Positions 1-64,000 are shown, counted from the stretch's first letter. The stretch is DNA of 64,000 nt from an uncultured Thermodesulfobacteriota bacterium (GCA_964348095.1 CAYGBK010000065.1:56847-120846); one strand, 5' to 3'. Notes: generated from the sequence alone by a model not told the origin. Made by a program: numbers and translations.

Positions 1-30
1 GATGGACAAGACCTTTTCGATTTGTCTGCG

Positions 31-702
31 TCACGAGCGTTTTATGACCTCTAGGGCTTTCACGGTCTCTTCTGGCTCCGGCCGGACGGTGTAATTAGGA
101 CTCACATCAGCAACTCGAATCGTCGAGTGTTGGTCGATGATATATCTCGCTGGCATGGGAAGGGTCCACGAATCGTCGCCATTGAATTTTTCGAGGTCCA
201 CGCCGAGCTTCATATAAACCTTTCTCAGATCGTCCGGCAATTGGTAGACCAATCCATAACGTCGGGCGACCCGGTTTCCCTCATCGCTCAACAGGTCAAA
301 GTTGAGATTCCAATTCTTGACGGTCTGACGACTGTGGCTTGTGAGTTGTGGAGAAATTGCGATCAGGGTCGCCCCCGCTGACCTGATTTCCGGCCAAACC
401 TTCTCCAGAGCTACTAGCTCTGCATTGCAGTAAGGTCACCACATGCCTCGATAGAAGGTGACCACCAAAGGCCCTTTGGCAATTAGATCTTTGGCGCTGA
501 CGTGCTTGCCCTCTGGGTCAGGGAGCGTGAAATCTGGAGCCTGATCTCCCACCTTTAGAGCCCCATCGACGATGGGTGAATTGCGGAGGTCTTCTGTGGC
601 CCTGTGCATGACATCGATCATCTCCTGACTCACCTTGTCGTATGGTGGGGTGTGCGATTCAAAACGGGCTTTCATTGCGTCGAGCTTTTCTTGTAGAGAC
701 AT
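31..702 (-). CDS. Peroxiredoxin-like (AhpC/TSA, Prx-like2 type) selenoprotein; in-frame TGA at 436-438 read as Sec in a U-P-Y-C motif
   Basis: ORFs 436..702 and 31..291 share one frame (702-291=411). My hand translation of 292..435 has no stop other than the TGA. The joined product reads ...VVTFYRGMW-U-PYCNAELVALEKVW..., the W-C-P-x-C redox site of Prx-like2 thioredoxin-fold proteins. A SECIS-like hairpin follows. Confidence 0.8.
399..435 (-). promoter_or_regulatory. Candidate bacterial SECIS element of the Prx-like selenoprotein gene
   Basis: Minus-strand RNA directly after the UGA is CCUUACUGCAAUG-CAGAGCU-AGU-AGCUCUG-GAGAAGG. It has a perfect 7-bp upper stem (406..422) and a CCUU/AAGG lower stem. 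Confidence 0.6.
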
Positions 703-737
703 CTGTTTATCTCCCTAATCTGTTCCTCGACGCAATC

Positions 738-1913
738 TCAAATCAAATGGGTCGAGGTTTCGTCCCGGTGTTTCTTGAGATAATTCATGAAAGGCGTCCC
801 ACCTGTGCCAATTTCGGTTGGATTCGAGGCACGCTGCTGGCTTTGCTTTTGGATGTACTGTCCGGCATATTCGAGATGCCTCGTCCGGAAACGATCAATC
901 AACCGGACACATGTATTGTATTTATCCCGCAGGGCAGGGTATTTTCCAGTGTTCTCAGCGACATAGGGACGATATGACGAACCACGCTCAATGGCTTCAA
1001 CAAAATCGCGGTCCTTGGGTGGCATGTATTCACGCATCTCCATGAGGTACGTTCGCAGTGGATCATCTCTGTGCACAATGCCGAGCGCGGCATCGAGAGA
1101 CGGAATAATCGAGCTCTGGGCACCTGTCTCTCCCCTGAACTTCTGGGGTTTCCCGTTGTACTCTTCTACGCCTTCGTAAATGAGTCCTTCTGGAAGTCCC
1201 GGATTATCTTTCCAGCCGTGGATGTATGGCCGCACCCGCCTGTAATAGATATAGGGGTCACAGTTCTCGGGCATCCGGTCCAGCGTCTGGCAGATTGCCT
1301 CCAGGGAAGATGAGATCGTGGCCAAATGGCGTTCTAGGGCAGCGGCGTCTCTCTTTTTCACAGCCAGTTGTCCGGGAATTAGAGACGATAGGGCGGGGGC
1401 AGCCTTGGCTTCTATATCAACGTGTACGAGGATGAACCATTCCTCATCCAGCCCGCCGAGAAAATTCTGTGTGAGGGAGATGTTTCCAAGGGTTATTGGA
1501 CCGTCAGAATCAAACCTTGTCCAGTTGTTCAGGGCATAGGATGCGTAGGACAGCACGGGGGGCCGGCCAAGCTGCTTTGAGACTTCATACCATGGCACGG
1601 CAAGTCGCTTGGGGATGACAGATGGAGGATCGGGCGTGCCCCAGACATAGGCGTGTCCAAGATAAGAGAGAACCACCATAGCCCGCTCAAATTCACCATG
1701 GTCCGCGAGTTTGGATACCTCAAAAGGTGGCAGACTCCCCACGATCTGCCTGATCCTGCCGGTGCCGAGTATCTTCGGGAGGTTCTTGGCTGTGTCTTCC
1801 CATCTATCGAATGCTCCAGGGAGTCGCACAAGGGGATCTTCTCGAGGCAGAAAGCCTCGACTCAGATCGAATTGCACGGCGTCACGATTTTTTTCGAGGG
1901 ACTGCGCTCTCAT
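738..1913 (-). CDS. Indoleamine 2,3-dioxygenase (IDO) family haem dioxygenase
   Basis: 391-aa ORF with the IDO-type region ...KPQKFRGETGAQSSIIPSLDAALGI... Length and overall pattern fit bacterial IDO homologues. Confidence 0.8.
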   Translation of the reverse strand: MRAQSLEKNRDAVQFDLSRGFLPREDPLVRLPGAFDRWEDTAKNLPKILGTGRIRQIVGSLPPFEVSKLADHGEFERAMVVLSYLGHAYVWGTPDPPSVIPKRLAVPWYEVSKQLGRPPVLSYASYALNNWTRFDSDGPITLGNISLTQNFLGGLDEEWFILVHVDIEAKAAPALSSLIPGQLAVKKRDAAALERHLATISSSLEAICQTLDRMPENCDPYIYYRRVRPYIHGWKDNPGLPEGLIYEGVEEYNGKPQKFRGETGAQSSIIPSLDAALGIVHRDDPLRTYLMEMREYMPPKDRDFVEAIERGSSYRPYVAENTGKYPALRDKYNTCVRLIDRFRTRHLEYAGQYIQKQSQQRASNPTEIGTGGTPFMNYLKKHRDETSTHLI

Positions 1914-1951
1914 TGCCGATTCTCTTCTTAGAATAAACCCATCCGCGCTCT

Positions 1952-2443
1952 TCAGCCGATTGTGCAGGTGGCCAGACCTCGTTTTTCAAGGTACTGCTGA
2001 TGATACTCTTCCGCTCTGTAAAACTGCGACGCGGGGGTGATTTCCGTCACGATCTCGCTGTTGAATCGACCGGATTCTTGAAGGCGATTCTTTGAAGACT
2101 GCGCCGAAACCCTCTGCTCATCATTGTGATAGAAAATCGCCGACCGATACTGGGTGCCCACATCCGGCCCTTGTCTGTTCAGGGTTGTTGGATCGTGATT
2201 CTCCCAGAAAACCTTCAGAAGGTCATCGTAGGAAACCCGAGCAGGATCATACAGGACCTCCACGACCTCAGCGTGTCCGGTCCGGTCCGAACACACGTCT
2301 TTGTAGGTCGGATTTTCTAGTGTGCCTCCCATGTACCCAACTGAGGTCGACACAACCCCGGAGACCCGTCGAAAGGCCGCCTCGATCCCCCAGAAGCAGC
2401 CTGCTCCGAAAGTCGCCTTTTTCATTTTATCGTTGGTTTTCAC
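1952..2443 (-). CDS. msrA: Peptide-methionine (S)-S-oxide reductase
   Basis: 163-aa ORF with the MsrA active-site motif GAGCFWG near the N-terminus and a typical MsrA length. Confidence 0.9.
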
Positions 2444-2814
2444 GTCAAATGCTCCATTGGATACCTTGAACAGTCCTTTTAGTGATAGAACCCCCTGTGC
2501 AACGATTGGCGCAGGGATCCACGTCGTTGATTGCCGTCACAACGATCGTGAGAAGGGACCTTCTAATCTAGTTTAGTCTGGTGGAGATGCCCTCTGCAAG
2601 AGCCCCCAGAAATTGTAAGACAGGGAGAGACCAGAAAATTGATCCACCTGGGACACCGCTGCATGCGCAGCGTGCAGCCTCTTTGGCAAAAACCGGAAAA
2701 TTATCCTTGAGAATTGAAGACGACCGGTCTACTATACCGTCTGGTCCTGGTAAGAACCAGGAATCTAACCTTGGACTGAATACCCCTCCCACGAGGCTTC
2801 CAACGGATTCTGTG

Positions 2815-2843
2815 TTGACCCTCCCCGAGGTTTTGTGTATTGT
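2815..2843 (+). promoter_or_regulatory. Sigma70-like promoter for tRNA-Gln
   Basis: TTGACC, 17-nt spacer, TATTGT. The -10 element ends 16 nt before the tRNA 5' end. Confidence 0.4.
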
Positions 2844-2859
2844 CAATAGATAGGCCTGG

Positions 2860-2933
2860 TGGGGGATCGTTCAGTGGAAGGACAACGGACTCTGACTCCG
2901 TGAACCCAGGTTCGAATCCTGGTCCCCCAGCCA
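2860..2933 (+). tRNA. tRNA-Gln (anticodon CUG), CCA encoded
   Basis: Cloverleaf folded by hand. Acceptor UGGGGGA/UCCCCCA; D stem GUUC/GGAC; anticodon stem ACGGA/UCCGU with loop CU-CUG-AC; T arm CCAGG-UUCGAAU-CCUGG; discriminator G; 3' CCA. Confidence 0.9.
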
Positions 2934-2939
2934 CAAAAG

Positions 2940-2976
2940 AGGGTTTGGCTCAGATTGAGCGAAACCCTTTTTGTTT
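2940..2976 (+). terminator. Rho-independent terminator after tRNA-Gln
   Basis: AGGGUUU...AAACCCU stem with an inner GCUCA/UGAGC stem, followed by UUUUGUUU. Confidence 0.55.
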
Positions 2977-3094
2977 CAGATCATCCTGCCAGCATTTTGG
3001 CCATAGAGGTATTGATGGGACAGGATCTCGAGGGTGGGGCGCCGCCCTTAACCTGCTAGCGGCAGGAAGAATATCCGGTTAGCGTATGCGCCTT

Positions 3095-3883
3095 TTAACC
3101 GTGAAGGGACTTGAGCATATCCTTCACCGACACGTCCGGGTGATGATAGCGTTCGTACTTTGGCGTCTTCTTTCCGTACTGGATCGCCTCCTGGGGACAC
3201 CATTGGAGACAGGCAAAGCACTGCTCACATCGGTGCGACCAGGAGATCTTGCCGTCTTGGATTTGAATGTTGCGGGCTGGACATATCTTCTCGCATACCA
3301 GGCATTGGTCGCACTTCTCATCTACCCAGAAGCTCTTATCCATGCGCCGGATCAGATGAACAAGGATTCGGTTGAGTGGGGTGAAGAGGATATGCTGCCA
3401 GAGTGGCCCCTTTTCAAGGGGGGGGCTTTCCTGGTTGCGAACGACCTGAGCGATTCCTAATACTTTTTCCCGTGCCTCATCGAAACGTCGATGCTGTTCC
3501 TCTTGTGGGCCTGGACCTCCCCACGGAATGTAGTTGGATGGCATAATCACCGAAAAACCGGCAGAAAGGGAGATCCCTCTCGCAGACAAGAGATTCCGGA
3601 CCTGGAGGAGACTGTTTACCACCTGCCCGGCATTGACAGCCACGGCGAAAACATAGGTGGAAGGAGAAACAGGAAACTCCCGAACAAAATCCACGATCCG
3701 GGGAGGAAGTCCCCAGATATGCACCGGGAAGACAAGACCGATCCCATCTGCTTGCGGGACCTCGGGGTGAGTGTTTCCACCCACAATCGAAAGCAGCGTG
3801 GCGTCCTGGAGCTCCTGAGCTATCAACCGGGCGACCCAGAGCGAGTTACCCGTGCCGGTATAGAAGTAAAGGACGCTCTTCAT
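3095..3883 (-). CDS. Flavodoxin-like plus 2x[4Fe-4S] ferredoxin-domain protein (EFR1-family-like)
   Basis: N-terminal LYFYTGTGNS flavodoxin-type motif. C-terminal motifs CDQCLVCEKICP and CEQCFACLQWCP. Confidence 0.7.
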   Translation of the reverse strand: MKSVLYFYTGTGNSLWVARLIAQELQDATLLSIVGGNTHPEVPQADGIGLVFPVHIWGLPPRIVDFVREFPVSPSTYVFAVAVNAGQVVNSLLQVRNLLSARGISLSAGFSVIMPSNYIPWGGPGPQEEQHRRFDEAREKVLGIAQVVRNQESPPLEKGPLWQHILFTPLNRILVHLIRRMDKSFWVDEKCDQCLVCEKICPARNIQIQDGKISWSHRCEQCFACLQWCPQEAIQYGKKTPKYERYHHPDVSVKDMLKSLHG

Positions 3884-4164
3884 GAATGCCCTCCAAAGGA
3901 ACTTGGAATCGTTTTGTCTCGCCCCCGTCCGTCTGGGAGTCTTTCAATTCATAATCTAGATCGTTGCATTTTTCAAGGGGCGCAGGGCTGGTTATCACGC
4001 CGAGGCCGAGGGATTACAGAGGGGCGATTGGGGATTTGAGAGATAGAAAGAGATGAGGTCCTGAGCATAGGCTCTTGGCAATCGCGATCATACAATATTA
4101 GCGTCGTAATCCCGCAACCGGGGTGTTACAATGATTCGTCACTACATTCTCCAGGAGGTGGTAT

Positions 4165-4659
4165 ATGGGCCCTTCATTTCGTCAGCAGCTCAATGAGCTC
4201 AAAGACCAGGTCGACGCCATGGTGGACGCGCTGCTGCAATGCAGTGATGAGGATCTGAACCGACCTCTAGAGTTGGACTTCAAGGGAAGAAAGTTTCGAA
4301 CGAGTCTCCGGGCGGCCACCAGGTACACCATCGAGGAATATCGCGTCCATGAGGGGCAGATCGGAGGGGATCAGTTCAACACCGAGATGATGAGATCAGG
4401 CAAATCAACAGGTGATATCGTGGCACTCACGCCATACGACCGGAAAGAGGCGGCATGGCTTGCCGCTGAGCTCTATGTAGCGGCCGCGTCGCTCATTGCT
4501 CGATGTCTGGGCTATCCCGAAGAGCTGGTAGACGAACACCCCAAAGAGGGAGAATGGTCCGTCCGCGAGGTTATCGAGCACATGATCCACATGGAAAAAT
4601 CGGGAGAATGGAGTCTTCAGCAGTTGGTTGCCCTGGGACGGGGTGAGATGATGCCATAA
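4165..4659 (+). CDS. Hypothetical helical protein (DinB-like guess)
   Basis: 164-aa ORF preceded by a GGAGGTGG RBS. Conserved-looking His residues (VHEGQ, EHMIHME). Family assignment is uncertain. Confidence 0.5.
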   Translation: MGPSFRQQLNELKDQVDAMVDALLQCSDEDLNRPLELDFKGRKFRTSLRAATRYTIEEYRVHEGQIGGDQFNTEMMRSGKSTGDIVALTPYDRKEAAWLAAELYVAAASLIARCLGYPEELVDEHPKEGEWSVREVIEHMIHMEKSGEWSLQQLVALGRGEMMP

Positions 4660-4861
4660 TTCTGGGATGTGAAGGGGTGGAAGAGGATTCTCGATCGTCC
4701 GGGATCCGGACTCTCGGGCCTTCGATGACGCTGCGACCCCACCTGCATTAAACCGTCGCCTCCAAAAGAGCGAACCAGGTATATCGTTCTGTCTTGGCGT
4801 GCCATAGTCTGGGGGTGAAAAGGTTTGATCTCTATCCGATTGCCCGGACGATTGCTGCCGA

Positions 4862-6562
4862 TTAACCCTTCTCCTTTTCCTTGATCCTGGCCCAGGCATC
4901 TCGTATGGTGGTGGTCCGATTGAACACGAGTGAATCATCTGACGAGTTGACCGGATCGACGCAGAAATAGCCGAGCCTTTCGAACTGGTAACGGCTTCCT
5001 GGCGCCGCGCCTGCCAGACTCGGTTCCACATGGGGTGCCGTGAGCGTTTCAAGAGAATTCGGGTTGAGATAGGTCGTAAAGTGAGTGCTACCCTTCTCCA
5101 TGTCCGGGTTTGGAACTGAGAAGAGTCGATCGTAGAGGCGCACTTTTGCCGGTATTGAATGAGCCGCTGACACCCAGTGCAAGGTTGCCCTGACTTTGCG
5201 CCCGTCTGGTGCCCATCCCCCCCGCGTCTCGGGATCATAGGTACAGTGCACCTCGACCACGTCACCGGTCTTTTTGTCTTTGACGACGCTTGTGCATGTG
5301 ATGTAGTAACCGTAGCGCAGCCTCACTTCACGACCGGGAGCCAACCGGAAAAACTTCTTCGGAGGTTCCTCCAGGAAATCGTCCTGTTCGATGTAAAGGA
5401 CACGAGAAAAGGGGACCTTCCGTGATCCCCTGCTGGGGTCCTCCGGGTAATAGGGCGCGTCGAGCTCTTCGGTCTGTTCTTCCGGGTAGTTGTCAATGAC
5501 AATACGCAGTGGACGCAGCACCGCCATGACGCGAGGCGCACGACGATTGAGATCTTCACGGAGGCAATGCTCGAGCAGTGCGATATCGACGACACTATCC
5601 CGTTTTGCCACGCCGATTCGGTTGCAGAAGTCCCTGATCGATTCTGGTGTGTACCCTCGTCTTCGGATACCGGCGATTGTTGGCATCCGTGGATCATCCC
5701 ACCCGGTAACGTGTCCTTTTTCCACCAGTTCGACTAGCCGTCGCTTGCTCAAAACGGTGTAGCTTAGATTGAGACGGGCAAACTCGATCTGCTGGGGATG
5801 GGAGTCGACATTCAAATGGTCGAGAACCCAGTCGTACAGGGGGCGATTGTTTTCAAATTCGAGCGTGCAGATAGAATGTGTGATTTTCTCAATAGAGTCT
5901 GAAAGGCAGTGGGTAAAGTCGTACATGGGATAGATGCACCATTTGTCGCCCGTTCTGTAATGAGGGACCTTTTTGATCCGATAGAGGGTCGGATCTCGCA
6001 TATTGATATTTGGCGAGGCCATATCGATTTTGGCGCGCAGGACATGGGTACCCTCCTCAAATTCACCTGCCCGCATGCGTTCAAACAGGTCCAGGTTCTC
6101 TTCGACTGACCGATTTCGATATGGACTCTCCTTGCCCGGTTCGGTCAAAGTGCCGCGGTATTGTCTGATCTCTTCCTGGCTCAGACTGCACACATAGGCG
6201 TTTCCATTCTTGATCAACTCAATCGCGTAAGCGTAGAGTCGATCAAAGTAGTCCGACGCATAGAACAGCCGGTCTTCCCAATCGAATTCAAGCCATCGGA
6301 CGTCTCCTTTGATCGATTCCACATATTCAACATCTTCACCGCTTGGGTCGGTATCGTCGAATCGCAAGTTGCAGGTGCCCTTGTATTGGGCGGCGATCCC
6401 AAAATTGAGGCAGATCGACTTGGCATGTCCGATGTGGAGATATCCGTTGGGTTCCGGTGGAAACCGGGTAGCAACTCGACCGTCATTCTTCTTCGCCCTC
6501 AAATCATCGTCAATAATCTCCCGGATGAAATCTGTTCGGGGGGTGGGATCCCCACTGGTCAT
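4862..6562 (-). CDS. glnS: Glutamine--tRNA ligase (GlnRS)
   Basis: HIGH motif [14 protein letters not shown] and KMSKS-like VLSKRRL; N-terminus [12 protein letters not shown] resembles E. coli GlnRS. The ATG at 6562 is preferred over the ORF-track start at 6610. Confidence 0.9.
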
Positions 6563-6606
6563 GTTCGCTGTTCCATTTGTTTCTTGGAGATCTCTGTTAC
6601 GCCTTC

Positions 6607-7089
6607 TCACGTATCTCCTCCACCTTTGTGTTGGACACCGGATGCCTTTTCCACAGATGCAATCACTTTGATAGCCAATTCTTCATCGAAGACGTTTTGG
6701 TTATCGATTCTTTTGAAACAATGAATGCCTACCCAGGTGTCTTCGAAATAGAGTTCCAAACTCGGTTTGTAGGTCGGGTGAGATCGCGACACTCTCGAGA
6801 ATCCAAGGAGTCCCCTCTCCCGCGACCACACGGTGACAACCGTGGCGTTCCAGTCTCCTTCCATGGCGACATCAATTCTTGCCAAATCCTCATAGGAAAG
6901 GTCCGTCAGAATCCTCGGAAGACCCCTCTTGCCGCCCATTGCTTTCCTGGCTAGCTCCCTTAGATAGGTCTCTATTCCCGGCGTCCTTTCAATCCGGAAG
7001 GTCGAAGGGCTGCCTTTCGAAGTCGGAGAGTATCTGCGCCACAGCGAGAAATCGCTTGTGATTGAGTGTACCTTTTTTCGAATCGTCAA
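6607..7089 (-). CDS. Hypothetical protein, start uncertain
   Basis: 160-aa ORF between the lipoprotein gene and glnS. Its 5' part overlaps the upstream ORF, so an internal start such as the ATG at 6939 is more likely. No motif recognised. Confidence 0.35.
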
Positions 7090-7552
7090 ACATCGGAATG
7101 ACGGTCTCTTTTAGCTTCCCCTTAATCTGCACCCCCACAAGTGTTCCGCCACCATCCACATACTGAGGTTGAAACGTCTTCAGTAGATGGATACCTGCTT
7201 CGAGCGCCGCTGTGAACTTCTCTTTGGCAACCTCACCCGGGAATACGCTTGGTCGAACGAAATAGCGACCATTCGCTCCTTGCTTCATAATCCAGCCCTC
7301 ACGTGGTTGGATCTTGGCCTGACTGTGGCGGAATGATGCATTGGGCACCACCGTGACCTCGGATCGGCCATCCACCCAGAGGGTGAGACGACTTGTGCCG
7401 CCACCCATTTCCCACGACTGATCCTCCCAGAATATCATTTCGACACCGGACGGGACTGGTGCCGTATTGGGGTCACGGCTGCAACTCAGTAACAGGAGAC
7501 AGAAGCCGATAAGGATAATCCGTCTTTTACAACCGATCAGGATCTCCTCCAT
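6989..7552 (-). CDS. Putative lipoprotein
   Basis: From the ATG at 7552 the N-terminus is MEEILIGCKRRIILIGFCLLLLSCS, a signal peptide with a lipobox-like LLSC. Confidence 0.6.
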   Translation of the reverse strand: MEEILIGCKRRIILIGFCLLLLSCSRDPNTAPVPSGVEMIFWEDQSWEMGGGTSRLTLWVDGRSEVTVVPNASFRHSQAKIQPREGWIMKQGANGRYFVRPSVFPGEVAKEKFTAALEAGIHLLKTFQPQYVDGGGTLVGVQIKGKLKETVIPMFDDSKKGTLNHKRFLAVAQILSDFERQPFDLPD

Positions 7553-7594
7553 ACTCTGGGTATAGACACTCCCTCGCACCCGCCATCCATCGGT

Positions 7595-7783
7595 TCAGGC
7601 GCCCAGTTTCTCGATCTCTCCCTTGACCTCTTCCCACATATGGCCGTGCAGGGTGAGCTTGAGGTTACAGAAGGGGCAGATGAGGATAGCCCCCTCCTTG
7701 AACTCCTCAACGGGCCGGTCGGTGTTTTTCCCACAAACGGGGCAGGTAAAGGCGAGTTTTCCTGTTTTTTCTTTTTCATTCAT
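7595..7783 (-). CDS. Small zinc-ribbon protein
   Basis: 62 aa with two CxxC pairs (CPVCGK ... CPFCN). Confidence 0.6.
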   Translation of the reverse strand: MNEKEKTGKLAFTCPVCGKNTDRPVEEFKEGAILICPFCNLKLTLHGHMWEEVKGEIEKLGA

Positions 7784-7924
7784 CGGTAGATTTTGTCCCG
7801 TCTTCCAAAGCTACCCTAATTCGGCGTTTCTATCAACAGGGTGGTGAATCTTCAGGCAATCCTATTTCCCGCAGTCCTTTGAATCGGTGGAACCGTTTTT
7901 GCTAGGTTTTTTGGAGGCTGAAAG

Positions 7925-8365
7925 ATGGATCAGTTCAAACAAGACAGAAGAAACCGAGAGGATCGTCGCCAGGGGACGACGAAACCCATCAGTCGGTATA
8001 TTGCTACCGGCCGACGCTCTGTGATTCGTAGGGAAAGGGATCAACAAACCCATGTCTATGTCGACCGCTACGGCCATAAGCTCCTTGTCGCACTTCTCAT
8101 TATTGTTCTGCTCTCGGTCTTCGATACCTACTTTACGATCTATCACGTCGAAAGGGGAGCCCGCGAGATAAACCCCTTTATGGATTTTCTCCTTGGCTAT
8201 GGGAATATCTACTTCTTTGCCACGAAATATGTTCTCACTGCCTTCGGCATTTTTCTTCTGTGCATCTACAAGAACGTTTTGTTCGTGAGAATCATTATCG
8301 TTTCTATCATCTTCATCTACCTCACAGTCTTTAGCTATCACGTCCTTTTGGCGTTAATCAGATGA
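7925..8365 (+). CDS. DUF5658-like membrane protein with Arg-rich N-terminus
   Basis: DRRNREDRR... N-terminus followed by hydrophobic helices around GAREINPFMDFLL, which fits the G-x-x-E-x-NP pattern I recall for DUF5658. Preferred over the antisense ORF 7862..8341. Confidence 0.6.
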   Translation: MDQFKQDRRNREDRRQGTTKPISRYIATGRRSVIRRERDQQTHVYVDRYGHKLLVALLIIVLLSVFDTYFTIYHVERGAREINPFMDFLLGYGNIYFFATKYVLTAFGIFLLCIYKNVLFVRIIIVSIIFIYLTVFSYHVLLALIR

Positions 8366-8562
8366 CCTGTCCCATCGAGAGACCGAGGGAAAGGCAACTC
8401 CCTTGGTCAGGGGCCGGCAGGTTTCCCTGTTGAGGTAGGCTTCCTCGTTCCCAGAATTGAAGAGCCACCATACTACGGTTTCAATTTCTCAACACCCCAC
8501 ATGACAAACCAAGAATACAACAGCGTCACCACGAGCCACAGGTATGGATTCCAGCTTCTGGT

Positions 8563-9648
8563 CTAGGACTGGCTTGTCCTTTTGCGGTGAAATTCTCGGG
8601 CGAGGGCACAATCGTCTGCGAGAAGTTCGTCGATTCTGCCCGTAATCGCGCTGTTGCCAGCAGACTTGTAGGCTTGTAATCGATCTTCGAAGTCGGGCAG
8701 GCGGTACAGGAAACTACCGACGGCCATGTGGCTGACCCGTCTGAGGTTCATTCCGTAATCGAGCTGTGCGAGGAGAAGACCATTGAGTTCCTGCTCGAAT
8801 TGGCCTCGCATGGGCATGGCCAGGTAGGGTTTTCCCAGATACATCGATTCGGTCATGAGGGTAAATCCGGCAGTCCCCATGACACCCTTGCACGTGGCGA
8901 GGTCATAGAGGAACCCCTCCTTGCTGAAAGGTTTGTAAGTCGTGTTGCCGTCTTCACCTTGCTCACCGGAGCCGTAGACAATGAAGTGTTCCCGTTTGAA
9001 AGACCCGAGTTTTTCGAGAAATGTTTCGAAGCCCGTCGTCAGGTAGATCAAAATGTGTTCTCCCCGACGTGGTCTTAGTGAAAGGACCTCCTGACGCAAG
9101 ATAGGTGGGAAGAAGAAGGTCCGATCATTTTTCGCTTTGCCGCAGTAGAACGTCGTTACGAGAGACACATCGGGTCGTGGAACGACGGCTCTGATCACAT
9201 TCTCGGCGACGAGCTGATCTGCCATGAGATTGGTCGGGCAAGGATAGGTCATATAGCGTATCCGATGTTGATTGTCTACAGTCACAAGAGGCAAATCATA
9301 GTGATTGGCCAGGTAGGCGGTCATTGGCTCAAAGTCGGTAAAGACGCAATCAGGTCGGAATTCCTTGAAAATCTCCCTGCGCAGCGCTTGCAGCTTCTTG
9401 TGGCCTTCGGGCAGCCGTCGCAGATTATCGGTAAAGGTCTTAATGATCGAGACTCGGTTATCTAAGCTGGTGATTCGTGGCCCTTCACCCTCGAATACAT
9501 CGAAAGTGTCCTTGAGATTCTCATAGCCACGGTCATAACTGACCACTTTCACAGTATGACCGCTCTTCTCAAGGTGGGTTACCATTTCCCTGGAACGTGA
9601 TGAATGGCCCGATCCTTCGCCACAGACACCATAGACGATTCTTGCCAT
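8563..9648 (-). CDS. GT1-like glycosyltransferase (MJ1255/TIGR00661-like)
   Basis: From the ATG at 9648 the N-terminus is MARIVYGVCGEGSGHSSRS, a Gly-rich G-x-G-x-G-H loop typical of MurG/UGT-like glycosyltransferases. About 360 aa. Confidence 0.7.
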   Translation of the reverse strand: MARIVYGVCGEGSGHSSRSREMVTHLEKSGHTVKVVSYDRGYENLKDTFDVFEGEGPRITSLDNRVSIIKTFTDNLRRLPEGHKKLQALRREIFKEFRPDCVFTDFEPMTAYLANHYDLPLVTVDNQHRIRYMTYPCPTNLMADQLVAENVIRAVVPRPDVSLVTTFYCGKAKNDRTFFFPPILRQEVLSLRPRRGEHILIYLTTGFETFLEKLGSFKREHFIVYGSGEQGEDGNTTYKPFSKEGFLYDLATCKGVMGTAGFTLMTESMYLGKPYLAMPMRGQFEQELNGLLLAQLDYGMNLRRVSHMAVGSFLYRLPDFEDRLQAYKSAGNSAITGRIDELLADDCALAREFHRKRTSQS

Positions 9649-9814
9649 AGGTCCGTCCTTCTGATTCCTCTTAAGAATGCACAAAAGGTAGCCCGGAGAG
9701 ATTCGCTTCTTTCCATATCGAAGCGGCGGGTCAAATTCGACACGGGATGCCCACCCAAGGCACACCAGATCTGTCTACACAATGGACATTGATATTGGTG
9801 ACGGCTTAATGCAA

Positions 9815-10183
9815 TTAGCTTGCCGCCGTACGGTCCAGGAGGTAGCTGGTTAGGGTTAGTGTAAAACCGATACCCACAATAACGAAGAGGACGATCATGA
9901 GCGGGTCTCTGTAAGCAAAATAGAACGACGCAAGAGCGATTAGAATGATCGTGCGGACGATCAGGGTGGTCTTGTAAAGGGCTTCGACTTTGTGCCGTAT
10001 TAGCTGAACGATAAGTATTCCGAGGGATAACATCAGGATGCCGACCAGACGGACCATCACGTTGCTATAGTTTCCGTTTGAAAAAAAGAAGGTAAGCACC
10101 GTTTGCGGAAAAGCGAGGAAGCCCACTCCGCCGACCAACAGGTATCCAGCCAAATAAAAAAGGCTCAGTCCGGTTTTCCTCAT
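9815..10183 (-). CDS. Small integral membrane protein
   Basis: ATG at 10183 preceded by a GAGGAG RBS. Four hydrophobic segments. Confidence 0.55.
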   Translation of the reverse strand: MRKTGLSLFYLAGYLLVGGVGFLAFPQTVLTFFFSNGNYSNVMVRLVGILMLSLGILIVQLIRHKVEALYKTTLIVRTIILIALASFYFAYRDPLMIVLFVIVGIGFTLTLTSYLLDRTAAS

Positions 10184-10309
10184 GATCTGTCTCCTCTCTA
10201 TTGAATCATGCAGCCCCACCCTCCGCACGGTTGACTGCCGGCATTAGGCGTGCCTTGGGTGAGGAGGTTTCTCATGGAGCTTCGAACAATACGAGTCCCC
10301 ATGGAATGG

Positions 10310-10738
10310 TTATTCCGACGCAAAATTAGATCTGAATCGCTCTGGAACTCTCACGACCGTGTTTCTTTTGTAATCGAAGAAGGCAAGACCAGTCTTCACT
10401 CTGGCGATTTCTTTGCCTGTTTCCCTTTTTGTGATTCTGTAGATCAGGTCAAACCCATATCCCGTCATGTTATCCATGGCAACTTCGACTTTTAGGATAT
10501 CCCCGTAGAACCCCACCGATTTATAGACAAGGACTGCATCGATCATGATCAGACTAACTCCGTCGATGTTCGACTCGCTGAAACCATTGTGCTTCAGAAA
10601 TCTCAGGCGAGCCTCGTTGGTCAGAGAGAGGAGAGAGTCGTTACCGAGATGGCCGCCATAATTGATGTCATTTATGCGAACAGGAATCTCCGTAGAGAAT
10701 TCAAACCCTTTTGGTAATTCTAGTCGGATCCGACCCAT
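10310..10738 (-). CDS. Hotdog-fold acyl-CoA thioesterase (4HBT/YbgC-like)
   Basis: 142 aa. The pattern ...VRINDINYGGHLGNDSLLSL... is typical of 4HBT thioesterases. Confidence 0.7.
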   Translation of the reverse strand: MGRIRLELPKGFEFSTEIPVRINDINYGGHLGNDSLLSLTNEARLRFLKHNGFSESNIDGVSLIMIDAVLVYKSVGFYGDILKVEVAMDNMTGYGFDLIYRITKRETGKEIARVKTGLAFFDYKRNTVVRVPERFRSNFASE

Positions 10739-10782
10739 GTTGACCGGTCCCTTTCGTTGTCCACAGGGCGTGAACTATCTGT

Positions 10783-11424
10783 TCACGACTCTTCTGAAAT
10801 AGAGAGTCTCATCATTGGTCTGGTCTCTGAACGACGAGCTGCCTCAACAAAGCCAACCCTCTTGAAGGCCGAAGCGAGCCCTGTCCAGGCAAAGGCGGCG
10901 GGCATTCTGTCTTTCTTGGGCTCAACCGGATACCCTTCGAGAATGGTTCCTCCTCTCTCTTTGACATAGCCGATGGCCGCCGCTAAGAGATGGACACTGA
11001 GTCCTTTGTTGCGATATTTCTTGTCGATGAAGAAACAGACAATGGACCAAACCGGTTTTTCGTCGATTTTTTTCAAAATCCGGGAGCGATTTAGAGTCGG
11101 AAAACGATCACGAGGTGCCACCGAACACCAGCCGATAGGGTCATCTCCAGCATATGCCAAGATACCAGGCACCTCGCCAGAATCGACAATCTTCTTTATT
11201 GCTCTGCGGTTGCCTTCGCCCTTCTGGCGCTCAAACTCAGAGCGTCTTAACCGCCACCACATGCACCAACAGCCACCACAGGCACCGCGCTCGCCAAATA
11301 GCCTCTGAAAATCTATCCACCGGTCGCGGGTGAGCGTGTGAAATTGTAAGGCTAGCAGGTTCTCTTTTGTTCTATTACCCATAGCGAGACCCTGGTTGGC
11401 ACCCTCAAAAGGTTTTCTCCTCAC
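10783..11424 (-). CDS. GNAT family N-acetyltransferase
   Basis: C-terminal acetyl-CoA-binding-like region ...IDKKYRNKGLSVHLLAAAI... plus the CGGCWCMWWR motif seen in a GNAT subfamily. GTGA overlap with the upstream gene. Confidence 0.65.
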   Translation of the reverse strand: MRRKPFEGANQGLAMGNRTKENLLALQFHTLTRDRWIDFQRLFGERGACGGCWCMWWRLRRSEFERQKGEGNRRAIKKIVDSGEVPGILAYAGDDPIGWCSVAPRDRFPTLNRSRILKKIDEKPVWSIVCFFIDKKYRNKGLSVHLLAAAIGYVKERGGTILEGYPVEPKKDRMPAAFAWTGLASAFKRVGFVEAARRSETRPMMRLSISEES

Positions 11425-11951
11425 CCGGTCAAAACAGAATTCACGGAGTATCTTTGTTCCTCCGGAGAAAAAGTGACTTTAATGACGCATCGGCCATCCC
11501 CTTTCACGAGGCTCTCCTCGATCTCGTGAATGGGCTTGAGCCCCAGGGCCTTCATCACTCCGTCTCTCAAACCCTGGCAGCCGCACCTATAACCGTCTGA
11601 CATGTTGGCCTTGTTGACAGAATCATAGGCATGACATCGGGTTCCCGTCCAGATCGCCGTGTTTTCTTTGAATTCGATAGGCTCGTTGATGTAAAGATCA
11701 TCAAAAAAAGCGTTCTTCCATACGGTCTTGAAAATGACCATCAGATCCTGGATTGAGCGGGGTTTCTGAATGACTTTTTCTCGGAGAAGCCTGAGGGTGA
11801 GCATCCGAAATATCTTTTCAGTAACCTCGAGGTTCAGACGGTTGGCACAATCTGTTCCTATTTCCCTGACAAGCGCGGCGTGCCAGAAAGAGTCGTGGAG
11901 CCACCAGAGTTTATTGAAAATGTCTTTCGATCTCAGTTTTGGTATAGCCAT
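11421..11951 (-). CDS. Uncharacterised Cys-containing protein, paralogue A (DUF6125-like by recollection)
   Basis: 176 aa. Clearly paralogous to 14879..15382: shared W..HD..W, N..V..K, C.A...Y.CG...G...A.GL and C...V.F. Confidence 0.6.
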   Translation of the reverse strand: MAIPKLRSKDIFNKLWWLHDSFWHAALVREIGTDCANRLNLEVTEKIFRMLTLRLLREKVIQKPRSIQDLMVIFKTVWKNAFFDDLYINEPIEFKENTAIWTGTRCHAYDSVNKANMSDGYRCGCQGLRDGVMKALGLKPIHEIEESLVKGDGRCVIKVTFSPEEQRYSVNSVLTG

Positions 11952-12234
11952 AGACCCTCCCCGATTTTTGCAATTCTAATTTAGCCTGATAGGGGCACCA
12001 ATGGCAACACGTCCAGGTTAGCCGTGCGACCCCACGAGACGGTAGGGCCCTATCCGTTTTCTCAACCCCAAATCCCTCGTCTGAGTCGACACATGGCCCC
12101 CCTGCGGCACGCGATCCACCCCTGGTTCCTTACAGGATAGACCTTTTCACTATCGATTTGATGTCGCTCCTGACTCTATGAGATTGTATAATGAAGGTTA
12201 ATCCCAAATTTTCTGCCTGGATGTGATCGAGCCG

Positions 12235-12969
12235 ATGAAACGCTGCCATACGGCCCTATTGCTCTTTCTGGTTTTTCCGCTCCTACTCCCCGTCAACTCC
12301 TGCGCACCCCGTAAGACCAAAACCAGTGTTGACCGTCTTTATGAGCTAGATCCTTCAGGGAGGCTTTACATTCACCCCAGACTTGCGACCAATCCACCTC
12401 GAATCATCGCTGTCCTTCCATTTCGCAGCCTCGTCGGAGAAGGCCGGGTGATGGGAAGTCAGAAACTATTCCTCGATTTGAGCGGCGAAAAAGAGGACTC
12501 CCTCACGCCGCTGGCCGAACAGATGCGGCTTGCCTTTTACGGGCAGATCTCTCAGCTACCCTTTGAAATGATCCATCCCAGCCGCGTTGACGCTCGGCTC
12601 AAAGCAGAAGGGTTGACCTCTTGGGATGCCATCAAAGCTGTCAGACCTGAAGCATTGGGGGATTTGCTGGCCGTGGATGGTGTTATCTTCGGGGAGGTCG
12701 TTCATCTCGACTACATCTATGGCATCCTATACACCCAATTGGCTGCAGGTCTCAGACTGGAAATGATCTCCACCTCCTCTGGTGAAACCCTCTGGCGATT
12801 CAAAGACACGCGACGGGACCACACCGTCCGGATCGCTCTCGATCCTGTCTCCCTGGCAGTTGGACTGTTCCAGGCTGGTTTTTCACTGAGAGCCGTCAAT
12901 ATGGCCAGGGCTATGGATGAGATATGCCGGGAGGCAGTCGCCACGATCCCATCCCCTCACTGGGAATAA
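12235..12969 (+). CDS. Putative lipoprotein (DUF799/GNA1162-like guess)
   Basis: MKRCHTALLLFLVFPLLLPVNSC signal peptide with lipobox, then an IIAVLPFRSL strand motif. Confidence 0.55.
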   Translation: MKRCHTALLLFLVFPLLLPVNSCAPRKTKTSVDRLYELDPSGRLYIHPRLATNPPRIIAVLPFRSLVGEGRVMGSQKLFLDLSGEKEDSLTPLAEQMRLAFYGQISQLPFEMIHPSRVDARLKAEGLTSWDAIKAVRPEALGDLLAVDGVIFGEVVHLDYIYGILYTQLAAGLRLEMISTSSGETLWRFKDTRRDHTVRIALDPVSLAVGLFQAGFSLRAVNMARAMDEICREAVATIPSPHWE

Positions 12970-13009
12970 TCGAGATCATGGACAAACAGGACAAGGGGCT
13001 AGGCACCGT

Positions 13010-13891
13010 TTACAGACACTCTTTAACCCGTCGAATAAGGAGTTCTAAACAAATATCGATGTTTTCGGGAGTGTAAATCCTCAGGGCCCCTCGGTAATAG
13101 CGAGAAAACAGTTCCCCTTTCATCGTTTCTTCATCTATACCATCATTCACCATGGTCCGGATACTATCGAACGCCGTTCTCGCGGACTCTAACGCTCGCT
13201 GGTAGAAGAGGTTCACCTCATCTCCACCCCAGATCGTTCCGTGGGGGAGGCCCAGGGCCCGGGTTGGAAAGCCCATCAGAATCTCGTTGGTCTGCACATA
13301 CCTATCGTACCCTTGAAAGAATATGGGGAAGATGTCTTCGTCCGATATCTGGAAGCCACCTGCATCAGACAGAAACATGACTCGATCCTGGGGCAGGTAA
13401 CATGCCACACTACAGGGACTGTGACCGGGTGCTGCCATAACCTCCAATTTCACGTCATTCGCAAGCTCTATGACATCACCGTCCCTGATAATCTGATCGA
13501 CTTCAATTCTGGTCGGCTTCTGAGGCGGCGACTTCATCGATAGGATGCCATCCCGAACCAGAGTCTCAGACATCTTTCCATCTTGGTCGAAAAAACTGGT
13601 GACAATTTTAGGCTTAGCGAGAACCTTTTGAGCCTTTTCGCTGGCGAGTACCTGCGCCTGGGGAAAGAATTCTCGCAATCTGGGGATACCACACACGTGG
13701 TCGAAATGGGCGTGCATGGCGACCAGGTATTTGACATTGGGCTTACTTTCTAGCTGTGACCACTGAGCCTCTAAACTGACAACCCCGCCGGTCACCCCGC
13801 ATTCAACAATGGCGGTTTCTCTTTCTCCAACCATGAAATAGTTGAAGTGGCGATTGCCCAACAGAAAAACGTTATCGGTCAGTTTCTTCAT
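13010..13891 (-). CDS. MBL-fold metallo-hydrolase
   Basis: HAHFDHVCG (H-x-H-x-D-H) motif. The ATG at 13891 avoids overlap with the upstream zinc-ribbon ORF. Confidence 0.8.
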   Translation of the reverse strand: MKKLTDNVFLLGNRHFNYFMVGERETAIVECGVTGGVVSLEAQWSQLESKPNVKYLVAMHAHFDHVCGIPRLREFFPQAQVLASEKAQKVLAKPKIVTSFFDQDGKMSETLVRDGILSMKSPPQKPTRIEVDQIIRDGDVIELANDVKLEVMAAPGHSPCSVACYLPQDRVMFLSDAGGFQISDEDIFPIFFQGYDRYVQTNEILMGFPTRALGLPHGTIWGGDEVNLFYQRALESARTAFDSIRTMVNDGIDEETMKGELFSRYYRGALRIYTPENIDICLELLIRRVKECL

Positions 13892-13919
13892 ATTGAAAAT
13901 CGCGTTCACAACCTGCGGG

Positions 13920-14198
13920 TCATTGCCATCTCTTGAGCCTTGGAATGAACTCACTGGCCATTGTTTGCGCCTGACTTTCTGGTATGTCATTCATTTTCGA
14001 CATGAACACAGAGACCCTCTTAATCATGTGCTCCATCGTGATGTTTGGGTCCGTGAATGCCCCTTTGTCAAAACAGAAACGGCAGTAGTCGTTCACCTTG
14101 AAACCGTCGGCATTGGAACCGAAATCATCTGGCTTTTCCATCGGCATGCCACAGCTCTGGCAAAAGGGCCCTTTTGGAAGATCCGGTTTCATCGTCAT
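13920..14198 (-). CDS. Zinc-ribbon (Zn_ribbon_2-like) small protein
   Basis: CQSCGMPM...DYCRFCFDKGAF pattern. 92 aa. Confidence 0.6.
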   Translation of the reverse strand: MTMKPDLPKGPFCQSCGMPMEKPDDFGSNADGFKVNDYCRFCFDKGAFTDPNITMEHMIKRVSVFMSKMNDIPESQAQTMASEFIPRLKRWQ

Positions 14199-14293
14199 AT
14201 CTCCTTTCCTCTCATTCAGGCACCTATGAAGCGATCAGGGGTGGTCCAAAACCGTGTCATGACTCGCGAATCACAATTCGGGCCGTGAGCCCA

Positions 14294-14824
14294 TCATCTC
14301 TGATCGAGTTGGCCCACACGAGCGTCCTCTATGAACCATCGCCCACCCCGAACTACCCACTCGTGGATTTCCCGATATGAGATTGCCGTGGGACTGACGA
14401 CGGCCCCGGGCAATTCGGCCATCTTTCCCCCTTCGAAAGGGGCGACGAGCATGGCGTTCGTCCTGGGATCCATTCCGTAAACGATAGTTGCCAGGACAAT
14501 GATCCCATCACGGCGAGAAAGTATGTTCTCTATGTGCAGGAGGCCTGGCCGAATAAGCTCTCTCTCCCGAGAGCCCGTCGACAGTATTATTCCTGGATCA
14601 ATGTCCAACTCGCGAGATTCGAGCTCCAGCATATGACCGTGGACTCGTCTCAACCGTTCTGATCGAAGATGATCAGGACGGTCCTTTGGCGAAGGGTAAT
14701 CGGCAAGGGCATTCCTCTCCTGAGGAATACTGAAGGCAACGCCAAAGTTTTGGGCCCCATAGTATGCCGTGATCTCTTGGGGAGGGTGGCGGTTAGTGCG
14801 GAAAGGAGAACTGGATAAAAGCAA
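14294..14824 (-). CDS. Hypothetical protein; possibly the frameshifted body of a secreted protein
   Basis: 176-aa ORF with a TTG start and no recognised motif. A signal-peptide-like ORF in another frame (14650..14871) overlaps its 5' end. Confidence 0.4.
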   Translation of the reverse strand: MLLSSSPFRTNRHPPQEITAYYGAQNFGVAFSIPQERNALADYPSPKDRPDHLRSERLRRVHGHMLELESRELDIDPGIILSTGSRERELIRPGLLHIENILSRRDGIIVLATIVYGMDPRTNAMLVAPFEGGKMAELPGAVVSPTAISYREIHEWVVRGGRWFIEDARVGQLDQR

Positions 14825-14878
14825 AAAGCGGCGCCGATCAAACCGCCCAAGCCCTTCATTCTTACCTCCATGGCGTTG

Positions 14879-15382
14879 TCAAAAGGAGAAATTCACCGTG
14901 ACCGTGCACTCCTGACCCCTGAACTTGAGACAGCGACTGAGATCGGGTTTCCGGGAATAATCCAGGCCCATGGCATCGAACCACCCCTCGATCCTCTCAA
15001 AAATTCCACACTCGTAATCCGCTAGGGTCCCTGCTTTCTCCATGCCTCGATGAGCGAAGCATTCTGAGATGTGAAAAACCTGTGCGTCGTCCCCTGGGTA
15101 CTCGACCTTAAATTCCATGAAGTCAGGAACAAAGACACGCCAGACCGTTTCAAACAGGTCTCGGTATTCATCCATCTTTCTCGGTGATCCGGCCTCGACG
15201 GCCTTCATTACTCTCCCGCATTCGATTCTTCCTAACTTTCTACAGACCCGGAGATTCATGGGGCTGGCCTCGGCCATCCCGAACCGTGCGGCCGCCTCCC
15301 CGTACCATAAGGCATCATGGGTCATCCAGTTCCGAATAAGCATCGATCTCAGCTCTTCTCTGCTAAAGGATTTTGGTTTCAT
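14879..15382 (-). CDS. Uncharacterised Cys-containing protein, paralogue B (DUF6125-like by recollection)
   Basis: 167 aa. Colinear similarity to 11421..11951. Confidence 0.6.
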   Translation of the reverse strand: MKPKSFSREELRSMLIRNWMTHDALWYGEAAARFGMAEASPMNLRVCRKLGRIECGRVMKAVEAGSPRKMDEYRDLFETVWRVFVPDFMEFKVEYPGDDAQVFHISECFAHRGMEKAGTLADYECGIFERIEGWFDAMGLDYSRKPDLSRCLKFRGQECTVTVNFSF

Positions 15383-15448
15383 GATAATTCATCCCTTTCA
15401 AGTCGTGTTTCTCAAGATCCTCGTCCTGGATCGTTCGGCCCGGGCCAA

Positions 15449-16507
15449 TTATCTCACATGGACGGTCACAGCGTGTTCCACGATGCCGTTATTTCCGTAA
15501 CCCAAGACATTCCAGTGGCCGTTCATCGGCTGTCGATAGCCATCAGAATCGGTCGCTCGTGACAGCAAGGTATGGTCTTTTTTCTCTGTCGCCGTCCATA
15601 CATACTGCCAGTGCCTCCAGGCGAACCGCTCATGGGGACCGATCAATGTTGCCATGTTCCAGGTCTTACCCTTATCGACCGATACCTCGATGCGCTCGAT
15701 ATTGGCATCGCTGGCGTACGCAACACCAAGTATAGTGATTTGCCCTGTCGAAACCTTTTCATCCTGCAGGGGCTGGGTGATGAAGGACTTGAGATTGAGC
15801 CTTGTCACGACCGTTCCTGATTCAGGGTCTTCTCCTTTCTGAAATATTCGGTAGACCCGGTCCATGTAGTGCCCCCCAAAGGGCTCTGCCAAGACCTTGA
15901 TTCTGTGTACCCATTTTGCACAATTAGCCCCGGTCCAACCAAGAGCCACCGTCCGCACAGGATACCCATGCTCCAAAGGCAAGGGCTCGCCGTTCATCTC
16001 ATAAGCGAGGATGGTCGAAGACATCGCCTTTTCCACCGGAATACTCCGGATGAATTTGATCCCGGAGGACCCAAGGGGCTCGTCCAATCCTTCAAAGGCC
16101 ACGTGTTTGGCACCCGCCTTTAGCCGTGCCTTTTCCAGCACATCCTTCAGCCAAACGCCACCCCACACTGCGTTTCCCACTCCGCCAGTGGTCCAAGGAT
16201 TTCCCGAGGCCTTCTCTTTGAAGAGTGAACGGCCATTACCGGAACATTCAATGGTATTGGCCACGATTGTCTTCGGCATGCGGATGATCTCATCGAAATT
16301 AAGACGTAGGGCCTTTCCCACCTCCCCTTCGATGATCAGGTCCCAATCGGAAAGAGGAATCGGCTCTTTCATGATTCCGCCCTGGTTCCTTGAGAAGAAC
16401 ATGGAATTGGCCGTGATCCATGAACGGAGACGTTCAGTTGGTGTCTCCGCATTCAATGGTTTCTCACTCATAACACGCAGGTTCTCTTTCATAGTTCTTT
16501 CCCCCAT
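15449..16507 (-). CDS. Sulfite-oxidase-family molybdopterin oxidoreductase (Moco-binding and dimerisation domains)
   Basis: ...PLNAETP...NSMFFSRNQG...ANTIECSGNGRSLF... is the typical SUOX-fold pattern. No signal peptide. An alternative ATG at 16492 has a better RBS. Confidence 0.8.
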   Translation of the reverse strand: MGERTMKENLRVMSEKPLNAETPTERLRSWITANSMFFSRNQGGIMKEPIPLSDWDLIIEGEVGKALRLNFDEIIRMPKTIVANTIECSGNGRSLFKEKASGNPWTTGGVGNAVWGGVWLKDVLEKARLKAGAKHVAFEGLDEPLGSSGIKFIRSIPVEKAMSSTILAYEMNGEPLPLEHGYPVRTVALGWTGANCAKWVHRIKVLAEPFGGHYMDRVYRIFQKGEDPESGTVVTRLNLKSFITQPLQDEKVSTGQITILGVAYASDANIERIEVSVDKGKTWNMATLIGPHERFAWRHWQYVWTATEKKDHTLLSRATDSDGYRQPMNGHWNVLGYGNNGIVEHAVTVHVR

Positions 16508-16625
16508 AATATTCCCACGTGAGGCTCAGAGATGGGGATCACAGCCGGAGTCACCCTTCAAAAATGAATTCCCCGGCTCTTCTCTATCTGTTTCTGCGAT
16601 GTGAAGCCGCAAAATCGGACCACTT

Positions 16626-16991
16626 TCACCGGGGTAACGCCACGGTTATGGTATTACCGCCGTATTCATGGGCCGAGTCGTGAGCCCGAATCGTCACCCG
16701 ATCAATCTCCTGTGAGATTTTCACCCCAGATAGGCTCCGGGTGAATGGCTGTTCATCGACATGCGGGTGGTAGAGGGTGCGAGTGCCGAGAAGGGCACCG
16801 CCTGGTCCCACCACATCCCACTTATTGGCGTAGTGTTTCCACCCCTCATCCTCGTGACGTACTGTCACGTCAAAACGATAGATGTTGCTACCCGTTTTCT
16901 CGACATCGACCTTAACGACGTCTGCCTCTCCACCATAGGCCGTAGTCACTGAGAGCAACAAAAAGGGGACAAGGAATATAAAAGGTCTCAT
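16626..16991 (-). CDS. Secreted His-rich small protein, unknown function
   Basis: Signal peptide MRPFIFLVPFLLLSVTTAYG. The mature part has RHEDEGWKHY, HPHVDEQ and HDSAHEY clusters. Confidence 0.6.
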   Translation of the reverse strand: MRPFIFLVPFLLLSVTTAYGGEADVVKVDVEKTGSNIYRFDVTVRHEDEGWKHYANKWDVVGPGGALLGTRTLYHPHVDEQPFTRSLSGVKISQEIDRVTIRAHDSAHEYGGNTITVALPR

Positions 16992-17062
16992 TGAATCTCA
17001 TCCACTCCTGAGTTTTAGAACCATCATCTGTGTCCGATTGACATCCTTCTTTGATCGGTCCA

Positions 17063-17491
17063 TCACTTGACCCTCGGAATGGCCTGGACTTTTAGCGTCA
17101 CCTCGCCGTATCCCAGGCAGTGAACCCCCGCGTCCGGGCACCTCACGTACCTCATGAAATGAAAACCATTGGGGTCATGGCCTTCACTCAATCTCTCATT
17201 GATGAGCGCGACAGGGATTGTCAGTTGTGAAATCAGATAGATGCACATTTTCCCGGGACAACGTTTCGTTATGAAATTACCGTCCACGTCCATAATGAGC
17301 TTTTGGCCTTTCTTATGCCCTGAATTACAGTGCTTTGCCTCAATAACCTCGGCCTCAATTGAGTATTGGGGAGCTGCTTGAGAGAGTTGCTTCACATGTC
17401 TGATTCTGTGCCCTTTGTCATGAAACGTCTCAAGCTCCGATTGAGAATACCCAACCCGTTGCCCGTACTTCTTGATGATTTCTTCGACCAT
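17063..17491 (-). CDS. Cys-rich protein (TIGR04076-like guess)
   Basis: ATG at 17491 with an AAGGGGA RBS. Conserved-looking HCNSGH, CPGKMC, CPDAGVHC. Confidence 0.5.
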   Translation of the reverse strand: MVEEIIKKYGQRVGYSQSELETFHDKGHRIRHVKQLSQAAPQYSIEAEVIEAKHCNSGHKKGQKLIMDVDGNFITKRCPGKMCIYLISQLTIPVALINERLSEGHDPNGFHFMRYVRCPDAGVHCLGYGEVTLKVQAIPRVK

Positions 17492-17547
17492 GAGATTTCC
17501 CCTTTTTGGCCTCAAAGTCTCGAGCTGAACGCCTGAGACAGATGACG

Positions 17548-18234
17548 TCAGGTCCGAGTGTCTTCATTTCGCTCCCCCACATAGCGATCAGGGTGTTCTG
17601 TAAATATCTTGGCGCAGGCAAAAGAACAGAAATAGTAGGTTTTGTCTCCAAATGGCAATCGTGCAGGGGCTATGTCCTGACTGACTTGCATATGGCAGAC
17701 AGGATCAAAAAGCTTGGCGCCACCTTCCTGACCCTCTGAGACAACCTCAAAAACCACGACCGGCTCTGGGATGTTCTTAAAGCGGATTGGTCCCAGGTCG
17801 TGAAACTCCATATCCTCGAGATTGCCAGCCAGAGCGACAACCTTTTCGGTACATAGGACTTGATCCCCTCTTGCATAGGAGGCGACTCGTGAGGCCAGGT
17901 TAAGTGCCGTCCCGAAGTATTGGCCGGCCTGCTTCAAGATGCTCCCCACATGGATCCCGGCGTGGATCGCCAGGAAGTAGGGTTCTCGTTCTATGGCGTC
18001 GCGGAGCTTGATAGCCGTTTCGAGTATGGACACAACATCGTCGCCGACAATGACGACTTCGTCACCGACTCGTTCCGCAAGGCGAGTGCCAGGAAACAAC
18101 GTCCCTTTAACGATCTCGACGTATCGGGTCACAATCGTGGCTGCAGAAACGCTTCCGTGTGCCTCGGTCAGGGCGTAGTAGCCAGACAGATCAGCAACCA
18201 AAACGACGCCTGTAAACTCTTTTGAATCAGCCAT
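17548..18234 (-). CDS. Class III adenylate/guanylate cyclase domain fused to a C-terminal YHS/TRASH metal-binding domain
   Basis: N-terminal VLVADLSGYYALTE...GDEVVIV...GTALNLASRV cyclase motifs. C-terminal DPVCHMQV...YYFCSFACAKIF YHS motif. Confidence 0.75.
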   Translation of the reverse strand: MADSKEFTGVVLVADLSGYYALTEAHGSVSAATIVTRYVEIVKGTLFPGTRLAERVGDEVVIVGDDVVSILETAIKLRDAIEREPYFLAIHAGIHVGSILKQAGQYFGTALNLASRVASYARGDQVLCTEKVVALAGNLEDMEFHDLGPIRFKNIPEPVVVFEVVSEGQEGGAKLFDPVCHMQVSQDIAPARLPFGDKTYYFCSFACAKIFTEHPDRYVGERNEDTRT

Positions 18235-18607
18235 TGCTTAGCTCCCCATCACTCATCTGGTGAATCGATCTAGTTCGGTCACCAACGTCTCGACTACCGG
18301 TATTGTGGGGTCATCTTCCGTCTGTGTATATTTTACAATAGAGCTCACTCTTTTCCACTGTTGCGCCAATAGACTTCAGTGCTGGTTTTGCAGAGAAGTC
18401 AAGAGGTGCGCCGGTGTTCGGCGGATCTGTTTCTCCAGTCGAGACAGGTCAAAAAATTCCCCCCCGGGGCACTTCGATCAGGATCCCCTGCGGTAGAAGG
18501 GCTTACCTTGACCGCACCGAGGCTCAGGGATACGGGTGCGATCGTATCAACCATGCCAGCCTCAGTCGTCGAAATCGTCCCTTCCTAAGGATATTCTTAA
18601 AACTGTT

Positions 18608-20191
18608 CTATCTTGTCCGGATCGTCCGCCCAGGGGTGGCGTCCGTATGTTTTCCCTTTTCGACCACTACCTGTCCATTGACGATGACCCACTCGATTCC
18701 CGATGGAAACTGCCTCGGGTTCTCGTAGGTCCCGTTGTCGATGATTGTGTCTGGGTCAAACACGGTGATATCGGCGTCGTATTTCTCGGCGATCACGCCT
18801 TTCTCTTTCAGTCTCAGTTTAGCGGCTGGTAGGGAGGTCATCTTTCGCACAGCCTCTTCAAGAGAGAGGATTCCCCGCTCTCGGACATAGGTACCAAGAA
18901 TCCGAGGATATGTTCCGTAGACCCGTGGATGGGGTTTGCTTCCGCCGAGGAGGCCGTCGGTTATAAAGCTTACGGATTGATGTCTCATGATCCGGACCAC
19001 ATCGTCTTCATCCATATGAAATATGATCATGCTCACAGCAAGCTCTTCCTCAATCAAGAGGTCTAAAGCGACATCGATCGGATCGTGAACTTTCCGTATG
19101 GCGGAAATTTCTGCAATGCTTTTCCCCTCGAATTCCTTATTGGCACTGCTCTCCACAGATGAAACGAGGATGTTTTCCCAACCGCTCATTGCCGAAAAGT
19201 TCTCCCAATCCACTCTCTCACGAATGTCTTTCTTAACGGATGCCCTCTCTTCCAGCAAAACACGGATGAGCTCGTCTGGCCCTTTTGCGTGATACCAGGG
19301 CGGAATGACCGCATGGAGCATCGTGCTTCCGGCCGTGTATGGATACTGGGCAATGGTCACATCAACCCCGTTGCGCCGCCCATCATCGAGGATCTCGAGC
19401 GCTTTTTGTGAAAGTCCCCAGTTTCTCCTTCTGGAAACCTTAAAATGTGTGATGAGCACGGAGATTCCCGACTGTCGCCCAACATCGATCACTTCGTCCA
19501 TTGCCGCCGTCAACCTGTCTCCCTCGCTTCGCATGTGGACGTCGTAGATACCATTGTACTGGCAAACAACCTTCGCAATTTCAACGACTTCCTCCACCTT
19601 TTGATAGGAATTTGGTGGATAGATGAGCCCCGCAGAGATTCCCCTGGCCCCTTCCTCCATGCCCTGGGCCGCTATCTGCCGCATCTGATCGATTTCTGCA
19701 GGTGTTGCCTCCCGATCGGCCATCCCCATAACCTTGAGCCGGATTGTTCCCAGGCCAATATAGGAGCTTATATTGAGTGCCGTCGGCAGTCGGTCGATCT
19801 TGTCAAAATAGTCCGCCAGGCTTCTCCACGTCCAATCCATCTTGGGATTCCCGTTCAGTCCAGAGAGATGCTTTTGCCAGGTGGCGACATTTCTCTCATC
19901 GATGGGCGCCAGGGACATTCCATCCATTCCCACATTCTCGGTTGTCACACCTTGCCTGGTTTTTTGTTTTGCTCGCGGATCCAAGAAGATAAAAAGATCC
20001 GAGTGGCTATGGCCGTCGATAAACCCCGGACAAACAACGCATCCCTTGGCATCGATAGTTTTTCTCGATTCCCATTCAGCCAGTCGTCCAATTTTCACTA
20101 TCCTGTCGCCGGCAACAGCCAAATCTCCACGGTACCAGGGATTTCCCATGCCATCCACGATTCTTCCGTTGAGGATCAACAAGTCGACCAT
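18608..20191 (-). CDS. N-acyl-D-amino-acid deacylase (D-aminoacylase) family amidohydrolase
   Basis: 527 aa. N-terminus LILNGRIVDGMG...PGFIDGHSHSD is typical of D-aminoacylases. Confidence 0.8.
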   Translation of the reverse strand: MVDLLILNGRIVDGMGNPWYRGDLAVAGDRIVKIGRLAEWESRKTIDAKGCVVCPGFIDGHSHSDLFIFLDPRAKQKTRQGVTTENVGMDGMSLAPIDERNVATWQKHLSGLNGNPKMDWTWRSLADYFDKIDRLPTALNISSYIGLGTIRLKVMGMADREATPAEIDQMRQIAAQGMEEGARGISAGLIYPPNSYQKVEEVVEIAKVVCQYNGIYDVHMRSEGDRLTAAMDEVIDVGRQSGISVLITHFKVSRRRNWGLSQKALEILDDGRRNGVDVTIAQYPYTAGSTMLHAVIPPWYHAKGPDELIRVLLEERASVKKDIRERVDWENFSAMSGWENILVSSVESSANKEFEGKSIAEISAIRKVHDPIDVALDLLIEEELAVSMIIFHMDEDDVVRIMRHQSVSFITDGLLGGSKPHPRVYGTYPRILGTYVRERGILSLEEAVRKMTSLPAAKLRLKEKGVIAEKYDADITVFDPDTIIDNGTYENPRQFPSGIEWVIVNGQVVVEKGKHTDATPGRTIRTR

Positions 20192-20388
20192 CTACCCTTT
20201 TCCCCTCTTTCCTTAGTGCACAATAGACTACCGTTTCGTTTCAGTCAACCGGAGAAAACACCCAATCTTGCAGCTGGGCCCTAACCCTCACAGTCCGTAT
20301 TGATAAAGATGATTGATCCTTTTCCTGCCATCTGTGGGAAGGGTCTCTCCCTTCCGAACACGTCCGCCCGGGGCAGGATACAAAATCC

Positions 20389-20416
20389 TTGACAAGTCCT
20401 CACGGTCTGTTACGAT
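20389..20416 (+). promoter_or_regulatory. Sigma70-like promoter
   Basis: TTGACA, 16-nt spacer, TACGAT. Confidence 0.45.
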
Positions 20417-20422
20417 CAGCAT

Positions 20423-20517
20423 GTTGACGCTGAGGCCAGTGGGGGGGATATGCCGAAGCTCGAACGATCGTTAGTCTAATTTGTCGGCCTGGCCTATTCA
20501 AAAAGCTGGGCCTTTTT
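20423..20517 (+). ncRNA. Candidate small RNA or terminator-containing leader of about 95 nt
   Basis: Bounded by the promoter at 20389..20416 and the intrinsic-terminator-like hairpin at 20486..20517. Contains the 10-bp palindrome AACGATCGTT. No ORF. Confidence 0.3.
20486..20517 (+). terminator. Intrinsic-terminator-like hairpin
   Basis: GGCCUGGC / GCUGGGCC 8-bp stem (two G-U pairs), 11-nt loop, then UUUUU. Confidence 0.4.
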
Positions 20518-20614
20518 GGTTGTCATAAGGAGAAGGGACGAGATCCCCGGCTAGAGATGCTCGAAAAAAGGAGCGGCCAGAGGGAGCAGAGACACGGAAA
20601 GGAGGGAACTCACG

Positions 20615-21463
20615 ATGAGGAGAGGGATTGCTTTTTCTCTTATTGGATTGTCGCTCGCTTTTCTTACCCTCGCTGGAGCGGAAGCTCGGGAGTTGGTCAA
20701 GTTCGGTGGCGATGTTGTGGTCGAGGAAGGGACGACCGTGGACAAAGCGGTGGCAATCGGGGGGAATGTAACCGTCAATGGGGTCATCGAACGTGATGCT
20801 GTCGCAGTTGGAGGGTCAATTTTTTTGGGGCCCCAGGCAGTCGTGGGTGGAGATGCCGTCTCTGTGGGAGGAACAATTGAAAAAGGCGAGGGAGCCCAAG
20901 TTCGAGGGGATGTTGTGGAGGTGAATATTCCAAGGATTTCTTCGATTTTCGGACTTTTTTCCCAGGCTAAAGGGCGAGAATGGCTTTGGACCTTTAGGAT
21001 TATCAGTTTTCTCGGTCTTCTCGCTCTGGCAGTGGTACTCGTGACGGTTATTCCGAAACCATTCGATTCAGTCCTGAGGACGGTGGAGGAGAATATCCTT
21101 CGATCGATTCTCTGGGGCCTGGTGGGGCTGGTGATCATCATTTTTCTCGCTGTATCGCTGGTGGTGTCTTTGGTCGGGATACCGTTGATACCGTTGGAAT
21201 TTATGCTGGTCGGCTGTGCATTTCTGGTTGGCTATGTTGCGATGGCCCAACTGATTGGCAGTAAGATGGCGACCGCAGCGAAGAAGCCCCATCTCAACGT
21301 GATCTGGGCGACCATGTTGGGTCTCATAGTCCTATGGGTGATTGGCTGGGTGCCCGTGCTGGGTTGGCTGGTCAAGGGGGCCGCCTTGTTCCTCGGTTTT
21401 GGAGGTGTTGTTGCAGGCCTGCTCGGCGCTGCGAAAAGCCATCGAGAGAAGAAAAAGACGTGA
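20615..21463 (+). CDS. Membrane protein with N-terminal beta-helix (bactofilin-like) repeat domain
   Basis: Signal/TM segment, then GGDVVVEEGTTVDKAVAIGGNVTVNGVIERDAVAVGGSIFLG...GGDAVSVGGTIEKG repeats, then 4-5 TM helices. Confidence 0.65.
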   Translation: MRRGIAFSLIGLSLAFLTLAGAEARELVKFGGDVVVEEGTTVDKAVAIGGNVTVNGVIERDAVAVGGSIFLGPQAVVGGDAVSVGGTIEKGEGAQVRGDVVEVNIPRISSIFGLFSQAKGREWLWTFRIISFLGLLALAVVLVTVIPKPFDSVLRTVEENILRSILWGLVGLVIIIFLAVSLVVSLVGIPLIPLEFMLVGCAFLVGYVAMAQLIGSKMATAAKKPHLNVIWATMLGLIVLWVIGWVPVLGWLVKGAALFLGFGGVVAGLLGAAKSHREKKKT

Positions 21464-21685
21464 AGGATTGGCCCTTACGTGGCGCCGAGAGAGCGGGACC
21501 GTGTGGTGGCTCTTATTTCTGTATTCCTCTCTCTTCGTGTTTTGAAAGAGGCTGCCAAGGCCCGAAGGACCCGAGAAAGCACCGGAGACTGACTGGAAAA
21601 TTTGTGAAACCATCTTCGGTTTGAAGAGAAACCTCTCTGGTAAGACGTTCGTCCAGATGGAAAAGGATCCAACGAAGGGCAGGGG

Positions 21686-22117
21686 CTACTCACAAAAGAT
21701 ACGAACCTTCTCCTTGTCACTGTCGACGTCTACACTGAGGTCCGCGAGAGCCTCGATGAGCTCTTCAAGTTTCTCTCCATCGAGTGACGAAAGATCGAAA
21801 TTGACGCCTTTTTCTTTAAGGGAATCGGTTACCCTGTTTTTCACGTGCTGAGGCATGATTGAACCGAGTTTGATCCCCGCCCTGAGAATATGCAGGGGAA
21901 TGCGGATGTTCACCCGTTCATGTTTACCGTTTGCACCGGCTTTCGGCTCGACGTGAACTCTGAAGTACTTCAACTTTCTCCCTTTCGTGTGGGACGGCAC
22001 GTCCTGTCCTGATCCGTCGGCCTGGATGTCTAAAGCATCGAGCAGTTTCTCTGCCTCTGAGACGGTGATCTTTCCCTCGGCGAGCATGGTTAAGATCTTT
22101 TGGCGGTCTTCACTCAT
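21686..22117 (-). CDS. SHOCT-like / YvlB-LiaX N-terminal domain protein
   Basis: ATG at 22117 with a GAGGAGGAT RBS. N-terminus MSEDRQKILTMLAEGKITVSEAEKLLDAL. Confidence 0.65.
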   Translation of the reverse strand: MSEDRQKILTMLAEGKITVSEAEKLLDALDIQADGSGQDVPSHTKGRKLKYFRVHVEPKAGANGKHERVNIRIPLHILRAGIKLGSIMPQHVKNRVTDSLKEKGVNFDLSSLDGEKLEELIEALADLSVDVDSDKEKVRIFCE

Positions 22118-22258
22118 GAGGATCCTCCTCTGGATAAGACGTATCAAACCTGTTATCCCTTCCCTCAGCCTTAACGGGTTTTGCCTGAATCTCCTGGGGA
22201 CCATCTGATGACACCCTCTTCTCCACAACCCGCAGTCGAACGGTCCCAGGGGGCCGTA

Positions 22259-22621
22259 TCACTGTCTGAGCCTCTCCAATGCTTCCTCAACGGTTATGTC
22301 ACCGTGTTCGAGGAGCTCCAGCGCTTCTGTTTGTGAGGGTACGGGCGCGATATCCACGAAATCAAGCTTCTGCGAAATTCGGTTGAGCCGGTTTTTGACC
22401 GTTGGATAACTGACTCCGAAAAGTCGTTCCATCTCCTTGATCGAACCATGGCTCTTGACGAAAGCCGCGACAAATATTTGGTCTTCCGTGGACAACCGAG
22501 CCAGGGGCGGCAGGTCGAAGATGCCTTCGATTGAAATCTCTTTTCGTGGCAGTCTGACTTTTTCGATCAAGAACTCTTCGCCATTGGTCAGCCGCGTCAG
22601 TTCTTGCCAATCCTTTGCCAT
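22259..22621 (-). CDS. DUF2089 family protein (HTH-like)
   Basis: 120 aa. ...FVKSHGSIKEMERLFGVSYPTVKNRLNRI... is as I recall for DUF2089. Confidence 0.7.
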   Translation of the reverse strand: MAKDWQELTRLTNGEEFLIEKVRLPRKEISIEGIFDLPPLARLSTEDQIFVAAFVKSHGSIKEMERLFGVSYPTVKNRLNRISQKLDFVDIAPVPSQTEALELLEHGDITVEEALERLRQ

Positions 22622-22777
22622 AAAATCGCCTCGTTCAATTTATTTAATTAAATATACACCAAATATTAAAAAAGTCAACTAGAAAATTAATAAAAGTCAT
22701 TTTTTATTCCCAATTCTCTGAAATTATTTAAGTTCGATCTGAATCAAATTATCATCCTCTTGTCTGGGCGATATGAT

Positions 22778-22807
22778 TTGACACCGTCCCGGCGCCTAAC
22801 TTATAAT
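22778..22807 (+). promoter_or_regulatory. Near-consensus sigma70 promoter of the cyclase gene
   Basis: TTGACA, 18-nt spacer, TATAAT. Preceded by an A/T-rich tract of about 120 bp (22622..22740). Confidence 0.55.
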
Positions 22808-22841
22808 CAGTGCCGGGAGTCAGTTGCTCGGAGAGACCTAT

Positions 22842-24752
22842 ATGCCACCAGAGGGCTTCAAACGTAAGCTTACAGCCATCCTGAGTGCCGACGTCAAGGA
22901 TTACAGCCGCCTCATGGGCGAGGACGAGGACGCAACCGTCCGGACCCTAACGACACACCAGGAGCTCGTGGCCGCGGTCGTCCAGAAGCACCGGGGCCGT
23001 GTGGTGGACGCTTCGGGGGACAACGTTTTGGCCGAGTTTGGTAGTGTGTTGGATGCTGTGCGATGTGCCGTCGAGATCCAGGAGGAGGTCAAAGTTCGAA
23101 ACGCTGAGTTTCCTGAAAACCGGCGGATGCAGTTTCGAATCGGGATCAACCTTGGCGATGTGATCACAGAGGGAGAACGAATCTACGGGGATGGGATCAA
23201 TGTCGCTGCCCGACTGGAAGGGTTGGCCGAGGGGGGCGGGATCTGTGTTTCCGGGACTGTTTACGATCACGTCAGAAATAAACTGGCACTGGGATTTGAA
23301 TTTCTGGGAGAGCAGAAGGTCAAGAATATCGCGGAGCCGGTTCGGGTGTATCGAATCGTGATGGAACCAGGAACCCCCGTCAGACTGTTGCCCGAAGAAA
23401 GGGTTGCAACAAAATGGTGGCAGAACACCGCTCTGGCTGCTGCCTTGGTTGTCCTTCTGATGGCTGTCGGCGTCGTCGTGTGGATATTCTTTCTACGGCA
23501 GGCTCCCCGGCCTTCAGAGGTTGCCGTAGAAGAGAGGATGGCTTTTCCCCTTCCCGACAAACCCTCCATTGCTGTGCTCCCATTTGTCAACATGAGCGGT
23601 GATCCCGAGCAGGATTACCTGGCGGATGGCATCAGTGAAAATACCATTATGGCTCTCTCCAAAGTGCCAGAGATGTTCGTCGTCTCCCGGAGTTCAACCT
23701 TCACTTACAAGGGGAGGGCGGTGAAGGTCCAGCAGGTAAGTGAGGAGCTTGGGGTGAGGTATGTCCTCGAAGGGAGTGTACAGAAATCAGGCAAGCGGTT
23801 GCGAGTTACAGCCCAGCTGGTCGATGCGACCTCGGGTCACCACCTCTGGTCTGAGCGCTACGATCGAGATATGAAAGATCTTTTCACTCTCATGGATGAG
23901 ATCACCAAAGAGATCGTGGTTGCCCTTCAGATTGAGCTGACCCACGGCGAGCAGGCGGCTATCTGGCAAGACACAGACAACTTGGAAGCCTGGGGCCACG
24001 CAGTCAGAGGATACAGCCTGTATCAACGTTTCACGAAAGAGGACAATGCCAAGGCCCGGGAGCTATTTGAGCGAGCTTTGGAGCTAGACTCAGATTTTGC
24101 GGCGGCAAAAGCGATGCTCGCCTGGACTCATCTGATCGATGCGACGTATGGCTTCAGCGGTTCGCGCATCCTGGCCTTCAAACGGGCTGTCGCCCTTGCT
24201 CAAGAGGCTGCGGCGATGGATGAGACACAGCCAGAAGTCCATTCGTTGTTGGGAGGCATTCATCTGCTCCAAAGGCAGTATGACGAGGCCATTGCCGAAG
24301 GAGAGAAGTCTATCGTGCTGAATCCGAATAATGCCCTGAGTCATATCCTGCTTTCCCAGAGCATGCGCTTCGCAGGACGGTTCGAAGAAGCAGTCGCGCA
24401 TGCCGAGGGGGCCATACGGCTCAGCCCCTACTACCCTGCATGGTATCTGACTGTTCTGAGCCATGCTTACCGGGATGCAGGACGGCACGAGGAAGCGCTT
24501 GCCTCCTACAAACAACTCCTTGAGCGCTGCGAGAAGGGTGAGTGTCCTCCCCTATGGGCGCATATCGGTCTGGCAGTTGTCTACGTAGAGCTTGGTCGGG
24601 AGGGAGAGGCCCGTCGTCATGCAGAGGAGGTCCTGAGATTGCACCCAACCTTTTCGCTCGAGACCTGGCGCAGGAGCTTCGCTTACAAAGATTCGACACA
24701 TGTCGATCGCCTGGTCGAGACGTTGCAAAAGGCCGGATTAGAGAAAGGATAG
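22842..24752 (+). CDS. Class III adenylate/guanylate cyclase with TM segment, TolB-N-like module and TPR repeats
   Basis: LTAILSADVKDYSRLMGEDE...GDNVLAEF...GDGINVAARLE cyclase motifs. One TM. PSIAVLPFVNMSGDPEQDYLADGISE module. C-terminal TPR-like helices. Confidence 0.85.
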   Translation: MPPEGFKRKLTAILSADVKDYSRLMGEDEDATVRTLTTHQELVAAVVQKHRGRVVDASGDNVLAEFGSVLDAVRCAVEIQEEVKVRNAEFPENRRMQFRIGINLGDVITEGERIYGDGINVAARLEGLAEGGGICVSGTVYDHVRNKLALGFEFLGEQKVKNIAEPVRVYRIVMEPGTPVRLLPEERVATKWWQNTALAAALVVLLMAVGVVVWIFFLRQAPRPSEVAVEERMAFPLPDKPSIAVLPFVNMSGDPEQDYLADGISENTIMALSKVPEMFVVSRSSTFTYKGRAVKVQQVSEELGVRYVLEGSVQKSGKRLRVTAQLVDATSGHHLWSERYDRDMKDLFTLMDEITKEIVVALQIELTHGEQAAIWQDTDNLEAWGHAVRGYSLYQRFTKEDNAKARELFERALELDSDFAAAKAMLAWTHLIDATYGFSGSRILAFKRAVALAQEAAAMDETQPEVHSLLGGIHLLQRQYDEAIAEGEKSIVLNPNNALSHILLSQSMRFAGRFEEAVAHAEGAIRLSPYYPAWYLTVLSHAYRDAGRHEEALASYKQLLERCEKGECPPLWAHIGLAVVYVELGREGEARRHAEEVLRLHPTFSLETWRRSFAYKDSTHVDRLVETLQKAGLEKG

Positions 24753-24858
24753 GGTAACCAGTAGCACATCCTCCCCGCCGATGTCTTCCGTGAGTATGGG
24801 AGGAAGGTCGGAACTGATGACGCTCTTATGCCTTCATAGGGATTCGAGGAGATCCAGG

Positions 24859-27132
24859 ATGTCAGATAGAAAACGGCTCTCTGTCTATGGGTGGGGCCAG
24901 ATTCTCGTGGTCACCCTGTTTGTCGTCGTGGCAGGGACGATCGGCTGGTCCATCGCCGAGGAGGGAATCAAGCAAGAGGGTATATGGAAGGATTATAGGC
25001 GACCCTTTGAAGAAGATATCCTCGTCAGTGATGTGGCGACCATCAGGGTTGATCTACCGGACAGATTCTTCAAAATGGAAAGGGTGACCCTATCCGTCAC
25101 AACAGACGCAACGCACCACAGCTGGCCGAGGATTGTCATCGGAGAGTGGGAACGGGATTTGGGGATATTTCTAACTCCTCAGGAGTATTTCACGACACTC
25201 ACATTGACCGAAACAATAGAGATAGAGATGTCAACAAAAGAGTTCAGAAGAGGAAAGAACGAGATACAGTTTTTCTCTGCAACGGATAGTCCTGAAGACC
25301 AATACATCGTAACAAAACTCGAATTCACTGCTGTCCGAAGGGGTGCACGGTCAACTCCGCGGCCAGAAACATCCGAGAAAGTGCGAATCGGTCTGGTCAC
25401 AAGTCTTACTGGGGGGTCAATTCGGATGGATAAACAAAACTATGTTGGCCTTCTAACGGATGAAATCGGACAAAAGCCAGGCCGCGAGGTGATACCCCTC
25501 CCAGACACGATACATTATCGTGACCTAGACTTGGATACGGCTAAGATTCTGAGCCAACGGTATAAGATTGACATGTTGATAGGTGTCGCGAGTACTTGGC
25601 GACCTGGCCTCCGATTCGAGGGGATTACGAGATTAATCGATATTTCCGGTCAAAAACTGATTGAACTCGAACCAATAGATATTGGTGCTGGATATGCGGA
25701 ATTCAGGCCCGGATGGGAGAAGAAACTCGTCAGTAAACAGATCGGACAGATCGAAAGAATGGCCGAGGAGATCTCCCGGGCAAAGATAGCGGCTGCCGCC
25801 ACAGTTGGGGAACCAAGAGCCCTCGAGAAGATCCGCGTCGGCCTTCTGACGAGCTTTGCTGGCGCGATGCTGGATCCTACTGCAGAGTCTTTCGAGAGGT
25901 ATATCGACTACCTAACCGATGAGCTCGGCAAAAGACCAAGCGTTGAAATAATAGCCCTTAAAGAATCCATTAGCTATCAAAGTATCGACCTGGATACGGC
26001 CAGAAATCTGAAACAAAAACACAGAATCGACATGGTAATCGGAGTCATGAATTACGTGGCAAGCGGCCGCGGGTACGAGGGCCATACAAAGTTAATTGAC
26101 CTTTCTGCTCAGACACTGACCGAACTCGATCCTGTCGGGCTCGGCGGGCTAGGCGGCCTAGACGTTCGTTGGGAGAGGAAGCTTGTCAGTAAACAGCTCG
26201 GGCCGATCCAAAAGATGATTGACGAAATCTCCCGACAGAAGATGGCGGCACCTACCGTTCCTGCCGAAGCAAGACCCTTCGAAAAAGTCCGGATCGGGCT
26301 TTTGACGGATCTCTCAGAGGACATTGGAAGAGAGTATTTTGCCAATCTCGAGGAACTCGTAGAGAAAAGATGGGACTCCGATCTGGTCAGTATTTCCTAT
26401 CCGGCAAGCTATGATGCACTCGATATCGATACGGCGAGAACACTGAGACAGATGTTTCAGATTGACATGTTGATATTTGTCAAAGGGGTCTACCACGGTG
26501 CCGTAACACGTGGACTGAATGCCTACACAAAATTAGTTGATATTCCGGCCAGCAGGCTTGTTGAACTTGATCCCATCGAAATGGGATGGAAGGCATTTTA
26601 TGGGCCCGCTCCCGGTGTGGGGAAAAAACTGTTGAGCGAGCAAATCGGACCGATTGAAAAAATGATCGCCCAGGTCTCTCGAGCGAAAACTGCTGCTAGG
26701 ATGAGCCAAGAGGGGCTGGAGGCGACTCTGCCAGAGTCAAGGGAATTCAGAGGAGTCCGGATTGGTGTCGTCACAGAACTCCAGAAAAACCTCGAAAGAG
26801 AGTATTTCAAACAGCTGAAAGAGATCGTGGAGGAAATGGAGGATACTCAACTGCTTCTCCTTGTGGGTCAGGCCACCTACGATGCGCCACACCCTGAAGT
26901 CATCGAGGGTCTGAGGCAGAAATTTCAGATTGACATGATTATTTACGTCGGCACCAAGGCATATAGCACCGGACAGTTGTATTGGACAGGATTGGTTGAT
27001 ACATCAAAGAAGGAATTGGTGAAATTACCGGGGGTCTACATAAAGCAGGAAAATATGCATAGATGGGAAAAGATGCTGGTGGAGCGGCAAATCAAGCCCA
27101 TTGAAAAGATGATTACCCAGATCTACCGGTAA
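24859..27132 (+). CDS. Membrane-anchored protein with four tandem uncharacterised modules
   Basis: ATG at 24859 with a GAGGAG RBS. N-terminal TM segment (GWGQILVVTLFVVVAGTIGW), a unique domain of about 140 aa, then four repeats. Confidence 0.75.
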   Translation: MSDRKRLSVYGWGQILVVTLFVVVAGTIGWSIAEEGIKQEGIWKDYRRPFEEDILVSDVATIRVDLPDRFFKMERVTLSVTTDATHHSWPRIVIGEWERDLGIFLTPQEYFTTLTLTETIEIEMSTKEFRRGKNEIQFFSATDSPEDQYIVTKLEFTAVRRGARSTPRPETSEKVRIGLVTSLTGGSIRMDKQNYVGLLTDEIGQKPGREVIPLPDTIHYRDLDLDTAKILSQRYKIDMLIGVASTWRPGLRFEGITRLIDISGQKLIELEPIDIGAGYAEFRPGWEKKLVSKQIGQIERMAEEISRAKIAAAATVGEPRALEKIRVGLLTSFAGAMLDPTAESFERYIDYLTDELGKRPSVEIIALKESISYQSIDLDTARNLKQKHRIDMVIGVMNYVASGRGYEGHTKLIDLSAQTLTELDPVGLGGLGGLDVRWERKLVSKQLGPIQKMIDEISRQKMAAPTVPAEARPFEKVRIGLLTDLSEDIGREYFANLEELVEKRWDSDLVSISYPASYDALDIDTARTLRQMFQIDMLIFVKGVYHGAVTRGLNAYTKLVDIPASRLVELDPIEMGWKAFYGPAPGVGKKLLSEQIGPIEKMIAQVSRAKTAARMSQEGLEATLPESREFRGVRIGVVTELQKNLEREYFKQLKEIVEEMEDTQLLLLVGQATYDAPHPEVIEGLRQKFQIDMIIYVGTKAYSTGQLYWTGLVDTSKKELVKLPGVYIKQENMHRWEKMLVERQIKPIEKMITQIYR
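25375..27129 (+). repeat. Four tandem protein-level repeats of about 130-155 aa (25375-25821, 25822-26277, 26278-26745, 26746-27129)
   Basis: Each copy begins [LF]EK/RG-[VI]R[IV]G[LV][LV]T and contains D[LI]DTA[KR].L.Q...IDM[LVI]I.V, T[KR]L[IV]D and WE[KR]KL[VL]S[KE]Q[IL]GPI[EQ]KMI. The DNA copies are diverged. Confidence 0.8.
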
Positions 27133-27237
27133 CAGAGTTTTTCCGATCTTAGAGAGATCCTTTCTGGTACTTCCTTATTGAGGCTGAAGGGCCTCCCCTC
27201 CGACGCTGATATTCCCGGGAAATTTGAAGGAAAAGAC

Positions 27238-27266
27238 TTGACAGGTTTATGACTTGTGGTTATCTT
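27238..27266 (+). promoter_or_regulatory. Sigma70-like promoter of the TetR-MFP-RND operon
   Basis: TTGACA, 17-nt spacer, TATCTT. Confidence 0.5.
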
Positions 27267-27281
27267 ATGACTAAGAGTCAT
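27267..27281 (+). promoter_or_regulatory. Candidate TetR operator palindrome
   Basis: ATGACT-AAG-AGTCAT is a perfect inverted repeat abutting the -10 element. The half-site TTATGACT also occurs at 27247..27254 inside the spacer. Confidence 0.45.
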
Positions 27282-27314
27282 TTAATAACTGTAATTCAGA
27301 AAGCGAGAAACGAG

Positions 27315-27947
27315 ATGGGAACAAAAGACCGCAAAGAACGGGAGAAGGAGGCTCGGAGAAACGCCATTTTAGAGGCGGCCAGACCGATTTTTTTTCAAAA
27401 TGGCTTCCAGGCGACTACCATGGACCAAATTGCAGAAGAGGCTGAACTGAGTAAGGGAACGCTGTATCTCTATTTTCCGAGCAAAGATGACCTCTACGGC
27501 ACCATCCTCTTGGAGGGTCTGGAAAACTTGCACACCCGGTTATCCACGGCGTGTGACGGGAATGGAAACTGGGAGACACAACTCAGGGATCTCGGCGAGG
27601 CGTACTACCGATTCTATCTGGACTGTAAGCCTTACTTTCGCATACTCTTTCTGCTCCAGCACGACGAGTTTGCGTCACGGATCTCAGAGCCTCTTTATGA
27701 AAGATGTTTTGATGAGGGCCTTGCCTGTCTGCAAATCCTGGCGCGAGTCATACAAGAAGGAATAGAGTCCGGTGACATCGAACCCCGTAATCCTATGGAA
27801 CTTGCTGTGATTTCGTGGGGCTTCCTAAATGGGACCTTCAATCTGTTTGAAGAAGAAGATAGCAGGAAGCTTATACCCACTTCGTTGGACTCACTCGTCG
27901 AGACGAGTTTCGACGTCATCACGAATGGACTGAGAAGGAGGGCATAA
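27315..27947 (+). CDS. TetR/AcrR family transcriptional regulator
   Basis: N-terminal HTH ...ILEAARPIFFQNGFQATTMDQIAEEAELSKGTLYLYFPSKDDLY. Confidence 0.85.
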   Translation: MGTKDRKEREKEARRNAILEAARPIFFQNGFQATTMDQIAEEAELSKGTLYLYFPSKDDLYGTILLEGLENLHTRLSTACDGNGNWETQLRDLGEAYYRFYLDCKPYFRILFLLQHDEFASRISEPLYERCFDEGLACLQILARVIQEGIESGDIEPRNPMELAVISWGFLNGTFNLFEEEDSRKLIPTSLDSLVETSFDVITNGLRRRA

Positions 27948-28993
27948 TGTCAGGCGTAACATGGAGTGTCGTACTCCTGGGAAGTCTGGTTCTGTTCGGT
28001 TGCTCAAGCGGTGCGGACGAGGCCACGACCCGAGAGAACAAGGTTCCGGTCAGTGTCACTGCCGTGCGACAAGAGGTGAACCGGCGTCTGCTGAATGTGC
28101 TGGGAACCGTTGAGGCGAACAGGGACCTGAAGGTGAGTTTTGAGATCGGAGGGAAGATACGACGCATCGCCTTTGAGGAGGGGCAGTCCATAGAGAAGGG
28201 TGAGTTATTGGCTGAGCTCGATCCGACCGAGCTTAGGGCGCGGAAGCGGAAGGCCATAGAAAACAGGCAGAAGGCCAAACGGGACCGCGATAGGATGGAG
28301 AGGCTGTATCGTAAGGCGGTCGTTCCGTTGTCTTCCTACCAGGATGCCCAGTCAGCCCTGGTCAGTGCCGAGGCAGAGCTGAAGATCGTCCAGGAAAACC
28401 TCGACAACAGTGTCCTCCGTGCTCCTTTCGCCGGGAGAATCACCCAGAAATTCTCCGAAATTGGGGAAGTTGTGGCCCCAGGGACACCCATCGCCGTCCT
28501 GGCTGAGCTTGATCCCGCACTCGTGAGAGCGGCGGTGCCGGATACATTGATCCAGAAGGTCAAACCAGGTCAAAGGGCGGTCATCGGGGTTGACAGTACC
28601 CCCCAAAAAAGATTCGAGGGCGTTGTTACTCGTTTGGAGACGAGCGCCGATCCCCTCTCGAGGACATTCAGCATTGAGGTCAGGCTTGAAAACCCGGACG
28701 AAATCCTGCGTCCAGGTCTCATTGCCCGTGTGGAAGTTATGGACGACTCAAAGGGACTGGGCGTTTTCATACCGCTCGATGCCGTCCTTGATTTTGGAGC
28801 CAATCCGACTGTCTTTGTCGTGCGCGATGGGACCGCGGAGAGGCGTGCTGTCAAGCTGGGGGAGATGGCTGGTGCGGACGTAGAGATTCTCGAGGGACTC
28901 GTCCCCGATGAGCTGGTCGTTGTCTCTGGCCAGGAATATTTGGATGACCAACAGCCGGTCCTGATCGACCGAACATCGGAAAACAAACAATGA
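27947..28993 (+). CDS. Efflux RND transporter periplasmic adaptor (MFP) subunit, lipoprotein
   Basis: Lipobox LVLFGC. Coiled-coil and beta-barrel pattern typical of the HlyD/AcrA family. TAATG overlap with the TetR gene. Confidence 0.8.
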   Translation: MSGVTWSVVLLGSLVLFGCSSGADEATTRENKVPVSVTAVRQEVNRRLLNVLGTVEANRDLKVSFEIGGKIRRIAFEEGQSIEKGELLAELDPTELRARKRKAIENRQKAKRDRDRMERLYRKAVVPLSSYQDAQSALVSAEAELKIVQENLDNSVLRAPFAGRITQKFSEIGEVVAPGTPIAVLAELDPALVRAAVPDTLIQKVKPGQRAVIGVDSTPQKRFEGVVTRLETSADPLSRTFSIEVRLENPDEILRPGLIARVEVMDDSKGLGVFIPLDAVLDFGANPTVFVVRDGTAERRAVKLGEMAGADVEILEGLVPDELVVVSGQEYLDDQQPVLIDRTSENKQ

Positions 28994-31900
28994 AACTTGT
29001 CGCATTGGCAGTCCAGCGATATAGGCTCACGGTCCTGGGGATCATTTTGCTCCTGATCATGGGGGCACTCTCCTATTACTTGATACCCCGTCGCGAGGAC
29101 CCACTCGTCAAAGTCCCCGGAGCGACGGTACAGTCTCATTATCCCGGGGCGAGCCCACGGGATGTTGAGCGCTACGTGACAATACCCCTGGAGGAGAAGA
29201 TCAATGAGATCGATGAAATCGACAGGATTTTCTCGTCTTCATCCCAGGGAACGTCGACGATCTTTATCGAGTTCGACCCGGATTCGGACATGGATCAGAA
29301 CATGCAAGAGCTGCGGGAGAAGGTTAGAGAAGGAGAAGCGGATCTCCCAGAAGAGGCCACCGATCCGGATATAACCCGCTGGAAGACCGAGACCGTCTCT
29401 CTCATCATCAACTTGAACGGCCCCTTCTCCTACGGGCAGCTCTTCAAATACGCAAAATATATCAAGAGAGACCTGGAGAAGATCCCCCAGATCATGACGC
29501 TCGAGATCGATGGAGATCAGGAAAGAGAGGTTCAAGTTAGGGTCCACCAGGATCGCCTCTCCCAGTACAAGATCTCCCTTGGCGAGGTGATCGGACAGCT
29601 TAAGGCCGAAAATGTGAGTCTGCCAGGGGGACACATGGACCTGGGTCGACGTCGTTATCTGGTTCGGACCGATGAGGAGTTCATGCGAGCGGGCGAAGTG
29701 GGTAAAACGATTGTTGGTGCTTACGAGGGACGCCCCGTGTTCCTGGTTGATCTGGCGAAAATCGAGGATACCTATGAGAGGCCCGAGTACTGGGTCCGGT
29801 TCAATGGCGAAGAAAGCATCAATCTTCTGGTGACCCAGAAACCCAAGTCAAACCTTTTGGGCGTATCTGAAAAGATCCGCGATCGCCTCGATGAATTGAC
29901 CGAACACCTTCCTCAGAAGCTCAAGCTTGAGGTCTTCGCTGACCAGGCGGTTTCAGTGGCCCTCCGATTGGACACGTTTCAGAATAACCTTGCCATCGGG
30001 GCTTGCCTCGTTATCTTTTTGACAGTCCTCCTGATGAACATGCGCATGGCCTTTGTTGTGGCCTTTGTCATTCCCCTATCGATCAGTTTTTCTCTGATCA
30101 TGCTTTACCGGCTCGGCCATTCCTTGAACCAGATAACCCTGGCTGCGATGATCGTCGTCCTTGGGATGCTGGTCGATAACGGCATCGTTGTGGTCGAAAA
30201 CATTCAGCGACATCTGGACCAGGGAAAGGACAGAATCTCAGCCGTCCTGACCGGAAGCCGGGAGGTATTGGGGGCAATCACCTCCTCCACCCTGACAACC
30301 ATGCTCGCCTTTGCGCCACTCCTGTTGATGTCAGGAGACACGGGTCAATTCATCAGGGGCATTCCTCTCACCATGATTTTCGCAATCGCCGGGTCCTTGA
30401 TGGTTGCAGTCCTCGTTTCACCCCTCATGAGCCAACGGTTTTTGAAGCCTGGACGAAAAGACGGAGGCAACAGTCCGGTGATCAGTTTCTACGCTCGCAT
30501 CCTGGGATTTGCCCTAAACCATAAAATCCTCACACTGAGCGTAACCATGATGGCCTTCATCGGCTCCCTCGTTTTCATCCCCCGGTTAGGCCTTCAGTTT
30601 TTCCCCAAAGCCGAAAGAGAAATCTTCATTATCGACGTCCAGTTGCCCCAGGGCGCGAATATGGAGACCACCTTGAATCTTGCCACGCGAATAGAGAAGA
30701 TTCTCCTGGCAAAGGAAGAAGTAGAAACGGTGATGACCCATGTCGGGGAGAACGGGCCCAGGATCTACTACAACATCAACTTCTTTCGCATAAAGGAGGC
30801 AAACAGAGCCCAGTTTTTCGTCACCATTAGGCGAAACAAACGCGGTGTGACCGCTGCGCGGGTTATCGAAGAACTGAGACCTATGTTGGCTCGCTTATCC
30901 GGCGGACGGATCGAGCTCAAGGAACTCGAGCAGGGACCTCCGGTTGGCGCACCCATCGCCATCAAGATCAAAGGGGACGAGTTGGATGTCCTTGAGCGTC
31001 TGGCTCAGGAATTCAAATCCCTGCTGAAATCTATCCCCGGCGCGGTCGATGTGACGGACGATGCCTCTGAGACGATTCCCCAGATAGAGATCCGTATTGA
31101 TTCGGACAAGGCCCAGCTCCTTGGGATAACCAATGCGACGATCGCCCAGACCATCCGAACAGCGGTCTATGGGACCACTGCAACAAGCTTTCGCCAAGAG
31201 GACGAGGAGATCGACGTGGTGGTTTCCCTGGGTGAAAAATCGCGAAACGACGTAGCCACGTTCAATGAAATCTACTTGAAATCGCTCGAGGGTTTTAAGG
31301 TTCCTTTCCGTCAGGTCGCCGACGTCAAGCTCGTCTCAGACATTGGCACCATTAGACGGGAGAACCTGACACGGACGGCAACCGTTCGAAGCGAAATCCA
31401 GGGAACCCTGTCGCAGGCGGTGGTTGACGCGTTGAAGGCTAAAGCCGTCTCTCTTCGAATCCCTCCTGGCTATTTAGTTGAATACGAAGGAGAAACCAAG
31501 GAAAGGAATGAATCGTTCGTAAGTCTGGGCTGGGCAATGATCGCCGCCTTCCTCTTGGTTTACGTCGTCCTAGTCGCCCAGTTTAACTCGTATAAACAGC
31601 CCTTTGTCATCGCTCTGTCCTTGCCTTTCGGTCTGGTGGGCGCGGTGCTCGGCCTGTGGGTCACCGGATATCCATTTGGTTTCATGGCGTTCTTGGGGGT
31701 GGTGAGTCTGACAGGAATCGTGGTCAACGATGCCATTGTCCTCATCGATTTCGTCAACACCATTCGGAAAGACGGAGGGGACTTGAGGGACGCGGTAATA
31801 GAAGCTGGAAGGCTCCGTTTTCGTCCGGTCATGCTGACCACCGTATCTACCGTTGCGGGCCTTCTGCCCCTGTCTGTCATGGGTGGAAGCCTCTGGGGAC

Positions 31901-32025
31901 CCATGGGGAATGTCATCATTTTCGGCCTCTCCATGGCCACAGTCCTGACGCTGATCATTGTTCCGGTAGTTTATGAGGTTATTGAAAAGACCGGAGGAGG
32001 ACCCGAGAAAAGCCTCCGCTTATGA
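28990..32025 (+). CDS. Efflux RND transporter permease (AcrB/HAE family)
   Basis: 1011 aa with 12-TM RND architecture and two large periplasmic loops. ATGA overlap with the MFP gene. Confidence 0.9.
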   Translation: MKLVALAVQRYRLTVLGIILLLIMGALSYYLIPRREDPLVKVPGATVQSHYPGASPRDVERYVTIPLEEKINEIDEIDRIFSSSSQGTSTIFIEFDPDSDMDQNMQELREKVREGEADLPEEATDPDITRWKTETVSLIINLNGPFSYGQLFKYAKYIKRDLEKIPQIMTLEIDGDQEREVQVRVHQDRLSQYKISLGEVIGQLKAENVSLPGGHMDLGRRRYLVRTDEEFMRAGEVGKTIVGAYEGRPVFLVDLAKIEDTYERPEYWVRFNGEESINLLVTQKPKSNLLGVSEKIRDRLDELTEHLPQKLKLEVFADQAVSVALRLDTFQNNLAIGACLVIFLTVLLMNMRMAFVVAFVIPLSISFSLIMLYRLGHSLNQITLAAMIVVLGMLVDNGIVVVENIQRHLDQGKDRISAVLTGSREVLGAITSSTLTTMLAFAPLLLMSGDTGQFIRGIPLTMIFAIAGSLMVAVLVSPLMSQRFLKPGRKDGGNSPVISFYARILGFALNHKILTLSVTMMAFIGSLVFIPRLGLQFFPKAEREIFIIDVQLPQGANMETTLNLATRIEKILLAKEEVETVMTHVGENGPRIYYNINFFRIKEANRAQFFVTIRRNKRGVTAARVIEELRPMLARLSGGRIELKELEQGPPVGAPIAIKIKGDELDVLERLAQEFKSLLKSIPGAVDVTDDASETIPQIEIRIDSDKAQLLGITNATIAQTIRTAVYGTTATSFRQEDEEIDVVVSLGEKSRNDVATFNEIYLKSLEGFKVPFRQVADVKLVSDIGTIRRENLTRTATVRSEIQGTLSQAVVDALKAKAVSLRIPPGYLVEYEGETKERNESFVSLGWAMIAAFLLVYVVLVAQFNSYKQPFVIALSLPFGLVGAVLGLWVTGYPFGFMAFLGVVSLTGIVVNDAIVLIDFVNTIRKDGGDLRDAVIEAGRLRFRPVMLTTVSTVAGLLPLSVMGGSLWGPMGNVIIFGLSMATVLTLIIVPVVYEVIEKTGGGPEKSLRL

Positions 32026-32116
32026 CGTCTCCATTTGCAGGGTGTGTCTGGTTCAGTCCAGCGCCCGCTTGATTTCTCGGCAGGGTTAAGAATTTCCTTC
32101 AACGTTCTTGCTCTTT

Positions 32117-33655
32117 CTATCCTCCATCTGAGGCTGTTACTTCACCCACCTTATCCCTTTTCAAATGGTCAGGTAAAATATCACGGCTGAGGACATCAGC
32201 TTCTGTTTCCTGCCGCCGGATGATCAAGGCCTGGTCACCATTCACCAGTACGGTCGCCGGCCGGGGCATGGCATTGAAGTTACTCATAGAGACCTCCTGA
32301 TATGCCCCCGTGTCGAATACAGCGAGGATATCTCCAACCTGGACATCGGGGATGCGCACCGTCGGCATTAATCGGTCGCCGTAACAACTCCGTCCGATGA
32401 TATCTGCCCTATCAATCATGTCTGAGTCGACTTTGTTGGCGAATACATAATCGTGGAGGTGGTGTTCGTAGCGTCCACCAGTGAACCAGAATTCCGTTGT
32501 ATCCACGACGACAAGGTTCCAACAAATGGGGGTTGTCATACGTTTAATGTTTTTGACCGTTGTTAAATGGATTCCCGCATTACCGTGGATCGCCCGTCCG
32601 GGTTCAATTTGGAGCAAGAGACCCTTCGGATCGATGCCGTACTTTGGCAACTCCCTCCGAAGAGTGGCCGTGCACGCATCGGCATACTCCTCAATGCTCG
32701 GAGCGGGCTTTTGATTCGGCTTTTTTGTGATACTGTCAATCAGTTTCGCCAGTGCTTTGTAACGCCCATTCGAGCCGAGGACCTTGAGCCCTGTTGAAAG
32801 TGCATAAAGTGCTGCCAACTGAAGAGGCTCACTATAATCCGTGACCGCATTGAAGGGGTCCCTGGGTACGGCGAAGCCGCCGCCAATGTCGATCTCCTGT
32901 GGCTGAAAACCACCCAATGCTTGGCATACCTTCCCGATCTCTCCTGCAAACGCCTTCATCTGCTCTTCCCAGTATCGCGTTGAGGGATCATGCCGACCGT
33001 GATGTTCGTGAAAACCGACTAACTCGACGTTTTTTATCTTGAGAAGCCGGGGTCCAACGACCATGATCTGTTCGAACGAGAGTCCACCCTTATACGCCAT
33101 GGCGGCGATATCCGTTGGAACCAGCCCCTCTGCCACAAAGCCGCTATGATGGGTAAAACCCGAGATCGCTGGTTTTAGGCGAAGCCGCACTTTCGCTACT
33201 CTGTTGAGCTCTTTCGATGCCTTCTCAATAGTATCAACCTCTTCGACGCTGTCGATGGTAATGCGTACACCTTCCCGAATACTTCTGACAATATGATCTT
33301 CGTCTTTCGGCACCCCGTTGACTGAAATAAACTGAGGATCGAAACCAGCCTCTAACGCGACGGTGAGCTCCCCCGAGGAATAGATATCGCAACCGCAACC
33401 TTCATCAGCTAGAATTCGCTGCACCGCAGAGATCCAGTTCGCCTTTGCAGCCGGCAATACCTTCACCGGCCCATCTGGCCAGCCCTGGTTAAATGCCTCC
33501 TGAAAACGGCGGACGTTTCGACGGATTTGATTCTCAGATAGCACAAAGAGCGGCGAACCGAATTGATGGATCAGATCAACAGTATCGCACTCCTCGATGA
33601 AAAGATGTCCATTCCGGGTCGACAGGCAATCGTCCAAGCGGGTAGGGGCAGTCAT
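32117..33655 (-). CDS. Fold-type III PLP-dependent decarboxylase (Orn/DAP/Arg decarboxylase family)
   Basis: FGSPLFVLSE...LPAAKANW (PLP Lys), IDIGGGFAVP, and a C-terminal beta-barrel with GRSCYGDRL. At 512 aa it is longer than LysA. Confidence 0.75.
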   Translation of the reverse strand: MTAPTRLDDCLSTRNGHLFIEECDTVDLIHQFGSPLFVLSENQIRRNVRRFQEAFNQGWPDGPVKVLPAAKANWISAVQRILADEGCGCDIYSSGELTVALEAGFDPQFISVNGVPKDEDHIVRSIREGVRITIDSVEEVDTIEKASKELNRVAKVRLRLKPAISGFTHHSGFVAEGLVPTDIAAMAYKGGLSFEQIMVVGPRLLKIKNVELVGFHEHHGRHDPSTRYWEEQMKAFAGEIGKVCQALGGFQPQEIDIGGGFAVPRDPFNAVTDYSEPLQLAALYALSTGLKVLGSNGRYKALAKLIDSITKKPNQKPAPSIEEYADACTATLRRELPKYGIDPKGLLLQIEPGRAIHGNAGIHLTTVKNIKRMTTPICWNLVVVDTTEFWFTGGRYEHHLHDYVFANKVDSDMIDRADIIGRSCYGDRLMPTVRIPDVQVGDILAVFDTGAYQEVSMSNFNAMPRPATVLVNGDQALIIRRQETEADVLSRDILPDHLKRDKVGEVTASDGG

Positions 33656-33859
33656 TTTTTCGCCTCCCTTCGCAGGGGGTGGGGTCGTCTAAATTGAGGT
33701 TCTACCCTGTGTGTCCTCGTGATTATCTTTTCTCTGGATCCAATGTGCCACGACCGATCTGACCAAGTCGACCAAGGTGCACCCGAAACCTGTTATCACC
33801 TGAGGTCTCGAGACGGTTCACACTCCGCCTGAACACGTCAGCCCGTAAAGACGCGACAC

Positions 33860-34771
33860 CTATCCTGTGGTTGGTGGTCTGCGCACTTGTTCTAACTCTT
33901 CGAGCGACCGTGGCCAGTCTTTCTTGAGCAGCCGTGACAGTGCCCGGTCTGCGAGCAGCCTACCGCCGGTTTGGCAACGAGGGCAGTAATTCGTTTCATT
34001 GGTTGCGTAGCGAATACGTTGAACCGGCGCGCCACAGTCTGGACAGGGGTTGCCATATCGCCCGTGAACCTTCATGCCATCTCGAAAGGCTGTCACTTTC
34101 TCGGGGAATCCCTCCCCTGCGTCGATCCGCAATCTATCAATCCATTCTATGAGGGTTTCTCGTGTGGCGTGGTAAAGCCGCTCGATTTTCTTAGCCCCTA
34201 GCTTCTGCGATAGAGCCACCGGAGAAAGTCTCGCCCGATGGAGGATCTCGTCAGAATAGGCGTTCCCGATTCCACTGAGCAGCCGTGGATCTGTAAGGGC
34301 TCGCTTAATGGTATGATTCTTACGTGTAATGGCCGCGTGGAAGGTCTCGAGATTTGCCTCGAGAACCTCGAGCCCCCCTGGATCATGGGTGTGGAGTCCG
34401 TCTTTCCCGTACACGAGATGAAGAGACGCCCGCTTCTTCGACCCAGCTTCAGTGAGGGTCAAAGTTCCGGTGCTGAAGTCAAACGCCACCAGCGACCGCT
34501 TGCCCAGCCGTGGTAAACCCTGTTCGTGCCAATGGAGGCGTCCCGCGATCATGAGATGAAGGATCAGCCAGAGTTCGTCTTGAAGACCGATGGCGATCCG
34601 TTTCCCAAGACGGCGAAGCGCTTCAACCCTTTTGCCGCCGACCGTCGACATAGGGGGTTCGGCGGTTCGCAAAAGAAATGGGCTCCTCAGCCGGACATTC
34701 TGAAGGGTGTGGCCAAGGATACGCTTCTGAAGTGCTTCAATGTAGATCTCGATATCGGGCAGTTCGGGCAT
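33860..34771 (-). CDS. Fpg/Nei family DNA glycosylase
   Basis: N-terminal MPELPDIE catalytic motif. C-terminal zinc finger CPDCGAPV...YCPRCQ. Confidence 0.85.
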
Positions 34772-34904
34772 CTGTGCTCGTTGTTCCCCGCGAATATGGT
34801 GGCGGTGTCCCAGCGATTGTTTTTCCCGATGGGTCTTGGGTGTTCCGCCTGCCCAGGCGAAACAAAAAAATCAAAAACACAGGCGGCCCCAGAATCTCTG
34901 AGAT

Positions 34905-35522
34905 CTACCGATGAACTGCTGTGCCCCAGTAATTGAAGCATGCGGGCTTCCAGCCGGGAATATACATAGTTTCCAGACGCTTTATGGCGAACCCGTTCTG
35001 TTCTATGAGAGATGGGATTGGACGGTTAAGGTGACATCCCCCGGCCAGTTTCTTCCAGATCGGGTTTATTCGATTCTGCCATCGTCGCACAGCCTTGTCA
35101 GGCGCGGCACCGTGCTCACAAAATATCAGCTCCCCACCCGGTTTGAGAACTCGCCCCACGTTCTCCAATGCACGTGCCACATCAGGAATGGTGCAGAGCG
35201 TGTACGTCACCAAAACGGTGTCCGCACTTCTATCGTCTAAGGGTATTTCCTCACCCGAACGCCTTATGAATTCAACATCAAAACCAACCCTTCGAGCCTG
35301 TATCTGAGCCATGGCGAGTGACTCTTTGGAGGGGTCTAACCCCCATACGTGTGTAACCTTGGCTTTGTCATAAAAGGGCAGATTCAAACCCGAACCTATT
35401 CCGATTTCCAATACCCGCCCTTGGGCTAGTGGGACGATCTTCTGGCGTTGCATCATCAAAGGCTTGGCACGACAGAGTATGTCCGTTAGCTTTGGTAGGA
35501 TGTATTTTTCGTAAAACCCCAT
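34905..35522 (-). CDS. Class I SAM-dependent methyltransferase
   Basis: VLEIGIGSGLNL motif I. The ATG at 35522, with a GAGGAGAGG RBS, is preferred over 35609. Confidence 0.75.
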   Translation of the reverse strand: MGFYEKYILPKLTDILCRAKPLMMQRQKIVPLAQGRVLEIGIGSGLNLPFYDKAKVTHVWGLDPSKESLAMAQIQARRVGFDVEFIRRSGEEIPLDDRSADTVLVTYTLCTIPDVARALENVGRVLKPGGELIFCEHGAAPDKAVRRWQNRINPIWKKLAGGCHLNRPIPSLIEQNGFAIKRLETMYIPGWKPACFNYWGTAVHR

Positions 35523-35621
35523 CTGGCCTCTCCTCAAGCCATCTGCCAGGTCTTGACCTGGGTTTTTCATGTCTAGGAGGACGGCAATGGCCCTCTCAAA
35601 CTGACCCATACCCGAACTTCT

Positions 35622-35951
35622 CTATTTTGAGGGCAGTTTCGCTACGAACTCCTTGGCCTTTTTCAAACACCCCTCCAATTCCTGATCGCTCTTGAATCCG
35701 TCCCGTCCCACCATGACCCAGCCCTTCATAGGCCGTCCCGTGATGTCGAATGGCCTTACAAAGGGTGATTCCAGCTCGGTCTCGGCGTCTTTCTCACCGA
35801 GTCGAAGGATGAGGAAATCCTTATACACCCCGCAAAACATGTTTCCCTTCAAGAGATGGCACACGCCCCCAAACATCCTCTTGTCCGTTGTGTCTTTCCA
35901 ACCCGACGCAATTCGCTTGATCCGGGCTTCGATTTCTTCGTTGTATGGCAT
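35622..35951 (-). CDS. TfoX N-terminal domain protein
   Basis: 109 aa. ...KRMFGGVCHLLKGNMFCGVYKDFLILRL... is the typical TfoX_N pattern. Confidence 0.7.
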   Translation of the reverse strand: MPYNEEIEARIKRIASGWKDTTDKRMFGGVCHLLKGNMFCGVYKDFLILRLGEKDAETELESPFVRPFDITGRPMKGWVMVGRDGFKSDQELEGCLKKAKEFVAKLPSK

Positions 35952-36205
35952 AGGCTCACCTCACCATCTTTTTCGATGGCTATTAAAAGGTGAGCAGACT
36001 CTAAAGTCAAGCGGAATTCGATAGGAAGGGCCAGGCGAACCATTCCCGGGTCGGGTGACCTGGCGATTCACAAGAAGGCCTCTGTGGCGGAAGACCTCGC
36101 TGAATGGGTTGATCCCAGTTACGACAACGTGGTACATAGTCACTGGGACGAACTCCTTGGCGCTGCGATTAAGAGGATCAAAATTGTCAAAATTCGGGTG
36201 CGCTG

Positions 36206-36604
36206 ATGGCTCACAGTGACAAACCCACTTCTCCGACCCAATCGGATACCGCAACAGATCAAGTCTCACCGGACCCCGATAAGGAGCGGACCGGGGGTGT
36301 TGCGGCGGCAGGACGTTGGGATGCGCTGGCCGTGGGGATTACGGCATTCATTGTTGCCTTTGTTGGGGCCATTGTGGTTCTCAGCATTCCTTATGCTATT
36401 CTCAGTGCTCCCCTGCCGCCCAGCGTGGATCGATTGGGTCTCTCAACCGAGATCACGCAGAAGTTTTTCTTTGAGCGTGCCTGGTATATTCTGGTACCTT
36501 CGATCCTGTTTGCATTGTGGATCGGTTTCACGTCGTATCGATGGGGGCTGAAGTCGATGCAGACAGCCCCTGATGAGACCGAACCCGGCAAAAAGATCGG
36601 GTAA
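36206..36604 (+). CDS. Hypothetical two-TM membrane protein upstream of ccoN
   Basis: 132 aa. Low-complexity N-terminus and two hydrophobic helices. No recognised motif. Confidence 0.45.
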   Translation: MAHSDKPTSPTQSDTATDQVSPDPDKERTGGVAAAGRWDALAVGITAFIVAFVGAIVVLSIPYAILSAPLPPSVDRLGLSTEITQKFFFERAWYILVPSILFALWIGFTSYRWGLKSMQTAPDETEPGKKIG

Positions 36605-36630
36605 AATTCCGACCCAAAGAGGATGCGAAA

Positions 36631-38019
36631 TTGAGCCAACAGGAACGACAGGCTATCCTGGCTTACTTCTATTGCGCCATATTCTGGCTTCTCGTTCCAG
36701 CCCTGGCCGGGATCTTGATGGCCGCGTTCCTTTCCACCCCATCTCTGCAAGAGTTCGTTCCACAGCCCCTCAAAGGAGTCCTGAATTTCGGCCGCCTGAG
36801 GCCGATGCATTCCAATACGCTTATTTTCGGGTGGCTTTCCATGGCATATGCTGGGGCTATGCTCTATATTACCAGGCGCCTGACAGGGGTCTCCCTTTTC
36901 AGTCCCGGACTTGCCCGGGTGGCCCTATGGCTGTGGAACCTTCTGATCGCTCTAGCGGCCATCACTCTGCTTGTTGGCATGAACCAGGGGCGTGAATATG
37001 CCGAGATGATCTGGCCCCTGGACCTGCTCTTTCTGGTTGTCATTGGCTTGCTGGGAATAAACATCTGGGGCACCGTCGCCCGTCGACGAGAACCCAAGCT
37101 GTACGTCAGCATCTGGAACTTTATGGCCGCCACCTTGATTCTCATTCCCGTCTATGCAATCGGCAACAAGATCTGGGACCCAACCGGGGCCTACACCGGC
37201 ATGAATGATAACATCATCAACTATTTCTACGTCCACAACCTCTTCAATGCCTGGTTTACCACCGGCGGCATCGGTTTGGCTCTTTACCTGCTGCCTCGGT
37301 TGACAAATAAACCCCTTTACAGCCATGCCCTGGCCATGTGGGGATTGTGGAGCGTCTGGACAGGTCAGCACCATCAACTTTGGGGCCCGGCCCCGGATTG
37401 GCTCGAAATTTTGACAGTGGTATTCAGTGTTCTGGCTGTTGTTCCAACGACGGCCTTTATGTGGAATTTCTACCAGACGATGAAGTACCGCTGGCTGCGA
37501 GTTGGGCAGGATGTGGCGGTGCGGTTTTTTGTGGTGGGCGCGATCTTCTGGGGATTCACCTGCATCCAAGGGATCGCCCAGTCGTTACGCACCTTTAGCC
37601 TCTACGTGCACTTTACTAACTGGGTGGTTTCCCATTCCCATCTGGCTTTTGTGGCCGACTATTCCCTCTGGGCCTTTTCCCTGGTCTACCTGATCGTTCC
37701 GGAATTGCTGAAACGCCCCATTTACAGCCGTATTCTTGCTGAGTGGCACTTCTGGCTGACCCTGGTGGGGCTGATGATTTTCATGGCCAGCCTCTGGCTG
37801 GCAGGTTTGGTCCAGGGTCAGCACTGGCTGGCTGGAGGGATCCGATTTCTGGACACGACCCAGGCCATGTATCCCTACTTTACCTGGCGGTTATTTGGTG
37901 GGCTCATGATATTTGTGGGCCAGGTCGTGTTTGCTTATAACATCTGGAAGACAGGAGCAGAGAGCGTGCCTTCCCGGAAAGGCTGGGTGCCCCTGGGTGC
38001 GCGGGTGCCCCAGGGTTAA
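36631..38019 (+). CDS. ccoN: cbb3-type (C-family) haem-copper oxidase catalytic subunit I
   Basis: 462 aa, multi-TM. ...NFGRLRPMHSNTLIFGWL... matches the CcoN GRLRPLHTN region. His pairs (SHSHLAF). TTG start. Confidence 0.8.
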   Translation: MSQQERQAILAYFYCAIFWLLVPALAGILMAAFLSTPSLQEFVPQPLKGVLNFGRLRPMHSNTLIFGWLSMAYAGAMLYITRRLTGVSLFSPGLARVALWLWNLLIALAAITLLVGMNQGREYAEMIWPLDLLFLVVIGLLGINIWGTVARRREPKLYVSIWNFMAATLILIPVYAIGNKIWDPTGAYTGMNDNIINYFYVHNLFNAWFTTGGIGLALYLLPRLTNKPLYSHALAMWGLWSVWTGQHHQLWGPAPDWLEILTVVFSVLAVVPTTAFMWNFYQTMKYRWLRVGQDVAVRFFVVGAIFWGFTCIQGIAQSLRTFSLYVHFTNWVVSHSHLAFVADYSLWAFSLVYLIVPELLKRPIYSRILAEWHFWLTLVGLMIFMASLWLAGLVQGQHWLAGGIRFLDTTQAMYPYFTWRLFGGLMIFVGQVVFAYNIWKTGAESVPSRKGWVPLGARVPQG

Positions 38020-38034
38020 GGAGGACGCAACACG

Positions 38035-38532
38035 GTGCGTTGGAGAATCGATCAACAGGGTCTGCCCTATTTGATCACCGGTTCACTGGTGGCCTTGATT
38101 CTGGGTATTATCGTAACCATCTTGATTCCAGCCCTTGGAGAACCGGATCCCACTGACCTGGCTCACCAATACACTGAAAGCGAGTTGCTGGGCCGGCTGG
38201 TCTATCAGCGCGAAGGGTGCTGGTACTGCCATACCCAACAGGTCCGCCCACCAGAGGTTGGTATTGGAACCATCCAGGTCAAGGGAGACATCGGTCCTGC
38301 CTCCTCGGCCGGTGACTATGCCTTCCAGAAGCCTGTCTACTGGGGGACCGAGCGTCAGGGACCGGATTTATCTCACGTTGCCAGTCGTCCCTACGGCTCA
38401 GTCAAGGAATGGCACATTCTGCATTTCAAGGACCCGGCCTTGGTGAGTCCGGGAACCCTGATGCCTTCGTATGCCCATCTTCCGGAGGCTGATGTCGAGG
38501 CACTGGCGGCCTATCTGTTGACCCTAAAATAG
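38035..38532 (+). CDS. ccoO: cbb3-type oxidase monohaem cytochrome c subunit II
   Basis: N-terminal TM, REGCWYCHTQQVRP (CxxCH), GPDLSHVASRP and HFKDPALVSPGTLMPSY, all CcoO-like. GTG start. Confidence 0.8.
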   Translation: MRWRIDQQGLPYLITGSLVALILGIIVTILIPALGEPDPTDLAHQYTESELLGRLVYQREGCWYCHTQQVRPPEVGIGTIQVKGDIGPASSAGDYAFQKPVYWGTERQGPDLSHVASRPYGSVKEWHILHFKDPALVSPGTLMPSYAHLPEADVEALAAYLLTLK

Positions 38533-38542
38533 GAGTGACAGG

Positions 38543-38704
38543 ATGATTTTTCCGGCGACTTGGTTGGTCTGGATCACTGTAGCGCTTATTCTGGCCCTTT
38601 TCTGGGGCGCCTATTTCATCGCCCGCGCCAGTGGCCACTTTGACGACCTGGAGCAGGTAAAGTACAAGGTACTGGAGGAGAGCCTGGAGAATGAGAAGGA
38701 ATGA
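38543..38704 (+). CDS. ccoS: CcoS/FixS-like cbb3 oxidase maturation peptide (53 aa, below the ORF-track cutoff)
   Basis: Hand translation is MIFPATWLVWITVALILALFWGAYFIARASGHFDDLEQVKYKVLEESLENEKE: one TM followed by a G-x-[FY]-DDL motif. AGGAG RBS 6 nt upstream. Confidence 0.65.
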   Translation: MIFPATWLVWITVALILALFWGAYFIARASGHFDDLEQVKYKVLEESLENEKE

Positions 38705-38930
38705 AATCCAAGAATTTGCTGAAGACGTCAGGGTAGGTCCCGCCGTGCGGCCGCGCTGGATAACCATCCTGGCTTACTGCCTGGTGATTTGGGGACTGGG
38801 GTACTTCATCTGGACAGCCAGCGGTGGAGGGCTGGACGGACCTAATTTGGTCATTTGGGCATTGCTGGCATTTTGGCTCGTATACACGCCGTTAGCGGTG
38901 TATAAGAAATGGTTTGCTATCCGGCTGTGA
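38691..38930 (+). CDS. CcoP N-terminal (FixP_N-like) membrane stub without cytochrome c domains
   Basis: 79 aa. ...GPAVRPRWITILAYCLVIWGLGYFIW... resembles the P-x-P-x-WW TM anchor of CcoP. No CxxCH motif. Overlaps the ccoS 3' end. Confidence 0.5.
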   Translation: MRRNEIQEFAEDVRVGPAVRPRWITILAYCLVIWGLGYFIWTASGGGLDGPNLVIWALLAFWLVYTPLAVYKKWFAIRL

Positions 38931-38986
38931 ACCGGATAATGGGGGAGCCCCGTGGTGTGACTGCAGGAGCGACAAACAAGGGAATT

Positions 38987-39015
38987 TGACACACAGATCA
39001 GCTGATCTCCTGTCA
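38987..39015. promoter_or_regulatory. Palindromic operator-like site
   Basis: Perfect 14-bp palindrome AGATCAGCTGATCT (38995..39008) nested between TGACA (38987) and TGTCA (39011). Confidence 0.35.
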
Positions 39016-39332
39016 GATTTCAGAGTGTATTCGCCTGCCATTTAGAAAGCCATAATACTCTCTATCAACTGATTCAATCAACTTTATCTCCGTGAAAGCG
39101 AGCGTTTTCATCCTCAAGTGGGATCCCACACTGACTGTTATTCTCAAATTCTAGTTTCAAGTGAATCTGCCGACCCTTTTTCCCTTTGGTGAACGCGACA
39201 GGAGACGCCAGGAGAAAACTCAAAAATGATATAATTGTCCAAAATCTACTGAAGATTTTATGCCCCTAAGTCGAGGGGCTCCGAAAAGCCGGAGTCCGCT
39301 GAAGACAATGATATGAGGAGGCAGGGGTCGAC

Positions 39333-40469
39333 ATGACTGGGGATAGACCCAAAAGACGCCTCGTCTTTGTCGGCGGGGGACACGTTCACCTGCTTTCATT
39401 AAAGAATATCGGCCGTTTCCTGGATGGGGGTGCCGAGGTTACGGTGATTGCCCCGGACCGATTTCACTACTATTCGGGCATGGGCCCAGGAATGGTTTCA
39501 CGCATCTACGAGCCAGAGCAGGTGCGGTTCAACATTCAAAAGATGGTCGAATCCCGTGGAGGGTCGTTTGTTAAAGACAAAGTGGCCTCAGTTGATGCAC
39601 CTGAAAAAGAACTTACCCTGGCGGGTGGAGAGAAAGTGTTTTACGACCTCCTCTCTTTCAATATAGGAAGCTATGTGCCGATGGACCGTATCGAGGGTGC
39701 CGAAAAAGGAGCGATTCCTGTAAAGCCGATCGAGAACCTGGAAAAAGCCCGACGGGCCATATTGGAGGGTTTTCAGAGAGGGATTCCCAAAGTTCTTATA
39801 GTTGGTGCTGGTCCTGCGGGTGTTGAACTGGCTGGTAATATTTGGCGATTGGCCTGCAGTCAGGATGGCTATGGGGAGATCACTTTGGCGAGTTCCAGAG
39901 ACCGGGTTCTGCCGGAGCTCCCCCAAAAGGCGAGTTCTCTTGCCCAGGAGTCTCTCTCTCAACGGGGGATACATATCCGCTCCAACTTTCGCGTGGTTAA
40001 TCTAAGCCAGGGAAGGGCCCGTTCCAAATATGGTGAAGAAGTCCGGTACGATGTGGCTATTCTGACAATTGGGATCATGCCCCAGAGGATTTTCGGCAAT
40101 TCTGGATTGGAAACGGCAGCAGACGGCGCGCTCCTGGTAAACAACTACCTTCAGAGCACGAGCTCCCCGGATGTCTTTGGAGGCGGAGACTGTATCGCCA
40201 TCCATGGAAGCCGAGTGGACCGGGTCGGTGTCTATGCCGTGCGGGAGGCGCCGATTCTTTTCAACAATCTCTTGGCGAGACTAGAGGGAAAGCCGCTCAA
40301 GGCCTTTAAGCCGCAGAAACGATACCTTTTGATACTCAACCTCGGAGACGGCTCGGGTCTCTTTGTCCGAGGGTCTTGGGTGTGGAAAGGGAAACTGGCA
40401 TTTGCCTTCAAGAGCTTTCTCGATCGACGGTTCATGTCAAACTTCCAGGTTTCGGGAGAAACGGGATGA
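39333..40469 (+). CDS. FAD-dependent pyridine nucleotide-disulfide oxidoreductase (NDH-2/SQR-like; TIGR03169-like by recollection)
   Basis: RLVFVGGGHVHL and KVLIVGAGPAGVELAG dinucleotide-binding motifs; VFGGGDCIAI FAD motif. Confidence 0.8.
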   Translation: MTGDRPKRRLVFVGGGHVHLLSLKNIGRFLDGGAEVTVIAPDRFHYYSGMGPGMVSRIYEPEQVRFNIQKMVESRGGSFVKDKVASVDAPEKELTLAGGEKVFYDLLSFNIGSYVPMDRIEGAEKGAIPVKPIENLEKARRAILEGFQRGIPKVLIVGAGPAGVELAGNIWRLACSQDGYGEITLASSRDRVLPELPQKASSLAQESLSQRGIHIRSNFRVVNLSQGRARSKYGEEVRYDVAILTIGIMPQRIFGNSGLETAADGALLVNNYLQSTSSPDVFGGGDCIAIHGSRVDRVGVYAVREAPILFNNLLARLEGKPLKAFKPQKRYLLILNLGDGSGLFVRGSWVWKGKLAFAFKSFLDRRFMSNFQVSGETG

Positions 40470-40488
40470 CTGGATTGGAGGAGGCAGG

Positions 40489-41328
40489 ATGAGATTCATG
40501 GATCTATTTTCTCAGGTCAAGACGATGAACGCCGAGGAGTCGAGAAAGTGGCTCGATGAGAGCCCCGAGGAGTCGGTCACGCTTCTGGATGTTCGAGAGC
40601 CCGAAGAGTATGAGGAGGGACACATTCCTGGAGCGGTTCTCATTCCCCTTTCAGAACTTTCCGACCGGCTCTCTGAAATTGATCCACAGAAACCGGTTCT
40701 TGCTTATTGAAAGGCAGGGGGCCGCAGCCGGTCGGCTGCAAACCTGCTTTCAAATGAAGCCTTCGATGCGACCTCGATGACGGGAGGGATTGATGCCTGG
40801 AATGGTCTCCTTTCCAGAGCAGAAGTCGATCAGGGGATATACCTCATTGAGGGGGACGAATCCCCAGAGGAGGTCCTGTCTCTTGCCTATGGATTGGAAG
40901 ATGGGATCTATCGGTTCTATTCGACCCTCGCTGAAGGATCGACCGAAAAAGACGTTGGAGAACTCTTCGAGAAATTGGCCAAAGCTGAGGTCCACCACAA
41001 GAACAACATCTGGGAGAGTTACAGGGCATTGACTTCGGGTCGGCTAACGAGAAAGGCTTTTGAAGCTGAAACCGTTCCAAAAACCATGGAGGGAGGGAAG
41101 ACGGCAGACCAAATTCTGGAGGAGCAGGGAGATTCAATTCAAAATTCTCGCGATGCTATAGAGCTCGCCATGTCCTTGGAGACCGATGCCCTCGATCTCT
41201 ATCTCAGGATGGTTCACAAAACTCAAAAGGAAGAAGCAAAGGCGGTCTTTTTTGCCATCGTGACCGAGGAGAAAAGTCATCTTAAGAGGCTGGGAGAGTT
41301 GTTTCGTAAGAAGCTCAAGGGACAATAG
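40489..41328 (+). CDS. Selenoprotein: rhodanese domain with Sec at the catalytic position (TGA 40708-40710) fused to a ferritin/rubrerythrin-like di-iron domain
   Basis: ORFs 40363..40710 and 40777..41328 share one frame, with an open frame between them. The sequence reads ...QKPVLAY-U-KAGGRSRSAANLL...GGIDAWNG, a rhodanese C-x-x-G-x-R-S loop. The C-terminal domain has GLEDG/KAEVHH and SLETD/TEEKSH E...ExxH pairs. GGAGGAGG RBS before the ATG at 40489. Confidence 0.8.
40711..40750 (+). promoter_or_regulatory. Candidate bacterial SECIS element of the rhodanese selenoprotein gene
   Basis: Starts 1 nt after the UGA. Lower stem AAGGCAGG/CCUGCUUU, internal loop, upper stem GCAGCC/GGCUGC, apical loop GGUC. 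Confidence 0.65.
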
Positions 41329-41368
41329 CTTCGCTTTTCGAGACCATGCTGTATGCCATTCGCAGTGT

Positions 41369-41656
41369 TTATGGGGTAGGCTTTTTGAAAAAAATCTGGC
41401 AGGCATCCCTGTCATAGTGCCCCTGGGAGTTCTTGCCGATCAGAGATTCATGGACTGCCCCGTTGCTCCAATAAACCGTCACACCGATTTCTTCCCCTGT
41501 CTCAGAGAAAAACTCCACCACAATCGATGCGATTGGATCGGCACTCTCGACAATCAAGGGATAAACGATTCTCTCCTTTATTTCTTCAATCTCCTGTGCT
41601 CCTGTTGCCAGTCCGCCCCTCTTTATGGCAAGCACAGGCATCGGAAATACTTCCAA
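41369..41656 (-). CDS. Hypothetical protein; possibly the body of a secreted protein cut off from its signal peptide by an in-frame TAA
   Basis: 95-aa ORF (TTG, or an ATG 5 codons in). Same frame as the upstream signal-peptide mini-ORF. Confidence 0.4.
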   Translation of the reverse strand: MEVFPMPVLAIKRGGLATGAQEIEEIKERIVYPLIVESADPIASIVVEFFSETGEEIGVTVYWSNGAVHESLIGKNSQGHYDRDACQIFFKKPTP

Positions 41657-41674
41657 TGCATCAAGACGGGTGTA

Positions 41675-41791
41675 TTATACTCTGGACTTCTTGAGCCTTG
41701 TGAGATCCAGACCGAAGTCACTCGCAAAACTTGTCGATCCAGGGAATAAAAGGAGACTCAACAAAAGCAACGCGATCGTGGGTTTTAGCAT
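41675..41791 (-). CDS. 38-aa signal-peptide-bearing mini-ORF
   Basis: Hand translation is MLKPTIALLLLSLLLFPGSTSFASDFGLDLTRLKKSRV-TAA. GGAGG RBS 8 nt upstream of the ATG at 41791. Confidence 0.4.
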   Translation of the reverse strand: MLKPTIALLLLSLLLFPGSTSFASDFGLDLTRLKKSRV

Positions 41792-42127
41792 AGGGTCCTC
41801 CGCTCCCTTCTAACTTTACTGGAAAGAAGCTGTAATGGTATCAGACTCTATTCATGACCGGGTCCTAGAGTATACTGCGTCCTGGCCGATTTTGGGAGGA
41901 ATTTGATTATGGGTTCTGGCCTCTCTGGCTTATAGCATATCTCCACCACGGTTGTTTGCCATACCCAACCTTCAACGCTTTCAATCTCTAATTCTCAAAC
42001 CCCTAGACAGTTTTCATAATTCCATCAGGCGACCGGCCTTTTTCCCAAAGGGTTGGATGGCATGCCTTTTGCTCCTAGCTTCTCATCCCGTTCTCTTATT
42101 CCGAGTGAAGAAAGAGGAGATTATCTA

Positions 42128-43144
42128 ATGAGAAATCTTTCAAAGCTTTTTGTTTTGAGTGTCGTCCTATTTCCATTGATAGCCAACGTAACGTGGGCAG
42201 ACACCACTGGAAACTCCCAGGACGTGATGGCGGCGCGGCAGGAGTTTGAATCAAGGTGCCCAAAGCCCGAGTGGTGGGACCGCGTATCTGTATCGGGTGC
42301 GACTATTAATACCTATGACGATTTAATCAGCTATTGGCAAGACAAGAATCGATCCAAGAGCCAGTTCTTTAAAGCCGCTTACATTGCGATTCTTGATTAT
42401 CCGTTAGATGTGGATATTGTCGTCAACGCAATCAAGCTCATGAACTACACGTACAGTTACCCCCACAGAATCGAGCTTCAGGAGTATGCGATTGAAAAAT
42501 ACTTTTCATACAAAAGTCCATACGGTAAGCCAGGGAATACTATTGCGGGTATCGTTGAAAACCTGGGGCGACTCTATAACGATGCCGGACAGTATGATAG
42601 GTCGGTCAACTTGATCGAGAGGTTGCTGAAAGAACGGGAAACCGAGGTAAACGATCATCTGCTCGAGCTAATCCATCTTAAGTACGCTCGGGCGCTTCAC
42701 GGACAAGGCCGTACTGCCGACGCTGTCAATGTTCTCAAGAAGGCGGTGAAAAAGTACAACGGTAGCTGGGAAAAACGTTTAAATGAGGCCATTGCCAGGT
42801 ATGGAGGAAGTCCAGTCACCACGTCGGTCAAGCCTTCGGCTGCAAAGGATCCGACGCGGGGGAAAGCTCCCTGGTGGAAGAATAACATCGTAATTATTGG
42901 AGCCTCACTCCTTACCGCTTTATTGATTCTTGTCCTGAGACGGGCGAGCAGGGAACAGCCGAATTACTCTGGAGTTTATGGACGGAGCGCTTTCGGCGCG
43001 GACTCCGATGTCGAGCAGCTTGTTCGCGATGGCCGCCAGATTGAGGCGATACAGCTCTACAGGCAAATTCACGAGGTGGGCTTGAGCGAGGCAAAACAGG
43101 CCGTAGACCAGATTGCCCAAAAAACGTCTCACCCGGGGACGTGA
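42128..43144 (+). CDS. Secreted helical-repeat protein with a TM segment and a C-terminal L7/L12-CTD-like motif
   Basis: Signal peptide MRNLSKLFVLSVVLFPLIANVTWA; TPR-like helices; TM segment IVIIGASLLTALLILVL; C-terminus DVEQLVRDGRQIEAIQLYRQIHEVGLSEAKQAVDQI. Confidence 0.6.
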   Translation: MRNLSKLFVLSVVLFPLIANVTWADTTGNSQDVMAARQEFESRCPKPEWWDRVSVSGATINTYDDLISYWQDKNRSKSQFFKAAYIAILDYPLDVDIVVNAIKLMNYTYSYPHRIELQEYAIEKYFSYKSPYGKPGNTIAGIVENLGRLYNDAGQYDRSVNLIERLLKERETEVNDHLLELIHLKYARALHGQGRTADAVNVLKKAVKKYNGSWEKRLNEAIARYGGSPVTTSVKPSAAKDPTRGKAPWWKNNIVIIGASLLTALLILVLRRASREQPNYSGVYGRSAFGADSDVEQLVRDGRQIEAIQLYRQIHEVGLSEAKQAVDQIAQKTSHPGT

Positions 43145-43233
43145 TTCCTTTCCCTTATTCCCTCCCAAAGAAGCAAAGAGCTCACACGCAGATGTGTGGG
43201 TTTTTCCCTTTCACGTCTCACGCAGTATTTCGT

Positions 43234-44343
43234 TCAGCCTTCCTGAGTGGTGATGCCTCCGCCGGCCTTCATACCGAATAGAAATCGGGTTACACCTGTT
43301 CGTTTTACGGCGACCGCATATAGAGAGAGTATGAGAAATGTCGACGTGAGGGTAATCGGTCCAAATTTTGCGACCACGTTGATTTGCCACTGAAGAAGGT
43401 AGAAACCCGCCACAACAATCACCGTTTGCTGGAGGACATAAATCGGATAGGAGCCTTCATTGAGGTAGGTGAGAAGGGTATGAGGAAAGTTCAAATATCG
43501 TTTTCCAAGCCCCAGGAGCACCAGGATCCACGCCCACGTGTTGAAGGCGTGAAAAATCTCAAACAGAACGTATTGTGCTCCGAAGGATGGCTGGGGTGGA
43601 CGAGAGAATCCTGACAGCTTGATGACATAGAACAGAATGAGGCCCAACACCGCAAGCATGATGGCCATGGGGTGAACCTTGTCTATCCCTTCTTGAAACT
43701 GGTCAGTGATACAGAAGATGTAACCATATAAAAAGACAATGAAAAAGAACAATGGGTTTGGATAGGGCAGGCCCGTTAAGCGGGCGAACGCTAGAGGAAT
43801 TGCGAATAAGAACATCCCCCACGTGTGGCAGCCGTGCATCCGGGCGAGTTGCGATATGTGTTGTCGTCCCCTTTGTGTATCCAGGTACCGAAATGCTGGC
43901 AATGCGATAATTGAAAAAAGAAACAAGTACAAAATGAACCAGAGGTGAGCAGGCGTGAATGTGCCTTCAAACCCGGTCAAGGAATCGAGTCCACCGATTG
44001 AAAAAAACTCCGGGTAATACTGGAAAAAGGACTTCTGAAACTCGACGGTTTTACTCACCGCTGCATAGTACGTTTGCGGGGGGACAAGGACAAGCGTCCC
44101 AAAAGCGAGTGGGACCAGGAGCCGTTTTGCTCTTTCCCTAATAAACTCTCCCTGTGTTCGACTTTGCAGCGAAAACCAGGATGACGCACCGGCAATCAAG
44201 AAAAGGAGCGGCATCCCCCACGGATCGAGAAATCTCCTCAGGACCTCAAGGCCAATAATCGGTGGTTCGTGTTTCACATAAAACGGAATGGAGTCGAAGA
44301 TCCTTGCTGTATGATAGGGGATGAGAAACAAGACGGTCATCAC
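43234..44343 (-). CDS. Acyltransferase-3 family membrane protein; N-terminus possibly truncated by an in-frame TGA
   Basis: Multi-TM protein of 369 aa beginning ...VLFLIPYHTARIF, with the conserved His of the acyltransferase_3 N-terminal motif. See the finding for the upstream extension. Confidence 0.7.
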   Translation of the reverse strand: MMTVLFLIPYHTARIFDSIPFYVKHEPPIIGLEVLRRFLDPWGMPLLFLIAGASSWFSLQSRTQGEFIRERAKRLLVPLAFGTLVLVPPQTYYAAVSKTVEFQKSFFQYYPEFFSIGGLDSLTGFEGTFTPAHLWFILYLFLFSIIALPAFRYLDTQRGRQHISQLARMHGCHTWGMFLFAIPLAFARLTGLPYPNPLFFFIVFLYGYIFCITDQFQEGIDKVHPMAIMLAVLGLILFYVIKLSGFSRPPQPSFGAQYVLFEIFHAFNTWAWILVLLGLGKRYLNFPHTLLTYLNEGSYPIYVLQQTVIVVAGFYLLQWQINVVAKFGPITLTSTFLILSLYAVAVKRTGVTRFLFGMKAGGGITTQEG

Positions 44344-44566
44344 TCTCAGTCAGTCATAATCGTACCTTCTCCTGGATTGTGCTCGATGGACCATCTATAA
44401 TTCTCATCTCTCAGCGACAGGGGCGCTGTGAAGAATCCTTCGGCTTAGGAAATTCTATCCATTTTGGGTGCTAACTGGAAAGGGCACGAATGGGTAGGGC
44501 TGATGAAAAAGTGAAGTTTATTCTGCCACAGCTACGCCCGTTTTTTCGACGGCTTTAGTGGAGTAC

Positions 44567-45808
44567 TTATTGACCGGCAGGTTTCGCCCTCACTGTGCGT
44601 GCGTCTTGATCCGACTCACCTGACGCCGAGCTTTGATATTCTGAGGTCACTTGGGGAAGGAAAAGGGCCAGAACAAGGGCAACAGCGGGGAGAACCAAAA
44701 GCCCATCCATCGCCTCCTTCATGCCAAAAGCATCGGCAAACGCTCCCACTGCCATCAGTACCAAGCCGGCCATTCCCCATGCAAAACCCATTATCAGGGC
44801 TGACATTGTTCCGCCCCTCCCGGGAGCTGTCTCCTGCGCCATGACGATGCACGGCGATTCCCCCAGGAAAAAAAGGAAGCCAAGAGGGGCGAGGAACAAA
44901 AAGGTCCAGTGGACCGGACCATAAAGAAAACCATAGAATACAGGGATGACGAGTAGGAAGGAAAGTACTACGGTCGTTTTTCGACCGATCCGATCCGATA
45001 GTCCTCCTCCGAGGAAACCCCCAAGCGCCCCGAAAATCATGAAAACCGTGAAGGAACTCCCACCCGCTGTCAGGGACAGGCCCCTCATCGTCTGAAAGGT
45101 GGGCAGGAATGTTATCAGGCTGAGAATGGCCGTCGATCTCAGCCAAACGACAAACCACAGTAAAGCAAAGCGACGTAGATCGTGAAAGCGCAGAGCTCTT
45201 ATTGCTGATCTGTCAACCTCGAGAGCGGGTGATCTGAGCATGGTCTCTGGGAAATACCGAACCAAGGCCAAAACGAAAATGGCCGCTGGGATCAACGCTA
45301 CATAGCTCCTTTCCAGACCGAGAGCCAGAACGATCGTCAGGATAACGAGAGGTCCAAGACCGTATCCGACATTTCCCCCGAGCATGAACAGAGACACCCC
45401 CAGGCCTTTCTTTGGACCGCTGAAAAAACCAGTTAGCGCAGCCGCCTGAGGATGAAAGCAGGCGACCCCCAATCCACCGATTACCAAAAAGGGGATTAAC
45501 AGGATGTAGCTGGGGAGAAGACCCATGAAGCTCAACCCTGTCGCGGCCATCATCGGTCCCCAGAAAACCAGTTTTCTCCCTCCAATCTTGTCAGACAAGA
45601 TTCCAAACAGAGGTTGACTTAATGCGGCTGAAACCATGAGGATGGAAGCAAGCATGCTCGCTAGGGTAAGAGACATTCCGAGTCTCTCGATTAGAAGAGG
45701 GAGGAGGGCGGCCAGAAAAGGGGGATAGAGATCAACCACCATATGACCTACCGACAGGAGTGCTACCCTGACTATATCCAGGCGATGAGATGTCAGCGTC
45801 GTTACCAT
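44567..45808 (-). CDS. MFS transporter
   Basis: 413 aa with a 12-TM pattern and the MFS loop motif SDKIGGRKL between TM2 and TM3. Confidence 0.85.
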   Translation of the reverse strand: MVTTLTSHRLDIVRVALLSVGHMVVDLYPPFLAALLPLLIERLGMSLTLASMLASILMVSAALSQPLFGILSDKIGGRKLVFWGPMMAATGLSFMGLLPSYILLIPFLVIGGLGVACFHPQAAALTGFFSGPKKGLGVSLFMLGGNVGYGLGPLVILTIVLALGLERSYVALIPAAIFVLALVRYFPETMLRSPALEVDRSAIRALRFHDLRRFALLWFVVWLRSTAILSLITFLPTFQTMRGLSLTAGGSSFTVFMIFGALGGFLGGGLSDRIGRKTTVVLSFLLVIPVFYGFLYGPVHWTFLFLAPLGFLFFLGESPCIVMAQETAPGRGGTMSALIMGFAWGMAGLVLMAVGAFADAFGMKEAMDGLLVLPAVALVLALFLPQVTSEYQSSASGESDQDARTVRAKPAGQ

Positions 45809-46161
45809 TTGTCACTCCTCGACAGGGTAATTCCGCCTCTCGTCTTCAACATAAGTCGCTTTCTATCCCGATTAGAGCTTAGGACAATACCATAAGGTTG
45901 CGAGCTTTTTCAAAATAAAAATCTTTTTCACCAGGGTCATGGACATAAGATGAGATCTCGGAGAGGGTGGTGTCAATCAGTCCGCTTGTTTGCTGTGGAG
46001 TTTTTGGTGAGAGGAAGGTCGAAGAGACCCTATGGAGAAAATACCGGGCGAGCCTGTCAATCAATGTTACCTATAAAGATCGTTTCAATGTGCCCGGCTC
46101 GGTTGGTCAGATATCCTCAAGCATACGGGAGACGATTAACCATTACAGAATCCGCAAACTG

Positions 46162-47007
46162 TTAGACTGCAATCAGAGCGACAGCAACCAAACACAGGGC
46201 AACGCCTGCCCACTGTGTAGGTGAGACCGTCTCCTTAACGATTAGACCCGCCAGGAATATTGTTGCCGCAGGATACATGGATGAGAGGACCGCCGCAACA
46301 TCCAGTCTCGTGAACTGAGTTGCCCAGAGATAGAAAATGCTTCCACCCGTCTCTAATAGGCCCGCAAGAAGTGCTATTGGACTATGACGTATTGGAGGCA
46401 ACCCTAAGGACTTTGTGAATAGGATGACCAGTGCGACGCACAAAGCCACGGCCTTTGCAACAAGGAGGGGAGTAAGAATTTTGTCCGGTTCAACCTGAGC
46501 GATGAGGATAAAGAAACTGCCGAAGCCGACACCTGCCAAGAAAGCCAGGAGCAGACCGCTTCGGACGTCGTCTCCTGATCCTGATGGGAATCTGGCGAGA
46601 AGCCATATGCCGGTGATGCCGGCGAGAAAACCGGCAATCTGGGTCGATTGAGGAACACCTTCGAAGACAAGGCCAAACAGAATAGGAAGAGCTGCGCCAA
46701 TCACGGCGGCCGTGGGTGCCACAACTGCGGCCTTGCCTAAAGCAAGCCCCCGGTACAGGGCGGCTATTCCCAGTCCGCCTGACACCCCGGCCAAGGACGC
46801 CCAAACTGAGCTCTCAAGATTTGGAAGTGCTTCACCCTTCACGATGGCTAGCAGTGTAATGATAATAATGCCGGAAATAAGAGCCAGCACCAGGACTTGA
46901 AACTCGTTAATCCGACGTGCCGAAAGCCCTCCGGCGAAATCTCCGGTGCCCCAAAATGACGCCGAGGCGAGCGCGAAAACAACGCCCACTAAGTGAGATG
47001 AAAGCAT
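46162..47007 (-). CDS. DMT superfamily (EamA-like) transporter
   Basis: 281 aa with 10 hydrophobic segments in two similar halves. Confidence 0.8.
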   Translation of the reverse strand: MLSSHLVGVVFALASASFWGTGDFAGGLSARRINEFQVLVLALISGIIIITLLAIVKGEALPNLESSVWASLAGVSGGLGIAALYRGLALGKAAVVAPTAAVIGAALPILFGLVFEGVPQSTQIAGFLAGITGIWLLARFPSGSGDDVRSGLLLAFLAGVGFGSFFILIAQVEPDKILTPLLVAKAVALCVALVILFTKSLGLPPIRHSPIALLAGLLETGGSIFYLWATQFTRLDVAAVLSSMYPAATIFLAGLIVKETVSPTQWAGVALCLVAVALIAV

Positions 47008-47373
47008 AAAGCGGCTCTGTCTTCACACACTGTTCGAGTGGACTCGGGTAAGTGATTCCTGTACGGGGGGTGATTATACACAAAAACTACCGCCTGACCC
47101 AATAAAAAGAGTAACGAAGACGTCCGATGAGGCGTCGAAGATTCCACAGGGCGTGAAGAGCTACGTTCGGTGGGACAAAGATTCGGGGAGTCCCTGGACA
47201 CAAAGGAGCATCCCCCACTGTTGATCCAAGAGGTCGAGAGGTGAACGACCACCACGGGGGGATACTAAGAAATCCATCGGCATCCCCCCTCTGATTTCTA
47301 GATAGGTCTCTAGAGGTTCCACCTGCCGGCGACCGAGGAAGAAAATGAACTTAACGGAGAATTGATCCCTCTC

Positions 47374-48459
47374 TTAAACACTTTCGAGAGAGGAGAAACC
47401 AGCAAAGTATCGTCTGGTATAAATCAAGTATCCCAGAAAGCCCGCCATCCAAACCCCTGTATAAATGGCGATATGAAAACTCTGGGGCAGTCCGTAATAC
47501 CCTATGAGTTGTATCTGCTGCGCAGAGAAATTCATCCATTCGTAGAACTCTAATATGCTCACCCGCGACAACGTAACGATCACCGAAATGCCACCGAGAG
47601 TGATAAGGGCAACCGCGCCCCACCATGCATTCATGTTAAGCCTATAACTGCCCCAAGCCAGAGAGCCAAGTACTATCGCCGTCGCCAAAACGATTACCAA
47701 CCCTGGAATTCCGCTTAAGACGATTCCAAAGAAAGGTATGACACTCCCGCAGAATATCATCGACAGCATGAATAGAGCGCCAAAAGCAAACATCAGCGTT
47801 TGCGCAAGGACGGGTAAGGGGCATTTGTCTGTCCAGCGCTCTTTGGAATCCCTGAACTCACATGTTGATTTTACATTCCGCCCTCCATAAAAGAGCACGG
47901 GCACTCCAGGAATTACCACGAAAAAAAACGCCATAAGACCAGTCATCCCGTATTTCATCACGGTAACTAGTTGGGGAGGTATCTGTCCGACCTCAGCCAT
48001 CTTTCCACATACGTCAGGCATGAGCACAACCATAATAAAAAGCCCAATTATTCCCACTACAAGCCATATCCATGATGAAACCAAAAGGAGGACCCGTGCC
48101 CATCGCCTTGCTTTAATGGAACCGATTCCCATCCAGATAAACCAAACGGCGAGTACAAGGTAGAACAAAATGCCAGGAATCATCACGGTGATGCTCATCG
48201 GTGCACTTGAACTTTTGTCTAGGGCAGAAGAAGCAACGATGCTTAGCACCATAATAGGCACCAGGAGAGCGCAAAACGCACCGAAAATGATCTCAAGGAT
48301 GCCGAATACGACCAACCATGTCTTTCGATCTGTGAAATCTGGCGCTTGTATTGCTTCTTCACCATCTCCCATAATCCAATTCTCCTGTTTTTTAGTGTGC
48401 ATCCCGTCGCCTAAGGCATCGGTCTTTTTGGCTAGTTTTGGACGGACCGTGGAAAACAA
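47374..48459 (-). CDS. Polytopic membrane protein, unknown function
   Basis: 361-aa ORF with about 8 hydrophobic helices. Start uncertain; the ATG at 48402 is possible. Confidence 0.55.
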   Translation of the reverse strand: MFSTVRPKLAKKTDALGDGMHTKKQENWIMGDGEEAIQAPDFTDRKTWLVVFGILEIIFGAFCALLVPIMVLSIVASSALDKSSSAPMSITVMIPGILFYLVLAVWFIWMGIGSIKARRWARVLLLVSSWIWLVVGIIGLFIMVVLMPDVCGKMAEVGQIPPQLVTVMKYGMTGLMAFFFVVIPGVPVLFYGGRNVKSTCEFRDSKERWTDKCPLPVLAQTLMFAFGALFMLSMIFCGSVIPFFGIVLSGIPGLVIVLATAIVLGSLAWGSYRLNMNAWWGAVALITLGGISVIVTLSRVSILEFYEWMNFSAQQIQLIGYYGLPQSFHIAIYTGVWMAGFLGYLIYTRRYFAGFSSLESV

Positions 48460-48845
48460 ATGGTGGAGTTTACCAACGAATGTGGTGGAGACATCTGTCC
48501 CGGTTAGTCACGCAGTCCGAAACATCCGGGCGTTCTAATCTTCCCAGCAGGTGTCACACCGGCGTACGACGGGTAGTCGACTTGAGCTTCTCGGATCTTT
48601 CCACACCTTTCTTGATTTCTGATTCCCTCGATCCGTCGGCTCCTACCTGTAGATCGGTTTTTCTTTCGGAAGTATGCTTCATATCCGTCTATTTTGGTAG
48701 AAACGGAGGGAGGTGACTATATTCCTCCCATCAAAAAGAGGTAGATGAATCACAGGTCGATTTGCCCCCTTTTGCGACGGCGTGTCTTTCCTTGAAATGC
48801 AGGCTCCTTCCCCCTTATATTCAAAGGTGTTAGAAGCGAGTTACC

Positions 48846-50039
48846 ATGTATCAAGATCGTCGGACGTTTTTGAGAACTGTGGGGCTTCTGCTTATGGGGA
48901 TTTCCCTGCCTCGGCTAAGTAGCGGGTTCGAGCTCCGGGTGCCTACGCCACAATTTTCAGATAAGAATGAACTCGTGGTGGTGAAGGCCGTCCATCGTGG
49001 CGCGAGTGACGACGAGATTATTGCCTCCGTGCGAAACGTGGCCGAGGGAGCAACTGATTTTTCCTGGCTCTCTCGGGGGGATACGGTCCTGATCAAGCCT
49101 GCAGCTAACTCTCCCAGGCCATATCCTGCCACCACCTCACCCCTTTCAATCCGAGGGCTGGTGAGCCTTTTAGAGGAGAAAGGCGCGGGGAAGGTCATCG
49201 TGGCCGATAAATCGGGCGTACAGTATGTCTACCACGACGGAAAAGGCCAACGTGGCTCAAGCCGCAATGTGATGACTGAAAACGGTTTACATCAGGCAGC
49301 TCTCGAGTCCGGGGCTGAGTTGCATTACTTCGATGAAAAGAGCTATGATGACTATTTTGGCGACCGGCCTGAACACAATAACCACTGGAGTGGCGAGTTG
49401 ATCCTTCCGAACATCCTAAATCAGGTGGACCACGTCGTCCTGTTGCCGCGGGTGAGCCGTCACGTTCTGGCCGGCACAACTCTGGGGCTCAAAGCCGCCG
49501 TGGGCTGGCTTCGTGACGACAGCCGTCTGGAGCTCCATCGCGACGCGAAGAGCTTCTTCCAAAAGATCGCTGAGATCAACGACGCTAAGGTACTCATGCA
49601 AAAGCTCAGGCTGGTCTTGACGGTAGCCACCAAGGTGCAGACCACATTCGGCCCAGATCATGGCTTTGCGACCGAGCCCGATCCAGGCCTGGTTTTCGGT
49701 TCTGCATCTCTCCTGGCCCACGATATGGTCTCTCTGGGCTGGCTATTGTGGAATCGTCAACACGCGACCCCCCAGAACCAGATTGCTTGGTATCGGGACC
49801 CATTCATGACCTATCCCGGCATTATCAACCGGTTGTTTGTTGGGAGGGCCTGGGGTATTCGTCAGCTGTTCAAATCCGAAACGTACTCGAGCGTGCCTAT
49901 TACTTCTGTGCGCACCGACCCTGTTATCTCACAGGCGGCCGCGATCTGGGGCGGAGTGCCGGAACTTAAGCTGGAGAGCGTTGGCGCCAAGCTGGATGAA
50001 AACATCGCTGCATACCTTATAGGCAAGGCAGCGGCGTAG
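48846..50039 (+). CDS. DUF362 domain protein with twin-arginine signal
   Basis: MYQDRRTFLRTVGLLLMGISLP Tat-like motif. ...GDTVLIKPAANSPRPYPATTSP... is as in DUF362. Confidence 0.7.
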   Translation: MYQDRRTFLRTVGLLLMGISLPRLSSGFELRVPTPQFSDKNELVVVKAVHRGASDDEIIASVRNVAEGATDFSWLSRGDTVLIKPAANSPRPYPATTSPLSIRGLVSLLEEKGAGKVIVADKSGVQYVYHDGKGQRGSSRNVMTENGLHQAALESGAELHYFDEKSYDDYFGDRPEHNNHWSGELILPNILNQVDHVVLLPRVSRHVLAGTTLGLKAAVGWLRDDSRLELHRDAKSFFQKIAEINDAKVLMQKLRLVLTVATKVQTTFGPDHGFATEPDPGLVFGSASLLAHDMVSLGWLLWNRQHATPQNQIAWYRDPFMTYPGIINRLFVGRAWGIRQLFKSETYSSVPITSVRTDPVISQAAAIWGGVPELKLESVGAKLDENIAAYLIGKAAA

Positions 50040-50335
50040 GGACCCTTTCATTGGACACGGAGACACCTGTTCTCGAGCAATCCTAGTGGAAGAAGTCGAA
50101 GGGAGACGTGACATTGTTCGTCAAAGCTCATCCGTTCATTCTCCAAAGTTGAAACAATGCAGGGGTTAGGGGACGGATTGAAACCGGGCTAAGACCCCGT
50201 TAACGCGCGGCGCATCTGGGCGCCTTGTTCCTGAATCAAGGAGCCGTGTCTAGTCAGAGGAGTTGACCCAAAAACCGAAGAATTATCTTCCGTACCACGA
50301 TTCAAAAGCAGCCACGACCCCTTTACACGCACCCG

Positions 50336-50653
50336 TTATGCCTCAAGCTCTTCCCTGACCTCGTAATGCTGGGAACGCTCATCGAAGTGGGATAGCACTT
50401 CCCGTGCTTTGGCCGGAACAATCGCCGTTTCGTAGTCCTCCCCTGCGAACTCACGGATGGCGTCCAGGTCATCAAACCTCATGACCGTAATGAACTCGAT
50501 CTCGTCAGGTGTTTCGCGGCGGAGAAGCTGGATCCCCTTGTACCCACGAATGCGACGATTCTGGATGCCCACGAAGATCTCCTTTTTTAGAAGACCTTCG
50601 TATACATCTGCGTTGGCGGGTGTAGTCCAGCCATGCCAAATCCGAACAATCAT
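50336..50653 (-). CDS. ABM (antibiotic biosynthesis monooxygenase-like) domain protein
   Basis: ATG at 50653 with a GGAGG RBS. About 105 aa; the MIVRIWHGWT... ferredoxin-like fold pattern. Confidence 0.55.
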   Translation of the reverse strand: MIVRIWHGWTTPANADVYEGLLKKEIFVGIQNRRIRGYKGIQLLRRETPDEIEFITVMRFDDLDAIREFAGEDYETAIVPAKAREVLSHFDERSQHYEVREELEA

Positions 50654-50884
50654 GATCCTGCCTCCACAAGGATACATGGTCTGCCATGCCTAACGCCCGG
50701 GCTCAGTGGCCCTGAGTGACGTCGGTGGGTGGGTGCTGAGGAATATCGAAGCATCGAAGGGTTCCCCCCGTTTGGTTATCAGGCGAAACAATCAGTCAGA
50801 ATTTTCCCCTATCATGACTTGACCCCAACGTGCCAATCTCCTTCGATAGAAAGGATACCCTTCATACCGGGTGCCTAACCGATG

Positions 50885-51760
50885 TTAGCTCTCTTGCGGC
50901 ATATGGAGTTTCTTTTGAAAATCCTGAAAACGCTTCTGGGCAAGGAATATCCCGAGGGAGGGAAACAGACGGTGGATCCACCAGAACAAGGTCCACCATG
51001 ACGGCAAAATGACGATGGCTCTATTCTTCGCAACTTGATTTAAAGCCTTTTTTGCGAAAACATTTGGGGACATGGGCCTGAATTTTTCGATCATTTCCAA
51101 CAAGCGACGCTCCTGTTCCGGTGACAGATCTATAAGCATTTTGCCATACTTCCCTCCTCCTTGCAAGATGGCCGTTCGAACAAAGCCCGGGCACAAGACG
51201 CTCACGCGCACTCCTCTCTATGCGGCTTCAGCTCGCAGCGATTTTGAAAGACCGACGACCCCATGCTTGGTTGTTGCATACGCTACCTGTCCTGGAGAGG
51301 GCATGAGTCCAGCCAGGGAAGCAGTATTGACAATGTGCCCGAATCCCTGAACAATCATAACCTTGTATGCTGCGTGCACGCCATTTATCACGCCACGGAG
51401 ATTGACATCTAAGATTTGATGCCAATCTTCAATACCGTAATGCTCGACGCTACCACCAATTCCGATTCCCGCATTGTTGAAAACATAGTCTAACCGGCCG
51501 GTACGTTTGACGGTATCTTGGATTAGCCGCTCCATAGCAGAAAAATCAACCACATCTATGCCCACTGCTTGTGCTTTGCCGCCCACGGCATGGATTTCTG
51601 AGGCGACTTTCTCTGCTAATTCGATCTGAAGATCAGCCAGTACCACCTCGGAGCCCCGTTTTGCCAATTCCTCGGCAAGGGCTCGACCAATTCCTGAGGC
51701 ACCACCGTTGACAATCGCGGTGGTCCCATCAAAAACACGAATCGTTTTCTTTGATTCCAT
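50885..51760 (-). pseudogene. SDR family oxidoreductase interrupted by a single in-frame TAG (51218-51220)
   Basis: TGGASGIG-like NGGASGIG, NNAG, and YATTK catalytic Y-x3-K in ORF 51218..51760. The same frame continues after the TAG as RGVRVSVLCPGFVRT (ORF 50885..51211). The K-to-PG spacing is canonical only if the TAG counts as one codon. Confidence 0.75.
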
Positions 51761-51795
51761 AGTGCCTCTTATTGTGGTTACCCCCCCTATCAGCG

Positions 51796-52203
51796 TTATC
51801 CCGTATCGAGGAAATGGGCCTTGATGTATGTGCAGGCCGCCTCAAGACTCGGCAAAATCTTTGTGCAGTATCTGACCATCCATGGGCTGCAGTCTTTGAA
51901 CGAAAGGGGGGAAAAGGCAATCACAAATTTTCCAAGATTCTGGCTGGCATAGAAAACCTCCATACTCGTTCCTATGCTCGGTTTACAATAATTCACAAGG
52001 ACAATGTCAGCGACACGAATGTCCTGTAAATCAAACTCAACAATTTCATTGGCGGAATCCACCTCTCTATCACGAAAGTTCCGACGCATTGGATCCAAAA
52101 GTCTAAAATGCGATGAAAGCAGAGATTCAGCAATGTCTCGCCACCTGCGAGCCACACCCTCGTGTTCGTCCATAATCGGGCCACTGAGATAAACGGTCTT
52201 CAT
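51796..52203 (-). CDS. Nucleoside 2-deoxyribosyltransferase-like protein
   Basis: 135 aa. MKTVYLSGPI... and ...DIRVADIVLVN...SIGTSMEVFYA pattern. Confidence 0.5.
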   Translation of the reverse strand: MKTVYLSGPIMDEHEGVARRWRDIAESLLSSHFRLLDPMRRNFRDREVDSANEIVEFDLQDIRVADIVLVNYCKPSIGTSMEVFYASQNLGKFVIAFSPLSFKDCSPWMVRYCTKILPSLEAACTYIKAHFLDTG

Positions 52204-52334
52204 CTCACAATCTCTTCCTCCCTCACATGATTCTGGGTTTCAGGGCGCACCGCACGTGGTGCGTCCCCTCCAGCGATTGGTGACCTCCCTCAAACTCGAT
52301 TCAGGTTTCTCTATGATCTTAGGTCTTCCCTTTT

Positions 52335-52502
52335 CTAAACCACACAGCCAGCGCAATGGCGATAAGTGCAAGATTGCTGCAAGCTCGTGAGAATCCTTCT
52401 GGGGTAACCCCCAATTATCGACGTGCTCATTGCAACGGCGATGACCGCTAAGACAAATCCCACTGCCGACAGTCCGATTACTACTATCGCTAGATTCCGC
52501 AT
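52335..52502 (-). CDS. 55-aa single-TM peptide with Cys-rich tail
   Basis: ATG at 52502 preceded by GAGGAGGAG. Sequence MRNLAIVVIGLSAVGFVLAVIAVAM...SCTYRHCAGCVV. Confidence 0.35.
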   Translation of the reverse strand: MRNLAIVVIGLSAVGFVLAVIAVAMSTSIIGGYPRRILTSLQQSCTYRHCAGCVV

Positions 52503-52741
52503 AGTCCTCTGCTCCTCCTCTACTTTTTTTGTAATCGTCGCCTCACACAATAAGCACAACGTGCCCGTGACCCGTATCGAAGCTCTGCTAGATGTCCATT
52601 TCGAGTATCCTCATATGGCAGCCTATTGAGGAAGCGAGCTACAGCCCTCATAGATCTCAATGACGTCGGGTTTTTCGTAATACCCGCCACCTACGTCCCA
52701 TTAGATCCGATGACCTGTCAAGTGTCAATTCGGATCGCCTC

Positions 52742-53401
52742 TCACTGGATTTTCTCCCATTTCGGCACTTTTGCATCGAGCAAAGTTTGAGTTTCGAGTA
52801 TTAATTCCTTTCCGCTTTTTTGATAGAAGACGCGCCCTCGCCGTATATAGACATGATCAACAAACGTGCCACCTTTTTGTTCAATCTGTTTCTTAAATTC
52901 CTCAATCTCCATAGCTCTGAAACTACTGTTGAACGTGCTGAATAGGATGACGCTCTTGTCCGTGAAGTCGTTCTTATCGACAAACGTCCATAAAGGTGGT
53001 GCTGGGCGATACCACCAAATTGGCGCCCCCATAAAAATCAAACGGTACGGGGTCAAATCGGCGACTTCCGGACTGATTTCAGTTTTGTTTTTCGCCCATG
53101 CATCATGACTGGCGTTACGCCATCCTCTAAAGTCGAGGCTGTATGATTTCGCTTCTATTTTCACTATGTGAGTGTTCATTGTGCGAGCGATTTCTCTCGC
53201 CATTGCTTCTGTATTCCCTGATCGGGAATAATAAACAACTAAAATATCTGATTCTAGCTCTTCGCCAGGCGTGTATTGAGGGGTATGAAAATAGGTTCTA
53301 TCTTTTATGAGCAAAAGAGTAAAGCCCGCCAAAACCAAAACGGCGACTACCAGCACAGACATTATAGTTATTTTTTCCCTGGTGAGTTTCATTCTTTTCA
53401 C
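52742..53401 (-). CDS. Membrane-anchored flavodoxin-family protein
   Basis: N-terminal TM, then ILVVYYSRSGNTEAMAREIA and ...LIFMGAPIWW... flavodoxin motifs. Confidence 0.7.
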   Translation of the reverse strand: MKRMKLTREKITIMSVLVVAVLVLAGFTLLLIKDRTYFHTPQYTPGEELESDILVVYYSRSGNTEAMAREIARTMNTHIVKIEAKSYSLDFRGWRNASHDAWAKNKTEISPEVADLTPYRLIFMGAPIWWYRPAPPLWTFVDKNDFTDKSVILFSTFNSSFRAMEIEEFKKQIEQKGGTFVDHVYIRRGRVFYQKSGKELILETQTLLDAKVPKWEKIQ

Positions 53402-53662
53402 ATCCTTCTCAAAAGGACCCTCGGCGTGTCCGACACATGGATGCCCCTTTTTTCTGTCTGAATAGGAATTCGATAGACAATTTGTTGTTTTCCAAAAGGT
53501 TGTCTGGTGGCTAACGCGTCACGAGGTGAGATGGGAACCCCAGAGAATCCTGTGGGTCACCAACTGGCCCGTTTAGCTGGTCGTATCTGCCGTTCTCATC
53601 AGGAAAAAGAAAAGGGTGATCCCATTGTCGCCCCCATTCTGGACCTCTGCCGTTCGACGACA

Positions 53663-54613
53663 CTAGCTTTGCGGGATAAAACCTCTCAATTTATCGATGT
53701 TTGGTGTTTTCACAGACGTTTTGTCAATCAGGGTCTTGAATTCAATCTCCAGTTCCCTCACTTCATCCGCTGCTGCTTTCGCATGCATGGCAAATCCGAT
53801 TTCCCCATATTTGCTATTGAAGATTCCCCGGAAAATTCGAGTCGTCACGAATTCGGGCATCCAGTAGAAGAGATTGAACCTGAAAGGTTGACGCTTGGAA
53901 TACCCTAGCACCCTAAGGACATTGCCGCCTTCCTTGCAGGCGCGCACAACAACCCGGATAGTCTCCTTGTCGTTGGCGAGTGCGTAGTTGTCGCAGGCGT
54001 GCATATAGAGGGCGCTGGCAATTGGGCTGACAAGTGCGACATGGTATTTCAACCATCCGTCAATATCCTTAACTATTTCCACAGGAACACCGCTGGTTTG
54101 GAAAAGTGTTTGGATCCGTCTCGTCCTTTCTCTCATTTCACCATCAATTTCACCGATTCTGATAGGTATTCGGTTCCCATCCGGTTTTTCGCTGTCAACG
54201 TAATAGACGACATTGTCCTTTCGGCTACCACCTGCCCCTGGAAATCCAAATAAGACCCTCTCCGGAGGCAGATGTTCCAGGTATTCAGCAAATCCACGTG
54301 CATTGTTACCCATAAAGAGGATGTTTCCAATATTCGCGTCCCCTCTGAGGATCTGAAACACCGGGAGAAGCTTGTTTTTCCGGATCAAAACAACCACGAG
54401 GTCATACGCATCCTCCTGCTCTAACCTGTCCACCACATTCATTCTCGAAACAGTCTTTACACTGGTGTACTCATTCACCACCACCACACCATGTTTCTTT
54501 ATAGAATCGTACTTTTTACCCCGAGCGAGAAGGGTCACGTCTTTTCCGGCTTGGTATAGAAGATGCGCATAGACACAGCCAAGCGGACCTGCACCGTAAA
54601 TCAGCGTTTTCAC
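53663..54613 (-). CDS. Ketopantoate reductase (ApbA/PanE) family oxidoreductase
   Basis: MKTLIYGAGPLGCVYAHLL Rossmann motif. 316 aa. Confidence 0.7.
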   Translation of the reverse strand: MKTLIYGAGPLGCVYAHLLYQAGKDVTLLARGKKYDSIKKHGVVVVNEYTSVKTVSRMNVVDRLEQEDAYDLVVVLIRKNKLLPVFQILRGDANIGNILFMGNNARGFAEYLEHLPPERVLFGFPGAGGSRKDNVVYYVDSEKPDGNRIPIRIGEIDGEMRERTRRIQTLFQTSGVPVEIVKDIDGWLKYHVALVSPIASALYMHACDNYALANDKETIRVVVRACKEGGNVLRVLGYSKRQPFRFNLFYWMPEFVTTRIFRGIFNSKYGEIGFAMHAKAAADEVRELEIEFKTLIDKTSVKTPNIDKLRGFIPQS

Positions 54614-54706
54614 CGAAGGCCCTTGCTTCCTCAGATAGAGGCTTACGTTAGCGCTCAGCCGTGCAGATTACCCAATTCGCTAGGGTGATTTGCTATGCGA
54701 CATGGA

Positions 54707-55240
54707 TCATGGGGCCCGAACAGCCGCAGCCATGACGCGGTCTGTTTGCCGATCACTACCTACCCAGAAATCCTTTGTCCCGAAATCTCTGAAGCCGCAT
54801 CTCCGGTAGAAGGCAATAGCAGAGGCATTTCGCTCCCAGACGCTAAGCCAGAGTGTCCGTCCCCCGAGTTCACGTGCGGCCTCGTGCACGGCATCCATCA
54901 GGAGCTGCCCCACTCCACGCCCCTGCCACGGCTCATCGACATAGAAGCGCCAGAGCTCCACAGACGATTCCCCGGTCATACAATCGGGCGGTGATTGTCG
55001 CCGGACCTGAGCGAAGGCGATCAGGAGACCCCCCTTTTCGACCAGCAGTGTGGCAATATCTTGACTGCGGAGTTCTGCAGTTTGCTGGGGAACACTGTAT
55101 GTGGAGGATAGGTAGGCTGCTATATCCTCATCGGTATTGTCGGGCCCGAAGGTCTCTTTAAATATCCGGGCTCCAAACTCCGCCAACTGCTCGGCGTCTG
55201 CCGGGATTCCCCGTCGGATATGCACATCTCTATCTGTCAT
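54707..55240 (-). CDS. GNAT family N-acetyltransferase
   Basis: ...FYVDEPWQGRGVGQLLMDAV... acetyl-CoA-binding motif (Q/R-x-x-G-x-G). Confidence 0.8.
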   Translation of the reverse strand: MTDRDVHIRRGIPADAEQLAEFGARIFKETFGPDNTDEDIAAYLSSTYSVPQQTAELRSQDIATLLVEKGGLLIAFAQVRRQSPPDCMTGESSVELWRFYVDEPWQGRGVGQLLMDAVHEAARELGGRTLWLSVWERNASAIAFYRRCGFRDFGTKDFWVGSDRQTDRVMAAAVRAP

Positions 55241-55352
55241 CTTCACTTCCAATGACCTTCTCTGAGGGGCCGCTTTGGCTTGTTAGAAGGCCTTATTCCC
55301 TGAATTCTCTGCCTCCCATTATCTGAGGCATGGTGACCAGACGAAGGATCCT

Positions 55353-55904
55353 TCATGGATTGAAATATCTTCGATTTACTCGCCGCGTATTGCACAGCCG
55401 TATGGTGCCCACGGAAACCTCTTTGTCTACCACAAACCCCTCCCTGAGGTAAAAAAGGTATGCTGGGGTATCTTTGGCAGCATCGAGGATGATACCATGA
55501 TAACCACGCTCCTTGGCAAATTCATATAGAAACTGCAGCATCATTCTTCCTAGCCCCTGCCCGTGAAACGCGGGCAAAGTCCCAAGAAGGATAAGCTCGA
55601 GGTAGGAATCCTTATACTTCGGCCGTTTCGAAAAGGCCCGAAAAAAATCCTTGGTGAGTCGACACCCTGCTATGCGGAGCAATCTAAAGAAGAACCAGAA
55701 AATTGTCAGGGTTCTAGTTTCATGGTGGGGATCCACTGAAAATGAGACGCAGGCAAGAGTCCTTTCTTTGCGTATCCCAAAAAGGTAGGCTTTCTCGGTA
55801 CGAAAGGTATCGATCATACGTTTGAGCATTCCTTCAGTCGTATGTATGGGTGTATTTGGGGGCAACATGGGATGTGTGGCAAACGCCTGTTTCAGCACGC
55901 CCAA
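55353..55904 (-). CDS. GNAT family N-acetyltransferase
   Basis: ...LGTLPAFHGQGLGRMMLQFL... motif A. TTG start in the ORF track; the N-terminus is uncertain. Confidence 0.7.
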   Translation of the reverse strand: MGVLKQAFATHPMLPPNTPIHTTEGMLKRMIDTFRTEKAYLFGIRKERTLACVSFSVDPHHETRTLTIFWFFFRLLRIAGCRLTKDFFRAFSKRPKYKDSYLELILLGTLPAFHGQGLGRMMLQFLYEFAKERGYHGIILDAAKDTPAYLFYLREGFVVDKEVSVGTIRLCNTRRVNRRYFNP

Positions 55905-56487
55905 TGCCTCTGATTTCTGTTATATGTCAAGTTTTTCTACCATTTCCCCGGTGTGATTCCTGTCTATAGGGAGATATTGGAAATCCACTTTGATATCACA
56001 TCAAGGGCAAGCCCAATATTTCCTACCTGGCAATGATTCTGTGCATAATCCTCTGTTGCAAAAATACGTTCCGTCACAGATTTAGGGTTAGTCAGGGCTT
56101 TTACCTGCATGAAGTGCATTTTCAAAGGAATAAAATGATCCTCCTCGCCGCTTGGTCATTTGTTCTTGGTCTTTCTTCTATTAGCTTGACTCATAATCCC
56201 GAAACCTTAATCGGTTTCGACCGTTATTCATAATGTTGTCCCCTTTGGAGTAGAATGGGCGGCGAGATCAGCAGAACTCCCGACTTTGAGGAGAATCCAG
56301 GGTAAATTGGGCTTTTCGAAAGGAGGCGTTGTTTCAAGTCAGGACCGGCCCCCGATTCTGTCGAAAGCCTGCTTTCATAGCGAGGAACTTCAACAAACCA
56401 ATGGAGAACAAAAGTTGCTCGGCTGCCAGCCGTTAGGGTGAAATAGGAGGTTATGGGCAGACAGATCTTTTGACATGCAGAATAGCC

Positions 56488-56793
56488 TTATTTGCCACAG
56501 CATTTCTTATACTTTTTCCCGCTGCCACAGGGGCAGGGCTCATTGCGTCTAACTTTCTTTTCCGCTATCTTTGGTTTTTGTGGATTCAATAGTATTTCTA
56601 AATCGCTAATATTCTCTGGTTTATCCGGTTCCAATTTAATTTTATATTTCCACCCGCTCTTTTCAAATATTGATGCGACTTCTTTCAATCGTGCTTTTGT
56701 TTGGACATTAACAACACCAGGCTTTTTTTCAGTACCCAGTTTTGCTGGCCTTTTACCATCATAGACTTTTTCCATCTTTCCACCCTTTACCAT
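56488..56793 (-). CDS. SEC-C motif small protein
   Basis: C-terminal [18 protein letters not shown]. Confidence 0.75.
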
Positions 56794-57211
56794 GTTATAG
56801 AAAACATCTACCGCATAACGGTCGGGCTCACTTGTGGGCCAAAGGAGTTTAAGTCAGCAATGTATTAACATAAAGCCAGCCGGCTGATTTCCAGTACGTG
56901 CAACGAATTGTAAGCAACCAATTCGGATTGCTTCTGACACCTTGTTTCTCGACTTCATCTGAGGCGGTGCACTGCGGTCGAGCCAGGCTTTTCGAAGTAT
57001 ACTTCATCTTGCTCGGTTTTTGGAGGAATTCAAGGAAGGAAGGCGGTTTTTGCATCCAGGGGATGCTTCCGGTGCGTCCCCTTGGGTGAGTTCACCTGAT
57101 GAAAATCTATTTCACAAGTTGATCTAAAACTGACAGACTGCTTGGGGTCGTCAAAGTCAAGACCAGTCGTGACCCACTGGTTCATGTCTCATGTCAAGAC
57201 CTGACACTGTT

Positions 57212-57742
57212 TCACTTTGATGTTCCTTCTGATTCCAGCAATACCCGGTCAATTTCTTCCGAATTATCTATAATAGTCTCATGGGGCGGACTTGCTTCAA
57301 TTCCTAAGGAATTCAGAATCTGGGAAACAGGGATGTTACTGCCTTTGCTTCTGAATATGATTTTTATTAAACTGTTGGCTATTAGTTGGTCATTCTTCAA
57401 AAAAGTTTGCCTCAAATACAACCACTTATCGTCCCAGTAGATTACTCTGGACCTTAATTCAAACTGCTCAAGACGTTTCAACGGTTTTTTGTAAACCATT
57501 TTTTGAGACCCAACCAATGGTGACCAGTGATACCTTCGGCAGATCTTAAATAGCCCAGACCTAAACAGCAAATCCAATTGTCCCATTTCGGTAATCGTCC
57601 AAAAGCTCGCATTATTCATGTACTTTCTATCCGCCTCTTGAGGCCAGACTCTGAATGATAAATGAGAGGTGTCAGTGACAAGGATTTTCTTGCGGAAAAA
57701 GGCGGAAATAAATATCAAAAAAAGCCGACACCATCTTACCAT
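57212..57742 (-). CDS. Thioesterase-like (hotdog fold) protein
   Basis: 176 aa. ...FRVWPQEADRKYMNNASFWTITEMGQLDL... resembles acyl-CoA thioesterase-like families. The gene is A/T-rich. Confidence 0.5.
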   Translation of the reverse strand: MVRWCRLFLIFISAFFRKKILVTDTSHLSFRVWPQEADRKYMNNASFWTITEMGQLDLLFRSGLFKICRRYHWSPLVGSQKMVYKKPLKRLEQFELRSRVIYWDDKWLYLRQTFLKNDQLIANSLIKIIFRSKGSNIPVSQILNSLGIEASPPHETIIDNSEEIDRVLLESEGTSK

Positions 57743-58273
57743 GCCACTTACCTAAATGAGATCAAACCTGATTCACGGTCTGATAATAATAGAAAGGTGG
57801 GATCAGTTCTAACATGGGACATGACAAGCTATTCCTCTTGCCTCAATCCCATCGTATCATCTCAAGACTACCAATTGGCCGAAATCTATCATGTTGATTT
57901 AGAACCAACTGTCTTAGGAGGGTTAAGGGGTATCAGGGTTTTGAGAAGAGCGGGAAATGTGAAACCAATAAGCGCAGACAGTGGGAACGGGAGCGATCAC
58001 CCCCCTCGGTTTATCTAAAGGCTATTACAGAGGGAGGAAAAGTCAAGAATAAATCTATGTGGAAGATTTCAATTTCAAATGTCAAAATCCAAATGCACAA
58101 TGAAACCGAAATGCCTTAATGTCAAGGCGCGGTATTCAATGAAAAGTCAGCCAATTCAGCGTTAGAACGAGGCGAAATCCCGGCAGCTAAGAGCTTTGAA
58201 TCTTTCCACGTCTGTTATTTGAAATTTGGCATTCATTTGGACTTTGAACTTTGTCATTTGACATCATGATCCA

Positions 58274-61200
58274 TCACTCTTCCACATCCAGCTCCAGGGA
58301 TTCCCCTTTCCCCTTTCTCGCTTTCTTCCTCGGCTTTCTCAGTGTGATCGGTCGCCAGATGCCATTGTGGCTGAAGCATCCCCAGCCCCAGCGGAGCCAG
58401 CGGAGCATGGCCAGGGCCAGCCAGAGCGCCCACGCGAGCATGGCGATCCGATAGAAAATGATCGGAACCGAGAATGCCCAAGCCTGGGGAAGCGCTGCGT
58501 CAGAACGATCCTGGAACCACTGAAGCAAGTGACTATTGGATCCATTCCCCATGATCCACATCTCCGGGTGCCCCAAAAGACCGTGTCTGATGGCATAGAT
58601 AAGGGAAAAGAGGGCAAGGGCTGATAGAATCACCAATCCTAGCTGGGCGAGGTTGAAGACGGCGTTTCCCGTTTCTTTGCCTAGCCCTTTGCGGTAACCC
58701 AAGAGAAGTAGCCAGGCGACGACCAACATGGCGATCTCGATGCGTGCCTGCGTGAGTCCGAGACCCAGGAGGATCCAGTGGTGGGTTTTGAGCGGGGTCA
58801 CCGTCACACGTCCAAGGCCAAAAGCGACGAGCAAGATCACGATCACAAAGGGCCAGAAGAGTACGGCTGGTCCGAGCTGAGGGCCACCCGTGAGGAGGAC
58901 CCAGCGGCGGCCTGGCATTCTTACCTGCACCTGGGTGTTGACATTCTCAATCCCTACATCCACGGCCGGTGTCTTAAGCTGGCTCGTAATGCCATCAGGT
59001 TCTCGCCACTGGAGCTCCATGACCTGCCGCCCGGGTGTCAGGGGCAGTGTCACAATACGGCCTTCCTGACGAATTGGTTGACTCTTTCCATTGATTTTCA
59101 CGACCTGGAGGCGGGCATTCTCAGGTAAAGTTACATCGTGCTGTCCGCCCCGACTGCTTCTCATGCTGAGGCCCAAGGTGGCATCGGTTGCCCGGAGGCC
59201 TGGGGAGACGAGGAGGCGGCTGCTGTCGACGGTAACGGTCTTTCCAGGTATCCCCTCAGGGCGAGTTATGTTCAGGGTTATCGTTTCGTTTGGCCAGGGG
59301 CGCCACTCTGGGAGCCATTGGCCGGCCTGGTCCTGATGGTGTATCACCGGGATACCCTCTAACTCCACATGCCAGATTGGACTCACATTGAGGCGCCAGA
59401 TTTCGGTCCACGAGGTGGTGTCTGAGGCTTTCAGGGCCATCTGGCTCTGTTTTTCGACGACAGAGACCCAACTGACCTGAGATTGCTGAGGTGCCATGTT
59501 AATCAATGCCCGGTTTCTTTCAACCCGGACATCGGCACTGGTGACAGACTCCCCCTCTATCAAGGGAATCTCGAGGACGATAGCGGTCCCCCCGGGGCTT
59601 GCCCGAAAGACTCTCGTTTCGGCCTGCCAGGTCAGGCCAAGCAGGAGTGTGCGCTCCACGCGGACAAAAGGGGACAATGTACCGGGTTCAAGGGTTGCCA
59701 GGCGTTTCTTCTCCTTGTTTTCGTCCAAGCGCCGCAGTTGGAGGTTATCGTCCGCAATTCCATCGTCATGAAGACCTTCCACCACCCAACCTTCCACGAC
59801 TGCCTCTACAGCATGAGGTTTCAAGGGAAGGGGGATCTGTATGGTATCGCGGTTCGGCAAGGGACCTTCCAAGAGGATTTGCTGACGTCCTTTGGAGAGG
59901 GCGATCCAGAGATGTCCTGTGGGTGCCCTGAAAAGGCCTTCTGCGGGCTCGCCGTTGAGGAGTACGGTTCGAGGCAGCCACTGCTGGAAGCGACCCGGGA
60001 GGGGGACGCCAACGTCGGCAGAGGCGTGCACTTCCATCCGCACACGGAGGATGTTTGCCTTGACCTCGAGCCGCAAACGAGGACTCGCGGCACAGTTGGG
60101 TGCGCATTCGGGTTTCTCCAGCAACCGTGTCCGGAGCTCGTTCAACAGCTTTGGCGGGGGGATGTCCGCACGAGCCTGTTTAGGAAGGCTTAGCAGCACG
60201 AGCAAGAACGCGATGAGGGCTGCCGTTCGGGCAGCGGTTTTGAAGAAGTCGAATTTGAGTCCACTCCCCCGGGTGTATTGAATGCCTATCACACGGATGA
60301 CGAGAACAGCCAGGAGGACAACCCGGAGGAAAGCCAACACCGTATTCACCCCGGGTGACAGGAAGATAAAACGGATCTCCTGATCCCGCTCGACAGGCCC
60401 ATTCCAGCGCATGGGAATGGATCTCCACTGCCACAGCGGGAGACCAGGTCCAGTCTGGACGTTTGCATTGGGATCGACCTGTGCCATCTGCGACAGATCC
60501 AATCGTGATCTGTATCGCTTGTCTTGGGTGGGCTCTTTCGGGGCTTCGTAGTAGGACCGTTTCCTGGGAAGAGCCTGGTCCCGAAGTTCCTCTTCGAGCT
60601 TTCCCTTTAGCCCTAATTCCTGCTGGATAACCGGCCCTTCAGGAGCCCCCGCTACCCCACGGGCGACGACACGCCACGGTTTTTCAAACTGCGGGAACAG
60701 GCCCTGGCGGACCTGAATCAACATGAAGGGGACACTAAAGGCGATGAGGGCCACCAGACTCACCGTCCGATAGGCCTGCACGAGATTTCGCAATCGACCC
60801 GTTGAAAGCACTCTCAAAAGAGCGATGGCGCCTAACAGATGGAGCCACACCCACTTGGGTGCTCCGGGCTCGTGGTAGGTCACGACCAGAGTGGCCAATG
60901 CCAGGATTCCCCACGGCCACTTCCAGAGTTTCGCAATCGCCAGGCCAATGATAAGGAGAAGAAAGAGATCGAGCAATGTCCACTGCTTCAGCCATGTGTT
61001 CGGAATCTGATCGACACCCGTCGCATCCAACAGGCCCCAGCCAGGGGGTAGATTCAGTGTTCCCTGGACCTGATGAAAATCGTGGTCCCACCCGACAGCG
61101 GGAAGAGGCGACAGCCGCTCGGCAATACGGCTGTCTGCGAGGAGCTGAATCTGGCCGCGTCGGACTTCAACCCCGGCACGTTCTGACTCGCCGATGCGTG

Positions 61201-62425
61201 TGATGAACTGGGGTTGACCGTCCACGAGAACCCGTCCGAGTTCTATGGGCGGATTGATTTCCAGACGCCACCCTCGGGTCAACATGCCAGTGACACGATC
61301 CTGTATAGTGTAGCCTCCTCCACTGAAATCGAGCCAAAGGCTCCGATGGAGGGCGAGCTGGTCTGGCGCAGGATCCGGATCTCCCCGCCTTTTTTCAACG
61401 ATTCGAAGCGCATCGCCCGGCTGGGCTCGGTATGCTGGAAACCGTTGCCAATCCGGCGGTAAGGTGGTCTGCCGGGGATCAATCTGGGTGACACCTTCGA
61501 TGGTGACGAGGCGGAGGTGATTCCGTGCATCGAAAACCCAGACCTCCTCCTTTGGCCACGGTCCTTCGGTTGGTAAAAGCCGTATCTCGTGAACGGGTCC
61601 CTTATGCCGTGCATTGAGCAGAATCGTCCAGCGACCTGGTTTGACCTGAACCCGGAGGCGGCCGTCAGGATCGAGCCGGGCCGGCAGGGGGCTACTGAGG
61701 GACAATGGGATGTACCCCTCGATCAGGGTCCGTCCGAGGAGCGCTTCACGAGGCCGTCCGGACACGTTGAGGTCGATCCGAGTAATGACCGTGAGTGGGA
61801 TTTCATCCACAATACGCCGGTGAACCCTCAGACCAATACGTTCCTTCCTTTCTTCTTCGGGAATCTCTTCTTCCGCGACCTGTTCTCGTAGCAAGAGGGT
61901 CCCTTGGGCGTCGAGCCGGGGAAAATCGATGGCTCGGTTGTTGATGGACAGGGCGACCAGTCCTGTGTCGGGCGGAATCCTCAGTGACTCTGGAAGGGTC
62001 TCCCACCCAAACACGCCGCTCACCGTATACGTTCCGGCCTCCAGATAGACCGCCGGCTGTCCGTTTCGTTGAGCGACAAGGGACACCTGATCATCAACAC
62101 GCACGTCCTGGGGCCAGTGTTTTTCACTCCCGGGCAGCGTGGCCCAGCCCCTAGTGACCATGTGCCAACTCAGTCTGAAAGTTCCCGTCTTATCGGTTAA
62201 GTTCAATTCGAGATGGGATGGCCAGTTGCAGCGATACTGGTCCCCTATGCCGTAGAGGGAGGGGCAACGCTGGTTCTCGTATCCATGGAGCACCCATTCG
62301 ACCCAGGGTTTGAGCGGTTCGGGAACATCGTCAGGAGATAAGGGCGCGGCGATCAATGAGCCCCTGCCGCCAAAAAGGACAAAAAGGAGAATAAGTAAAA
62401 GAAATAATGGGAGTGCTTTTTTCAT
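58274..62425 (-). CDS. 1383-aa multi-pass membrane protein of unknown function
   Basis: ATG at 62425 gives the signal peptide MKKALPLFLLLILLFVLFGG. Two large soluble regions each start with a Cys pair and are each followed by TM clusters. Basic C-terminal tail. Confidence 0.8.
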   Translation of the reverse strand: MKKALPLFLLLILLFVLFGGRGSLIAAPLSPDDVPEPLKPWVEWVLHGYENQRCPSLYGIGDQYRCNWPSHLELNLTDKTGTFRLSWHMVTRGWATLPGSEKHWPQDVRVDDQVSLVAQRNGQPAVYLEAGTYTVSGVFGWETLPESLRIPPDTGLVALSINNRAIDFPRLDAQGTLLLREQVAEEEIPEEERKERIGLRVHRRIVDEIPLTVITRIDLNVSGRPREALLGRTLIEGYIPLSLSSPLPARLDPDGRLRVQVKPGRWTILLNARHKGPVHEIRLLPTEGPWPKEEVWVFDARNHLRLVTIEGVTQIDPRQTTLPPDWQRFPAYRAQPGDALRIVEKRRGDPDPAPDQLALHRSLWLDFSGGGYTIQDRVTGMLTRGWRLEINPPIELGRVLVDGQPQFITRIGESERAGVEVRRGQIQLLADSRIAERLSPLPAVGWDHDFHQVQGTLNLPPGWGLLDATGVDQIPNTWLKQWTLLDLFLLLIIGLAIAKLWKWPWGILALATLVVTYHEPGAPKWVWLHLLGAIALLRVLSTGRLRNLVQAYRTVSLVALIAFSVPFMLIQVRQGLFPQFEKPWRVVARGVAGAPEGPVIQQELGLKGKLEEELRDQALPRKRSYYEAPKEPTQDKRYRSRLDLSQMAQVDPNANVQTGPGLPLWQWRSIPMRWNGPVERDQEIRFIFLSPGVNTVLAFLRVVLLAVLVIRVIGIQYTRGSGLKFDFFKTAARTAALIAFLLVLLSLPKQARADIPPPKLLNELRTRLLEKPECAPNCAASPRLRLEVKANILRVRMEVHASADVGVPLPGRFQQWLPRTVLLNGEPAEGLFRAPTGHLWIALSKGRQQILLEGPLPNRDTIQIPLPLKPHAVEAVVEGWVVEGLHDDGIADDNLQLRRLDENKEKKRLATLEPGTLSPFVRVERTLLLGLTWQAETRVFRASPGGTAIVLEIPLIEGESVTSADVRVERNRALINMAPQQSQVSWVSVVEKQSQMALKASDTTSWTEIWRLNVSPIWHVELEGIPVIHHQDQAGQWLPEWRPWPNETITLNITRPEGIPGKTVTVDSSRLLVSPGLRATDATLGLSMRSSRGGQHDVTLPENARLQVVKINGKSQPIRQEGRIVTLPLTPGRQVMELQWREPDGITSQLKTPAVDVGIENVNTQVQVRMPGRRWVLLTGGPQLGPAVLFWPFVIVILLVAFGLGRVTVTPLKTHHWILLGLGLTQARIEIAMLVVAWLLLLGYRKGLGKETGNAVFNLAQLGLVILSALALFSLIYAIRHGLLGHPEMWIMGNGSNSHLLQWFQDRSDAALPQAWAFSVPIIFYRIAMLAWALWLALAMLRWLRWGWGCFSHNGIWRPITLRKPRKKARKGKGESLELDVEE

Positions 62426-62603
62426 GGCGTCATTCCAATCTTTGGATTGTTCTGAAAGAGGAGACACGGATGCATGTGCCGGCGGGTAACATTCGGCCTT
62501 TGGTGCAAGATATATACCATTCGGAGGGAACTGGGTAAACCGGATAAAGCCCCATTCCGCTCATGAGTGGGGAACACGAGCTGAAAGGAATAATCCAGGG
62601 ATG

Positions 62604-63521
62604 TCACAAAAGGGGAAGTTGAAAGGCCTTTACATCCCAGTTTGCTCTCTTTGCTGCCGCCTGATAGAAGCTTTCCAGGAAATCCAACAACACCTGTTTC
62701 TGAGATTGGGATTCCCTCACCTTATTGTACATGAGAAGGGCCATGCCGGCGTCAGGATTGTAGAAGGCTTCCGCGGGGCTGAGCGGTTCTTTTGAGAGAC
62801 CCTCTGGCTCAGGATAGGCATAGGCGTAAAAGGCGGGTTCTCTGACTTTGTCGTCGCCTGCCCAGAATCCACAGCTTATGACTTCATGGGAATAGGCCTC
62901 ACGTTCGACGGGATTCGTACCGTCCCGTGCGGGGGTAGGCCGACCTGAAAACCGGGTGACGGCGAGGTCGAAATGATGCCAAAAAAGATGAGAAGGAGAA
63001 CATTTCCCGATAAATCTGCCCCTGAACTCCTGGAATATGGAATCAACCTGGACGAGAACCTGCCAGAACCGATTCACGTATTTCCTGTCATATGCGGCGT
63101 GCTGATGATCAGTTTCAAAGGGTTCTGTACTGATGCTCGGGACATCATAGGGGACGGCCCTGATGGTGACGTCGATGCCAAGCTCAGAAAGGGAAGAGAA
63201 AAGCCCCTTGTAGAATTGGGATACAGAGAGGCCATTGAGAGCAATGCTTTTCCTCGATCCGTAACTTGTTCTCATGGCCAATACGTGGTCAATACAGTCA
63301 AACTCGATCTCGAAGATCATGCTTCCATAGGGAATGGGCCCGGTCGTAAAGCCACGGGAAGAAACATAAAAGGTCACGTGCCACCAATGGTTCTTCTTGG
63401 GAAATAGTCCAAGGCGGATCTTTCCGACAATTTGAGCATAGAGGTGCACGGTGTTTTTCGTCTCTTCCCATTCTTCTATCGGAAGAGGAGGGAATAGCGT
63501 CTTTTGGAGCTTGTCATTCAT
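62604..63521 (-). CDS. DUF5996-like protein
   Basis: ...EEWEETKNTVHLYAQIVGKIRL...KNHWWHVTFYVSSRGFTT... is as I recall for DUF5996. The ATG at 63521 avoids overlap with the upstream gene. Confidence 0.6.
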   Translation of the reverse strand: MNDKLQKTLFPPLPIEEWEETKNTVHLYAQIVGKIRLGLFPKKNHWWHVTFYVSSRGFTTGPIPYGSMIFEIEFDCIDHVLAMRTSYGSRKSIALNGLSVSQFYKGLFSSLSELGIDVTIRAVPYDVPSISTEPFETDHQHAAYDRKYVNRFWQVLVQVDSIFQEFRGRFIGKCSPSHLFWHHFDLAVTRFSGRPTPARDGTNPVEREAYSHEVISCGFWAGDDKVREPAFYAYAYPEPEGLSKEPLSPAEAFYNPDAGMALLMYNKVRESQSQKQVLLDFLESFYQAAAKRANWDVKAFQLPLL

Positions 63522-63538
63522 GAGAGCCACCTCTCTGT

Positions 63539-63985
63539 CTAGGGGCACCTGTGGTGCTTTTTCCACATCTCGGGGTCATGCCCCTCTGGGATATTGACGC
63601 AGGGATCATCTGTATCATAGCCACGTAGCTTGTTGTACTGCTCGATTTGCGCTTTTCTGAGGATATCAGGAGTTCTCAGGTGCGCGGACAGATGAACGAA
63701 CCGTAATTCTCGATAGGTGGTTGCTATCTTATCGAGAAGATTACGTAGCACTTTTTCGTTGATCGTTTTGTTGGCGAAATGATTATTCAGCTCTCTTTCG
63801 AGCTCGATCAGTTCATGGCCCAATTTGACGGCCTGTCTATTCATAGATTCATAGACGTTCTCTATCTGTTTTTCTTGGTCTGATGTAAGCCCTATCTCTT
63901 TTTTCATTTCCAGTATATGCTTTGGACCGGGGAGACCGTTGAGTTCGGCCGCCTTGGCAAGGCCCCACCCCGATCCTTTCTTCAA
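63539..63985 (-). CDS. Spy/CpxP-family (LTxxQ) periplasmic protein; N-terminus may lie beyond the window edge
   Basis: LTSDQEKQI (LTxxQ) motif, helical, with a His/Cys-rich C-terminus. The ORF reaches within 15 nt of the window end. Confidence 0.55.
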   Translation of the reverse strand: MKKGSGWGLAKAAELNGLPGPKHILEMKKEIGLTSDQEKQIENVYESMNRQAVKLGHELIELERELNNHFANKTINEKVLRNLLDKIATTYRELRFVHLSAHLRTPDILRKAQIEQYNKLRGYDTDDPCVNIPEGHDPEMWKKHHRCP

Positions 63986-64000
63986 TTCTTCAATGTCCTG

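Follow-up and report, generated by a model that had tools for sequence, protein, structure and literature searches.

A Predicted Selenoprotein Joining a Rhodanese to a Rubrerythrin-Type Di-Iron Domain, and Its Flavoprotein Partner, in Thermodesulfobacteriota

A Two-Gene Locus Downstream of Cytochrome Oxidase Genes

The window, by which we mean the whole 64-kb stretch of DNA that was analyzed, comes from an uncultured Thermodesulfobacteriota bacterium. Immediately after its CcoN and CcoO genes for a cbb3-type oxidase (36631-38532), as originally predicted, lie the two genes of interest (Table 1). The first is the predicted pyridine nucleotide-disulfide flavoprotein gene, confirmed at its full length of 378 aa, and 19 nt separate its end from the second gene's ATG (position 40489). 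From this ATG the frame runs through an in-frame TGA (40708-40710) and stays open until a TAG at 41326-41328, giving 279 residues; the start MRF(M/S)D is also found in two relatives (L001 and L002). The proposal that these residues form a single chain is supported: the frame continues past the TGA, and Pfam matches both a rhodanese and a di-iron domain in the joined product. Cys homologues of the whole fusion are full-length proteins of 277-284 aa. From the sequence we consider it very probable that the locus is a two-gene module, composed of a FAD oxidoreductase without a redox-active Cys and a selenoprotein in which UGA-74 would be read as selenocysteine (Sec) with the assistance of a hairpin, the Sec-rhodanese and the di-iron site being carried on one 279-aa chain.

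In the public annotation the selenoprotein gene is cut into genes of 73 and 183 aa, and automated calls divide it in all the Sec-form contigs that we examined. Among the 120 best database matches, more than 50 are truncated calls of 173-202 aa, mostly of 183 aa. No NCBIfam model reaches its own cut-off with the fusion protein, which scores 24.7 bits against the (seleno)protein model NF041203 (rhodanese_LYCAU), below the cut-off of 115. The split at the UGA hides the fusion family from current annotation: a selenoprotein family carried by hundreds of species genomes is consistently misread as a pair of genes, and a dedicated family model would mend many annotations together with selenoprotein counts.

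The original prediction also placed an extended -10 element, TGATATAAT, and a structured leader ahead of the pair, and neither can be retained. The letters of the element are present, but they are not called by a promoter scan and are absent 5' of the flavoprotein gene in nine relatives; the leader shows no significant folding (z = -1.44). A rubrerythrin gene precedes the gene pair in the nearest relatives.

Table 1. Features of the locus and of the window, in window coordinates.
Feature	Position	Strand	Basis
Second selenoprotein gene, UxxC, Prx-like, in-frame TGA	31-702	minus	hairpin at same 13-nt spacing from UGA
TGATATAAT, possible extended -10 element, weak support	39227..39235	+	sequence present
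Partner flavoprotein gene, 378 aa, NDH-2/FSP1-like FAD/NAD(P)H oxidoreductase	39333..40469	+	Pfam Pyr_redox_2 1e-27
Ribosome-binding site GGAGGAGG, 5 nt 5' of selenoprotein ATG	40476..40483	+	sequence
Selenoprotein gene, 279 aa, rhodanese with Sec74 and rubrerythrin-type di-iron bundle	40489..41328	+	translation, Pfam, Cys homologues
Rhodanese domain, residues 20-105	40546..40803	+	Pfam (PF00581) 1.3e-19; profile and Foldseek matches
UGA codon predicted as selenocysteine, residue 74	40708..40710	+	column shared with catalytic Cys of Cys-form homologues
SECIS-like hairpin	40711..40750	+	RNAfold; stem and codon contrast of Sec and Cys forms
Hairpin lower stem	40711-18/40743-50	+	RNAfold
Hairpin upper stem GCAGCC/GGCUGC	40724-29/40734-39	+	RNAfold
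Hairpin apical loop GGUC	40730-33	+	RNAfold
Rubrerythrin/erythrin-type di-iron domain, residues 128-270	40870..41298	+	PF02915 3.6e-12
Ligand codons E137, E167, H170	40897-99, 40987-89, 40996-98	+	invariance in alignment
Ligand codons E231, E261, H264	41179-81, 41269-71, 41278-80	+	invariance in alignment

The UGA Codon and Its SECIS-Like Hairpin

Alignment places the Cys of 16 full-length homologues on the UGA column, the position of the catalytic Cys that the TGA had been predicted to occupy. Among 83 related loci, the codon in this column is TGA in 49, TGC in 21 and TGT in 13, and independent assemblies supply 47 distinct sequences with the TGA at this one column. A neighbor-joining tree has at least 11 switches between Sec and Cys. 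The 22 codons (66 nt) from the TGA to the next ATG are conserved and correspond to the rhodanese active-site sequence.

RNAfold returns exactly the hairpin that was originally drawn, at the right position, with its upper stem beginning 13 nt 3' of the UGA. This stem has at least 5 bp in 42 of the 47 Sec forms vs 3 of 33 Cys forms, and the remaining five Sec forms possess a 6-bp stem that is shifted. Of the Sec forms, 42/47 use GCT for the Ala codon that pairs, against 3/33 of the Cys forms (Fisher 1.5e-13), and this choice follows the 11 or more independent Sec/Cys switches. The fraction of paired cells over the 47 Sec sequences is 82.7%, and double changes occur at three pairs. Synonymous codon choice preserves the upper stem where the active-site residue is Sec; in the Cys forms it does not. 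The lower stem fares differently from the upper one, as its sequence is not conserved. Judged by folding energy alone, the hairpin does not stand out (z = -1.8), and the mean MFE of the region fails to separate Sec from Cys forms (-12.1 vs -11.3 kcal/mol) because many Cys forms can fold another hairpin, GGCCGC/GCGGCC; the element was judged by its specific stem and by the synonymous-codon contrast instead of by energy. An Rfam scan of the whole window returned tRNA-Gln only and no match to a SECIS family, a result that is uninformative because a bacterial SECIS element embedded in a gene can be missed by every curated model.

If the TGA were a true stop or a sequencing error, the locus would encode a rhodanese fragment and a separate 183-aa rubrerythrin-like protein, as the split gene calls of every Sec-form contig examined and the 64-kb window without Sec machinery might suggest. 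We find this hardly credible. The TGA lies opposite the catalytic Cys in all 47 distinct sequences, the next 66 nt code for the conserved active-site loop, and the 73-aa fragment would be left without this loop and half of its fold; moreover, the hairpin is specifically kept by TGA forms, and the window contains a further selenoprotein gene of the UxxC type. Other candidates with an in-frame TGA on the minus strand (14294-15382 and 21686-22621) had no family match and were dropped.

The Rhodanese Domain

The Sec codon falls in the context QKPVLAY-U-KAGGRSRSAANLL, within a six-residue C-X4-R rhodanese loop, a loop of the sulfurtransferase type; it reads U74-K-A-G-G-R-S in the window protein and C-A-x-G-G-R-S in homologues. 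Profile and Foldseek searches match the domain to GlpE, to the rhodanese domains of PDO-rhodanese fusions, to CoADR-RHD and to Npsr, and the model of a 45%-identical Cys homologue superposes on 3tp9 and 3gk5 with a probability of 1.0 and an rmsd of 1.3 Å. Foldseek matched the rhodanese domain alone and returned no solved structure covering both domains.

Sec rhodaneses are catalogued as "rhodanese-related sulfurtransferase," forms 2 and 4, with a UxxG motif, and they are abundant in Deltaproteobacteria, the Olavius delta-1 symbiont having 8 Sec genes (PMC1976440, PMC13188914). The protein described here resembles them in its single rhodanese domain, in the Sec at the catalytic Cys and in the U-x-x-G motif (here U-K-A-G). 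The Sec-rhodanese by itself is probably already in the selenoproteome catalogues and less novel than the original prediction implied. The catalogued proteins differ, by their descriptions, in containing PF00581 only, with neither a C-terminal di-iron domain nor a flavoprotein partner, and the words "ferritin" and "rubrerythrin" are absent from both selenoproteome reviews (PMC1976440, PMC13188914). A description of the fusion or of its pairing with the flavoprotein was not found in the searchable literature, and to this extent the claim of an undescribed system stands.

The Di-Iron Domain

The C-terminal part of the protein is a rubrerythrin-type domain containing both of the E...ExxH pairs that had been predicted (E137 with E167/H170, and E231 with E261/H264). 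The six predicted ligands are invariant in 79/79 sequences, as are Y144, Y238, E201, G203, and D236. We take this ligand set with its two flanking tyrosines to be of the rubrerythrin catalytic type and not a labile iron site. The AF2 model of the 45%-identical Cys homologue (pLDDT 83.9, pTM 0.83) contains four long helices, at 127-150, 155-182, 221-245, and 249-277. The closest solved relatives are TM1526 (1vjx, E 1.9e-12) and 2fzf (E 3.8e-9), single-domain "erythrin"/ferritin-like di-iron proteins of unassigned function that, unlike the fusion, have no rhodanese. Motif and Pfam searches of the 279 aa detected no rubredoxin-like Fe(Cys)4 domain (CxxC...CxxC), for which reason the domain is best described as erythrin-type and not as rubrerythrin proper; the canonical rubrerythrins encoded next door do carry PF21349.

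The Flavoprotein Partner

By far the best curated match of the flavoprotein is TIGR03169 (COG1252 "NADH oxidoreductase"), the domain fused to the N-terminus of SelD. The match is full-length (positions 2-365 of 365) at 274 bits, under the cut-off of 310, and five partner flavoproteins from other loci also match over their full length and also stay below it (254-273 bits). The protein looks like a member of a sister subfamily of TIGR03169: the suggested link to the SelD-fused family holds as shared lineage and falls short of membership. Both subfamilies are linked to a partner bearing a reactive Sec/Cys loop; however, the flavoproteins described here are not fused to SelD and have no selD nearby, and their 120 best homologues, of 301-424 aa, stand alone without a further domain. 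A published proposal (PMC2432076) assigns to the SelD-fused domain the reduction of a selenium compound on behalf of SelD.

The nearest solved structures are NDH-2, FSP1, and Nox, and the sole conserved Cys is the one in GGGDC. Given these two features, the protein is probably a direct flavin reductase comparable to NADH:rubredoxin oxidoreductase. The affiliation with the CoADR/Npsr type that was originally suggested is rejected, as the flavoprotein has no redox-active, catalytic Cys and the rhodanese is on a separate polypeptide.

The predicted partnership of the two proteins is kept in distant relatives. In 34-35 of 81 loci the fusion has a flavoprotein homologue next to it on the same strand; the flavoprotein gene comes first in 12 of them and second in 22, and it accompanies Sec and Cys forms alike. 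Split Sec genes also lie directly 3' of flavoprotein homologues down to 54% identity, in surroundings that are otherwise unrelated.

Distribution and Gene Neighborhood

The fusion was found in at least 515 species genomes, of which the best 80 were fetched; all of these 80 that are named to phylum belong to the Thermodesulfobacteriota/"Deltaproteobacteria." Of the five closest genome relatives, four have a canonical rubrerythrin gene whose end lies about 40-100 nt 5' of the flavoprotein gene, and three have an Fe/Mn-SOD gene 3' of the fusion. Rubrerythrin occurs within 6 kb of the fusion in 10/81 loci, where roughly 1% would be expected by chance (a rough estimate, not computed). A double nitroreductase lies directly 5' in 14 loci, thioredoxin and FTR-B are near the fusion in four loci each, and a TehB-like methyltransferase (tellurite/selenite) adjoins it in three to four. 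NifU is found within about 5 kb in eight loci, which may be plain synteny since these are mostly from Desulfotignum, a carrier of the Sec form, where the gene is about 5 kb off. No tabulated partner gene is adjacent in about 30 of the 81 loci.

Searches by tblastn with E. coli SelA, SelB, and SelD detected no selA, selB, or selD within about 8 kb of 84 loci, the only exception being a weak selB-like match to the GTPase region at L063. In the 64-kb window, the same queries gave nothing better than E = 0.5, and ARAGORN reported no tRNA-Sec.

Possible Functions of the Module

The rubrerythrin, superoxide dismutase and cbb3 oxidase neighbors lead us to favor a role in oxidative stress over the selenium or persulfide handling of the original prediction. 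That earlier role finds little echo in the neighborhoods, where sel genes are missing near the 84 loci (bar the weak selB-like match) and the neighbors are rubrerythrin, Fe/Mn-SOD, nitroreductase, thioredoxin/FTR, and oxidase. Tentatively, and somewhat short of an even chance, the module may serve as an NAD(P)H-driven oxidative-stress defense of anaerobic or microaerophilic Thermodesulfobacteriota, analogous to the chain of NADH:rubredoxin oxidoreductase, rubredoxin, and rubrerythrin. Reducing equivalents would pass from NAD(P)H to the flavoprotein, which would hand them to the fusion protein; there the rhodanese Sec/Cys loop would replace the missing rubredoxin domain as a redox-active relay or, alternatively, act as the first nucleophile towards peroxide or oxidized sulfur species, and H2O2 or O2 would be reduced to water at the di-iron centre. 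To our knowledge a selenol or thiol acting as one-electron donor to a di-iron site would be unusual and without precedent. We would give this explanation as a whole, the identity of the module and the oxidative-stress mechanism together, nearly an even chance.

The likeness to the rubrerythrin/NADH:rubredoxin oxidoreductase/rubredoxin peroxidase system extends to the four-helix bundle with E, ExxH, E, ExxH ligands and two tyrosines, to the partner, a Pyr_redox_2 flavoprotein of about 380 aa without a redox-active disulfide, to the occurrence in anaerobes, and to the canonical rubrerythrin and SOD genes that share operon-like clusters with the fusion. In contrast to that system, the protein has an N-terminal Sec/Cys rhodanese in place of a rubredoxin-like CxxC...CxxC domain and an invariant E201-G-G motif in the crossover loop, and its peroxidase role is only putative. 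It is possible, if doubtful, that the module, which is widespread in sulfate-reducing and syntrophic Thermodesulfobacteriota, represents a di-iron NAD(P)H peroxidase/oxidase of a new class, in which Sec on a rhodanese loop, and not rubredoxin iron, would couple a flavin reductase to a rubrerythrin-type site; this would be the first enzyme in which Sec cooperates with a carboxylate-bridged di-iron centre.

Several observations count against the oxidative-stress view. In sequence as well as fold, the rhodanese most resembles the rhodanese domains of persulfide-metabolizing fusions (PDO-rhodanese, CoADR-RHD, Npsr, and CoAPR). Among curated families the flavoprotein is nearest to the SelD-fused domain, three to four loci have the TehB-like methyltransferase next to the fusion, and about 30/81 loci have no adjacent tabulated partner. 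The preferred explanation is further weakened by the Sec machinery not found in the 64-kb window.

The rhodanese relationships would fit a two-component NAD(P)H-dependent reductase of persulfides, polysulfides or perselenides, similar to Npsr, CoAPR, and CoADR-RHD, in which sulfane sulfur or selenium would be bound by Sec/Cys as E-Se-S(e)H and then released as H2S or H2Se through reduction by the flavoprotein, and the di-iron domain would be an accessory, for example a sensor or O2 scavenger. The C-X4-R loop of six residues is of the sulfurtransferase type, the best rhodanese neighbors are fused to persulfide dioxygenases and CoA-persulfide/polysulfide reductases, the host bacteria produce sulfide, and the fusion and flavoprotein are tightly paired. 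More broadly, CoADR-RHD, Npsr, CoAPR, and PRF/CstB all couple a catalytic-Cys rhodanese to a flavin reductase or an iron enzyme. We nevertheless regard such a reductase as unlikely: the flavoprotein, here a separate gene unlike in CoADR-RHD, Npsr, and CoAPR, is missing the catalytic Cys that defines CoADR/Npsr, the di-iron site, which is the largest and most invariant part, is left without a role, and the neighbors are oxidative-stress genes and not sulfur-metabolism genes. The iron partner also differs from that of the persulfide dioxygenase-rhodaneses (PRF/CstB), being a di-iron four-helix bundle and not a mononuclear metallo-beta-lactamase fold.

A role for each of the three parts is offered by a system that repairs Fe-S clusters or iron centers, or donates to them, analogous to the di-iron RIC/YtfE: Sec/Cys would give sulfane sulfur, the di-iron site iron, and the flavoprotein electrons for the reduction of S0 to sulfide. 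The oxidative-stress surroundings would suit repair after damage, and NifU lies within about 5 kb in eight loci, but these cases are mostly from Desulfotignum and possibly plain synteny, the ligands are presumably of the rubrerythrin-catalytic type and not those of labile iron, and no cysteine desulfurase or scaffold gene is adjacent. This is, in our judgement, quite improbable. Slightly more so is a selenium/tellurium module that would use the Sec-rhodanese as selenium carrier, either to supply SelD with selenide made from selenite, Se(0) or selenotrisulfides or to detoxify chalcogen oxyanions. Work of Ogasawara et al. 2001 is said to have proposed a rhodanese perselenide as selenium donor, the TehB-like methyltransferase adjoins three to four loci, and the flavoprotein is the closest sister of the SelD-fused domain, the proposed selenium-compound reductase (PMC2432076). 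On the other hand, the di-iron domain would have no role, Sec and Cys forms are interchangeable, and the flavoproteins fall under the TIGR03169 cut-off in 6/6 tested; selenium delivery to SelD ranks low because SelA, SelB, and SelD are unmatched in the flanks of 84 loci, except for the weak selB-like match at L063.

We know of no characterized precedent for the combination of a Sec/Cys rhodanese loop, a conserved di-iron site, and a dedicated flavin reductase. If the three parts act together, they would provide anaerobes with a new route against oxygen, peroxide or reactive sulfur/selenium species. The pairing also bears on the SelD-fused flavoproteins, a family noted in 2008 for which we know of no function established since, as the sister subfamily described here is paired with a protein carrying a reactive Sec/Cys loop. 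A Cys form is carried by the cultured Desulfobacter curvatus DSM 3379, in which the function of the flavoprotein family is directly testable.

A rhodanese-rubrerythrin fusion read through an in-frame UGA

Direct reading of the DNA located the predicted in-frame TGA at codon 74 and an open frame beyond it, which joins a rhodanese and a C-terminal di-iron domain in one product of 279 aa (the fusion). The surrounding residues, ...QKPVLAY-U-KAGGRSRSAANLL..., correspond to the six-residue C-X4-R loop of rhodaneses. With Cys put in at the UGA, the joined translation matched both expected Pfam profiles, Rhodanese at residues 20-105 (E 1.3e-19) and Rubrerythrin at residues 128-270 (E 3.6e-12). On the public contig WVXX01000193.1 (GCA_011773285.1), gene calling divides the fusion into a 'Rhodanese' (73 aa) and a 'Rubrerythrin' (183 aa). 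Forms with Cys bear the automatic JGI name 'rhodanese-related sulfurtransferase/rubrerythrin', showing that pipelines detect this two-domain architecture, uncharacterised though it is.

Table. Coordinates of the fusion gene, its neighbours and a related gene cluster (L007, a locus of a close relative, has its own numbering)
Feature	Sequence	Position	Strand	Remarks
CcoN and CcoO of cbb3-type oxidase	window	36631-38532		precede the flavoprotein/fusion pair
Pyr_redox_2 flavoprotein ORF, 378 aa	window	39333..40469	+	ends 19 nt before the fusion ATG
Motif GGAGGAGG	window	before 40489	+	5' of the fusion ATG; DNA read directly
Fusion gene, 279 codons	window	40489 (ATG) to 41326-41328 (TAG)	+	DNA read directly
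In-frame TGA, codon 74 of fusion	window	40708-40710	+	DNA read directly
Second probable selenoprotein gene, 223 aa	window	702..31 (TGA 436-438)	-	scan for in-frame TGAs
Rubrerythrin gene	L007	2921-3418		first in cluster
Flavoprotein gene	L007	3452-4582		second in cluster
Sec fusion gene	L007	4608-5435		third in cluster

A protein search returned two groups of homologues. Those of the first are full-length (277-284 aa, 41-45% identity to the window protein) and contain both domains, so that the two halves are not always separate genes; in the alignment, their catalytic Cys occupies the UGA column, as predicted. The second comprises many proteins very close to 183 aa in length, with 57-90% identity, that cover the C-terminal 65% alone. 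Because an in-frame rhodanese fragment of 70-73 aa ending at TGA precedes the 183-aa ORF on independent contigs, this group corresponds to truncated gene calls. Among 83 loci, the codon in the UGA column is TGA in 49 (Sec forms) and TGC or TGT in the other 34 (21 and 13, respectively; Cys forms), which excludes a sequencing error; that the TGA is either such an error or a true stop is highly improbable. A neighbour-joining tree shows at least 11 switches between Sec and Cys, and such repeated interchange is typical of a catalytic redox residue.

Relatives are encoded in at least 515 genomes in a scan of one genome per species. We fetched the best 80 of these, among which all hosts named to phylum are Thermodesulfobacteriota/'Deltaproteobacteria'. 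Cultured carriers of Sec forms include Desulfotignum and Desulfobacula species, and Desulfobacter curvatus DSM 3379 (L052) has a Cys-form pair with the flavoprotein. The fusion family is widespread and systematically mis-annotated.

A hairpin specific to the Sec forms

RNAfold reproduced the bipartite, SECIS-shaped hairpin drawn after the UGA in the original prediction; its energy alone is unremarkable (z = -1.8). To compare Sec and Cys forms, we used one shared conserved peptide, R-S-R-x-A-A. A stem of at least 5 bp between nt 16-20 and nt 27-31 after the UGA is present in 42 of 47 distinct Sec sequences vs 3 of 33 Cys sequences, and the remaining five Sec sequences form a shifted 6-bp stem, GAGCCG/CGGCUC. 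One base pair joins the wobble base of the first Ala codon to the A of the Ser AGC codon, and this Ala codon is GCT in 42/47 Sec vs 3/33 Cys forms (Fisher 1.5e-13). On the tree, the GCT state tracks the Sec state across about 10 switches, so that the association does not stem from one clade alone. Compensatory stem variants also occur, for example AGAAGC/GCUUCU and CGAAGU/GGCUUCG. The upper stem begins 13 nt past the UGA and its loop opens with GG, features that we take to fit the bSECISearch model of a bacterial SECIS element.

The upper stem of the predicted hairpin is thus specific to Sec forms, but the lower stem, which does form in the window, is unconserved in sequence among relatives and for the most part results from the Gly-Gly and Leu-Leu-Ser codons. 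The Sec and Cys sets cannot be told apart by mean MFE, because many Cys forms (e.g. L016, L024, L025, L029, L032) can fold a different, GC-rich hairpin, GGCCGC-N9-GCGGCC, at nt 12-32 after TGC/TGT. Three Cys forms (L045, L052, L068) retain the Sec-type GCT codon and stem and are placed among Sec clades, and are possibly recent Sec-to-Cys conversions.

No selA, selB or selD (tblastn with E. coli proteins as queries) and no tRNA-Sec were found in the 64-kb window. A second probable selenoprotein gene lies on its opposite strand and encodes an AhpC/TSA-type Prx-like thiol:disulfide oxidoreductase with the motif FYRGMW-U-PYC (UxxC). A 7-bp hairpin, CAGAGCU-AGU-AGCUCUG, begins at a distance of 13 nt from its UGA, which matches the spacing in the rhodanese gene. 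With two selenoprotein genes, one of them probable, in a single window, it is likely that the organism decodes Sec.

Catalogues have listed Sec-containing 'rhodanese-related sulfurtransferases', which abound in Deltaproteobacteria, since 2004-2005 (PMC1088965, PMC1976440). Five rhodanese-like forms of selenoprotein appear in a 2026 catalogue (PMC13188914), two of them with a UxxG motif as in the fusion; a ferritin or rubrerythrin domain is mentioned neither there nor in a 2022 review. Our full-text literature search returned no paper treating rhodanese, selenoprotein and rubrerythrin together, and no NCBIfam model matches the fusion at its cut-off. A Sec-rhodanese is not new in itself; the new part is the di-iron domain and the dedicated flavoprotein.

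The di-iron domain and the flavoprotein partner

Six ligands of the di-iron domain (E137, E167, H170, E231, E261, H264) are invariant in 79 aligned sequences, as are Y144, Y238, E201, G203, and D236. The AlphaFold2 model of a Cys homologue with 45% identity (pLDDT 83.9, pTM 0.83) has a rhodanese fold followed by four long helices. The rubredoxin-like CxxC...CxxC domain is absent from the fusion protein, which makes it an erythrin-like protein and not a true rubrerythrin. Among solved structures, the closest to the di-iron domain are TM1526 (1vjx) and 2fzf, neither with an assigned function. Foldseek hits were confined to the rhodanese half, so the fusion as a whole has no solved counterpart.

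The flavoprotein matches TIGR03169, a domain found N-terminal to SelD, over its full length with 274 bits (cut-off 310), and the scores of five partners at distant loci are 254-273 bits. It looks like a member of a sister subfamily, which upholds the predicted kinship to SelD-fused proteins. The other predicted kinship, to CoADR/Npsr-type disulfide reductases, is ruled out, since the sole Cys conserved in 33 aligned partners is that of the FAD motif GGGDC and a catalytic Cys is lacking. The nearest solved structures are NDH-2, FSP1/AIFM2, and NADH oxidases. A COG1252-SelD fusion was noted in 2008 and suggested to reduce a selenium compound (PMC2432076). The searchable literature holds no description of a TIGR03169-sister flavoprotein paired with a Sec-rhodanese, or of the combined Sec-rhodanese/di-iron/flavoprotein system, in agreement with the original prediction.

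In 34-35 of 81 non-redundant loci, a flavoprotein homologue adjoins the fusion gene in the same orientation (upstream in 12, downstream in 22), beside Sec and Cys forms alike. Even where flavoprotein identity falls to 54%, the split Sec gene lies directly 3' in unrelated surroundings. Conservation of the pair in both orders while the flanks change is good evidence that the two function as a pair.

Gene neighbourhood

The cbb3 oxidase noted in the original prediction does lie upstream of the pair. Its cluster (36631-38930) encodes CcoN (462 aa), CcoO (165 aa), a FixS-like 53-aa ORF, and a 79-aa ORF, with no CcoP called; it looks like a reduced CcoNO-type oxidase, the kind used for O2 scavenging. 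An extended -10 element and a structured leader, also proposed before the pair, were not supported by promoter scan, folding or the upstream regions of relatives.

The closest genome relatives (66-72% identity; L006, L007, L008, L009) have an apparent operon of a canonical rubrerythrin, with rubredoxin domain, the flavoprotein, and the Sec fusion. Behind it in L006, L007, and L009 comes a gene for an Fe/Mn superoxide dismutase, whose N-terminus by eye resembles a twin-arginine signal. Across the loci, a canonical rubrerythrin lies within 6 kb of the fusion in 10, a DLD-like flavoprotein near it in 10, and thioredoxin and FTR-B in four each.

Directly upstream of the fusion in 14 loci (L021, L022, L028, L035, L042, L044, L046, L049, L061, L063, L065, L067, L071, L073) is the ORF of a double nitroreductase-fold protein (two PF00881 halves, about 510 aa), which in many cases runs a few bases into the fusion gene (offset +3 nt). 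In 8 of the 14, the Desulfotignum-group loci (L022, L028, L042, L044, L046, L061, L071, L073), the flavoprotein is downstream, giving the order nitroreductase, Sec fusion, flavoprotein. The nitroreductase might serve as a redox partner in place of the flavoprotein or alongside it. In seven loci, all without the flavoprotein (L010, L011, L014, L015, L020, L056, L059), the gene directly downstream of the Sec fusion encodes a fatty-acid-hydroxylase/sterol-desaturase membrane protein (PF04116) with histidine-rich di-iron motifs.

Possible function

The rubrerythrin peroxidase chain of anaerobes consists of NADH:rubredoxin oxidoreductase, rubredoxin, and rubrerythrin. Like the first, the flavoprotein is a reductase (about 380 aa) lacking a redox-active disulfide and, like the last, the fusion has a di-iron four-helix bundle; unlike in that chain, a Sec/Cys rhodanese domain occupies the place of the rubredoxin domain. 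From this resemblance in parts and context, we tentatively favour an NAD(P)H-driven system that would reduce peroxide or O2 (or an oxidised sulfur species), with the Sec of the rhodanese domain as relay or first nucleophile. The family would be of clear interest for selenoprotein and di-iron enzymologists; its mechanism is speculative.

The original prediction had read the pair as a persulfide/selenium-handling module; the neighbourhood points to oxidative-stress defence rather than to this. A two-component persulfide/perselenide reductase would suit the type of rhodanese loop and the structural neighbours but leaves the di-iron site without a role, and we regard it as unlikely. There is a small chance that the pair repairs, or donates to, Fe-S or iron centres. 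For selenium/tellurium handling speak the kinship of the flavoprotein to the SelD-fused domain and a TehB-like SAM methyltransferase of the tellurite resistance family (PF03848), which adjoins the fusion in L011, L012, and L038, lies near it in a fourth locus, and is the sole neighbourhood hint of such a link; sel genes are absent near the loci, bar one weak selB-like match in L063, and we consider this role improbable.

Of the invariant residues of the di-iron domain, E201 and G203 belong to an invariant E-G-G motif (M/L-E-G-G; residues 201-203, 41089-41097) in the crossover that connects helices 2 and 3 of the bundle, and D236 lies five residues past the ligand E231. To our knowledge, neither the motif nor D236 is among the ligands of canonical rubrerythrins; possible roles are the lining of a substrate pocket or contact with the rhodanese loop.
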